Shown: in pieces, positions 1 through 64,000 of the stretch | Layout: the number at the start of each line of letters is the position of its first letter | Position numbering within the stretch: the stretch's first letter is position 1 | Origin: Mustelus asterias | Lineage: Eukaryota | NCBI RefSeq assembly: GCF_964213995.1 | Contig: NC_135822.1 | Location: 25,234,001-25,298,000, forward strand | Direction: 5' to 3' | Length of the DNA: 64,000 bases | The notes under the pieces: generated by a model | Seen by the model: only the letters and a program-made list of their open reading frames with translations | Database searches by the model: none | What the model was told of the DNA's origin: nothing | Position numbers and translations under genes: made by a program

Positions 1-244
1 TGATTGGCCAACTGACTGGACTGGGTAAACCTGAGGGAAGAGGAAGACTCAATGAACAGAGTGAGCATGACATAATAAAAAACCTCAGAACTGGTCACCT
101 CTGTATAATCTTTACAGGTTACCTCAATATAATCCCTCACCTTGGAACTACCCCATTAACCCTCCCTGGAAACTGGTCACCAGCCAGTCTTTGGTTGATC
201 TTAGGTCTTCTCTCTAATTTTCAAACTTCACGATGGTAATCCAA

Positions 245-530
245 ATAGATAGAACAAAGAGCACAGGAACAGGTCCTTCGGCCCACAATGTTGTGTTGAA
301 CATTACGCCAAATTAAACTAATCCCTTCTGCCTGCCCTCGGTCCAATCCCTCCATTCCTCGCATATTCATGTGTTATCTAAAAACTTCTTAAATGCCCCT
401 ATTGTATCTGCCTCCACCACCACCCCTGGCAGCGCGTTCCTGACACCTACCATTCACTCTCTGTGTAAAACACTTGCCCCTCACATCTCCTTTGAACTTT
501 CTCCCTCTCACCTTAAGTGAATGCCCCCTT
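245..530 (-). mobile_element. CR1 LINE 3' fragment
   Basis: [25 protein letters not shown] motif and CR1 tail. Confidence 0.8.
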
Positions 531-566
531 GATAATTCTTTATGCTGGCTGCTCTCTATTACTGAC

Positions 567-687
567 CTTTTCCCACAGCGATCACAGACGTATGGTTTCT
601 CCCCCGTGTGCTGACGGATGTGAGCAATTAGAGAGCTCGCCTGAGTGAAGCTTTTCCCACATATGATGCAGATACACGGCTTCTCAC
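567..687 (-). CDS. ZBTB17: ZBTB17 zinc-finger exon ([41 protein letters not shown]); gene continues beyond the window's left edge
   Basis: ttttgcag acceptor and AG|GTCAGT donor; 121 nt, phase 1 to 2; C2H2 fingers with TGEKP linkers matching Miz-1. Confidence 0.93.
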
Positions 688-1524
688 CTGCAAAACACCT
701 CATTTAATGTAGCCAGGAAATCACAGGGGAAGGCAATGGAAAAGGCGAAGGTGTACTTGTCCAAAAGCAGTGTCGCAATGATTCAGCTTCTCGCCCATTC
801 CCCCAGTTTAAGAATTTCTTCTCTTTCCCACCTCCATGCCTTCCAACAAACCACCAAAACTCTACCCTCCTCTCCAGGAAGTGCCAGTTCTTCCCGAGTG
901 GCACAGACCCTCACCCATGAGTTGAGACAATGAGTGCCAAGAGGTTACGGCAAACACGGATGGCAGCCAAGCCAATCCTGACCCTGTCTTCTTCGCCCGT
1001 TGATTACATGGGCATTTTCTAGCAGGGATCACGTGAGGAGAGATACGAGGAGGGAATAGACGCGACTGATTTCTCCCCTCCTTGGGGCACTGAGTCGAAT
1101 GTAGCATCTCTGTCACCACTCTAGCCAACTGCAGGGATTGAATCTGGGACTTGTTTGGATCTGGGTGTAGGCAGGCCTGTGCTGTCTCTAGTTACTAAGC
1201 AAACAAATTGCCAAAGTGTGACTGTGGCTTAGGGTGGGGTGGGAAACAACTTAAAAGAAAAACAAAAGTGAAGAATGGCCCAGCCTGCACTTGGTAAATG
1301 TCGATCCAGGGCTGGCTGCACAGGTCACATGGTTTGAAAAAAAAAACACAGCCACAGAGACCTGACATAACCACAAAGGAACGTTCCCTATGCCCCAGGC
1401 AGGAACAGCCTCGAATATAACTCTCTAATTGGCATTGCAGCTCCACCTATGGCCCTCATGATGCTGTTATGATTCACCGACAATTACAGCCAGCTCTCGA
1501 GGCATCTGTCAACAAGAGTTAAGT

Positions 1525-1800
1525 AAAGTTTATTTATTAGTGTCACAAGTAGGCTTACATTCACACTGCAATGAAGTTACTGTGAAAATCTCCTGGACGC
1601 CATACTGTTCGGGTACACTGAGGGAGAATTTAGCATGGCCAATGCGCCTAACCAGCACGTCTTTCGGACTGTGGGAGGAAACCGGAGCAAACCCACGCAG
1701 ACGCGGGGAGAACGTGCAGACTCCGCACAGACAGTGACCCAAGCCGGGAATCGAACCCAGGTCCCTGGCGCTGTGAGGCAGCAGTGCTAACCACTCTGCC
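1525..1800 (-). mobile_element. V-SINE/HE1-type tRNA-derived SINE with alternative tail
   Basis: A/B-box head (GTGGTTAGCAC...GGTTCGATTCC), V-domain core, tail ending CTTGTGACACTAATAAA. Confidence 0.85.
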
Positions 1801-1965
1801 CCCCCCCCCCCGAGGCACAATTAACAGACAATACAATTCCCACAATAGCTTCAAACTTGATTTTCAAACCCATCTTCTTTTTTTTGGAGGTGCTGGTGTT
1901 GTGAACACAGGGGGTTTAATTCTGAACGGCAATGTTCCTCACCTGAAGGTATTTCAGACGCTTAC

Positions 1966-2082
1966 CTGTGTGAATGCGCACGTGACGTTGCAAAGCTCCA
2001 GGATCGGAAAAGGCTCGCTGGCAATGTGGGCAGACGTACGGCTTCTCCCCACTGTGGATCCTCAGGTGCCGTTTAAGATTTC
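1966..2082 (-). CDS. ZBTB17: ZBTB17 zinc-finger exon ([39 protein letters not shown])
   Basis: ctttgcag acceptor, G|GTAAG donor; 117 nt, phase 1 to 1. Confidence 0.94.
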
Positions 2083-2615
2083 CTGCAAAGTAGATACATT
2101 GGGTGAAGAGAGATTGAATAACGGAGAGCGATCTGCAGGACAAATGGGTTCCAGCCCCAGGAAAGTCACGCGGCAGCTCACAGCTCTGGAAAGAGACACC
2201 TTTTTGTATTATTCATTCATGGGATCTGGGCATCGCTGGCTGGACCAGCATTCGTTGCCCATCCCTAACTGCCCTTGAACTGAGTGGCTTGCTCGGCCAT
2301 TTCAGAGGGCATTTAAGAGTCAACCACATTGCTGTGGGCCTGGAGTCACATGTAGATCCAGGTAAGGATTGCCTTTCCTAAAGGATATTAGTGAATCAGA
2401 CTTTTTTTAACAATAATCCACAACTGTTTCATGGTCATCACTGGACTTTGAATTCCTGATTTTTTATTGAATTTAAATTTCCCTATCTGATTCGAACCTG
2501 GGTCGCAGAGGATTATCCTAGTTTCTAGATTTCTAGTGCAGTGACAATACCACAACATTATCACTTCCCCCACATTATAGCTCGCAACTTCAGTGAGGAG
2601 GACAGTATAGCTTGT

Positions 2616-2859
2616 AGCTCCAGAGAGGGGCACATTCGAGAGCTCCAGAGAGGGGCACATTCGAGAGCTCCAGAGAGGGGCACATTAGAGAGCTCCAGAG
2701 AGGGGCACATTAGAGAGCTCCAGAGAGGGGCACATTAGAGAGCTCCAGAGAGGGGCACATTAGAGAGCTCCAGAGAGGGGCACATTAGAGAGCTCCACAG
2801 AGGGGCACATTCGAGAGCTCCACAGAGGGGCACATTCGAGAGCTCCAGAGAGGGGCACA
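2616..2859. repeat. Minisatellite, 25 bp unit AGCTCCAGAGAGGGGCACATT(C/A)GAG, about 9.8 copies
   Basis: Direct tandem period of 25 bp, no spacers. Confidence 0.97.
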
Positions 2860-3402
2860 GTGCAGCTCATTGCCCCAGAAAGAGAAATAAAAGAAAGATC
2901 CCACAAACAGCAATATAACCATAATCCGTTTTAGTGATGTTAGTTGGGGGAATATCGGCCAGGACACCAGGAGATCACTCCTGATCCTCTTCGAATAGTG
3001 TCAGGATTATTTTACATCCACCATAGAGTGTTGCTGGCTTAATGTTTTCCAGAAAATCTCTTTGAAAGTGCAGCGCGCACTCAGCACCACAGTGAAGTGT
3101 CAGCCTGGCTCAAGGCTCCCGAGTGAGGTTTAAATCTATAAACATCTGACTCAAGAAGGAAGAATGCTGCCACTGAACAGGAGGTTTCGCCAGTTTGCCA
3201 CTCTCCAACCCTGGAAAACAAAAGCCAATTTGCAGCCCCACCCTCCTCAATCTGGCTGCCAACGACAAATGGAGTTTAGCATCTTTCTTGATAGCTTGAC
3301 TGCTTACAGCTGTAACTGCCCGCAATGTCGGGAAACTCCTGGTGTTTTATTACACATTTCACAATGTCAGTGTACACAGGTCACAGCAAGCCCAGTTCTC
3401 AC

Positions 3403-3490
3403 CTGAAGTGGTGAACTGCTTCCCGCATTCCCTGCACTTCAGGGGTCCATCCACAATGTGAATCTTGAGGTGGGCTTTCAGGTTCCCCAG
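3403..3490 (-). CDS. ZBTB17: ZBTB17 zinc-finger exon (LGNLKAHLKIHIVDGPLKCRECGKQFTTS)
   Basis: ttttatag acceptor, G|GTGAGA donor; 88 nt; carries the Miz-1-typical DGPLK linker; read by hand, not the frame in the ORF track. Confidence 0.94.
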
Positions 3491-3989
3491 CTATAAAACA
3501 GACAAAGTGACAACAAGCCTCATTACCAGCCGATCCTGTATTTAGATTTTGGCAGCAAGCATTAGTGATCAGGATCCAGAACAAACCACCTAAAAACTCA
3601 ACGAGTGCGCCTGATGACAGCATTCCTGTTCTAAAGCCTTCTTGCCATGCGGAAACTGAGTAAGATGGCCCCCTATTGGCACAGGGCACTGACACGGAAG
3701 TAGGCCTGGATCCCGATCATCAGGTGAATTCCGACCTTAGCTGTTGGCCTCGGGCAGAGCAAAGTGGAGCTTCCAGAAGAGAAATTGTCATATCCAACAG
3801 CAGTCAGTTCAGCAGCAGAGCCTTGATACATTGCTGAGAGAGATCTAAAACGTGGGCACGGTGTAAAATAAATGAGTTGAGGGTTAGGAGACAAGGGATT
3901 GAGGCAAACTAGGTTCTGATAAAGACAAAGTCATTTGTCTCCCTCCAACACCACCGCCCCAAGTTAGGCACCTTTATCCACACCATAAC

Positions 3990-6075
3990 ATGGTTGGGAT
4001 TTGGACAAGAGGCCACAAGCAGAGTACTGCAGCCAGTTCTGATCACCGCACATCAGGAAGGATGTCCTGGAGCAGATTACAGAATGGTTTCAGGGGTGAG
4101 GGATTTTGGCTCCAAGGTTAGCTTGAAGAAGCTGGGATTGTTCTTGAAGAATAGGAGTGTGCGGGGAGATTTGATAGAGGTGTATAAGATTATAACAGGT
4201 TTAGATAAGGTAGGCGAGGTACGAGGATTAGGGGACACAAAGTTAAGATTTTGGGAAAGAAATACAGGTGGGATATGAGGAAGAATTTTTTTTTTTAATG
4301 TAGTGAGTGGTAATGGTCTGTGACTCACTGCCAACAAGGGTGGTGGAAGCGATATGATTAATGATTTCAAAAGGAAATTGGTTGGGGAACTAAGTTGGGC
4401 AAGTTAATGGGGCTAAAGGTAGACAAGTCTCCTGGTCCTAATGGAATGCATCCCAGGGTACTAAAAGAGATGGCGGGAGAAATAGCAAATGCACTAGTGG
4501 TAATTTACCAAAATTCACTGGACTCTGGGGTGGTTCCCGCAGATTGGAAAACAGCAAATGTGACGCCACTGTTTTAAAAAGGAGGTAGACAAAAGGCGGG
4601 TAACTATAGGCCGGTTAACTTAACTTCTGAGGTAGGGAAAATGCTTGAATCTATCATCAAGGAAGAAATAGCGAGACATCTGGATATAAATTGTCCCATT
4701 GGTAATACGCAACATGGGTTCATGAAGGGCAAGTCATGTTTGACTAATTTGGTGGAATTCTTTGAGAACATTACATGTGGAGTGGACAATGGGGAACCTG
4801 TGGATGTGGTGTATCTGGATTTCCAGAAGGCATTTGACAAGGTGCTGCACCAAAGACTGCTACATAAGATAAAGGTGCACGGTGTTACAGGTAATATATT
4901 AGCATGGTTAGAGGATTGATTAACTAACAGAAAGCAAAAAGTGGGGGTCAATGGGTGTTTTTCTGGTTGGTGATCAGTGACTAGCGGTGTGCCTCAGGGA
5001 CCGCAATTGTTTACGATTTACATAGATGTTTTGGAGTTGGGGGCCAACTGTAGTGTGTCAAAATTCGTAGATGACACTAAGATGAGTGGCAGACCAAAGT
5101 GTGCAGAGGATGCTGAAAGTCTGCAAAGGGATATAGATAGTCTGTGAGTGGGCGAGCGTCTGGCAAATGGAGTACAATGCTGGTAAATGTGAGGTCATCC
5201 ATTTTGGTAGGAATAAAAGCAAAATGGACTATTATATAAATGGTAAAAAATTGCAGCATGCTGCTGTGCAGAGGGACCTGGGTGTCCTTGTGCAAGAATC
5301 TCAAGGAGTTGGTTTGCAGGTGCAGTAGGTAATTAAGAAGGCAAATGGAATTTTGTCCTTCATTGCTAGAGGGATGGAGTTTAAAAACAGCGAGCTGTAT
5401 AAGGTGCTGGTGAGGCCACACCTGGAGTACTGTGTACAGTTTTGGTCTCCTTCTTGAGAAAGGATATACGGGCACTGGAGGGGGTGCAGAGATGATTCAC
5501 TAGGTTGATTCTGGAGTTGAGAGGGTTGGCTTATGAGGAGAGACTGAGTAGACTGGGGCTATACTCATTGGAATTCAGAAGAATGAGGGGAGATCTTGTA
5601 GAAACATATAAGATTATGAAGGGAATAGATAAGATAGAAGCAGGGAAGTTGTTTCCACTGGCAGGTGAAACCAGAACGAGTGGGCATGGCCTCAAAATAA
5701 GGGGAAGCAGATTTAGGGCTGAGTTGAGGAGGAACTTCTTCACACAAAGGGTTGTGAATCTGTGGAATTCCCTGCCCAGTGAAGCAGTTGAGGCTACCTC
5801 GTTGAATGCTTTTAAGGCAAGGATAGATAATTTTTTGAACAGTAAAGGAATTAAGGGTTACGGTGAGCGGGTGGGTAAGTGGAGCTGAGTCCATGAAAAG
5901 ATCAGCCATGATCTTATTGAATGGCGGAGCAGGCTCGAGGAGCCAGATGGCCCACTCCTGCTCCTAGTTCTTATGTTCTTATTTGTTCTTAAATTTGCAG
6001 AGCAACAGGGAGAGGACGGGACTGACTGGATTGCTCCACAGAATACCAGCACAGATTAGATGGACTAAATCATCT
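3990..6075 (+). mobile_element. CR1 LINE ORF2 remnant (4395-5980) nested in an older CR1 3' fragment
   Basis: KSPGPNGMHPRVLKE, QHGFMKGKSCLTNL, VYLDFQKAFDKV, FFTQRVVNLWNSLP with stops and frameshifts. Confidence 0.92.
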
Positions 6076-6079
6076 CCCA

Positions 6080-6388
6080 GGGCAGCACAACGGTACAATG
6101 GTTAGCACTGCTGCCTCACAGCACTAGGGACCCGGGTTCGATTCCTGGCTTGGGTCACTGTCTGTGCGGAGTCTGCACATTCACCCGTGTCTGCATGGGT
6201 TTCCTCCGGGTGCTCCGGTTTCCTCCCACAGTCCGAAAGAAGTGCTGGTTAAGTACATTGGCCATGCTAAATTCTCCCTCAGTGTATCCGAACAGGTGCC
6301 AGAGTGTGGCGACTAGGGGATTTTCACAGTAATTTCATTGCAGTGTTAACGTAAGCTTACTTGTGACACTAATAAAATAAAATAAAAA
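6080..6388 (+). mobile_element. V-SINE/HE1-type SINE with alternative tail
   Basis: Same head, core and tail as 1525-1800. Confidence 0.85.
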
Positions 6389-6959
6389 TCAGGGAATACC
6401 AGTGGAGAAAAACACTTTTGGACTCAATATTGAGTTCAACAACTTTAGATCATAATCTCTGCCTCCAGCTAGTTATGTGTGTTGTGTCTTTTTTAAACCG
6501 GCGAGTTTCCTCCTCTCTATCCCTTCATGTTGCATTCAGATGGCTGCTAACCCCTCACCCGGACACAACCAACGTCTCTTTACCACAGCCTTATTCTCCT
6601 CAAATGTTTCACCCTAAACTCTTTTGCTATTTAATCTCTCCCTCCCTCCACACAATCACAAGCCCCTCCTTCCTGCCCCGGGCCCCTTGCACTGGCTTTA
6701 AAATTCCACCATTAATAATTAATAAATAAATCAACCAACCAACTTTGTAATGACTCTATAACAGATGCTGGTATCATTAATAATGGCCACGTAACTGTTG
6801 ACTGTCATAAAAGCATAACTGGTTCATTAAGGTCCTCTAGGGAAAAAATCCTTATCTAGTCTGACCTATACGTGACTCTAATCACAGCCAACATTGGCAC
6901 CGTTCAGTTGTACCAAACCAGCCAGCTGTTCACAAACACCTCACCTCTGGAGTTCAGTT

Positions 6960-8170
6960 CTTTTGGCCATGTTTGAACCAAAGCTGTAGTGTGGTCAGGA
7001 GCTGACTGACCCTGGCAGAACCCAAACTGAGCAGGTTATTGCTGAGCAGGTGCTGCTTGATAGCACTGTTGGTGACCCCCTTCCACCACTTTACTGATGA
7101 TCAAGAGTGGACGAATGGGGTAGTAATTAGCCGGGTTGGATTTGTCTTGCTTTGTGTGTACAGGACATACCTGGGCAATTTTCACACTGCCGGGTAGATG
7201 CAGGATTATAGCTGGAAAAGCATGGTCAGAGGCTTTATTCCTTCATGGGATGTGGATGTTATCAGCAAACCCTGTATTCGTTGCCCACCCTTAATTGCCC
7301 TTGAACTGAGTGGCTTGCTCGGTCATTTCAGAGAGCAGGTAAGATTCAACCACATTGCTGTGGATCTTTTTTTTGTATTCATTCGTGAGACATGGGCGCC
7401 GCTGGCTGGGCCAGCATTTATTGCCTATCCCTAGTTGCCCTTGAACTGAGTGGCTTGCGAGACCATTTCAGAGGGCAGTTGAGAGTCAACCACATTGCTG
7501 TGGATCTGGAGTCACATGTAGGCCAGACTAGGTAAAGCTGGCAGGTTTCCTTCCCTAAAGGACATCAATCGCGACAGCTTCTGGAGCTTCAGTACTATTG
7601 CCGGAATACTGTCAGGGTCCATAGTCTTTGCCGTATGCAGTGCCTTCAGCCGTTTCTTGATGTCAAGTGGAGCAAATCAAATTGGCTGAAGCCTGTCATC
7701 TGTGATGCTGGGGACCTTTGAAAGAAGCCAGGATGGATCGTTCACTCAGCACTTCTAGCTGAAGATTGCAGCAAATGCATCAGCCTTTTCTTTTACACAA
7801 ATGTGCTGGGCCCAATCATTGAGGCTCTGGATACTTGAGGAGCCTCCTCCTTCTCCAACGAGTTGTTTAATGTCCACCACCATTCACAACGAGAGGTGGC
7901 AGGACTGCAGAGCTTAGATTTGATCTATTGGTTGTGGGATTGCTTGGCTCTATCTGTTACCTGCTGATTTTGCTGTCTGGCATGCAAGTAATCCTTTGTT
8001 GTAGCTTCACCAGGCTGACATGTCATTTTTAAGAATGTCTGGTGCTGTTCCTGGCTTGCCCTCCTGCACTCTTAATTGAACCTGGGGTTGATCCCCTGGT
8101 TTGGTGCTAATCGTAGAGTGGGGGAATTGGCCAGGCCATGAGGTTACAGATTGTGATCGAGTACAATTCT
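6960..8170 (-). mobile_element. L2/CR1-group LINE fragment with nested SINE pieces at 7240-7565; relatives at 26650-27310, 35780-36500, 44120-44410
   Basis: Interspersed similarity and decayed RT-like peptides (LNWTSTIN, AQVRSVSEYSPL). Confidence 0.55.
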
Positions 8171-8424
8171 AGTATGAAAAGGCAATTACATTGAATCATT
8201 TTCAATGTGGCTCCCTGTATCAGGTTTTTGGTTGATTATTGTGGAGGTGACTAAGCACCTGTCGGAACAATTCCCCCTTGGAATTCTCACCACCACACAG
8301 ATTCGAGAATCCAAATAATCTTTTGGGGGAAAATAAACTCTTGCTTGCTGTCATGTGATGGGCTTTCAGCCATTGCTTAAGTTGCCATTTTAGCGCCATC
8401 GTATAGTTCAAAGAATCAAAGAAG

Positions 8425-8798
8425 AATCATAGAATCCCTACAGTGCAGAAGGAGGCCATTCAGCCCATCGAGTCTGCACCGACAACAATCCCACCCGGGC
8501 CTTGTCACCGTAACTTCACGTGTTTACCCCACTAATCTCCCTGACACTAAGGGGCAATTTAGCATGGCCAATGCACCTAACCTGCACATCTTTGGACTGT
8601 GGGAGGAAACTGGAACACCCGGAGGAAACCCACGTAGTCACAGGGAGAACGTGCAAATTCCACCCGAGTCGGGAATCGAATCCGGATCGCTGGTGCTGTG
8701 AGGCAGCAGTGTTAACCACTGTGCCACCATGCTGCCCACTGTGCCACCATACCGCCCACTGTGCCACCATACCGCCCACTGTGCCACCATACTGCCCA
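8425..8798 (-). mobile_element. V-SINE/HE1-type SINE with CR1-like tail and a tandemly amplified 20 bp head segment (8717-8798)
   Basis: Core plus GGCCTCCTTCTGCACTGTAGGGATTCTATG tail; CCACTGTGCCACCAT unit four times. Confidence 0.85.
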
Positions 8799-9237
8799 TC
8801 AATGGCGTGGTCTCAGGGGTAGGGACTTACTTGCTTGATATAGTGTCAGAGCTTCATATTTAGATACTAGCCCCATTCTAGGCTGAGTTCACTTCACCAG
8901 GGCATCAGTGTTATAGTGATCACCCCAGTCCAACGCCGGCATCTCCACATAGTGATCCAGGGACAGGGGAGAATGTGAGTAAGAGTTAAAGAAGAATCAG
9001 TCAGGGTTCCCACTCCCAATCGTGGCCCAGTGACTCTTGTTAAAAGAAATATTGGTGCACACATACCACAGAATCTCCTGTGAAGCTCCTCTTGGCCAAT
9101 AGCCTGTAAGACACTCACTGACTTGATTCCCACACTGGACAAGTACCACAGGTTGACATGGGCTATAGGGACTGTATTCTAACAAGGACACTATACCTAC
9201 TCAGAGGAAGGAGAAGAGAAGAGGCAGTCTTTCTTAC

Positions 9238-9538
9238 CTGATTAAAACGTTTCTCGCAGTGTGGGCACTTGTGAACCTTGTCGGCGTCGTGCATTTCCAG
9301 GTGCCTCATTTTGGCAGTGGGGTCAGAGAAGGATCTCTCGCAGTAGTCGCACTGGTAAGGCTTCTCGCCGCTGTGAACCAGCTGGTGGCGTTTCAGATTG
9401 CCAGAGGTGGTGAACGTCTTCCTGCAGTCGTCGCACGTGTACTTGGCCTCGCCTGTGTGTCGCTTCTTGTGCAAGTTCAGCAAACTGATCAGCCGGTAAC
9501 TCTTCCCACATTCTTCACAAGAGTGAGGTTTAACAGGA
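9238..9538 (-). CDS. ZBTB17: ZBTB17 zinc-finger exon (PVKPHSCEECGKSYRLISLLNLHKKRHTGEAKY...HKCPHCEKRFNQ)
   Basis: ctctctccacag acceptor, CAG|GTAAGA donor; 301 nt, phase 2 to 0. Confidence 0.95.
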
Positions 9539-9841
9539 CTGTGGAGAGAGCAAATGCAGTCAGCACAGAACTCCAGTCACAGGTTGCACATGGCATGGTC
9601 ACAGGCTCTTGACTTCTTAGGGAATTGTATTGAATCATCAACAATTTCACCAATGTCACTGGAGTTTATCAGTGTCCTGATGCAAACGCATTCAAAAATT
9701 GCACCTTAATTTATCTCTTCCAATTGTTACCAGCCCTCAGTGAGTGGTAACCCCACCAGGTGCTACACAGCTGAAACTGTTCCCTCCAAACACAGCCCAG
9801 GTTTGGAATTCAGAATCTGGAGTTGGGCTACGTCCTGTCAG

Positions 9842-10155
9842 GGGTGGCACGGTGGTTAGCGCTGCTGCCTCACAGCGCCAGGGACGCGGGTTCAATTCCC
9901 GCCTCGGTTCACTGCCTGTGTGGAGTTTGCACATTCTCCCCATGTCTGCGTGGGTTTCCTCCAGGTGCTCCGGTTTCCTCCCACAGTCCAAAGATGTGCG
10001 GGTTAGGTGGATTGGCCATGCTAAATTGACCCTAGTGTCAGGGGGATTAGCAGGGTAAATATGTGGGGTTACAGGAATAGGGTCTGAGTGGATTGTGGTC
10101 GGTGCAGACTCGATGGGCCAAAAGGCCTCCTTCTGCCATAGTGATTCTATGATTC
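9842..10155 (+). mobile_element. V-SINE/HE1-type SINE with CR1-like tail
   Basis: Head, core and GATTCTATGATT tail. Confidence 0.85.
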
Positions 10156-10731
10156 ACTACCACAATGCCCCTGCCACCTTCAGTGTAGACTTTTCAAATA
10201 TGCACCCTGGTGGCTTCTGCAGCAACTCTTTTCACAAACTAACTTCATCCCAAATTCAACCACCTAAATTCTATCCCATGACACGTCCTAGTCACCACAC
10301 TTTAATTCCTGCCAAACCTTACTGGCTCTCTGTCCCTCAGCATATCAATTTCAGAATTCTCATCTTCAAATGCCTCCTGTCACCTCTGATTCCTTTCCCA
10401 ATTACTTTATATCTGTGCACCTTCCAGCCACTGAACAATCTACTTCCACTAGTTAGGTAGTCTTGGACTTAGGGAGCATAGCCTAAAATTCAGAGCCAGA
10501 TATTTCAGGAGTGAAATTAAGAAATACTTCTACACAAAAGACAATAAAAGTTTGGGATCATCTTCTGAAAACAATAATTGATGCCAGATTAATTATATAT
10601 TCTAGATCCAAATTTGATAGATTTTTGCTTTTCAATGGTATTAAGGAATAAGGAGCAAAGATGGGTGCATGGAGTCAGGTTGCAAATCAGCCATGGCCTC
10701 ACTGAATGAGTGAACAGGCTTGAGGGACTAA

Positions 10732-10970
10732 GATAAAAAGCAAAATGCTGCGGATGCTGGAATCTGAAACAAAAACAGAAAATGCTGGAAAATCTCAGCA
10801 GGTCTGACAGCATCTGTGGAGAGAGAATAGAGCCAACGTTTCGAATCTAGATGACCCTTTGTCAGAACAGCAGCTCTGTCGAAGGGTTATCCAGACTCGA
10901 AACATTGGCTCTATTCTCTCCTCACAGATGCTGTCAGACCTGCTGAGATTTTCCAGCATCTTCTGTTTTT
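10732..10970. mobile_element. Palindromic element of a second Penelope-like family, 15 bp TSD GGCTTGAGGGACTAA, inserted in a CR1 3' tail
   Basis: Inverted ~100 bp arms with degenerate CTGANGA...GAAAC cores; TSD at 10717-10731 and 10971-10985. Confidence 0.8.
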
Positions 10971-11081
10971 GGCTTGAGGGACTAAATGGCCTGTTCCTAT
11001 GAACCAACAAACAACTGGGTCGGTACATCTCAGGAATTATTCACATTGACTATGAGTAACGACGCCGTGGTCCTTCCATAC

Positions 11082-11224
11082 CTGTGCGTCTTCTCATGTG
11101 CTTTGCAGGCAGCAGGGTCGGAGAATGCTTTATTGCACTCCCTGCAAGTGAATGGCTTCTCTCCAGTGTGAATGCGAACGTGCCGTTTGTAATTTCCCGT
11201 GTGTGTAAACTCCTTCCCACAGTC
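11082..11224 (-). CDS. ZBTB17: ZBTB17 zinc fingers 1-2 exon ([48 protein letters not shown])
   Basis: ttttttgtag acceptor, AG|GTATGG donor; 143 nt, phase 0 to 2. Confidence 0.95.
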
Positions 11225-11320
11225 CTACAAAAAAGAAAACACAGATGGGTTAACAAGGTTGTAATAATGAGAGCCATGGTGGCGGGCATGCTTCTACTGT
11301 CCCTGTGGAAAGGAACAAGG

Positions 11321-11660
11321 TAAGAAGTTTAACAACACCAGGTTAAAGTCCAACAGGTTTATTTGGTAGCAAAAGCCACAAGCTTTCGGAGCCTTAAGCT
11401 CCTTCTTCAGATAAGTGGGAATTCTGTTCACAAACAGGGCATATAAAGACACAAACTCAATTATATGCCTTTATATGTCTTATTATATGTCAATTATATG
11501 TCTTTATATGCCTTGTTTGTGAACAGAATTCTCACTCACCTGAAGAAGGAGCTTAAGGCTCCAAAAGCTTGTGGCTTTTGCTACCAAATAAACCTGTTGG
11601 ACTTTAACCTGGTGTTGTTAAACTCCTTACTGTGTTTACCCCAGTCCATCTCCACATCAC
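11321..11660. mobile_element. Short palindromic Penelope 3'-end insertion, 13 bp TSD GAAAGGAACAAGG
   Basis: Inverted ~135 bp arms with hammerhead-like cores; TSD at 11308-11320 and 11661-11673. Confidence 0.88.
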
Positions 11661-11941
11661 GAAAGGAACAAGGCCAGGAAGCACATTATCCCAGATAGGG
11701 TAAGCTTACCAGTCACTGTAGCAACCAATATTATTTTCAAAATGACTGATTATCAGCTGCCCCGCGATGCAGTCGCAGGATCTATCTCTGTGGATATGTC
11801 CATGTCAGGCGCGCACAAGAACAGCCACGGCTACAATGTTCACCCAAGCCAAACCTGCCATCGTCCAGGGGGGGCAACCGTGAAAGAACGGCCACTTGTT
11901 TCAGATGCAGGAAAGTAATCGCCAGTGACAAGACTGTGAGC

Positions 11942-12552
11942 AGAATCATAGAATCCCTGCAGTGCCTATCGAGTTTACACTGACAACAATCCCACCCAGG
12001 CCCTATTCCCATAACCCTACATTTTTACTCTAGTCCCCCTGTCACTAAGGGGCAAATTGGCATGGCCAATCAACCTGGGTTCAATTCCTGGCTTGGGTCA
12101 CTGTCTGTGTGGAGTTTGCACATTCTCCTCATGTCCGCGTGGGTTTCCTCCGGGTGCTCTGGTTTTCTCCCACAGTTCAAAAATGTGTGCGTTAGGTTGA
12201 TTGGCCATGCTAAAATTGCTCCTTGGTGTCCCTGGATATGCAGGTTAGAGGGATTAGTAGGGTAAATGTTTGGGGATGTGGGATAGGGCCTGGGTGGATT
12301 GTTGTCGGTGCAGACTTGATGGGCCGAATGGCCTCCTTCTGCACTGTAGGGCTTCTATGAACCTAACCCACACATCTTTGGAGTGTGGGAGGAAACCGCT
12401 GCACCCGGGAGGAAACCCACGCAGACACGGGGAGGAAACCCACACAGACATGGGGAGAACATGCAAACTCCACGCAGACAGTCACCCGAGGCCAGAATTG
12501 AACGCAGGTCCTTGGCGCTGTGAGGCAGCAGTGCTAACCACTGTGCCACCCT
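11942..12552. mobile_element. Nested V-SINEs: plus-strand copy (12077-12359) inside a minus-strand copy
   Basis: AACCT duplicated at both junctions; outer halves join into one SINE. Confidence 0.8.
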
Positions 12553-12767
12553 CTTGATTCAGCATCTTCAGCAGACTTGTGGTGGTTAAGGGGAGGAGGG
12601 GTGGGGGGGCATGGGTGGAAACAAAAGAAGTCAGTTAACCGGCATGAGCTGTTCATGAAGTGGCAACAAGATTCCCCAAGGTTAAGGGGCTAGAATGGTG
12701 GAAGGTATTCTAAAGCAGGAGAGGGAACCCAACCTGTGCGAGTAAGTTTGCTGCAGTGAACTATTAC

Positions 12768-13033
12768 CTTGCACTTGTGTGTTATTGATCCGTAAGGACG
12801 GGATTCCGTGCGGTCGATGTATGGTCCAAAGCGGCGACGTCTGGTATCGTGAGCACCATCTTGATCATCCAATGTTGTGTCCGACTCTGAGGCACCATCT
12901 AACTTCTCACTGAGCTCAGAATGTGTTTGACTCTCTCTGCGACTGTGTGTCATCACATCCCCATTCTCTTTGATCTCTGTCTCATCATCCTGTTCCACTT
13001 TATCTACCTCCGTGAACTCATCTTCTGTTGCCT
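12768..13033 (-). CDS. ZBTB17: ZBTB17 acidic linker exon ending at the start of finger 1 (...FGPYIDRTESRPYGSITHKCK)
   Basis: ttttccacag acceptor, AAG|GTAATA donor; 266 nt, phase 1 to 0; C-terminus resembles Miz-1 DRTESKAYGSVIHKCE. Confidence 0.92.
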
Positions 13034-13050
13034 CTGTGGAAAAGAACAAA

Positions 13051-13873
13051 GATGTGGAGATGCCGGTGTTGGACTGGGGTAAGCACGGTAAGAAGTCTCA
13101 CAACACCAGGTTAAAGTCCAACAGGTTTATTTGGGAGCACAAGCCACAAGCTTTCGGAGCACTGCCCCTTCATCAAGTGGTTGGGGGTTGTGTTCACAAA
13201 CAGGGTATGTATAGACACAAACTCAACTTACAAGATAATGGTTGGAATGCGAGTCTTTACAGGTAATCAAGTCTTAAAGGTATAGACAATGTGAGTGGAG
13301 AGAGGGTTAAGCACAGGTTAAAGAGATGTGTATTGTCTCCAGCCAGGACAGTTAGTGAGATTTTGCAAGCCCAGGCAAGTTGTGGGGGTTACAGATAGTG
13401 TGACATGAACCCAAGATCCCAGTTGAGGCCATCCTCGTGTGTGCAGAAACTGATAGCCAAGTTCCGCACACATGAGGACGGTCTCAACCGGGGCAGAAAC
13501 TGATAGCCAAGTTCCACACACATGAGGACGGCCTCAACCGGGATCTTGGGTTCATGTCACACTATCTGTAACCCCCACGACTTGCCTGGGCTTGCATAAT
13601 CTCACTAACTGTCCTGGCTGGAGACAATACACATCTCTTTAACCTGTGCTTAACCCTCTCTCCACTCACATTGTCTGTACCTTTGAGACTTGATTACCTG
13701 TCAAGACTCGCATTCCAATCATTATCTTGTAAATTGAGTTTGTGTCTATACATGCCCTGTTTGTGAACACAACTCCCACTCACCTGATGAAGGGGCAGTG
13801 CTCCAAAAGCTTGTGGCTTGTGCTACCAAATAAACCTGTTGGACTTTAACCTGGTGTTGAGAGGCTTCTTACT
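13051..13873. mobile_element. Palindromic Penelope 3'-end insertion, 12 bp TSD GAAAAGAACAAA
   Basis: Two inverted ~350 bp arms homologous to 56850-57270; TSD at 13039-13050 and 13874-13885. Confidence 0.9.
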
Positions 13874-14648
13874 GAAAAGAACAAAACTAGCAGACAAGTT
13901 ATCCCAAATAGGGCAACCTTATCAGTCCACTGTAGCAACCAACATTCTTTCAAAATGGTTGACTATAAGGTGCCCGGCTGCACAATCGCAGGTTCTATCC
14001 CTGGTCTGTGTTGAGTTGGCTGATCTCAGGTGGAACAGCAATAAGGATACCATTAGCCTTGGGACAAGGAAAGGAAAAATTTGGTTCTCACCCCTGACCT
14101 CCATTCAGTGACTCCTGTTGGAAGGTGTGTGTGTTTATATGCTGGACAGAGAGAGAATCAGGCTTTAACATCATCTACAGTTATATATCTGCCAACACTC
14201 ACGGTTTAGGCTTTCATATGAAGAATGACCAGTTAGATGAGGTACCTGTGGAACTTTAAGCTAGAGTCAGCACGGAGAAAAAGAGAGACATTGCTTGGGG
14301 ATAAAAAGGAAAGTAAAATTGACATCTCTTCCTTGCACTGGCTCACTGTTCATCTCCCTCTCTCATTCTTAAAAATAGAAACATATCGGTGGCAGGCTGT
14401 TTGGAAGCATGGCGGCCATTGAATGTCTAATTGGTTGGTACTAATCTAATATTGACAACCAACAAGAGGGTCTCACTGAATAGTCAAGAGCTCAGATTTA
14501 TCGTGTTCACCTGATCAGACCAGACCAGACCAGACCAGACCAGTGCGAGTATTGTACAAAAGGGCACATTTTAAAAATAAGTAATGACACTACGCCCATC
14601 TGAAAGAGCTACAACCCAACTGATGACATTACAGACTGAAGAAAATAC

Positions 14649-14765
14649 CTTCATCGGGATTCTCTGAGGTACTGCATTCTTTGGTGTCATCTGAAGTGTT
14701 TTTCCTGGCAGGAAGGTGTCGGCGTTTACCATATATCTTTGAGACAGCATCTTTCACCATGTCCC
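14649..14765 (-). CDS. ZBTB17: ZBTB17 linker exon (GDMVKDAVSKIYGKRRHLPARKNTSDDTKECSTSENPDE)
   Basis: gccaatag acceptor, GAAG|GTATTT donor; 117 nt open frame, phase 1 to 1, fits between neighbouring exons; too short for the ORF track. Confidence 0.75.
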
Positions 14766-14944
14766 CTATTGGCAAACATAACCAGAGATAAGTCACAGAG
14801 ACTGAGGTAACCTACATGCAGACACACCCTCAACAAGGTGATAAATCAGTTGGGAATGCAAATGGCTCGAAGCCAAAGTGAACATAAACGTGACTGGCTG
14901 ACAGCACAGCACAATGCAGCATTGATGCATTTACACTGTGCAGA

Positions 14945-15325
14945 GGGGTAGAGGCTGAGCTCCCAAACACAGCCCGAGGTTCTGGATTCAAGTCTCACTC
15001 TGGAGCTTGAGCACAAAAATCGAGGCTCACACTCCAGTGCAGCCCTGAAGGAGTCCCGCAGTGTTGGAGGTGCTGTCTGTTGAATGGAGATATTAAACCA
15101 AGGCCCCAATTGGCTGCTTGGGTAAGGTGCCATGACACTATCCCTCACTCGACAACACAAAAATCCTAGTCATTATCACATTGCTGTTTGTGGGAGTTTG
15201 CCGAGTGCAAATTGGCTGACACATTTCCTACATTGCAACGAAAAAAAACTTTATTGCCTGTAAAGTACTTTGAGGTGTCTGGTGGTTGTGAAAAGTGCTA
15301 TATAAATGCAAGAATTTCTTTCTCT
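14945..15325 (+). mobile_element. Deu-domain SINE (SacSINE1-like); other copies 17150-17495, 2860-3190, 58200-58360
   Basis: ACTCCAGTGCAG...GGAGGTGC...ATTGCTGTTTGTGGGA...GCTATATAAATGCAAG pattern. Confidence 0.65.
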
Positions 15326-15694
15326 CCTGGGACGGGCGATTGAGAGAGAAGAACAAGCAAACTGGAGGGACTGCATCTCCTATTGACTGGCAGAGGCCTC
15401 TCTACCCACAGATGGCAGAAAGAGTGCATACTGGAATGTGGAGAAGTAAGCTCTGTACAGATGTTTCAACACTTAATGACAACAGAATATAATTTAGTGT
15501 AGCTGCAAATTTGACGTTAATTTCTAATACAATATAGATTTCAAACAGCTGCTTTTACCCCCCTTTTAGTTTCTGTTTTTGTCTCAGGAGAGTCAGACAC
15601 AGATCCCAAGCCAATTAACTCATGAGTGTCAACAGCATGAAGACTCCAGCATTTACAGCAGAACATTACTAAATCACTCTAGATCTGTCTTGCA

Positions 15695-16050
15695 GAGCAT
15701 GGTGGCACAGTGGTTAACACTGCTGCCTCACAGCGCCAGGGACCTGGGTTCGATTCCCGGCTTGGGTCACTGTACATGTGGAGTCTGCACGTTCTCCCCG
15801 TGTCTGCGTGGGTTCCCCCCCAGGGTGCTCCAGTTTCCTTCCACACTCTGAAAGACGTGCTGGTCAGGTGCATTGACCATGCTAAATTGCCCCTTAGCGT
15901 CCAAAGATGTGTATGTTAGGGGGATTGGCCATGCTAAATTCACCCTCAGTGTACCCGAACAGGCACCGGAGTGTGGCGACTAGGGGATTTTCACAGTAAC
16001 TTCATTGTAGTGTTAATGTAAGCCTACTTGTGACAATAGTAAATAAACTT
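15695..16050 (+). mobile_element. V-SINE/HE1-type SINE with alternative tail and duplicated junction segment
   Basis: CCATGCTAAATT occurs twice before the alternative tail. Confidence 0.85.
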
Positions 16051-16180
16051 TAAAACAGAAGCTCTTGAACTTTGATCACTGATTTCCACCCACAGCCTCT
16101 GACTACCTGGGGTAAAAATTCATGGCAGCAATGAGACAGGCATGGTAAATATATGGGCACAGGAAAGGACACTGACTGAC

Positions 16181-16360
16181 CAGGCTTGTAATCTTTGTCT
16201 TCATCATCCTCATACTCCATCGTTGTGTCATCGTCTTCTGACTCCACTGCTGCTTCCTCCCTCACTTCATCAGCTGGCTCCTTCTTTTCTTTTTCAGGAC
16301 AATCCGTGACCTGTTCTTTCTCCTGTTTTCCATCACTGCTCTGCGTCTCCAGCCCTGTTT
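16181..16360 (-). CDS. ZBTB17: ZBTB17 acidic linker exon (ETGLETQSSDGKQEKEQ...EYEDDEDKDYKP)
   Basis: tctaac branch-like motif and cctgtcacag acceptor give the required phase 1; G|GTCAGT donor; 180 nt. Confidence 0.82.
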
Positions 16361-16509
16361 CTGTGACAGGATTGGCACAGTTAGATGCAGACACCGTCTC
16401 AAACTACAAATTGTTTCTACTCGCTCTTTGAGTAGTTTTTAAAACTTTGTGCAGGAGGAACGAACAGGATAAAGAGTTTAAAATGCCCTTTTGTCTCCTT
16501 CATACATAC

Positions 16510-16704
16510 CGCTAGCCGAAGGAGAGGGCTTCTCTTTGGTGGTAGCCAGGGACAGTGTGCAGGACTTACCTTCGATGAAAGTGGCACAGGTGCTGACAAT
16601 GTCGTGCATCTGAAGGAAGCCGGCCACCGCCTGCACGTCAAAAACGTTCGTCGAGGTGAGGTTGAGTTTGGCTGTGTACATGAATTCTAACACCTGGCCG
16701 AGAC
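16510..16704 (-). CDS. ZBTB17: ZBTB17 BTB C-terminal exon (GLGQVLEFMYTAKLNLTSTNVFDVQAVAGFLQMHDIVSTC...); alternative donor ending the exon at 16570
   Basis: tttctcacag acceptor; two same-phase donors, AAG|GTAAGT (16570) and GCG|GTATGT (16510); which dominates is unknown. Confidence 0.9.
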
Positions 16705-17704
16705 CTGTGAGAAAGTATCTCATATCACTGGAGTTCAGTCCATCCCTGGTAAGCACATGAAGACTTCCCAGCTGGTCAGTCCTGAGCCACATTAGTTTCA
16801 AATGCTCGAATCTATTTCTCAGTGAGTCTCAAACTCAAAGCTGGAAATTTCACCTCATCGAACCGAGCAGAGCTGTTGTGAGACCATACTTCAGACCTTT
16901 CAACAATCCAATTGCCCAGCATCATGTTGCTGCCAGCACACTTCGTAAATGCAATTTTATGTTAGATATTTTCCTTCCCTTCCCCTCCTTGATTGGGAAT
17001 AGTTCCAAGTGTGCCAGATTCCCTCATCCAAGTGATGACCCTTCACACAACCTGGGCACTTGAGGCAAGATGCAGCATCCTCACTCTCACATGGGCTGAG
17101 ATTGGCCAACTTAAAGGCAGATTAGGGATCAAACCCGAGGCCGGTAACGTAAGCCTGCGCTGCAATGCAGTACTGAGAGAGTGCAGCATTTGGGATGAGA
17201 AATTTAGCTGAGGTCTTGTCACCCTTCTCAGGTGAATGTGAAAACATCCCGCCACACTACTCAGCGGAGAGCGGAGAACTACTTCTGATGTCCTGGCCAA
17301 TATTTACCCCTAATCCAACAACAAAGACGTACCATTTGGTAATTTATTTCATTTCCATTTTTCTGTGCGAACAGTGGCTCTGCATTTCCTATATTTCAAC
17401 AGTGATTACACTTGAAAATGAATTAATTAGCTGTGAAGAGCTTTGGGTCGCTCAGTGCTTGTAAAAATGCTGTATATATGCAAAACCTCTTTCTTTTCTA
17501 ACATGTGGAGCTCAGACTCAGACTGTATATACCCAGAGAACCATAACATCCTTCTGAAAATAGAACAGGGGAATTCTAGTTCAGATTGTTTGACGTGAAT
17601 TAAGGCACCAGGCTAATAAGATTGGCTTTAATCCAAGCTCATCCTAATGGCTTTCCACCTCCTCTGCACTGTGAGCCTGAGTGCTCGCATCCCCAATTTC
17701 TTAC

Positions 17705-17909
17705 CTGCTGCATTGCTGATGTCCAGGTGCACCACGTCTTTCTGGTCCAGGAACAATGTTCTGAAATACTCGCTGCACGCAGCCAGAACTGCCTTGTGCG
17801 CCTTAAAATCGATGCCGTCCACAACAAAGGTGCAGTCGCAGAGCAGCCCAAGATGCCTCTGGTGATTCAACTGCTCCAGAACCTGGTGACTGTGCTGAGG
17901 AAAATCCAT
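17705..17909 (-). CDS. ZBTB17: ZBTB17 first coding exon, BTB/POZ domain (MDFPQHSHQVLEQLNHQRHLGLLCDCTFVVDGIDFKAHKAVLAACSEYF...)
   Basis: Very close to the Miz-1 N-terminus; cag acceptor 2 nt before ATG; G|GTAAG donor; 205 coding nt. Confidence 0.97.
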
Positions 17910-17984
17910 CCCTGGACAAGGGGGAAAATCAAAGATCAGCCAGAGTCGCAGTAAAGATCCCGTCAAGCTGCACGACATCTGGGC

Positions 17985-18735
17985 TGTGTCACGTTCATAG
18001 AATTATAGAAGATCAAATTCAGGTGTGAATTATACAGTAAAGGACACAACCTTAGAAGCATTGACATACAGAGGGATCTGGGCGTATAGGTCCACGAATC
18101 GCTGAAAGTGGCAACACGGATGGATAAAGTGGTCAGGAAGGTATACAGCATGCTTGTATTCATCGGCTGGGGCGTCGAATATAAAGGTTGGCAAGTTATG
18201 TACAGCCGTATAAAACCTCAGTTAGACCGCATTTGGAATATTGCCTGTAGCTCTGGCCGTCATACTACCAGAAGGACGTGGATGCTTTGGAGAGCACGCA
18301 AAGAAGGTTTACCAGGATGTTGCCTGGTTTGGAGGGTATTAGATATGATGAGAGGTTGGATAAACTCGGATTATTTTCACTGGAAAGACGGAGGCTGAGG
18401 GGCGACCTGATAGAAGTCTACAAAATTATGTGAGGCATAGATAGGTTGGATGGTCAGAGGCTTTTTCCCAGGGTGGAAGGGTCAACTATAAGAGGGCACA
18501 GGTTCAAGGTGAGAGGTGGTAAGTTTAGGGGAGATGTGAGGGGAACGTTTTTCACACACAGGGTGGTGGGTGCCTGGAACGCACTGCCAGTGGAGGTGGT
18601 GGAAGCAGGCATGTTAGCAACGCTCAAGGTGTATCTTGATAGACACATGAGCGGGAGGCCGAATGGAGGGATAGAAACCACGTATCGGTGAAACTTACTG
18701 GGCCAAGGGGTCTGTTCTTGTGCTGTATTGTTCTT
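17985..18735 (+). mobile_element. CR1 LINE 3' fragment
   Basis: RGHRFKVRGGKFRGDVRGTFFTHRVVGAWNALP. Confidence 0.88.
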
Positions 18736-19055
18736 CGAATCCCTACAGTGCAGAAGGAGGCCATTCGGCCCATTTGGCCTGCATCGAGAACAATCCCACC
18801 CAAGCCCTATCACCATAACCCCACTTATTTACCCCGTGAATCCCCTCACGTTGATTATTTAGTGCACTGATTTCCAACAGATTATATGAAATGCCACAGT
18901 TTAGACAAAGCAAGAAATTTCAACATCAATTCAGGCTACGAAGGTTGGTTCATGATGCTCATATCTGGCTACCGAGTTAACTTGCAGCAGATGAATTAAT
19001 TTTCTGACAGTAAATGTTTGAGCTGACCAAGATTCATACCTTCAAATACAGACCT

Positions 19056-19403
19056 CATAGAAGAAATCATAGAAAACCTACAGTGCAGAAAGAGGCCATT
19101 TGGCCCATCGAGGCTGCACCGACCACAATCCCACCTAGGCCCTACCCCATATCCCTACATATGTACCCGCTAATCCCTCTAAACTATGCATCTCAGGACA
19201 CTAAGGGGCAATTTTAGCATGGCCAATCAATCTAACCCGCACATCTTTGGACTGTGGGAGGAAACCGGAGCACCCGGAGGAAACCCACGCAGACACGAGG
19301 AGAATGTGCAAACTCCACACAGACATTGACCCAAGCCGGGAATCGAACCCAGGTCCCTGGAGCTGTGAAGCAGCAGTGCTAACCACTGTGCTACCGTGCC
19401 GCC
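19056..19403 (-). mobile_element. V-SINE/HE1-type SINE with CR1-like tail
   Basis: Full head, core and tail. Confidence 0.88.
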
Positions 19404-19810
19404 CTGTTTGGAATTTTTTTCACTGGATGGTTTATATGTGTGATTGGTAGGTTTCGCTGCTTTTCAAAGCTGAAAAGGTGCCACAGAATAAAACATTCCT
19501 AATTCTGCATTGAATTGACTTCCTTTCTAAGAGAGGCTACTGAATGAGTGTTGTAAAAAATGGACTGTCTTCTGAGGTTGGGACCAAAGAAAGCTTCACC
19601 TTGCATTTATCCCTCGCTAACTGTTTGGTGGAACACTGTAGAGAGAGCTTTACTGTGTAGCTAATGATCCTATTCTTAAACTTAAGAACTTGATGCCGAT
19701 ATTGGTGTCCAAACTAGAAAATATTCCATTCCTCAGCAACATCCCTTGCTTTGAAAAATCACAGCATCAAAAAAGCTTAATAATTACAAACCTGTTACAA
19801 ACCAACTACA

Positions 19811-19945
19811 AGCTCTGACGAAGGGTCATCCAGACTCGAAACGTTGGCTCTATTCCCTCCCCACAGATGCTGTCAGACCTGCTGAGATTTTCCAGCATTT
19901 TCTGTTTTTGTTTCAGATTCCGGCATCCGCAGTATTTTGCTTTTT
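19811..19945 (+). mobile_element. Single-arm copy of the second Penelope-like family with hammerhead motif
   Basis: CTGACGA-A-GGGTC atcca GACTC-GAAACGTT; homologous to 10732-10970; older relatives near 32490-32700, 41120-41265, 53430-53530. Confidence 0.75.
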
Positions 19946-20266
19946 AACAAACCTGTAGTTCTGTTCCTTCACACGTAATGACAGAGCATTTCACCTGCTC
20001 ATTGAGTATCGGTGCATAGAAACGGAATTGTGCTCCTTCTAAACCAGCACACAAGTTAATGCCATTGGGATGGTGGGAAGGAGGAGAGAGGGAATGGGGG
20101 CCCAAGACAAACGGAGCTTTGCTCTCTAAAATAGCTTGCTCCTCAATGGACCGGTGAGGCAGCCCCTCACAATAAAGGTACACATTCAACCTGGGGAAAT
20201 ACGAAAGCTGATAAGGCTGGGGTTAGGCTGTGAGTCGAACAACAGAAAAAAGGATCCTGAGACTAT

Positions 20267-22430
20267 GGGGACGATTTTCCCACTTCACCACACCTGGCAT
20301 AGATCGTGCCAATCCTGGAAAATAGCGTGCGGGCCTAAAAATCGGTTTTGCATGGAGCGGTTTGCAATCATCCCGGCCTCTTTCTAATGGCATAAACCAG
20401 ATCGCGCACAGAAAGAGTGCAGAGCTGATTTGCATGAGATTGATTGGATTTCAGTCTCATTAGTGAGCGTGGCACGCAATCGTCCCCCCTCTTCCGGGAT
20501 GTTCCCACCTCTCCAGCGGGATGTCGCATGACCGGGAATCACTACCAGTCCCTTGAAGTGTGGTTTAGGCGCAACAGTTGCGAGGGTGAGCAAGGAGGTG
20601 AATACCGCTTAGCATCAATCTCCAGGCTGCAAGAGGCCGGGTCAGCCATTGTCATGGTGCGAAGTGGGGGGGAGCCTTCAAAGGTACAGGGCCTTGGAGG
20701 ACCTCGGGCTGGGTCGGGGGCTCCTCAGGTCTGTGGGTCACAGCAGGGTCAGGGTTCCTGAGGTCTGGGGTCATCGCTGGGTTAGGGTTCTCCCTGACTG
20801 CTGAAAGACCTCGAGGGGTTTAATGTGAGGTTGAGTTTAAATCCCACGAACGTTGCACTGTTTACCCTGCTCCACATCTGCTGTGGAGAAGCCGGCGTTG
20901 GACTGGGGTAAACACAGTAAGAAATCTCACAACACCAGGTTAAAGTCCACTAGCTTTCGGAACTGGCTGTTCCTTCGTCAGGTGGGTGGGAGTTCAGGTG
21001 GGTGAGAACTCCCACCCACCCGACGAAGGAACAGCCAGTTCCGAAAGCTAGTGGCGTTTGCTACAAATAAACCTGTTGGACTTTAACCTGGTGTTGTGAG
21101 ATTTCTTACTGTGTTTACCCATCTGCTGGACAGGCTCTGTGGTTTACTGAGGACATTCCATCCCAAGCTCCACTAACAGTCACAAGCATCAGGCCTGGCA
21201 GCTGTCGCCCCCATCAAGGGAGCTCTGCAGATGTTAACACGGGTCCTCACACTGCACAGACTCTGCAGTGCTCCCTACAATGGGCATCCATTGCATGAAA
21301 GTGCTTCTCTACCATCTGTCTGAACTGCACACCATGTCTGGAAGCCACTTTGCACCATATATCAAGGTAGGTGCATACAGGTTGATACTGCACAGATTCC
21401 TCAATGAGGATGTTCCCAAATTCACCCTTATGCCTTACGTGAGTGCCAGAACGCTAAGCCCAGTCTGCCTCATGCTGCCACCATTGGTCTGTAGTATCAG
21501 AGGTCCACATCCAGAGGGACAGCTTTGCATGCAACTGCACTGGGGTGCAGAAGACATTCTGCTGCATCATGTGAAGAGAGCGTCCTGTGACCATGTGGGG
21601 CATGGGCAGTGCCTAGGGCCGCTGAGGCAATGATGTGATAACGTTCAGCGGCCAATTGAGGTGGCGTGTGGCACTGGGGCTGGTGTAGGATTGTCAGCTT
21701 CCAGAATCATGAGGACACGGGGTGCTGGCAGGGGTTGAGGGCCCAGGATGGATAACCTTACAGACCATCTACTCGCCCCCCCCCCCCCCCCCCCCCGCCT
21801 CCCCCAAACCCGAGATTCAGCCAGTAGAGTTGGCAGTAATTCTCGTTGCTGCTATAGTAACTGACAGACGTCACCACCTGCGGCAAGGCCAACCCAGGCC
21901 ATAGGCCGCCCCAGAACAACAGGGGGCCGCTGGTCAGGATTACGGCTAGCTGCCCATCGGCCCATGGAGGGGGCCAGAAGACAGTGAAGAAGGAGACCTT
22001 GACTGTACAGGTCCCGCATGTCCTATAACGAGCTGCTGGACACCATGTGCCACCGAAGACTCCGCCTGAGCAAGGAGACAGTGCAGCACCCGTGCCACAT
22101 CCTTGCAAACCTGGCACCTCGTGGGGGAGGAGGACACCCGCTCCCGGTGGCCGTGAAGGTCACAGCAGCCCTGAACTTCTACACCCACTGGATCATTCCA
22201 AGGTTCAAGCGGGGACTTGTGCGGCATGTCCCAGTCATCAGCCCACAAGTGCATCCAGGTCACAGATGCCCTGTATGCCCAGGCATCCCACTACATCCAT
22301 TTTGACCCATGCCAGGCCTAACAACATATCCACATTGCAGACTTCACCACCATTGCCACTATGCCTCAGGTGCAGGGGACTATAGATGGCATGCATGTTG
22401 TCCTGCAGGCCCCATGGAATCAGGGTTAAG
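20267..22430 (+). mobile_element. PIF/Harbinger DNA transposon remnant with decayed HARBI1-like transposase (~22000-22420)
   Basis: RRLRLSKETV...LPVAVKVTAALNFY and, after frameshift, MPQVQGTIDGMHV (IDG catalytic region); GC-rich body; possible further piece at 25560-25810. Confidence 0.72.
20882..21120. mobile_element. Short palindromic Penelope 3'-end insertion nested in a Harbinger remnant
   Basis: Inverted arms; intact hammerhead core on the minus strand at 20947-20985; flanking CATCTGCTG duplication. Confidence 0.85.
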
Positions 22431-22619
22431 TGGGTGATGAGGATGCCATTCCAGGCTGTCGGTGCATCTCGGCCTCCATAGCCCTCACTTCTAGGACTGC
22501 TTGGGGGGCTGGAGGAGAATGGACCAAAGGATTACAGACGGAGGCGTCTCACATCAGTAGTGGGAGGACTGTTGGAGAAACCTCAGAAGGACAGCATTTG
22601 GCCCCACTTGGAAAGGTGT

Positions 22620-23870
22620 GGGTCGCTTAGGGATAGTCAGCATGGCTTTGGCACTTCGAAAAAGTGATTGAGTGTCTGGATGAGGGATGCACAGTTGATG
22701 TAGTTCATATGGCTTTCAGCATAGCCTTGACAAAGTCCCACATAGGGACTAACTGAGCCCTGTTGAAGCACATGGAAGTCAGGGAAACTCGGCAAGATGG
22801 ATCCGAAATTGGCTTAGTAACAGGATATGAAGGGTGGTGGCAGCAGGCTGTTCAAGTACTGGAGGCTGGTGTCCAGTGACATGCCACAAGGTTCAGTACT
22901 GGATCTCGTATTGTTTATATATACATAAATGATATAGGTGATAATGTGGGGGGATGGTCAGTGAGTTTGCAAATGACACCAAGGTTGGTAAGGTGGTTCG
23001 TGGTGAAGACAGTGGTCATAGGATAGGTCACAGGAACATATAGGCAAGTTGGTCAGTTGGACAGGGCGAGGGTGGTATTTTACCTTGATAGGTACGAGGT
23101 CATGCACTTCGGAAGAGTAACAAGACAGGGGTGTATGTAATGAATGGCATGACACCGGGCAGCTCAGTGGAACGGATTGATCTTGGGGTACTAATTCACA
23201 GATCCCTGATGGCATAGGGCAGGTTAATAGAGTGGTTGCAAAGGCATATGAGACACTTGCGTTCATCAGTCATGGCATGGAGTACAAGAGCAGTAAGGTT
23301 ATGTTGGAGCTGTACAGAATATTGATTAGGCTACAGCTGGTGTAGTGTGTGTGCAGTTCTGGTCACCTCACTATAGGAAAGGTGCAGTTGCATCAGAAGA
23401 AATACTGCAGGGGGTCATCGGGACCTGCCTGGGATGGAGCATTTGAGCTATAAGGAGAGATGGGATGGGTTTGGATTGTTGTCTTTAGTGCAGAGAAAGC
23501 TGAAGGGGGGACATGATTGAGATGCATGAGTTCATGAGGGGTAAGGACAAGGTGAATGGGAAGCAGCTGATTTCCTTGGTTGAGGGGTCAATCACGTGAG
23601 GGTAAGGAGCAGGAGTCTCAGAAGGGATTTGAGAGAAAGCTTTGCATTCAGTAGGTGGCGAGGATCTGAATGCACTGCCTGGAATGGTAGTGGAGGTCGG
23701 TTACCCTACAACCCTTTGGATTTGGATGAACGCTTGGAATACTACTGTATTTAGGGACATGGCACTGTTGCTGGAAAATTGTATTAATGCGACTTCAGAG
23801 GTAGTTATCGTCGGTGCAGACTCGATGAGCCAAAGGACCTTTTCCGTGCTGTATAATGCATTCTGTCTCT
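22620..23870 (+). mobile_element. Degraded CR1 LINE RT and 3' end
   Basis: Decayed SQHGF/DKVPH/FADD-like segments and CR1 tail. Confidence 0.8.
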
Positions 23871-24049
23871 ATGGGTACAGGTGGGTTACGAAACTCCCTG
23901 TGGGAGATGGCTCACAGAAAGAGGTATCGTGGCTTTGGGGTGTAATATCCTTTAATTGTTATCCTGTACAGTGCATACTATCCTATCCCTGACTACAGTG
24001 TCTGCCTTTACCCGTGCCTTCTTAGAGACCCTACAACTTCTTAATAATA

Positions 24050-25535
24050 GAGTCATAGAGGTATTCAGCATGGCCCTTTGGCCCAACTTGTCCATGCTGC
24101 CCAGTTTTTACTATTAAGCTAGTCCCAATTGCCCACGTTTGGCCTATATCCCTCTATGCCAATCTTACTGTCTAAATGTTTTTTAAAAGACAATATTATA
24201 CCCGCTTCTACTACCACCTCTGGCAGCTCGTTCCAGACACTCACCATCCTGTGTGTGAAAAAATTGCACCTCTTGTACCTCTCCCCTCACACTTTAAACC
24301 TATGCCCTCTAGTTTTAGACTCCCCTATCTTTGGGAAAAGATGTTGACTATCTACCTTATCTATGCCTCTCATTATTTTATAACCTCTATAAGATCACCC
24401 CTATGCCTCTTACGCTCCAGGGAAAAATGTCCCAGTCTATTCAGCCTCTCCGTTCAACTCAAATCAAGTCCTGGTAGCATCCTAGTAAATCTTTTCTGCA
24501 CTCTTTCTAATTTAATAATATCCTTTCTATAATCGGGTGACCAGAACTGTACACAATATGACAAGTGTGACCTTACCAATGTCTTGTACAACTTCAACAA
24601 GACGTCCCAACTCCTATATTCAATATTATGATCAATGAAACTAAGCATGCCGAATGCCTTCTTCACCACCCTGTCCACATATGACTCCACTTTCAAGGAG
24701 ATATGAACCTGCACCCCTAGATCTCTTTATTTTCCAACTCTCCCCAAAAACCTACCATTAACTGAGTAAGTCCTGCCCTGGTTCGATCTACCAAAATGCA
24801 TCACCTCGCATTTATCTAAATTAAACTCCATCTGCCATTCATCAGCCCACAGGCCCAATTGATCAAGATCCCATTGCAATCCGAGCTAACCTTCTTCACT
24901 GTCCACTATGCCACCAATCTTGATGTCATCTGCAAACTTACTAACCATGCCTCCTATATTCTCATCCAAATCATTAATATAAATGATAAATAACTGAGGA
25001 CCCAGGAATGATCCCTGAGGCACACCGCTGGCTACAGGCCTCCGGTTTGAAAAACAACCCTCTACAAACATCTTCTGTTTTCTGTCATCAAGCTAATTTT
25101 GTATCCAATTGACTACCACACCCTGTATCCTGTGAGATTTAACCTTATGCAACAACCTACCATGAGGTACCCTGTCAAAGGCCTTGCTAAAGTCCATGTA
25201 GATAACGCCAACTGCATTGCCCTCATCTACCTTCCTGGTTACCCCTTCAAAAAACTCAATCAAATTCGTGAGACATGATTTTCCACTCACAAAGCCAGCC
25301 TGACTGTCCCTAATCAGTCCTTGCCCCTGGACTATCTCTCAGGATACCTTCTAACAACTTACCTACTACAGATGTTAGTCTCACCGGCCTGTAGTTCCCA
25401 GGCTTTTCTCTGCAGCCCTTCTTAAACAAAGGCACAACATTTGCCACTCTCCAATCTTCAAGCACCTCACCTGTGGCTGTTAGGGGACTCTAACAGTTCC
25501 CTCTGCTAGGGGACCCGCAATTTCCTCCCTAGCCT
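24050..25535 (-). mobile_element. CR1 LINE ORF2 remnant
   Basis: GKSCLTNLIEFFE, YMDFSKAFDRVPH, SGVPQGS, SKFADD, CVQFWSP motifs. Confidence 0.92.
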
Positions 25536-26079
25536 TAATCTTAGTCTAGCACTACGTCTAGATGATTCCCCAGGGTGCACATCGGAGGTGGAGGCAGTCC
25601 ACTGTGTCCCATGCCCCTTGATGCCCTTGGTGGACATCCCCTGAAGGCCGGGACCTGGGGAGCCTCAGCCCACTTTCGGGTATCATGAATGGAGCAATGC
25701 AACCCTTTTCAGCCCACTGCCCGTGAGATGCACCGGTGTCAGGAAGGTGCAATTCAGAAGGTCTGGAGACTTCCGGAGTCTCCTGGGTGGTCCCCAGTGC
25801 TTCCTCCTCCCAGGTAATGTTCCTGGGTTTGAATCCCACCACAGTAGAAGGTTAACTAATGTCTTTATTCTTAAATACCCCCTAAAATGGCACTTAAGAA
25901 TGGGTAATAAATGCTGGCCAACATCCCATAAATGAATTAAAAAAATATTTTGTGGCAGTGCAAGTGGAGTGGGAATTTTAAAGACAGTGATTGGTCGATA
26001 CAAGAGTTTGTGTTTCCATTATTGACTCATATCAGGATCTGACATTAATTTCAACATAGACAAAGCACTTATAACATAA

Positions 26080-26410
26080 GGGACCCGGGTCTCACAGCAC
26101 CAGGAGCCCTGGTTCGATTCCAACCTTGGGTGAATGTCTGTGTGGAGTTTGCACATTCGCCGTGTGTGTGGGTTTCCTCCAGGTGCTCCGGTTTCCCCCC
26201 ACAGTCCAAAGATGTGCAGGTTAGGTGGACTGGCTTGCTAAATTGCCCCTTAGTGTCCTAAGATGTGTAGGTTAGATGGACTAGCCATAGTGAATTTGCA
26301 GATTTACAGGAATAGGGCAGAGGACGATGGCCTGGGTAAGACACTGTCAAAAAGTTGGTGCAGACTTGATGGGCCAAATGGCCTCCTTCTGCACTGTAGG
26401 GATTCTATGA
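26080..26410 (+). mobile_element. V-SINE/HE1-type SINE with CR1-like tail
   Basis: Core and GATTCTATG tail. Confidence 0.85.
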
Positions 26411-28179
26411 ACACTCAGGTATAACAATACTTGGGATATTTATTTCCAGTGTTAAAACTTTTCACAATACATGAAGCAGTTTCAAGTTTCTCTAACATTA
26501 AAATCACACTAAAAATACATTTTCCCATTTGCTTTTGTACGTCAATATAGAGCTGAGATTATTGAAATTTTCATTTCATCCTGCCCTGCCCCAGTCTAGC
26601 TCAAGCCTTGGCAAAAAAGCAGAATCCCATACTTTTAAAAAATCTTTCACGGGATGAGCATTGTTGGAGCTGCACTTCTCCAGGCAAGTGGAGAGTATTC
26701 ATCACATTCCTGACTTGTGCCTTGCAGGTGGTGGACAGACTTTGGGGAGTCAGAAGATGACTTACTCACCAAGGAACTCCCAACTTCTGACCTGCCCTTG
26801 TAGCTAAGTATTTATAGTGCTGGTCCAGTTCAGTTTCTGGTCAATGGCAACCCCCAGGTGGTGGATAGTGGGGCATTCAGCAGTGGTAATATCATTGAAA
26901 GTCATGGGGAGACAGTTGGATTTTCTTTTGTTGTAGGTGGTCATTGCCTGGCACATGTGGCACAAATGTGACTTGCAACTTATCAGCCCATCATTGAGTA
27001 GAATCACAGATTCTCTACAGTGCAGGGAGGCCATTCAGCCCATCAAGCCTGCACCGACAACAATCCCACCCATCCCCGTAACCCCATACATATGCCTGAA
27101 TGTTGTCCAGGTCTTGCTGCATATGGGTAATACTTCAATATCTCAGAAGCTGTGAATGGTGAACATTGTGTTAGCATCAGTGATCATCTGACCTTACGGA
27201 GGGAAGGTCATTAATGAAGCAGTTGAAGATGTTTGGGCTTAGGACACTACCCTGAGGAACTCTTGCAGTGATGCCCTGGGACTGCGATGACTGACCTCCA
27301 ACAACCACAGCCCATTGTTGACAGCAGGATATTTTATCTTAATGCAGAGAACTGATCTGCTGTGTGTGGTCAGGAATATCTTTGCTGGTCTATTCCTTGC
27401 CGTGAACCGTGATGGACAAATTTTTTCCTCGGTACATTTAATGTTGTGGCGGAGATGGCAGTTCCTTCTTAACCACTCCTGACTAAAGATTCACAGTTTC
27501 ATAACATACTTGTTACCTCAATACGAATGGTCCTCAATTTAACAGATTATAGGTTAGCACCTTCATACGTTTAGCCTCCTCATCTGCCCTCTCTCCAAAT
27601 GCATGTCTATGCATTACATCTATCATTCTCTCTCCCTTAGTGTTTGTTAATTTTCCCAATGTTCTGGTATCTCCCTGTATATTATCCTTCTCTGTGCCCT
27701 GGCGTTTCCCTTCAATATTCCCTGCTGTCCCACGGTGACCCCATTTATAGGCTCACCCCACCCTAAGGCCGGCCTGTTTACTGAACTCTATCCAAATATT
27801 TCCCTGTTTATTGACACTCAGCCCTGCTGTTTCCTTATTCATTGTCTCTCCTTCCCTTGGTATCTCTCTATTTATTGATCATCTGTCCTTTCGTTCCTGC
27901 AGAGGGAACCTGGTGTCCCTCCATTATTACCCCTCCGTTTATTGGCCGTCCATCAATTGATCAGTGTATTGGCGTCTCTGGGCTCCATTAACCCTCTCTG
28001 TATCTATTGATCCATGCATTGTTTGAGCGCGCCTGGCGGACCCTGCCTCGTCTCCATGATGGCGGCGGGAGGCGAGTCCGCGGCCTCCTTCTACCCCCTC
28101 TGCCTCAGAGCGCCCTTTCCTTCAGTCACTTTCTGAGGCGCGCTGCCAGCTCCCCCCCCCACTCCAGTCTAAACCTCAC

Positions 28180-28350
28180 CTTTCTCTCTCCTCACGGGCT
28201 GTTGCTTGGGTCCCGGCTCGATTTCCCCCCGCCCTCTCTTGGGCCTGCTATCGAGGTTTGTCGCGCTCGCCGTGCCGCTGCTTCGGGCTAGCTGGGCCCT
28301 ACCGCCGCTGCCGCCATCTTTTCACTCTCAGATCGATTGCTATAGCCGGG
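28180..28350 (-). other. ZBTB17: Probable non-coding first exon of ZBTB17 (5' limit approximate)
   Basis: Minus-strand AAAG|GTGAGG donor at 28180 inside the CpG island; the first coding exon starts with an acceptor, so an upstream exon is required. Confidence 0.55.
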
Positions 28351-28578
28351 GCTTCCAGCCGCCACCAGAGCGCATGCGCCTTGTTGTGAGCCGGGTCCGC
28401 TCCAAAGGACGGGGATCGGAACTGGGCCGCGCTGCGCATGCGTGACGCCGTTGCCTGCCGGCACCCTGGTGCCGTGTCGGGCGCCTGCGTGTTTCTGGCC
28501 GGTGGCGTCTTGCGCCTGCGCACGGAGGACTGCACGCGTGCGCCGTGCGGCCGGGGGCGAGTGAGCCGAGAAGCTAAA

Positions 28579-28629
28579 ATGGAAGATGAGGAAATCGCGG
28601 ATAATTGGGAGGAAGCGGCCGATAGTGGG
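28579..28629 (+). CDS. SZRD1: SZRD1 exon 1 (MEDEEIADNWEEAADSG)
   Basis: AAAATGG start, GGG|GTAAGG donor; matches the SZRD1 N-terminus. Confidence 0.93.
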
Positions 28630-31533
28630 GTAAGGAGCGGCGGGTGAAGCCACGGCGAGGCTGGGGCTTCTTCGAAACAGGCCTCGTGGTCTGTCGACGC
28701 GGTTAAATAGTTTTCTCAAGGTCCGAGAGTCAAGCGGGAGCGGAGTGTGCAACAGTTAAAAGGGTCCCAGTGAGTGTCGGCCACAAGTGTGGGGTTAGGC
28801 AGCAAGGGGAGCGGCATGAGAGAGAGAGAGGGCAATAGAGCAGGGCAAGGCCTAGGTGTACAGTAGCTTGGAACCGCCACGCTCTACGTAGGAGTCGGTG
28901 TCGGCAACAGGAGGGAGACTAAATATCCTAACATGGCCAGAAAAGGCATTGGGAGCGAGTGATGCGGATTCCAGAGCGACAGAGGTAATATATCCACAGC
29001 AGGAGGAGGTGCTGTCTTCGCCAACTCCCAGCAGTGGACACTGGCTGATCTCCCACCCCAGGGGGGGAAGATATGGAGTGGAGGGCTGTCATGCTGATGA
29101 CTTTTCCAACGAGAATGATTGGAAGAGAAATAAGTACCTCTCGGAATAAAGAATGAACTGTTTAGATTGATTTCTTATCAAAGGTACTTGCAGATAAGGC
29201 AATTTATTTGTACTTTCCACCACAGAAACACAATTCTTGTTCCATTTGGCTTTTGGACACCTAATTTTGTTTTTAAAAGTTGAGTGTGAGGGTATTTTTA
29301 AAATTGGGTCATGCAACAACCTGTGGAATTCACTTGATTGAAATCCGTATTCTCGGTTTTCTGGATTCCAAACCAAATACTTTAGCAAAGTTTTTTTAAA
29401 ACTTTTATCTCCACCCCCCCCCACCCCCACAATGTTATTTATTGATCTAAGTTTCCTTGCACGGTTATTCAAATAGAACAACAATTATGTTTCTGCAGTG
29501 GGAAGAGTGTACCAAAAAATGCCTTGTATGCAAGCACATTTGGGGAAAAAAAATCAATGTAAGCAGTCCATTCTTCAACGTCCCAAAAAACGTAATTATT
29601 GTTGAGACAAGGCACCTTTGGAATTTTGCCCAGCAGCCTACAGCAGATGTCAATATTTTAGATGAGATGTGCAATGTATTTCTGGTAGCCTAAAAATTGA
29701 TCTTTTATAACATTGGACACATTATTGCCTACTTTGGCATCATTTGCGCCATTGTCAATCGTGTTGTTGCATGAAGTTTATTAGCCATAACGTTTTCCAG
29801 AGCAGTAGAGTTTTTAGAAAAAACCCTTGTTGAAGGGGCAGGTTGCAGTTATTTAAATATTGGTCAAAGCTTATACGTTCTTTAATGAACTGGTTAAAAA
29901 ATTTTAAAACATCCATCTTCCATAAGAAAAGGTAACTAAACCAAGAAATTCACCATCTTCCTAAATACAGACTTGAATTCTGACTACACTGACTTGAAAT
30001 TGGCAAACTATAGATATTTAAAGTAATATTTGAGGTGGTTACCCAACCAATTTAAAACCATAATCTAGTTTAGGAATATTGTGTGGTGGCCACAATTATT
30101 TGAAAGTTATAAACTTGTTCTGGGAGTCTTATCTGATGTTGCAGCTTTAAGAACTGGTACAGCAGAATTATTTTCCAGTACAAGTCCCTCCTTGCGATCC
30201 CTCTCATCAGCCTGTTGGGAATCAGATCCAGAAAATATTATGGAAGGCCCATTTAATGGCTTCAGTGGCCAATGCTCTTTCTGAATTGAGAAGCTTAGAT
30301 TAAGGATAAAGGCTGATAGCGCAGAGCACCTCCAGGCTAGAAACAATTAGAAGGGAAAGAGAAGGATGTAGAAAGTTCCAAAGTTGAGTCCCTGGAAGAA
30401 AACATTTGCATTAAATATGCTAGGTTGTATAATGTGCAATGTCACATTGATTATTCACACGTATTTTCAGAAATATTTTCAGAGGGAGCGATACAATTTG
30501 CCAAAAAGCCTCAGCTCGGATGTGACAGCTGATCTTGTTCTCCTAACAGCAGTCATGCCCCCCCCCCCCCCAGTTACTAAGTCCAGTGCTAATGGGAGTG
30601 TGTGTTCACCTTCAGTGATCTTGCCAGCAAGATCTCTGTAGAGCTGCCAGCTTTAAAATCAATACAGAGCCTGCTTGATTAAATGCACTCCCGAGATTGC
30701 TCCATATGGGTTTTAAAGTTCGCAGTTTCACCTAGAATGGTATTGTAGAGGCTGTCAGCATGAGTATATACTGCCTCTAAAATTATCCCTGTAGCCGGGG
30801 AGAAGAACCAATGTTGGTTTAGAGGAATAGTTTTGATTTGGCATCTGAGAGTTGGTGTTGCTGAGTGCATTAGGAAGAGGAGCTAGATAATTAGCCATGG
30901 CTGCAAAGAATCTTGCTGGGTCTAAGTTCTATTGGTATGGTCTAAGCCGTGTGGATAGGCAAGGCAGTGCCAAAGCAGTCTACCTTATTTTCAACATTCT
31001 TGATTATCTGCCTGAGTGATCTGCTCATTGCAGTAGATAATTGAGGTTCCACCACAGACATAACAAGGTCGATGCAAAGAGAATACGGCAACGTGGTTTC
31101 CTTCTGTGCGATTTTTAAAAAAATACAAGATATCCAGTTTTTATTGTTATTTCTTGTACCCAGAATGTGCAGAATTTGGTATTACCTGGACTCTGGGAGA
31201 TTGAACAGTTATGTTGGTGAAAGCCAGAGAGTGTAATGTCTGGAGAAGATGGCAGCTGATTGTAAAATACAAAGTGAATACTGGAAATACTCTGGACTGA
31301 CGACCATCAAGGTTTCGCTCCTGAAACTGCATTCTGTTCTCTGCAGAGATGCTGATTGACTGACTCTGATTTCAGTATTTCTTATTTTGCATTCCAGTGT
31401 TTTGCTTTTTCATTTTAAAAGGTCCCTGACTTCCCTACAAGCACTGAATGTTTAGAGGAGCACTGACTGTATCCTTGAAAATAGAGAAGAAATATTGCAG
31501 TGGGGCAAGAGAAATTGATTGTAGTTGAAAGTT

Positions 31534-31888
31534 GGGGAGGCGATGGCCTAGTGATATTATCGCTAGACTATTAATCCAGAAACTCAGCTAATGTTCTGGG
31601 GACCTGTGTTCGAATCCTGCCACAGCAAGTGGTGGAACTTGAATTCAATAAAAAAAATCTGGAATTAAGAATCAACTGATGACCATGAAAACATTGTCAG
31701 AAAACTCCATCTGGTTCACTATTGTCCTTTTTAGGGAAGGAAATCTGCCATCCTTGCCTGATCTAGCCTACATGTGGCTCCAGATCCATAGTAATGTGGT
31801 TGACTCTCAACTGCCCTCGGGCAACTTGGGATGGGCAATAAATGCTGGCCAGTCAATTATGTCTCTGTCCCATGAATGAATTTTAAAA
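31534..31888 (+). mobile_element. Second tRNA-derived SINE family (other copies 2205-2560, 42430-42778, 33770-34000, all minus)
   Basis: TGGCCTAGTG A-box and GTTCGAATCC B-box, shared core, tail CCCATGAATGAA; AAAGTTG at both flanks. Confidence 0.75.
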
Positions 31889-33179
31889 AGTTGCTTATTG
31901 GACTACAAACTTCTATCCTGTCCAGTTCTGTTTGTGGGGATTGTTAAGATTGTATTCTCTTTTTTGGGGATTGTAGAATTGAAAGATTTGCAACAACTCA
32001 CTATCCCCCCCTTTTAGCCATCCCAAGGTGCTTTTCGTATAATTGATTGCTTTCTCAAAGGCAGTGACTGATATGTCTGCATATATGGCAGCTAACTTCC
32101 ACAAAAAGCAATTGGATGAATAAATGGTTAGTCTGCTTTTGGTGGTGTCCTTTTGACCAGGACACACAGCTTGCTACTGTTTAACTAGTGCCATGATTTT
32201 ATTTTTTCACTGAAGGACAGCACAGCACCTCACAACAGTGCAGCTGCTTCTTCACTGCTGTGTTGGTAATGTCAGTGCTAGGTGTGCTCGCGTTCTGGAG
32301 TGGGACTTGAACCTCCAAGCTTCTGATTCTGTGGCAAGTGCACCAGTTGAACCAAGCTGGCGCCAAAGAGCTGCTGAAAGCAAAAGAGTTTGGTATGAAT
32401 GTTGTGACCAAGCTTTTTAGAAAATGCTTTATCAGAGGAGCTGATCACATAGAAACAGACCGTTGAATCCATCAAGTTGGCTCTGATCAAAACAGGAAAT
32501 GCTGGAAATACTCTCGTCTTGAAGCACCTGCGGAGAGACAAACGAGTTAATGTTTCAGGTCAATGATCTTTCGTCACAACTGGCGAATGTCAATTCTGAT
32601 AAAAGGCCATCAGTTTGAAATATTTACTCTATCTGCACAGATGCTGCCAGGCTTGCTGAGTATTTCCAGCGTTTACTGTTTTGATTTCTGATTTTCAGCA
32701 TTCACATTTGCCTAATTCTGCCCTGGCTTGTTTACTTTTCTATATGGGCTACTATTTGGGGTTTGGCAAGGTAGTAGGGCCTGGAGTATGAACAGGTGAA
32801 AGCTGCTGTTAAACTTGCTAGAGACACGCAGAACTGTCTTAAGAATTGAAGTAAGCAAGATTTTTCTTCCTCCCCACCTCTGAGGATGTTGAGGAAATCA
32901 AAGTGTAGCAATTTAAGCACACCCCTGGCAGGATAAGTAGACGTTGAGTACTGAGGGCATTAATGGAACGTAGTTTAGAATTAGCAGAAGAATGAATAGG
33001 GTTGTATGGTGCGTGGAAGAGACTGATGCAGTGCCCTGGTGAAACTGGGTTAATGGAAAGGAGAAAATGAACATGTAGTGAAATCAGGATGTGGGCATCA
33101 CTGGCAAGGGTAGTAGCATTTATTACCCATTCCTTGTTGCTCTTAGGAAGGTGGTGTTGAATTGCTGCCTTGAGTGTCT

Positions 33180-33760
33180 TGCTGCAAGAAGAATTGAACA
33201 TAAAAGTAAGGATGTTATGTTTCAGTTATACATGGCATTGGTGAGACCACATATCAAATACTGCATAGTTTTGATCTGTTTATTTAAGGATGGTTGTAAA
33301 TACATTGGAAACAGTTCAGAGGAGGTTTACTAGATAATTGGAATGAGCAGGTTGCCTTATGAGGATGTTAGGAAGGCTGGGCTTGTTTCCACTAGAGTTG
33401 AGGAGTGACTTGATTAAGTATGAGTTCCTGAGCGGTATTGAAAGGATGATCCCTCTTGTGGATGAGTTCAGAACTTGGTGGTGGCGAACTGTTTTAAAAT
33501 TAAGGGTCATCCTTCTAAGACAGAGATGAGGAGGAATCTTTTCTCTCTGAGGGTTGTGCGACTTTGGGAGCTCTGTCTCAGAAGGCGGTGGAAGTGTGAA
33601 TCACTGAATATTTTAAAGACTTGAGGTAGATTGATTCTTGTTAGGCAAGGGAATTAGTGGTTATCGGGTATAGATGGAGAATGTGTAGCTCGAACCACAA
33701 AGATCAGCCATAATCTTATTGAACGGGCTATTTTTGCTGCTATTTTGTATGTCCTGCTTG
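33180..33760 (+). mobile_element. Degraded CR1 3' fragment
   Basis: KSKDVMFQLYMALVRPH motif and CR1-like tail. Confidence 0.75.
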
Positions 33761-35382
33761 GCCATTTGAGAAAACAGTTAAGTTGACCACATTGCTGTGG
33801 ATCCGGAGTCACATACTGTAGGTTCGAAAGGTGGATTTCCTTCCTGAAAGGACATCATTGAAATAGGTTTGTATGGCAATCTGGTAGTTGCTTGGTCACC
33901 ATTATTGATATTGGCTTATGGGGGAATTGGACTAGTGTCTTTGGATCATTAGTCCGGTCCTCTGGATCAGAGAGAGATTCAGTAGCAAAAGTACTACAAT
34001 ACTGTACCCTGTAATACCAGATACCTGTGAACACATGGCAAAAGTGTGTTGGCGAGGTAAGAGAGGGTCATCTGTATTGTGGGATTGCATCCAAGCAAGG
34101 GAAAGAAACTTAAAAGTTGCCAAAAGATATGTACTGTGTGGTAAAAGTCATTAGTGTTGATGCCTGGGTATTAGCAGGGAGAGGGATCCTCTCAACAGCA
34201 GTCTAATTCAGGATAACTGGTTTTGGTTAGGAAAGACTTTTGTCTTTGATCCAAAAACTCTGAATTCAATACTGTTTAGTAGTTTTGTCTCTGTACAAAT
34301 CAGACCTGTACAGTTTACATAATGTTAATAGTAGTGTGCACTATAGGTTTGAAATCTGAGCTCTTCAGTGTCTTCCAGATTCCTTGCATGTAAAGGAACA
34401 CTGTAATTGGCCTTTTTGCTTCTGGGATAAGGAGAGGGCAATGCATGTGCAGGTATTGAGCAAGGAAAGAATTGGGCTTTCCTTAGCACACCCCAGTTGA
34501 ATAACTGATATGTACATAAGAGCTGTTTGGTGGGATACAAATAGACTGTTGATGCATTAGTGAATTCGCTTGTAAATGGTTTACTGACATCTGATATTTT
34601 AAACTTCAAAATTACCTTTTCAGTGTCTTGCTGAAACTGCTATGACCTTTCCAGAGACATGTTTGACTCTGCCATAATGATAACTGATATTTTTAGGGAA
34701 CATATGCACTTCCTGCAGCGTAGCATGGCTGTGAGGCAGTAGTAACTGTACGTGCAGACTGGATCCCAGGTGTCAGACTTCATCCTGAAACTAAGCAAAG
34801 TGAGAGAGCCCCACTCCATCCATTTTTAGGAGCTTGATTATCCTCTCACTTATCAGTTTGCAATTCAAATTTAAAAGTGGTGATGTGAAGTGTGAATGTA
34901 CCTGCAGCCAAACATCTTTCTGGGAGAGAAATGATTGCCTTCTTTAGGATAGCTGCAGCGTTTTGCCAACCCCATTGATACAGCTAATGTTGCATCATCC
35001 TTGCCGCCCCAATGCCTTTCATTTTCTATTTTAAAATGGCCATAAATCGAAATGCAATGTGCCTTCTGTCACATCTGCCATGCTTCTAAATCCCACTTCG
35101 GTAGGTTTCAGTTTCAATTAACGTATGATTTGTGGTGCACTAAACTGGCATTTGCCTATTCTGCTTTTTCCAATTTTATTTGGTGGAATTTCTTTTGATT
35201 GCTTTCGCTCTGCCTTTGCGTTTACCAGACCTCTTAATATATCTGCAATCCAGTTAATCCACTTAGATTGATCATTACCTTCTTTTGTGTGTATTTCTGC
35301 ATATGGTTTGGTTTTGGGTGAATATTGTTTCACTGAGGAACTGTGTATGTACTTTTACATGTGTTTGTTTCCTTTCTTACAG

Positions 35383-35432
35383 GAAATTGATCGACGACTG
35401 GAGGCAAAACTAAAGATCCAACAGAAGGAAAA
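35383..35432 (+). CDS. SZRD1: SZRD1 exon 2 (EIDRRLEAKLKIQQKE)
   Basis: ctttcttacag acceptor, AA|GTAAGA donor; 50 nt. Confidence 0.93.
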
Positions 35433-37774
35433 GTAAGAGCTATAACGTTTTTAAAATATCAGTGAAATTGTTTGTTCTTGGCTTTGCTTGATGACTCGAT
35501 TGGTAGGCACCCCACTCTGTAAAATTGAAGGAAGTCCCTAGTCAGTGCTGCCATAACACATTCAGGAGTTAGAAATCACCGTTTAACTTTTCAAAGCTCA
35601 TCTACTAATATTCCAAATCTGCCATCACAGCCAACTCTAATCCAAATGTAGTTTTGCCATGATAGCCTCATCTAGATTATTACCGCCTTAATTTATCCAT
35701 CTTTAAGTAAAGGTCGTCTTCCTAATTTTTTTTTCCTTAACTTAATGTCCTTGACTTTTAAAGTACTGGGTTTGACCATCCCTAATTGCCCTTGATAAGG
35801 TGGTGGTGGACTGCCGCCTTAATCGCTGCGGTCTGTGGCGTAGGCACATCGACGGTGCTGTCAGGGAGGGAGTTCCAGTGACAGTGAGGAACAGCGATAT
35901 AGTTCCAAGCCAGGCTGGTAGCTTGGAGGTGCAACTGTTCCCACTATTTGCTGCCCTTATCCTTCTAGATAGTATTGATCATGAGTTTGGAAGGTGCTGG
36001 CAAAGGAGCCTTGGTGAGTTGCTGCAGTGCATCTTGTAGATGGTACACACTGCTGCCACTGTTTGTCGGTGGTGCAGGAAGTGGATGGAAAACCAATCAC
36101 GTAGGCTGCTTTGTTCTGGATGGTGTCAAGCTTCTTGTGTTGTTGACACTGCACTCATCCGGGTTAGTGGAGAGTATTCTGAGACACTCCTGACTTGTGC
36201 TTTGTCGATGGTTGGCAGGCTTTGGGGAGTCAGGTGGTGAGTTACTCGCTGCAGGAGTCCTAACCTCGGATCTGCTCTTCTAGTCACAGTATTTATGTGG
36301 CTGATCCAATTCAGTTTCAGATCAATGGGAACCCCCCCGCCCCCCAGCATGTTGATAGCAGGGGATTTTAGCAATGTTAATGCTATTAAATGTCATGGGG
36401 TGATGGTTAGATTCTCTCCTGTTGGAGACGGTCATTGTCTGACTGTTGTGTGGCGTGAATATTACTTGCCACTTGTCGACCCAAGACTGGATATTGTCCA
36501 GGTGAAGACAGTTTCAACTGAGGTTTTCAAGAAAGAATTGTGATTATCTAAAGAGAAATTTGTAGGGCCTGCAGGGAAAAGCCAGGGGATTGGGACTAGC
36601 TGAGTTGCTGTTGCAGAGAGTCAGCACAAACACAATGGTCTCCTGTGTTGTGATCGTTCTATGATTTTCCTTTAAATTAAGCTGTGGGTCTTTTGTTCTA
36701 AAATGTGGCAGCGTTTAGAGTCTCTACAATTGGCTTCAGTAAATTGCGTTTGGGGAGTGGTGTGAGGGAAGTCAGGGTTGATGCTTTTTCATCATTTATC
36801 TCCAGATTCCTGCTGGAATGTGTAACCCAACATTGATGATGGGATTACGCTCAGAGGAAATGTTTCTTCCAGTTATAGCTTTCGATACTTGCAGGTGAAG
36901 AATGATTGCTTGAACTTGGTTGTCGTAACCCAGCACTTATCACCACCTTTTAAGGAAGGAAAGGGGTGGAAATTGTATGGAAACGTTTTCTTCGATTGGA
37001 CAAATTCATGGGCAAGGTTAAGGCAAATAGGCATCTTTACTTTTTCCAGTCTGGAAGTTAGGAAGGGTTGTAGAGGCAGCAATGTTGTCTTCCAATATCT
37101 GGACCTACTTCGACAATCAACACAAACAAAAACAGATTAATAAGACATTTGCTGCTGACAAATTGGCTGTTGTTTTTACCCAATGTCTATGAAATTAATG
37201 TGTAAAATTATTCGGAAATTCTGAGGTGATGAGACAAGTGATTTTTGGAGGAATCTGCTGATGTACTGAACAATCGACCATGCATCATGTGGTGCAAGGT
37301 GCATTGAGGCAGGGTATTTAGTGGTACACGTATAAGTTAGCTTAGAAGAATTGTATTTTTGAACTAACATTGCAGTCAGTAACATGGGAAGGTAATAACG
37401 CTTGCATCCCTGCTGTGCCTTGTAAACTGAGTCAGGCACTCTTTCTGGTGGGATGTGAAAGTGCATGGCAAAACATTAGCCATAGTATTGGCAATAGTTC
37501 ACAGCAGAAATATGATGTCTGACTTCAGAACAATTGTGAGAACAGGGGAATTTTTAAGTTTTTAATTTATGCTTCAAAAAACTTGCTGGGGATTTCTAAT
37601 CCTGCTGGTTATCCAATGATCAGCTCCACATCTGTTATGAATGAGTGCTTTTCGAGCTCTTCTGTTTGGAGGAGAATGTGCCAATATTGACAAGATTCCT
37701 GTTCCCACTTCCAAAAGATGGTAGTCCAGTACAATTGCAAAAAATTATTATTGGTACATAGCAACAGAAATAAA

Positions 37775-38060
37775 AGTTAAGGTTTATCAGTCACAAGTAG
37801 GCTTACATTCGCACTGTAATGAAGTTACTGTGCAAATCCCCTAGTCACCACACTGCGGCGCCTGTTCAGGTACACTGAAGGAGAATTTGGCATGGCCAAT
37901 TCACCTAACCTGCACATTTTTGGAGTGTGGGAGGAAACCGGAGCACCTGGAGGAAACCCATGTAGACACAGGGAGAACGTGCAGACTCCGCACAGACAGT
38001 GACCCAAGCCGGAAATCAAACCCGGATCCCTGGCACTGTGAGGCAGCAGTGCTAACCACT
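37775..38060 (-). mobile_element. V-SINE/HE1-type SINE with alternative tail
   Basis: Similarity to 1525-1800. Confidence 0.85.
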
Positions 38061-38403
38061 AACATGCAGAAATCTGACAGGTGATCCTAAGTTGAAAATT
38101 AGTTCTATAAATGGGACAGGAGAGAGAATCAGGCGTGGCTATTCTTTTTCTTTTCAGTAACTTTAGAGGTGGGAAGATTGGGCTGAGGTAAAGATGTGGA
38201 AATCATGCATCCAGGAATCTGGATTACTTTGTGCTGAAAGTATTCCAGTAAGTGCTATGCAGTGACCCGAGGTGGGTAATCACTTGTTCTTTTGGAGTAG
38301 ATGTGTACAACTGCAGGTAAGTCACTGAGTTGTACCATCCAAATAAGGAAAGTGACCTCCATAACATATTATATCAAGACAGTTATTTGCAATCTATACT
38401 CAC

Positions 38404-39201
38404 TGTTGGGTACCAGATCTGCACCCAAGGTTTACTATGAAGTCAGACTAGATCCCAACAATTTTTCTCTTTTGGCATAAATGTGAGGAAGTATGTTTTG
38501 CTCCAGGCATACTTCTACTGATAAACTAGGGCATGTTTACCAAAACAAACTTTAATTAACAACACTGTTTAATTATAACAAATGAATCAGCTTAACCTTT
38601 AACAGTTGAACAATACTTAAAATGAAAGGAAATGATTCTAATTTCTAACTTATGACTATATCAATTCCAATGAAGCAATATTTATCTCATAGGCGTAAAA
38701 CACAGGCATACTTGCTTTAACTTTTGTTAATAGTTCTGGTGCTTTCAGAGAGAAAGAAAATGAGTTTCAGCAGCTTACAGAAGATATTTAAGTTCAAGCA
38801 ATTCTCAGCCGGAACTCCACTTTAAAACTGGTTAGCAAATCCAGGCATACGTGCTTTGACTTGGGTTAACAGCCCTAGAACTTTCCGAGAGAGAGAGAGA
38901 CTCTTCTTTCTACCAGCTCCAGGCAGCAACTGCCTTTTGTTTAAAATGAAAATGAAGCTGATTCTCTGCTACAAGTGTAGCTCTTCCCATTAACCTAATT
39001 TACCTCCCATTACTTAAGGTAAAAACCCCCATTAGGCCTTCTGCTGCTAAATAAAGTTACATGGCTAAAATGGGTAATTAGCCTGCTTTCTCAGAATCTG
39101 CTACATTCCTTCCCAGACAAACTGACTTACTAGAAAAACACTGCCTCTTAAAGCAGTATCCCCTTAAACATAAAATATATAATTAGAACAGTAGCATCAC
39201 A
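38404..39201 (-). mobile_element. Probable solo LTR (798 bp)
   Basis: TG...CA termini flanked by 4 bp TCAC duplication (38400-38403, 39202-39205); orientation tentative. Confidence 0.55.
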
Positions 39202-39423
39202 TCACCCATCCATCAAAAATATCTTGAATGATAGAAGAGCTAGAATGTCAGTCTGTACTTTGCCAGCAATACAAGAGAAATTAAAAAGAATGTTGGGATT
39301 ATGCAGCACAAAGAGCAATTAAACTTTGATCTCCCCCCTTATTCAAGCAATGGAGCTTGTGGATTTGATCAAAAGGACATTGTTTTGTTCTCTATTTTGC
39401 AGTGTGACAGCCCTTTCTTTTAC

Positions 39424-39765
39424 CGGCACGGTAGCACAGTGGTTAGCACTGCTGCTTCACAGCTCCAGGGACCTGGGTTCGATTCCTGGCTCGGGTCACT
39501 GTCTGTGTGGAGTTTGCACATTCTCCTCATGTCTGCGTGGGTTTCCTCCAGGTGCTCCGGTTTCCTCCCACAGTCCAAAGATGTGCGGGTTAGGTTGATT
39601 GGCTATACTAAAATTGCCCCTTAGTGTCCTGAGATGCGTAGGTTAGAGGGATTAGTGGGTAAATATGTAGGGATATGGGGCTAGGGCCTGGGTGGGATTG
39701 TGGTCGGTGCAGACTCGATGGGCCAAATGGCCTCTCTGTGCTGTAGGGTTTCTAAGATTCTAAGA
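39424..39765 (+). mobile_element. V-SINE/HE1-type SINE with CR1-like tail
   Basis: Very similar to 19056-19403. Confidence 0.88.
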
Positions 39766-40492
39766 ATGATAGTGTATCTTCCAGCTTACCATGAGTTTGA
39801 CTCTGGGAGCTCCTACATTGCAAAGTACAGCCTGTTTGTTCCCCAGCAGCAAACCACTTTTAATCATAAGGTTTCACTAAGGTCTGTAACCAGTTGAAAC
39901 AAGTGATCGATCACTTATGACTCCACTTCCTTTATCTCTTCTGCCATGCACTTAATGACTGCTACCAATAATTGAGATAATTATTTGAGACCACATGGTT
40001 TTGGGTAGGGAGTGTATTTACTAAGATTCACAAGCTATTACAGTTTTATGGGACAGGCTGCATGGAGCAACGTATTGTTACCCATCTGGCGTTATAACAG
40101 TGAAGATGAAGAAATGCTAGTAATCTGTGGTTGGAGGTGTATTAAATATGGTCTAGAAGCTGCTACTTCACTTGGATGAGCCATTGAACAGGTCTGCTTG
40201 TTTTGTTATGGCAGTTTTAAAAAGAAACCAGTCCCCTACTTTGTTAGTCTAGCCTGACAAGAAGAGTGGGTTGACACTCTTGTGGGAAGCCAGCAGTGCA
40301 CTATGTCATCACTTCACAACTCTGCATTGCTGCTGCCATTCTTTCTCATCACGTCTTTTATTCAAGTTCTGCCATAGTCTCTTCCTGATCTATCTTCCAG
40401 TTGGATGTTGCCTCATGTTTTTGTGTTTGACAAAGCATTTAGGGGGAGTGGCATTCCTGAAGGTCTGTCATAGTGTTTTTATATTTAAACAG

Positions 40493-40744
40493 GAAATCAA
40501 AACTGGCGCCTAAAGTTCCCATCGTCATACAGGATGACCTCCATCCAACACCCTGCACCCCACAGATCCGCATTCTAAAGAGACCGACGAGTAACGGAGT
40601 GGTCAGCACGCCGAACTCTGCGACAAGACCACCTCCACAAGTCAAGTCACTGGCGCAGAGAGAAGCAGAATACGCAGAAGCACGGAAACGTATCCTGGGG
40701 AGTGCAAGTCCTGAAGAAGAAGACGATAAAGCTAATACAGACAG
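40493..40744 (+). CDS. SZRD1: SZRD1 exon 3, SUZ domain (PQIRILKRP...[20 protein letters not shown])
   Basis: aaacag acceptor, AG|GTAAAT donor; 252 nt; SUZ signature. Confidence 0.96.
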
Positions 40745-43488
40745 GTAAATGACAAGTCAAGGGATTTCTCATCTGCCAAAGTTCCACTTTTGATTTATTT
40801 ACATAACTGACTCGAATTGAGAGTAGCAGCCATTTAGTCATCCACTGGGTATGGATTTACCAATGTCACACTAAACTATACTTGCTGTAATCGATTTAAT
40901 GGCAAATGATGATTATGCTATCTTGTTTACACCTCCTCCAGACCATTTTTAAAAAATTTAATTGTCCCATTACAATCTCCTTTTGACTTGCACCATCATC
41001 TCATTTGACATTTAATATCTTCTGCCTTCCATTCCATCACAGGCCTTTCTTTCTGTTCTCCCAGCCTTATCATCCTCTAAACCTGTCCCTGTACTTAAAA
41101 TCAGTCACACCCCTTGACTTTTTCCAGTTCTGGGGGAAGGTCATTAACTCGAGGCTCTAATTCCATTATTTTCGCTCTCTCGCTCTCCAGATGCTACCTG
41201 ATACACTACATTGTTTGCAATATTTTCTGTTTCACTTATTCTAGATTTCCAACATCTGCAGTACCTTTCCTCTGGCTTACTGTTGAATTGTTGGGGCAGA
41301 GCCTTTCCACTATGGTCAGACATATATGATTAGTCAGTTATTTAGAGATGTCTGCGGGGAAACCGACTATAGGTTTCTAGCAGATCTCCTTTAAGAAGAT
41401 GGCTTTTTATGCATTCTAGTTTTGTTACAAGTAAACAATTGCAAGATTTGTATACTGGACAGTATTTATATCTGAACCCAAGACCACCAATGAGTGATCA
41501 GTGCCACTGAAGCACCGAGGATAAGTGAAACTTGTAATAGTTCTAATTGTTTGCTATTGACCACTGATGAAAAGTGTACAAACAAAAAAACAGAATTAAA
41601 TTTGCCTGTAATGCTCTAGAATCAAACAGCCTGCCAGTATTTGCTCATCCTGGGTGTCTGAATTCTGAGAGTAATTTCTGGCCAGAGATTCATTGCTTCC
41701 AATGAATTTATATACAACGGTGCCACTTGTCCCATCTCTCAAAGTAACTCCAGTGGGGAAACATTTCCATCCTTTTTCACCAATGGGACCTAATAGCACA
41801 AAGGACCTGAGCAGTGGAATTCAATTTAGAATGCCACAAGTACTCTTCCTTTGTAACATTCACGCTTGGAATGGGAAGCTTAATCCATCTCGTTGTCACA
41901 TTGGGGATGGGTGTGAGGAAGAGTTCGGGTCAAATTAAAAGATTTATTATTTGAGATAACCTGTTTTTTCATGATTCAAGAAGGCATCCCAACTCCTAGA
42001 CATATCTAACCCCGCTTACTGCTCAACTTAGCCGCAGAAGGAGATTTTAATTCATTTTAGGCAGTCACTTATTTTGAAGATGTTGATTGGAAGAAACTTG
42101 AAGGATCCTCCCGTCCAGGTAGCAAATTTCACCTACATAATAGAATTTTGCTGAAGTTTCATATGGCCTTTCATTTTTATGCATGTTGAAACTATGGATA
42201 AAAAGGGTGTGACTGCAAGGTTCACATTCTTTCAAAGTTTTATTAGCTTGAGAAACCTCTCAATCACTATCTCCTAGTGCTTATTTCCTGATTTCAAAGC
42301 TTTCCAATGGACCAGTTCCCACAGGTATATTTAACAGGTTCATGTCAAATAGTTTGAGAGAGAATGGGGTTTTTAGATGTTTTGGAGTATATTGTAAGAA
42401 GGTGCTTGTGTAAATTTAATAAAGCTTTTTATTATTCATTCATGGGACATGGGCATTGCTGGCTGGCCAGCATTTATTGCCCATCCCTAGTTGCCCTTGG
42501 GAGGGCAGTTGAGAGTCAACCATATTGCTGTGGCTCTGGGGCCACATGTAAGGACAGCAGATTTCCTTCCCTAAAGGACATTAGTGAATCAGATTGTTTT
42601 TTCCGACAATCGACAATGGTTCCATGGTCATCAGTAGATTCTTAATTTCTGTTTTTTTTAATTGAATTCATATTCCACCATCTACTGTGGTGGGATTCGA
42701 ACCCGGGTCCCCAGAACATTAGCTGAGTTTCTGGATTAATCACCTAGCGATAATATCACTAGGCCATTGCCTCCCCAGCTGCGTAAAGGTTACAAGAGAC
42801 AGGTTTTCTGGGAGGTTTAAGATGTGAAAGGTTTGTGCATTTGTAATAAGATATGGTGGATTTGAGGTACAAGAGGTTGGATCTAACATTTGCATTTTTT
42901 GATAAGTTGAGGGTTTTTTTGAAAATCAAAGAAGTCAGAGGTGACCAGAAGCATTTTGCAACTTGCACGTTTTTCATGAGTAAACAGAAGGAAGTATATT
43001 ACATTTTAATTGCCCTGAAAGCTGAGACAAAATAGAAATACAAGAGATTTTATCTTTTGGAAGGATTTGAGTTTGAGTTGTAAGAACAATGGAACCTAAG
43101 ATGAGAGTGGGAGAAAAGCTATTTTGGAATTACTGTGGGGAACTTTGTTAGCTGTGTGGGAAAGATGAAGTTGCAGTTTGAATCATCCATCCAGCCAAGC
43201 CAGAAAAGTCTTAAGTTGCAAAAAACAGTCTTGTTTCTGAAGGCTTCCTGGATTTCCGCATCAGTGAAAGAAAGGTCATGTGGTACACCTTATTAAAATG
43301 GCAGCAGCTTTACCTTTGGTAACATTACTGAATATTTATAGTTAAACATCTGTACGGGAGTATTGCCTGGGAGATGTTTGCATGTGGGTCTGACCAAGTA
43401 CGGAGCCTTTTGGGCAGAATGTTTTGTAAACTAATTTTAACTGTGCAACTAATCTTGTGTGCTTAAGTTTTCTTGTTAATAAGCCTTT

Positions 43489-43816
43489 TATCATAGAAAT
43501 CATAGAAACCCTACAGTGCAGAAGGAGGCCATTCGGCCCATCGAGTCTGCACCGACCACAATCCCACCCAGGCCCTACCCCCACATATTTTACCCGCTAA
43601 TCCCTCTAACCTACGCATCCCAGGACTCTAAGGGGCAATTTTTTTAACCTGGCCAATCAACCTAACCCGCACATCTTTGGACTGTGGGAGGAAACCCACG
43701 CAGACACGAGGAGAATGTGCAAACTCCACACAGACAGTGACCCGAGCCGGGAATCGAACCCGGGACCCTGGAGCTGTGAAGCAGCAGTGCTAACCACTGT
43801 GCTACCGTGTCGCCCT
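43489..43816 (-). mobile_element. V-SINE/HE1-type SINE with CR1-like tail
   Basis: Very similar to 19056-19403. Confidence 0.88.
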
Positions 43817-45648
43817 ATACTTTTGTGGGTCTGACCAAGTGTTACTGAACTTCTTGCTGTTGAGATTTGCAAGTTTTCTACTTTTTCAGAATACAAAACC
43901 AGAAATGACCCATAAGCCAAATTTCCCTCTGGGATTTGGTTTTCACAGCAATTGTATGCTGTGGTCATAACACTAGCCTTGTACTTTTAAGCTCTGTCCA
44001 CATTTGATTTATGTCTTTGTACAGGTAGTGCCATCTTGTTTTTAAAACATTTTCCTTCCCTTCTCTCTCAAAGCCCTTGGGGCCCATGAATACAGGTGTC
44101 CTCTTCAACTTTGCCTAGATGTACTGCAGGAGCTCACCAAGGCTCCTTAGGCAGCATCTTCCAAACCCATAAGGGTAGCAGACATGTGGGAACACCACAA
44201 CCTGGAAGTTCCTCTCCAAGCCACTCACCATCCTGACTCGGAAATAAATTGCTGTTCCTTCATTATCGCCTGGTCAAAATTCTAGAATCCCTTCCCGTAC
44301 AGCACTTGCACCACAGGAACTGCAGAGGTTCAAGAATGCAGTTCACCACAACCTTCTCGAGGGCAATTGCGGATGGGGGATAATTGCTGGCCAGCCAATG
44401 ACACTCATATTCCATAAATTAATATAAAGTAACTGTACCCTCAGTGAGGTGAATTTGTTTAATATAGACACTCTTATGGACAAGAGCCCATGATAGATTT
44501 GGCTATCTTCTCCCTGTGATTTGAGAATTGCACCTGTCACTGACAATCACTACTCCATCTTTATATCCTGATGCTTTATTGGTTAGAAATGGGCCACCAG
44601 TTGTGTTGACAGAACCTGTCAGTTTGTAAAGTTGTGTGAATTGCTTCTTTATAGGACATATACACTAGAGTATACTGCTTGCAAATCGAAACTCGCTAAA
44701 TGATCAAGTAAATGCACTTGTCTGCTTGCACACACAAAATCTTTATCATATTGCAAGTTGTCCTTCTAAGCCTAAGGATATATATTTAATTGGACAGGCT
44801 GTTGTCTACTTTCTACCAGACTTTCTACCGCACTTAAGTGTTGCTAGATTAGAGTTCTTTGGTATGTGTAGGATACCATCTCTCACTGAATAATACCCTT
44901 GAAGATGGATATATTTTTATTTATCCTTTTAAACCATCTTGTCAACTAAATGTGATCTGTAGTATTCCGCTTATACTTAGTTCCCTTTTCACTAGGTATT
45001 GGCTGTGCTGATGTTCCATCAAAAGTGCCTCCTTTTTAAGATTGTCTCTTCTCTTTCACTGTGTCGTATTAAAGTAAACATTTCAAAAACATTTTTCTGT
45101 TCCATGATTAGTAAAAATAAAGCCCCAAGGGGGTACTTGTTGATTAGATTTTTGAGAGAAAAAAAATCAAGTGTCTTTCAATCCAGTTAGATAGCTAAGG
45201 CTGAGCAATGAAGCCAGTTGACATTCCATCTGCACACTCCAGTATTGGATGAACTTCATGTTGAACACTTCGCATTTTTTGTACATTAGATAATCCTATC
45301 ACACGTGGTGTGCAGGATCATACCTGTTTGTCAACAGAACATACTTAACTGCATTCAGGGACATAACGACATTTAACCTTCAATCCATTTGATTAGATTT
45401 ATTATTGTCACATGTATTATATAGTGAAAAATATTGTTTCTTGTGTGCTATACAGAAAAAGCATGCCGTACATAGGGAAGGCAAGGATAGAGCGCAGAAT
45501 GTAGTGTTACAGTCATAGCTAGTCATAGCTTTTGGGATAAATACCATCTCTTAAATATGTGCAACAGTATGCTTGATCAAGAAACTTGACATTCTCAGCA
45601 CCAATCTGATACTATCTCCAGCAAATGCTAATTGCCTTTATTTTTCAG

Positions 45649-45751
45649 GCCGACCAGGATCACCCAGTTGGAGGAGACCAGGCAGCAGAGCTGTGTAATT
45701 CGACAGCCCCTCGGCCCTGATGGTACACAAGGCTTCAAACAGCGCAGATAA
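45649..45751 (+). CDS. SZRD1: SZRD1 last exon, SUZ-C motif ([18 protein letters not shown])
   Basis: tttttcag acceptor, TAA at 45749-45751; spliced CDS 456 nt = 151 aa plus stop. Confidence 0.95.
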
Positions 45752-45859
45752 AACGTGGGCCAGCGAGCGCGCTTTGTAAAACAGAACTCTCCAGGACCGA
45801 GCGTGCAGTGTTGGACAGAGAGAACGGACTCAAGCAGAGGACCTGATCTGCTTCTCTTG

Positions 45860-45934
45860 CACTGTGATCCCCCTTTGCTCCGCCCACTGTGACTTTTCTC
45901 CTTGCGCACTGTGACCCCTGCTCCGCCCACTGTG
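45860..45934 (+). promoter_or_regulatory. Cluster of miR-128 seed matches in the SZRD1 3' UTR
   Basis: CACTGTGA at 45860, 45885, 45907 and CACTGTG at 45928. Confidence 0.75.
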
Positions 45935-48900
45935 GTTGGCACACTGCTGTGAGCTCTCCAAGGAAACCGTGAAGGGGAGGTTTCTTGCAATCAGACTGGC
46001 CAAGAATACATTGTGTGCCATTTCTAACCAGAAATTTGCTCCAGCAATAATACTGTTCAAGAATGCTCGATAGTTTATCTTTTAATTTCAGAAAAGAGTT
46101 TGACTATGTATTAGTGATGGGTGCTGTTTGTCCTTTTTCAACCCACACTTCACAGGATTGTTTTGGTTTCTTCCCACCCAACCCATTACTGCAAGATAGT
46201 CCTTCAAGGGTAATTATCTTGCTATGTGCAGTACATCAAAAAATCCATCAGAAATGCACCCATTTTAAGTTTGGCTCATCTTTAGCTATTTATTGTAGGC
46301 TGTATTTAAAATAAATGTTTTCGAAACATCGTATCTGGAGAAAGAGGCCAAAAACATGAAATGATCCACAAAAGGAATGTGGAACCCAGGCTGTTTGGCA
46401 CAGCAGGCCAAGGGGTACACAGCGGTTGTGTTCAGTGGTGCAAATGGTCTGTTATAAAACTAATTCCTGTCGGCTTCCTGTCCTCCCATCCATAGTAAGC
46501 GAGCAAGTCCGTTGGTTACCGGAGAATTAGTTGAGGAGGGAGGGGCGGCACGGTGTGGGGTAGGAAAAGAGAGAAGCTCAAATAGTGGCCGTGAATGTTG
46601 CAGTACCTCGCCCACCCGAATGTGGTTGGCTGCATTGGCCAAATTCCAGCTGACCACCAGGATTTATTTTTTATATCAAAAACTAATACGGTGGTGTGAT
46701 TTAAAAACAAAAAAAAAATGGCATACTATAGGGTAGCACTTGGGTGCTAGCTGCATAATGCTGTGGTCACGTGATCTTATTCCAGCACTGCCTTATGCTC
46801 AAATTCACCAGCTATGCTTTGTGCATGATGGTTTTTGGTATAAACTGCAGGATAGGTATAACTTGCAGTGGTAGAAAAATCTCTTTGTAAAAGAGGATGT
46901 CTCGGCAAAGGCTATATCTGTAGTTAATGCTGCTCCCGTTGTGGGTCAGTGCAGAGCAGTATTGCTGTCAGAAACTGGGAAGGTTTTCGACGTGTTCTGT
47001 TTGGAACCTTTCCAGTTTTACAAAGGGGAGAAATTAGAAGAAGAGAGAAGGACAAGAAATAAATGTAATTATTTTAATAAAAAGGGAAATAAAATGGTTC
47101 CAATCAAATTATATGTTGCTTAGAGGAGCTGAAAGGTTTGAGGCTATGTAGTGGAGCCTGAGATTTTGGTACAGTTTTTTTTGTCTCCCTTCTGGTGGTT
47201 GTGTGCATTCTGTGCCCTGCTGTCTGACACTAAAGCGAGGTGTTCCAGTTACTGCCCATCACTAGTACATACTCTTAGTATTTTTAAAGGCAATGCCTTT
47301 GTTTTCTAGAATCTCAAACAAAAGCTCTCTAGGTCCATCTAATGTTAAAAGGGCACATATGTAATTTCCTTTTGTGTGGCTCACACATGAATCATCTGTC
47401 TTGTGTTTGCGCAAATGCGCAAGTGTTTGTGTACGTGTGTATTCTGTATATGTGTCTGCCTGCGAACAAAATATTGCTTCTGTGTGTTGGGGGGGTGGGG
47501 GGAGGTGGGGTGGAGTGGAGATTAATTGATGAAGATTGGTAAATTTCAACCAGTGCTTGGGGGGGAAAAATATATTCGCCGCCTCACTCCTGTACAGCTG
47601 CTAGCACAGCCTCTCAATACACCAGCCATCAAATTATTTGCCTGGGGCATAAAACATGACTGAATTGATTCGGACTGGGGTTGAATGGGCTTCAAATGCT
47701 TTCCACGGTCAGATGAAAACTAAAATGTCAGGCCCTGGAAGATTTTTAAACTTTTATAATGAATAATATTCAAAGTGCTTCCCCGGCAATTGTTAATGTA
47801 TTCCTTTTATTTTCCTGCGTAACTTGTTCCCAGGTTTGGGTTGTCAGTCAGTGAGTTATTTCCACACTACCTAGCATTTCACTTGATCAATGGACTGACA
47901 CTAAACCTGATCTCCTGGTGTTTGTGAACTTGGCACAACTGGAACAATTGCTTCAGACTCTTCAGAAAATACTTGTTCTGTAAACAATAAAATGGCTGAC
48001 TCACTGCTGGTTCTTTGGGTTAATATGCTACATCTTGTGGTGTATACACCACCTGGAAGATCACGGTTCTAATCTCAATCAGCCAGGCAGTGGTGGCCCT
48101 TACAAGTGACATCTGTGCCCCTGGGACAAGGAGAGGAAAATCCAGACAGTTTTTACATAGTTATTCAGTAATTATTAGGAATGGGCATAGGCTCAATTTT
48201 TTTTTAAAAAATCCTGCTGTTTTTCCTTTTTGATTTCCCCTCTTTCCGCCCTACTCCGGTCAAATAACCTACCGATGCACATTGTTCAGCTCACACATCA
48301 CTTGGACTTGGTACTGTCTATGTAACCGTACCCAAACCCGAGTTAAATGCCTTCAGAAGATGAAAGGTGGAGATGGAAATTTTGAGGTAATCACTGGATT
48401 GGGGGATTTATCTTTCTGCAAAAAGACAAAAGTACTTATGTACCTAAAGCACAGTTGGGTTAATCAAGCAAGTAATTATTTTGTTTCCTGGCCAGAATTA
48501 CAATCAGGCAACTAGTTTTTTTTAAAATCAAGCTCTTTTTTTCTCTTGCAGTTATTGATTTCAAAGCCCTTGTGTCTAATGGTAAGCCAAAACAAGCTAG
48601 TTTACAAATAGAGCAAACTTATAGTAGAATACAGCTGAAAGCTAGCACTCGTATGAATTGTGCAACATTCTGGTGTTTCCTGGGGTCTGTTGGACTTGAG
48701 AGTCATTGCCAAGGAAGACACGCGTTTGCAAACACTGGTATTGTATGGACAGAATGAAATAAACTAGCAAAGTCAAAACCAATCTTGTGAACAGGACTGT
48801 GGAATGGTGTCATGTTCAGTTTGCTTGGACTGGAGGATTAAAATGAGCTTTAACATTGTGTACACTATCCATTATCAGTAAAAGGTAAATAACCATAGAT

Positions 48901-51900
48901 TCTGAATTTGGAATACTAAATAAAATCAGGATGCAACTTGACATCATTGTAGAGAAGGCAATGATTGCAGACCAGTTTCCGCTCAGTAATAGGTCACTGT
49001 CAGTTGTGAATGGGGTGCAGACAAAATGGCTGGGGTGTGTTGGGGAAATGGCCTGTCCAATAAAGCTAAGTGCGACTTCTGAATATACAGAGATGTGAAT
49101 CTTGTTACCTTTGTCTGCATGTTACAAAGTCTTTGTCAAAGTACAAAGTCCTGAATGAAAACCTTTAATGAAATAAGTCTGCACAAAGATTGTCCTGCTG
49201 CGTGAAATTATTGATGTTTTAATCTCTGCTAATCCAGAGGCTACAGAATGATGGTGCTGCCTCCCCTCATTAGGGTTAATATCTGGCCCCTCTGTCCTTT
49301 TACCTTTTCAGACAACTTTTCTGAAATCAGGCTTTTATTATGTTTGGAATTGCTGCAAACCCGTGTATGATAGTTGCCAACTTGTAGTGCCATTCAGAAT
49401 TTCGGGAAAAAGTATATAAAAATCAGTGAAATTAACAATTTACGGTAATATTGACTGGACCATAGTACTGTAGATGGACTGGTTTGTAATCCAATTTGGC
49501 CAGTAAAGATGTTTTGGCAGCTCGTGGATAAAGGAGAGATATTGAGGAATAATGGTTTGAAGCTTGTACAGTCATGTGATAAATGAGTAGTCAATTTTCA
49601 GGAACTGGTCTCTAATGTAGACTGTCATTTCACTACGCCTGTTCATCGCCACAGATATCATAAGAACAAACATGAAATCATTTCAGAGATGCAAAAATGG
49701 TCCAGTTACCTTTCAAGCCTTGTAAAAGGCTCCAATTCTATTGTGAGATCAATTTGCTGATTGACGAATAGATGAGGGAAACCATATGCTGTATGTGTTC
49801 CAGACCTTTCAGAGTTGAGGCCATTTTTTAAAAAAATGCATAATCAAGGCCACTTTCATGACTGAATAAGCTAAATTCTGTCTTTGGCTATAGCTGATTA
49901 CTAATCAGTTGGTTGGAGATCGCACTTTGTGCATTCTTTTCATAAACAGTAAGCTAGTCACCTTCATCTTAATTCCCTCTGCAATTTACTTTAATCACCA
50001 CTTGGTCTGGGTTCTAACAGCCAGATATTGGTAATGTACCAGCACTCCCAAGAAACTTGACTTCACTCTGAAAGTAGTTGGCTCAAGGGATTCTTCGTTT
50101 TCTCAGGAAATTGGCAAAGTCAGAAGTAAATTCACAAAATGGCAAAGCGAAGTGAACATAGATGTTAAAATTCCTATTCAAAAGTTGATATAAAGGTTAT
50201 TTATATTGCACCTAAAGATAACTTGGCATCTGAATTGTGTGAAATGGGTGTTAGAGCAGAAGACTGCTCTGCCTCAATGGTTATAATGGAATGTGATGCA
50301 TGTGGAATTTATAAACTGCTGGAACTAAGGGACCTCCAATAATGTCATGAGGGACACTAAATGTCCTTCTGCGATTATCATTGACATTACAGATGCTTGA
50401 ACGGTACAATGTTTGTATGTGACAGGTATATAATTTGGTTGGAAGTTGCTTTTAAAGAACATTAGAACTTGGTTACGTTTTTCACTCGCTTCTCAGAATC
50501 TCATGTATTTTTGAAAAAATGATCACATTGTCCTTCGACTAACGTAAGGTAGAATGCAACTTGAAGCAACGAGTTGCCATATTTGCTGAGGAAGCTGTAG
50601 GTGTTGCTAATTTAAATATAAAATGTCATTGATGTCTCTTCTTCACTGCCCTCCACCTCACCCCCAAGACTAATGTTGGCAATTACCCTTGACCCTAATC
50701 AGAAGGTTCAGCCAGCACAGCCAGTTGACGACTAGATCTGAATTATGAGGAATTGTGCTTCATTTGCCGTACATTTTTAATTCTGCACAGAATGTTGCAG
50801 ACTGAAATTTGGACTTGTACAGAATTGGCTGTCAGTATTAACATTGCTACCGGACTCCTACATGCAAAATGGCTAACAAGAGTACCATGCTATCCCTTAA
50901 CAGAAATGGGTCGACCGGATGATTGCTGACTACAAAAAGGATTTGTAGGGCTTTTCAAACGTTCCGATTGTCACTGTGACTGAAGGTCATGTAAATAGTA
51001 GCTTCTCCACACTTGATGTGTTTGATGGATTCAGTTAGTGCGTAATAATAATGGGTCATGATTTCCATTACATTGTAGTTTGTATATCTTGTTACATGGA
51101 GAAACAAGCTTGGTCTCTGAGACATTGAATTGTTGGATCCTTGATGTGTTGGATTCCCAGTCTGAACATATTCAGTTTTATCTGAACTGTGACACATGCC
51201 ACTCGTATGCAATCTGTCAGAGCAAAGGGGAACTTGCAAGTAGACTTGCGTCAATCAAGTAAATATCCTGGGGAACCATTTGAGGTGTTGCATAGAATGT
51301 ACTTATATGCCCGAGTGCTGAACTGTACTCCTGACTTGGCAGGAGATAAAAAAGTAACTGGAAGTGGAGGGGGACAAAAACAAACTGAAAACATTGCAAA
51401 ACGCTGGAATTGTTCAGTGGTCTAAGTTAATGTATCAGACTTGTTTGTAAGAGAGCTTGACTTATGTACAAAATCGCTTTTGTGCACAGTTGCTTCGGGT
51501 TTATACTTATTGGCTTAGTGCAATCAGTGTCTGGTCTTAACTTGAGAGTAAGTACGTGGACTAAATTTTTTAATGTTCTAAATCTGTCTCTTTTAAGCAA
51601 TGGTTCGCCCTGATGTAAAGAGCGTGGTGGTTCTTTTAAAGTTGAGTGTGTAGCCAGCAAAAGGACAATGGATGTATATCAAGCCAGTAACATTCACAAA
51701 TGGCATTTATGCTTGTTGCTACGCTTGTATGAGGATTACGCTGGGAGTATGCTGCTTTATTGCTATCGATGCTGTTTATTTTTCATAACTTTTGCAAAAT
51801 GGCGCCCTTCTGTCAGCACTGATTCCTCCCCCCCCCCCCCCAATTTCCCCTTTTGAAGATTTCCAAGTCAGTCCAGCTGCTACCCCTGGGAACATGACAC

Positions 51901-53814
51901 ATCTTAAGAGTTGCCCTGATTCAAAAGAAAGAGTTGGGAGCCAGGCTTGGTTTGCATGGATTTGTGGTTTGATTAATAAGTTTGCACCTTAGTTATAAAT
52001 GCAGGCAAGTTTGTTTTTTTTTTGTGTGCTGCAGCTTTCACCTGCCCTTTTTGTACATGGCATATACTGTCCATTCATTGGGACTTTTTTGAGGGTTCAT
52101 TGTCATGGTGAGTCCACATGGATGGTCAGCCTACACACTTTGCGTGCAAATCAGTGCTTTGAAAAGATGCTGTCATTGCACTTCAGTGAGACAGTTGTAT
52201 ATTGCCGAGCTTGAGGAACTTCTCATGGATCCTGAGATCTATTAAACCTCAATTTATTTCATTTATAAACTGTGCAGTATAGTTTGGGGCTTCTTAGGGC
52301 ATAATCTCTTTGGGGGAAAAAAATGTTTGACACATGGTTTATTTGGGCATATGATGCAAAGACAAAGATCACTCATCTCACCTTGTTCCAACAAAAAATG
52401 GTTATCTCATTAAATCTTAGAAATACACAATTGGTCAGTCAGCATCTGAAAGAAAGAGATCTGTAAATGTTTTAAGTGGGGCTCTTGATCAGAGTGGCTA
52501 CTCCCTGTCACCAAACAAAGACAGTTCCTTGGAGTACTTTATGAAGAAACAGCCCCTGTAAGCTTGCAGAATGCTTTCTCTGTGAAATTGTCCATCAGGT
52601 TCTTGCATGCTGTTGCACTTCAAGTCAATGGAAGTGGTACACACTCGTGTGCCATGTGGTTAGTGATGTAAACAATTGCTAGGTACCAGTCACAGAATCA
52701 AAAGTAAATTCCATGCTTGATTGTGTTGACTAGCAGGTTATTGTCGGGTAAGATGTCTATCACTGTATTTTGTCTTTATTTACTGGCAATGTACACAATG
52801 TAACGTTTGGGATTCAGTGTTAACAGCTGCTGTTTGGTTGAATTTATTCTAGTCCTTCCCATTTGCATGAAGGCTGGGAAAGATGTGCAAATATTGTTTT
52901 TAATTGCCTGTTTAACATCTTTATCGATAGATGCTCTTGCTACTGTCTTTTTTTTTTATTTTATATTTTATCCTGCAAACTCATCTGGACCCCTTGAAGC
53001 AGCATTTTCTTACAGCATTCAGAGAAGGAAAGTTCTGGTCTGAGAGTGCTGGACATAATCTGTACAACTTCTGTTTATAACTGACTGGCAAAGTTAACTA
53101 TATTTTGAGTAAAATTTTATAAGTTTAGCCTCAACAGTTTGGCCTGATTTTTGGTGTGTTTTGCTCTTTTTGTCTTACTTGAGGAAGGTTTCTTAAAGAT
53201 TCCAGTATATTTTTCTGTGACAAGCAGAACAGCGCAAGAGATTTCAAAAGGAGCGCAAGACGGTGGGAATAGGAAAAGGATATTTAACTTGTTGGGCTTT
53301 TTTCTCTCATATTTCAGACCTCAATCATCTAATTTCCTTCCTTGGTTTAAAATCTCCATTTCTCTGCCCTCTGATTCCACGGTAGATCCAATTCTTGCCA
53401 GGTCCGATGCAACTGAAAAGGGAAAAATGTGAACTCTGAACATGGGAGTCTGGATCTGAAACGTTAGCTGGTCCTTTTGATGCAAGAGTACTTTTCAGAT
53501 ATTATTTATTTGACATCCAGCATTTGTGCTTCTGCTGTGACTAAATTCAGTAACATCCCAAGTATTTTAAAAAAGGAGAACAAGAATGATTTGAAAATGT
53601 GAGGCACCTACAAGCAATTGAAGAGGAAAATGCAAGATGTGGAGAAATGAGCAAAAGACTGACCACTAACCACTGAGCGTAGTTATGTGATTGGCTGTAA
53701 CGATTAGATGAGATCTGCAACTCTTTAGTCAGTTCCAGACATCTGCTTTTCTGAACCGGTTTTCTGATTTTTCCAAACTGTCTCCCCTCTGCACCTCTCC
53801 TGAGTTCAACATTC

Positions 53815-54507
53815 CATAGAACCATAGAAAATTACAGCTCAGAAACAGGCCTTTTGGCCCTTCTTGTCTGTGCCGAACCATTTTATGCCTAGTCCCACTG
53901 ACCTGCACTTGGACCATATCCCTCCACACCCCTCTCATCCATGAACCCGTCCCAAGTTTTTCTTAAATGTTAAAAATGACCCCGCATTTACCACTTTATC
54001 CGGCAGCTCATTCCACACTCCCACCACTCTCTGCGTGAAGAAGCCCCCCCTAATATTCCCTTTAAACTTTTCTCCTTTCACCCTTAACCCAGGCCCTCTG
54101 GTTTTTTTCTCCCCTAGCCTCAGCGGAAAAAGCCTGCTTGCATTCACTCTATCTATACCCATCAAAATCTTATACACCTCTATCAAATCTCCCCTCAACC
54201 TTCTACGCTCCAGGGAATAAAATCCCAACCTATTCAATCTCTCTCTGTAACTCAGCTTCTCAAGTCCCGGCAACATCCTTGTGAACCTTCTCTGCACTCT
54301 TTCAATCTTATTTACATCCTTCCTGTAACTAGGTGACCAAAACTGTACACAATACTCCAAATTCGGCCTCACCAATGCCTTATATAACCTTATCATAACA
54401 CTCCAACTTTTATACTCGATACTCCGATTTATAAAGGCCAATGTACCAAAGGCACTCTTTATGACCCTATCCACCTGTGACGTCACTTTTAGGGAATTCT
54501 GCACCTG
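53815..54507 (-). mobile_element. Young 5'-truncated CR1 LINE
   Basis: Uninterrupted 189 aa ORF2 C-terminus ([15 protein letters not shown]...FFTQRVVGVWNELP) and TTCTATGG tail. Confidence 0.92.
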
Positions 54508-54729
54508 AGCAAAAATTTGCTCAAATGTCTGATTTAAAAAAAATTGAATTCAAATTTCATCATCTGCTACAATGGGATTCAAACCTGGGTCCCTAGAGCA
54601 TTACCCTGGATCTCTAGTCCAGTGACATTGCTACTGTGCCACTCCTTCCCATTAGAAAGACAGCAGTAGGCACAGTTGCAGGTATCATTCACCTGTCCCA
54701 ATGTGAACAAGAGGTGGGACGAGAATAGC

Positions 54730-54796
54730 GGTATGACGAAGATTCGGACTCGGATTGCTGGATTCAAAGTCTAGAGTGCTGACCATTACACCATGG
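54730..54796 (-). pseudogene. tRNA-Gln(TTG)-like pseudogene split near its 5' end by the Penelope insertion (5' remnant at 57272-57287)
   Basis: Reverse complement CCATGGTGTAATGGTCAGCACTCTAGACTTTGAATCCAGCAATCCGAGTCCGAATC resembles vertebrate tRNA-Gln; T-loop and acceptor stem degenerate. Confidence 0.8.
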
Positions 54797-55402
54797 TAAG
54801 AAGTCTCACAACACCAGGTTAAAGTCCAACAGGTTTATTTGGTAGCAAATACCATAAGCTTTCGGAGCAATGCTCCTTCGTCAGATGGAGTGGTCTCTGT
54901 TCTCAAACAGGGCACAGACACACAAATCAAATTACAGAATACTGATTAGAATGCAAATCTCTACAGCCAGCCAGGTCTTAAATGCACAGACAATGTGGGT
55001 GGAGGGAGCATTCAACACAGGTTGAAGAGATGTGTATTGTCTCCAATACACAGGAGACAATGTATTGTCTCAGACACACAGACACAGGACAGCTTGTGAA
55101 ATTGTGCAAGTCCAGGAGTCAAGCTGTGGGGGTTACTGATAATGTGACATAAATCCAACATCCCGGTTTAGACCGTCCTCATGTGTGCGAAACTTGGCTA
55201 TCAGTTTCTGCTCAGTGACTCTGCGCTGTCGTGTGTCGTGAAGGCCGCCTTGGAGAACGCTTACCTGAAGATCCAAGGCTGAATGCCCGTGACTGCTGAA
55301 GTGCTCCCCCACAGGAAGAGAACAGTCTTGCCTGGTGATTGTCGAGCGGTGTTCATTCATCCGTTGTCGTAGCGTCTGCATGGTTTCCCCAATGGTTTCC
55401 CC

Positions 55403-56935
55403 ATGGTTTCAGGAAACGGAACCCTGTGCGAGAACCTCTCCGGCTATGTCGAGGGCATCTTGAAACCCATTGTACAAAGAACCCCCAGCTTTTGTCGCGA
55501 CACTACGGACTTCCTACAGAAACTCAACACACATGGAGCAGTTGAACCAGGAGCACTCCTCGTCACAATGGATGTCTCGGCACTCTACACCAGCATCCCC
55601 CACGATGATGGCATTGCTGCAACGGCCTCAGTACTCAATGCCGTCAACTGCCAGTTTCCAGATGCAATTTTACAACTCATCCGCTTCATCCTGGATCACA
55701 ATATCTTCACCTTCAACAACCAGTTCTTCATCCAGACACACGGAACAGCCATGGGGACAAAATTCGCACCTCAATATGCCAACATCTTCATGCACAGGTT
55801 CGAACAAGACTTCTTCACCGCACAGGACCTTCAACCGATGCTATACACTAGATACATCGATGACATTTTCTTCCTTTGGAGTCATGGTGAGCAATCACTG
55901 AAACAACTATATGATGACATCAACAAGTTCCATCCCACCATCAGACTCACCATGGACTACTCTCCGGAATCGGTTGCATTCTTGGACACACACATCTCCA
56001 TTAAGGACGGTCACCTCAGCACCTCACTGTACCGCAAGCCCACGGATAACCTCATGATGCTCCACTTCTCCAGCTTCCACCCTAAACACGTAAAAGAAGC
56101 CATCCCCTACGGACAAGCCCTCTGAATACACAGGATCTGCTCGGATGAGGAGGATCGCAACAGACACCTCCAGACGCTGAAAGATGCCCTCATAAGAACA
56201 GGATATGGCGCTCGACTCATCGATCAACAGTTCCGACGTGCCACAGCGAAAAACCGCACCGACCTCCTCAGAAGACAAACACGGGACACGGTGGACAGAG
56301 TACCCTTCGTCGTCCAGTACTTCCCCGGAGCGGAGAAGCTACGGCATCTCCTCCGGAGCCTTCAACATGTCATTGATGAAGACGAACATCTCGCCAAGGC
56401 CATCCCCACACCCCCACTTCTTGCCTTCAAACAACCACGCAACCTCAAACAGACCATTGTCTGCAGCAAACTACCCAGCCTTCAGGAGAACAGTGACCAC
56501 AACACCACACAACCCTGCCACAGCAACCTCTGCAAGACGTGCCGGATCATTGACATGGATGCCATCATCTCACGTGAGAACACCATCTACCAGGTACATG
56601 GTACCTACTCTTGCAACTCGGCCAACGTTGTCTACCTGATACGCTGCAAGAAAGGATGTCCCGAGGCATGGTACATTGGGGAAACCATGCAGACGCTACG
56701 ACAACGGATGAATGAACACCGCTCGACAATCACCAGGCAAGACTGTTCTCTTCCTGTGGGGGAGCACTTCAGCAGTCACGGGCATTCAGCCTTGGATCTT
56801 CAGGTAAGCGTTCTCCAAGGCGGCCTTCACGACACACGACAGCGCAGAGTCACTGAGCAGAAACTGATAGCCAAGTTTCGCACACATGAGGACGGTCTAA
56901 ACCGGGATGTTGGATTTATGTCACATTATCAGTAA
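55403..56935 (+). pseudogene. Penelope RT (QTHGTAMG, YTRYIDDIF) plus GIY-YIG endonuclease (VVYLIRC...WYIGET), one in-frame TGA at 56123
   Basis: ORFs 55403-56125 and 56291-56935 are in the same frame; the stop is consistent with CGA>TGA decay. Confidence 0.9.
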
Positions 56936-57142
56936 CCCCCACAGCTTGACTCCTGGACTTGCACAATTTCACAAGCTGTACTGTCTGGAGACAATACACA
57001 TCTCTTTAACCTGTGTTGAATGCTCCCTCCACCCACATTGTCTGTGCATTTAAGACCTGGCTGGCTGTAGAGATTTGCATTCTAATCAGTATTCTGTAAT
57101 TTGATTTGTGTGTCTGTGCCCTGTTTGAGAACAGAGACCACT

Positions 57143-57179
57143 CCATCTGACGAAGGAGCATTGCTCCGAAAGCTTATGG
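57143..57179 (+). ncRNA. Minimal type I hammerhead ribozyme motif of the Penelope terminal repeat (mirror copy at 54852-54888, minus strand)
   Basis: CCAT-CTGACGA-A-GGAGC att GCTCC-GAAA-GCTT-ATGG: core boxes, stem II, palindromic AAGCTT, stem I. Confidence 0.7.
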
Positions 57180-57767
57180 TATTTGCTACCAAATAAACCT
57201 GTTGGACTTTAACCTGGTGTTGTGAGACTTCTTACTGTGCTTACCCCAGTCCAACGCCGGCATCTCCACATCATTACACCATGGAACAGGCCTTTTTTTT
57301 ATGAAGGAAAGAGTGGCAGGGGGGAGAAATGGAACAGCTGCTGACAAGGAATGGGGGATGGATGTTACAGGATGGTCAATGTTTAGAATTCTCTCCCCCT
57401 GTGAGCAGTGGAGGCTGGGTCATTGAATATATTCAAGGCTGAATTTTTTGATTGTCAGGGAAGTCCTGGGTTATCGGGGCAGGCAGGAAAGGAGAGTTGA
57501 GGTCATATTAGACCAACCATCATATTGACAAGTACAGTAGGCTTGAAGGGGCCAATGGCCTATTTCTGTTTCTTATGGACAAGAGACCCAAGACGGAGGA
57601 ATGCAGTGTGTACACAGTAAGCAAAAGGAAACCAACAGCTGTTAAATGACGGGGTGAAAAAGAAATGCTTCTCCCAACTCTACACTAATATGTAGGGATC
57701 ACTGGAAGACTGACTGTAGCCAATTGTGCCACCACTGCCAACGTGATGAGGTTCACTAACTCAGTAC

Positions 57768-58020
57768 AGATTGAAGTTATGAGGTTACACTGAGGCTTCA
57801 TTTGAAGCAATTTTTTTAAAGCGGCATCTCGGCCGTTTGGCTAAGATGCAAATGAGACCAAGCCTTGAAGGAGGTGCAATGCCTGCTCCAATCAGCTTGG
57901 ATCATGTAGATCAAGCCCAAGACAGGAAGTGGTGAGCCTGTCTTGTCAGCTCGGATCTGGAATGTCTCGCTTGTTGAGACTTTGAATTGGATATAAACAA
58001 TAGGAATTGAATTTGGAATA
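57768..58020 (+). mobile_element. U2 snRNA-headed element, diverged copy A lacking most of the first head
   Basis: TCTCGGCCGTTTGGCTAAGAT at ~57827-57847 and colinear body matching copy B in the opposite orientation. Confidence 0.65.
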
Positions 58021-58464
58021 TTCTTGTTCATATGACATGGTGACACACTGGCACCCATTTTTTGGGTATATTCTTCATTTTTGACTTGTAGCAATTGTAA
58101 ATGATTCACTTTTTTGCTTCAGCAAGCTCCTGCCATGCTAAATGGGATGAGACAACAAGCATTTTACCTGTGGGTTGTGGAGCATTTCATTATTACCATA
58201 GTACTGGCCAGTCCTTGTGTTCATGTGGCCCACTCCAGGACATCAGCATAAAAATCTAGGCTGACACTCCAGTGCTGCTGAAAGTGCCTTCTTTTGGATG
58301 AGACATTAAAGCCCTGTTTGCATGGTGGCCATTAAGAGATCCCATGCCACTGTGTCATTTTATAGGCAGTACAAAATAATGGCTGCAAGGGCCTGGGGAG
58401 GTCAGGTGCTCATGAAAGGTATCATGTGAATTGTTACATATTACATGTGTGGTAATTAAATATA

Positions 58465-58855
58465 TTTTGATTTGATTCATTGTCACATGTATTAGCATAC
58501 AGTGAAAAGTATTGTTTCTTGCACGCTATACAAAGTGCACTGTTCATAGAGAAGGAAAGGAGTGTGCAGAATGTCGTGTTACAGTCATAGCTAGGGTGTA
58601 AAGAAAGACCCAGCTTAATGCAAGGTAGATCCATTCAGAAGTCTGATGGCAGCAGGCAAGAGCTGTTCTTGAGTCGGTTGGTACGTAACCTCAGACTTTC
58701 GTACCTTTCTCCCCAATGGAAGGGAGAACGTCTGGGGTGCGTGGGGTCCTTGATTATGCTGGCTGCTTTGCCGAGGCAGCGGGAAGTGTAGACAGAGTCA
58801 ATGGATGGGAGGCTGGTTTACGTGATGGACTGGGCTAGTCATGACCTTTTGTAGT
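58465..58855 (-). mobile_element. Rex1/Babar-like LINE 3' fragment (shorter copy at 45385-45530)
   Basis: Minus strand reads SLPSIDSVYTSRCLGKAASIIKDPTHP...RTNRLKNS...AIRLLN; (ATCAA)-type tail. Confidence 0.65.
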
Positions 58856-59285
58856 TTATGTAAATATATTTCATTTGGAGGGCTCTAATGGGTCAGTAGA
58901 CAAGTACTTGTGCACAAATTACATGGTACGTTTGAGGTGTATATCCACTTTTAGTTCAAAATAAATTCAAAAAGCTGCTGTTGGTTTAATTTTGCAGGGG
59001 AAGCTGCTTTATTTTTCTTGTAGTCAAATCCACCTCCTTATGGTTAAATTTGGAAAAGTTCTGGATCATTGTTCTGTGGGTCTGGAATCTGATGATGGAT
59101 AAATTTTTAATTCAATGTGTATTGAGTGTTAATCTCCTGATGTAGCTCTGAAATGAGAAAGTATTATATATCCTTAGCTAATTTCTTAATGTGAGAAGCA
59201 CGTACAGAATATTACTACTTTTATACATTTTCTGGAGTTCTTAGTAAATCCAGACACCTTTTCCATCGAACCCTGGTTGGGAGGC

Positions 59286-59577
59286 TTTTTTTAAAATACT
59301 TTTCCAATTCAATCAAATCAAGTCCAATTCAGAGTCTCAACAAGTTGAGACATTTCCGATCCAGGCTAAGACAGGGCATGCAACCCTCTACCCTGTCCTG
59401 GGCCTGATCTACATGAGCCAAGCTGATTGGAGGAGGCACAGGTCTTCCTCCTCCAAGGCTTGATCTCATTTACATCTTAGCCAAAAGGCCGAGATGTCGC
59501 TTTTTTAAAAAATTGCTTCAGATGAAAATAAATGTGACCCAATGACCTCAATCTTAGCCAAAAGGCCGAGAAGCGAT
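59286..59577 (-). mobile_element. U2 snRNA-headed short interspersed element, copy B (two U2 5' heads, hairpin body, A-rich tail)
   Basis: 59551-59577 reverse-complements to ATCGCTTCTCGGCCTTTTGGCTAAGAT (U2 nt 1-27); second head at ~59474-59494; body homologous to copy A. Confidence 0.7.
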
Positions 59578-59619
59578 TTCGTCTGGGCAAATCCTGAAAC
59601 GACACCTCCTCCTCTTATT

Positions 59620-60110
59620 GTAGGCGCCGCGGGAGTCTCCTCCAGTATCCCGTGATGCCGCGGGAGTCAATGACGGCCAGGCGTCCTCCAATGCCCCGTG
59701 ATGCAGCAGGTGCCCGTGGCTGGCGGCGCCTCCTCCTCCAGCATCCCGTGATGCAGCGGGGGCGCCTGTGTGGCTGGCGGCGGCGGCGGCGCCTCCTCCT
59801 CCAGAATCCCGTGATGCAGCGGGCGCCGGGTGGCTGGCGGCGCCTCCTCCAATATCCCGTGATGCCCTGCGATTGTTGGGTGCGTCTGCATTGGGTCCTC
59901 CTGTAGTCGGCGGTGCGGCGGGCAGTAAGATGGCGGAAAGTGATTATGAGTCGGTGCTGTGTGTGAAGCCGGAGATTCACGTTTACAGGATCCCACCGAG
60001 GGCAACGAACCGGGGCTACAGGTACGGATGGGGTGGGGTTCGCGGGGCCTTCGGGAGAAACGGAGTGACAGCTCGCGTTGATGATGACCCACGGTCGAAG
60101 TGACAGTGGA
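59620..60110. promoter_or_regulatory. NECAP2 CpG island with five imperfect ~45-60 bp tandem units, each with a ZNF143/Staf-like motif
   Basis: CpG-rich; CCCGTGATGC recurs near 59649, 59695, 59745, 59808, 59856; YY1-type AAGATGGCGG overlaps the start codon. Confidence 0.7.
59930..60021 (+). CDS. NECAP2: NECAP2 exon 1 ([31 protein letters not shown]); later exons not found in window
   Basis: NECAP N-terminus; AG|GTACGG donor; 92 nt; RATNRG and position downstream of SZRD1 favour NECAP2 over NECAP1. Confidence 0.9.
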
Positions 60111-60614
60111 AGTTCCCGTTTCTCATGAAGGAAGTGTTCGAGTAAAGAGTTTGACTGAGGGAGGCGACAAATAAACAGAATAACTCCCAGGTCGGGAAAT
60201 AATAGATCATCGAGAGAGGGGAAACGGGATAAAGTTATCGAGGACAGTGGCATGATCCTGATGGGAGTGAATTGTGTATAATCCCTGGGGCAGAGGGATT
60301 GATCTGTCCTAGAATCTGGAACATTAACACTGGGGAAAATGATCATTTTCAACATAGATGCCTCTAATCACACATCTGAGAGCTGAAAACGTGGTCAGGC
60401 TGTTCCTCAGCACGACGATGATGTCCGCAGAGTCGCGAGTTTCTGTCAGGGATCTTTGTGTGGTTCATTGAGGGTTGATTCTCGATATGCAGATCTTTGG
60501 ATACGTGAGGCAGAATGTCCCAAGAGAGAGTGCGATGCAGTTCAGGATTTGCTTCATTTTCATTCCGCCTCTGCCCTGCCTATCATTGTCGACAGCTGTT
60601 AGTGCCTCCCTTTC

Positions 60615-60905
60615 GAGAATATATCTACAGTGGGAGAGACTAGAACTCGAGGGCACAACCTCAGAATGAAGTGACGCTCCTTTAAAACTGAGGAAGAATC
60701 TCTTCAGCTAGAGGGTGGTGAATCTGTGGAACTAACTGCCACAGAAGGCTGTGGAGGCCAGGTCATTGAGTGTCTTTTAAGACAGAGATAGGTTCTTGAT
60801 CAATAAGGGGATCAAGGGTTACGGAGAGAAGGCAGGAGAATGGGGGTGAGAATCATATCAGTCATGATTGAATGGCGGAGCAAACTCTGGGCCGAATGGC
60901 CTTGT
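60615..60905 (+). mobile_element. CR1 3' fragment
   Basis: RVVNLWN-like coding remnant and GGCCGAATGGCC tail. Confidence 0.75.
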
Positions 60906-63900
60906 GTATCATATAGATTACAGGAACATAACCATTGCTAAATAAGATATGGTTATTAAAGGTGTTGTTCAGGCTATTGCCAAAGGAACACTACTAAGAT
61001 TCTGACAAGTTGGAAATCTATTTGTTGATCACTAAGAATAGCAAACTCCAAATCATGAGCAGCCAAAGAGTAAGGATCCTGTGAATAAAGCAAAATATAA
61101 TATCCAGTCCCAGGTAATTTGGGTATCTCTGTTGTATTTGTAATGATCTGAACAGCTAGCTGCTTCAACTTAGACCTCTAGTTATGTGCCCTGTGTTCAA
61201 GGTTCAAGTTTGAAACTCTGTTAAAAGTGGTGTTGCTGCCTGAACTATTTGTGTTGAATTATTGCTGCAGGAGTGACAAATGCCACATTGAAGGCCAAAG
61301 CTGACTCAATGCAATTGTGTATAGGGTAACTTAACAATGTGCAGACAGTATTGAGAAACTGGCAGAAGGGTACATGTGTTGATGAGTTCTTGCATTTATG
61401 GTCTGCCTGCTTGTTAAAACTGCCTGCATTTTCCCAATTGCATCTAAAAATGCTAACCTATTTTACATGTGTTAATAGATGCGATGAGAATGATCACATC
61501 TCAACAGTTTATATTGTAATCATTCAAAAATAAAATTAAATGAATGGAAGTACACACAACCAGATATACTCTAGACTGTCAAGTTTCTGGCAAGAAACTA
61601 CCTCCAGATACTGGCATTAATAATTGGCTGTTTAACCACGACATTTTCCAGTAAAATCAGTGAGCGGCGTGAGTTCCATCTGTGCTATAAGTGACTGACT
61701 GGCTGTTTCTAAAATCTTGTGTTATTTAAAAGGGGGGAAAGCTCACCAGGGCACTATAAACAGGTGTGGTACAAGTTGAGTTCAAAGAGCTGTAAAGGGA
61801 AATGCGACTGATTGGTTTAGGGGAAGCTCAGATGGCAGCATAAAAGCAACAGTAGATGGAGGTAGCTGTTGCTAGGTTAGTAGGCCAGAGCAGAATTTAC
61901 TGTGCCCTAAAGAGTGGTAACAGAATGTACCTTTTTCTTGTTTTAAAAAAAAAAGTTGGTGAACCCAGAAACTGACCTTGATCTTGTTATTGAGAACAGT
62001 GTTTAGCGGAAACGTTTCACATTGTCAGACAGGATGCTGCTACTACAGAATCTGGATTTTGAACTTGGTGCAAGGTCCCACTGATTCCAGGTTCAGAAAG
62101 CGTTCAATAATCATTCGTAATATAGGGCGTGTAACAGGAATCAACTCAGCAGAAGTGCAAGAGCTGGAGTTTGAATTCAGGCTGTATCTATTAACAACTA
62201 CAACTTATATTTGTATAACACCTTTTAGCACAGTAAAAGTGCCCCAAGATGCTTCACAGCAGTGTTGTCAAATTAAAAATGGCACCAAAGATTGGGGTGG
62301 ATGAGCTTCATGGAATATTAGGGTGGATGACCAAGAACTTGGTCAAGGAGGTAGGTTTTCAGGAACATGATAAAGGAGGTTTAAGGAGAGAAGTACACTT
62401 TGGCGACTGAAGGCACGGCTGCAATTGGTGGAGTGATTAAAATTGGGGCTGTGCAAGAAGCCAGAATTAGAGCTGTACGGATATTCCAGAGAGTTGGAAG
62501 ACATTACAGAGATAAGGTGTGGCCAAACCATGGAGGGATTTAAAAGCAAGAATGACATTTTTTAAAATCAAGATGGGTTATTCTACTATGCCCCATTGTA
62601 GATCAGTGCGCAGAGGGACAATGGGTAACAGGACTTGGTATGAGTTAGGATACAGGTAGTTGAATTCTATGAGTTTCAGTTTATGTAGGGTGTAAAATGG
62701 GAGGGTAGCCAGGAGTGTCTTGTAATAGTCAAGGTTGAGAAAACCTGCTGAGAAAGAAAGTCCTATTTTCATGCAAATGCAGTGTTTGACCTTGTTTTGC
62801 CAAATGAGCTGCTACTGAGGAACCGGATCCTCCAAGCCTCAGTAGATAAAGTTTCCAATGAAATAAGGATTCTCTCCGTAAAATTGCTCCACAATAGCTC
62901 AACAAAGCTACTGACTTCCAAGCAACATACTATGTTTTTCACAGCAGGTCTGCCATGGAGTAATTTAACAGCATGGGTTCCAATAAAACACAGGGTCTGG
63001 AATTGATTACACTTCAGGAATTCATTGTGAGAGTTTTGGGCTTTGGAAATACCAGTTAGACTCTGAGAGTTATATTTGTAAGCTTTGTGTAATTGAAAAT
63101 ATTTACTGAATTGCACACTATTTAATTGCATGTGTGTGAAATGCTTGATGAGAATCAACTGAGTAGGCAAGGTGCACTATCCATCCACATTTAAGTTATA
63201 GGTAAACAGAATTCTTGCCATGCTGAAATTAATGTCAGTTACTGCCTTCGTTCCTATATTTCTGTTGATTGAGAATATACTGAGGGAGTAGTCTCTGCAG
63301 TAGAACCTTAGCAACTACAAACTGATGAAAGTTCCTTCTCTCTCATATGTTTTTGCGATGAGACTCCAAGCATCTCTTTTATTAATCCCTCACTCTATGC
63401 TTCTGCTTCCCCATCTCCATTGCTGGCATCAATATGCCTTCAGTTGTGCACGGGCCACTGATCCTCCCAGCTGGGGAACATTGCTGGGTGAGAAAGATAA
63501 ATGGGCAAAAAGTATCATAAATTTGTAAAGCGACTGGTTTGTACACAAATATTTACTTGGAAAAATCTAATAATTATGATGTGCAGGCTCCTAGTAATTT
63601 TATACAAATCGTAAGTGACAGTTGTCAGCAGAATCCACGGACAGTTTGCCACACCAGCTGGTTAACATCACGCTGCTGATCCCTCTGTGTGAAACCACAG
63701 AGCATATGTTTCTGGGAACACAAGAGATAGCCAGACTCAGTGCCATTGTTGTTGCTGCTGGACATGTGTTGTTAGTAAACTGAAGCAATTGCTGCATCGA
63801 TCCCTGCTTCATGTAACTAACTACTCCTTTGTTGATTCAGTGGTGTCTCTGTGATGTGGTATGTCTTGGCTCCAATACCATGATATGGTTTTAGCAACTA

Positions 63901-64000
63901 TTCCCCCCCCCCCCCCCCCCCCCCCCCACCACCCACTTCCCCACCTGGTATCTTCTGGGCCAGAAATCACTGACTGACTCCCAACACCCGGGTGCAGGCA

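Follow-up and report, generated by a model that had tools for sequence, protein, structure and literature searches.

Why should the 5' end of the spliceosomal U2 RNA stand at the head of a hairpin-rich sequence with an A-rich tail, present as two inverted copies within a short stretch of shark DNA, and how does such a sequence multiply? The question arises from a window of 64,000 nucleotides of the Mustelus asterias genome, i.e., the whole stretch of DNA that was analysed, in which the initial annotation had proposed a dimeric U2-headed retroposon of the SINEU type. That proposal stands, and the high copy number of the sequence bears it out: the element is almost certainly a SINE family, and we regard as probable the fuller reading, namely that it is a U2-derived retroposon of ~330 nt, likely moved by Keno-type proteins and likely transcribed in part from U2 loci.

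One of the two copies, copy B, belongs to subfamily B and occupies 292 nt of the minus strand (59286..59577). Its first head (59551..59577, minus strand) is, as first read from 59577 to 59551, an exact U2 nt 1-27 and matches the genome's own U2 gene, the family norm being nt 1-37/39. Next comes a left-arm remnant (59498..59550, minus strand) with the strand predicted to pair with the head, a short hairpin that is damaged here, and an A/T linker; this segment, originally taken for a spacer of ~55 nt, is part of the element itself, and the left arm resembles the 5' stem-loop of U4 in the oldest copies. The second U2 piece is real, with nt 7-27 exact at 59494-59474 of the minus strand, inside a second head (59472..59497) formed by U2 stem-loop I and closed by extra pairs. 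The rest of the copy, on the same strand, comprises the long hairpin H4 (59413..59469), whose loop varies between subfamilies and which is paralogous to the next long hairpin, H5 (59358..59409); the latter, which can be aligned to U2 nt 40-62 along its 3' arm, contains a G-C/G.U/A-U compensatory pair. Hairpin H6 (59334..59351) aligns with U2 stem-loop IIb, and short TTGAW-type repeats with the A-rich tail (59286..59333) complete the unit, so that the three hairpins and the tail described at the outset are all there (z -4.8).

One feature of this copy had been read as typical and is not. The head that stops at nt 27, short of the branch-point recognition sequence, is private to copy B, where ~35 nt are deleted after U2 nt 27. 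Of 97 copies with a full head, 78 remain identical to U2 as far as nt 37-40, and GUAGUA is therefore normally present. The best non-self matches of copy B are 87-93% identical, with none colinear across its deletion. Copy B was also considered as a source element and rejected, as none of its 40 best matches is a daughter with the same deletion.

Copy A belongs to the older subfamily A. It is found on the plus strand (57770..58000) as a 5'-truncated element without the first head, its internal head being at 57824-57847 (plus strand). The colinearity reported for this copy holds (183 of 227 aligned columns identical), while its extent is ~57770-58000 rather than up to 58020. Two inverted copies 1.3 kb apart, both without a TSD, are what a local inverted duplication might look like, and one may likewise think of independent U2-LINE chimeras or of the end of a U2-targeting LINE. 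All of these are extremely improbable. The copies are 81% alike, as against 90-96% identity to dispersed members of separate subfamilies (92-96% for the dispersed relatives of copy A), and, since they come from different subfamilies, they are not the products of a local duplication; chimeras are at odds with an architecture fixed across thousands of copies; and, the U2 head apart, comparing the element with this genome's Keno-like LINE, discussed below, yields nothing significant (best E 0.063). That the body is not a LINE end agrees with position sampling, in which none of 30 3' ends terminates a LINE.

Regarding the surroundings, copy B is arranged head to head with a first coding exon (59930-60022, plus strand; Pfam DUF1681), presumably of a NECAP-like gene, and starts ~350 nt upstream of it. 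A CpG-rich region with five repeats of ~42 nt (59626-59874), whose core we take to resemble a ZNF143/Staf site, separates the two. On the other side of copy A, perfect inverted arms of 250 and 311 nt (54796-57235) enclose RT-like and GIY-YIG-like frames (55373-56935), which we assume to be a Penelope-like element; adjoining its end is a weak tRNA-like match (54736-54794, minus strand; 27.3 bits, below the cut-off).

Exact-word counts confirm that copies number in the thousands genome-wide. The element is a dispersed, non-coding family of ~330 nt (units of 306-328 nt), a fixed multi-copy unit with an A-rich tail. A 22-mer common to the subfamilies has 5,322 exact matches and a 23-mer from the last hairpin has 4,242, with no match for the reversed-pattern control in either case. 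The 23-mer is present in 17 of 24 incidentally met B copies, which together with its 4,242 matches suggests ~6,000 B copies, and the older type makes up ~22 of the first 100 matches listed for the 22-mer. The absence of a TSD, noted at first, is correct for both window copies and does not extend to the family, where TSDs are common: an exact TSD of at least 10 bp flanks 17 of the 35 copies sampled by position, while mismatched pairs show one in 76 of 1018 cases (7.5%). In addition, 5'-truncated copies are common and tandem re-insertion occurs, with an adjacent copy at 7 of 26 sites. Nearest-neighbour distances have a median of 3% for the family, 3.2% for subfamily B, which is young, and 4.9% for the older subfamily A, whose tail differs from that of B; a third, still older type occurs at two loci, and the family as a whole has many sublineages with mosaic loops. 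Some copies (L022, L077) carry a microinversion in the second hairpin, where the sequence between the two arms of the stem is turned round. Rfam recognizes no tRNA, 5S or 7SL part in the element, and T4-T6 runs are seen directly inside it. Among sampled words, 21-41% are present in sequencing runs from 8 organisms and 6 studies, a possible source study having been left out. The family is real, young and, by its described features, of SINEU type.

The initial annotation also proposed a constrained RNA structure, and here the evidence is supportive, though of unequal strength. The predicted fold has six hairpins and a z of -7.7 in the sense orientation versus -5.1 in the antisense one. In the first of them, U2 nt ~11-39 are predicted to pair with the next 30 nt of the element, through a helix so rich in G.U pairs that the antisense strand does not form it. 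Scored for RNA pairing, the antisense arm is equalled by 0 of 500 shuffles, and by plain sequence identity it is non-significant (316 and 545 of 1000). The model thus predicts a head paired with the element's own next segment, in which the branch-point motif would be buried. Pairing-preserving changes and variable loops agree with such a constraint. Pairing is kept by 31 of 51 shared variants (those in at least 5 of 112 copies) versus 75 of 247 private ones (p 8e-5), and shared variants affect 41 of 186 paired columns versus 36 of 91 unpaired ones (p 0.003), private changes being evenly spread. The structure was derived from the same sequences, so that these pairing tests lean its way. Two-sided covariation lends weak support: it occurs at 6 pairs, with one clear G-C/G.U/A-U series among them, and does not exceed shuffles (273/500). 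Moreover, 94.9% of cells pair (50 of 90 near-full copies), and the cell counts beat shuffles (4/500) but are inflated by relatedness.

A strong, strand-specific structure maintained across subfamilies is also what one would look for in a host non-coding RNA, such as a U2-derived decoy or a small-RNA precursor, whose retro-pseudogenes would be the copies seen. We consider this very unlikely, because several subfamilies succeed one another with changing loops and tails, no single conserved gene locus was found, and Rfam gives U2 as the sole family.

The body, described as non-U2, is probably U2 as well in good part, namely decayed U2 40-102 together with a piece of U4, judging from alignments against shuffles. 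Its 3' portion is colinear with U2 nt 40-102 at a level reached by 0 of 500 shuffles for the oldest copy, 5 for A and 25 for B, whereas the corresponding figures for the left arm and the U4 5' stem-loop are 3, 37 and 487. A second old copy, itself decayed, gives 64 of 500 shuffles for U2 40-102 and 493 of 500 for U4, and the variant U2 gene described below yields weaker scores with the body (24-180 of 500). These likenesses come from transition-weighted alignments chosen after a first look, and Rfam recognizes neither U4 nor U1 nor 7SK there. An element that is a mosaic of decayed snRNA pieces, its second U2 remnant lacking the branch-point motif, is on these comparisons moderately supported.

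As for the machinery, this genome carries a Keno-like LINE with a zinc-knuckle Tx1-type ORF1, an AP endonuclease, an RT and a zf-RVT domain (PF03372, PF00078 as a partial match below the cut-off, PF13966, PF00098 and PF23057/8). The published 3' target of Keno is U2 nt 39 onward, according to the available text of two reports (PMC6136364; PMC4640811), and the same junction is found here: in an 8,035-bp U2 unit on C24 the poly(A) of the LINE is followed by U2 nt 39 onward, and the LINE ends at nt 39 in the arrays of C21 too. The C24 region in question (L061, 44.81-44.94 Mb) consists of ~16 almost identical units of 8,035 bp. Every unit combines an intact U2 and U2 39-191 with a Keno-like LINE, which is thus amplified along with the U2 array; the array LINE is interrupted in its ORF2. 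The Keno-like LINE is dispersed as well (915 first-look candidates). All 13 full-length copies examined outside the arrays start with a U2 head that stops at nt 35, and all 13 3' ends outside the arrays lie away from U2, with TSD-like repeats similar in length to those of the element; the LINE is for this reason best called "Keno-like, relaxed", without strict U2 specificity.

Several further observations concern the LINE and its meetings with the element. A tail common to both was considered and dropped, the two being alike by eye and non-significantly so (617 and 878 of 1000 shuffles). The Keno 5' UTR folds back on the U2 head in 3 of 3 folds, but one junction lacks it, and the duplex is marginal (11/500 shuffles), other Keno windows scoring equally. 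At L137 a Keno-like copy with a 13-bp TSD sits inside a U4 snRNA copy. In another repeat, an element and a Keno-like LINE have insertion points a few bases apart (L062:4440-4600 and L222/L223, one case each), and at L216 and L219-L221, a locus duplicated on four small contigs, the element is directly followed by a full-length Keno-like 5' end.

We consider mobilisation of the element by Keno-type proteins likely. The alternative is that another poly(A)-recognising L1/Tx1 family moves most of the dispersed copies, Keno being responsible for those at U2 sites only; the tail that element and Keno do not share would fit this, as would dispersed targets that are not U2-like. It is an unlikely alternative, since the Keno-like LINE, too, is dispersed and has TSD-like repeats about as long as those of the element, shares the U2 head with the element, and abuts it at one amplified locus.

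The insertions at U2 itself bear on the partner and on the route of transcription alike. Canonical U2 genes form arrays on C24, and a variant U2 (90% identical to the canonical one, 170 bits in Rfam) is repeated in 448-bp units on C21 (28.05-28.08 Mb; L161-L164), where several insertions of the Keno-like LINE, in either orientation, interrupt the units. The tail of the element runs directly into U2 nt 39 at 14 junctions, 9 from subfamily B and 5 from older subfamilies at 4 loci, with none in the controls; by an arithmetic estimate, ~0.06 would be expected by chance for the nine of subfamily B. These nine are divided among the canonical cluster (2), a variant U2 gene (4) and U2 fragments (3), and one more case is known with a 1-nt deletion. 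Copies at U2 sites are ~15 of >5,000, with U2-resident copies at C24:43.06 Mb, C21:28.06 Mb and C14:62.23 Mb, and the U2 likeness of the dispersed target sites does not exceed that of shuffles (556/2000, n=29). Upstream, one copy stands behind the upstream region of canonical U2 (identity of 94% over 300 nt), and a 24-mer of the variant-U2 upstream DNA has 15 matches, of which 7 continue into the head and the element and one, outside C21, into a full-length LINE 5' end. In the 1,833-bp array at C24:43.02-43.06 Mb (L064-L067), several U2 units carry an internal duplication of ~16-20 nt near nt 18-37, possibly scars left at the insertion site.

Certain dispersed copies carry more than the element. 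At L141 and L147, TSDs of 13 and 16 bp enclose a U2 fragment, 36 and 93 nt of variant-U2 upstream DNA, respectively, and the whole element. At L232 a 13-bp TSD surrounds the last ~45 nt of the element plus U2 39-94, and at L102 and L146 TSDs surround the element, U2 39 onward and the 3' end of the LINE. Such flank-bearing copies look as would be expected if read-through RNAs from interrupted U2 loci had been inserted elsewhere, and on the arrangement of these sequences we incline slightly towards U2 loci as a real source of templates.

The proposed cycle would then run as follows. Keno ORF2p would prime on the A-rich tail; most insertions would fall at non-U2 sites and have TSDs of 7-20 bp, and few would fall at U2 nt 38/39. 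In the latter case the head of the element, matching the first 38 nt of the gene, would give a seamless 5' junction and place the copy behind U2 upstream DNA, so that a new template could come from the U2 promoter or from read-through of a neighbouring U2 unit. In its RNA, according to the predicted fold, the head pairs with the next segment of the element; the spliceosome would then not meet the branch-point and U6-pairing sequences, hidden in this helix. The complete form of this proposal, i.e., a SINE without a promoter of its own that cycles by way of U2 genes, with homing by Keno, a head that rebuilds the 5' end of the gene and so brings the element under the snRNA promoter, and an RNA selected to hide or delete the branch-point motif and thereby spare splicing, we hold tentatively and at somewhat less than even chances.

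The main competitor accepts the same family and the same Tx1 partner and differs in the source of the RNA: templates would arise by Pol II read-through at dispersed copies, the U2 insertions would be by-products, and the flanks would be added by template switch onto Keno or U2 RNA. It draws on the many sublineages with mosaic loops and on the lack of a master copy at any U2 locus, nearest neighbours being 1.6-7.6% apart among 112 sampled copies; moreover, of the U2-resident copies, the one that follows canonical upstream DNA has diverged furthest and has a private deletion. The 5'-extended copies belong to different sublineages, and the starts of the extensions of L147 and of the Keno copy L148 are no more than 1 nt apart, so that template switching onto Keno RNA by way of the common head explains the extensions equally well; in the available text of PMC4494074 the 5' extensions of SINEU-2 are ascribed to template switch or to flanking promoters. 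This competitor is nevertheless rather unlikely, because L232 would require a switch exactly at nt 39, the insertion site and the head length match, and the element follows 7 of the 15 variant-U2 upstream matches.

Transcription from U2 loci, if true, would add an snRNA-promoter route to the biology of SINEs and provide a case of an RNA parasite that folds away the active site of its parent RNA. On a more practical level, young TSD-flanked insertions may act as lineage markers.

Among the known systems, the R2 element is promoterless and transcribed with its target gene, and the upstream target sequence on its RNA would give seamless 5' junctions. Its co-transcription with 28S rRNA is cited in the text of PMC4494074 available to us. 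The shark element differs from R2 in targeting an snRNA gene transcribed by Pol II and in having most of its copies outside the target. With Keno (Tx1 clade) and Utopia it shares the insertion base in U2 and a 3' junction continuing at nt 39, whereas those are autonomous and coding, as far as the available text goes (PMC4640811, PMC6136364), and the element is non-coding; also unlike them, the Keno-like LINE of this genome is dispersed as well. Tailless U2 retropseudogenes, as presented in the part of PMC5322556 at hand, resemble it in their U2 5' fragments and TSDs, but in the shark element the head belongs to a larger unit of constant make-up that also has a body and a tail.

The closest relatives in kind are SINEU-1, -2 and -3, described in the available text of Kojima 2015 (PMC4494074) as found in crocodilians only and mostly old, with Mariner-N4 as a common target. 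The accessible parts of PMC5381603, PMC5786205, PMC4758252 and PMC5322556 contain no shark case, and our search of the literature outside subscription journals, Repbase Reports and Dfam returned no published snRNA-headed SINE from a shark; in the literature found, Repbase and Dfam aside, the SINEU-like kind is in print for crocodilians only. By the same partial text of PMC4494074, the likenesses are many: a U2-derived head, repeated snRNA pieces, a length below 500 nt, an A tail with no LINE-derived tail, T4-T6 runs comparable with the internal oligo-T of SINEU, tandem insertions around the TSD, and a Tx1 partner inferred from a common target, the partner LINEs being U2-headed. Against that account (PMC4494074), the shark element has another host lineage, the U2 gene itself as the target in place of Mariner-N4, copies behind U2 upstream DNA, and a predicted head fold-back that the available text does not mention for SINEU. 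How SINEU are transcribed is named there as an open question (Kojima 2015, PMC4494074, available text). A spliceosomal-RNA mosaic with U2 twice and U4 once would, if the present reading is true, answer it, and a young family with a candidate partner LINE and named U2-flanked copies makes the question testable at defined loci.
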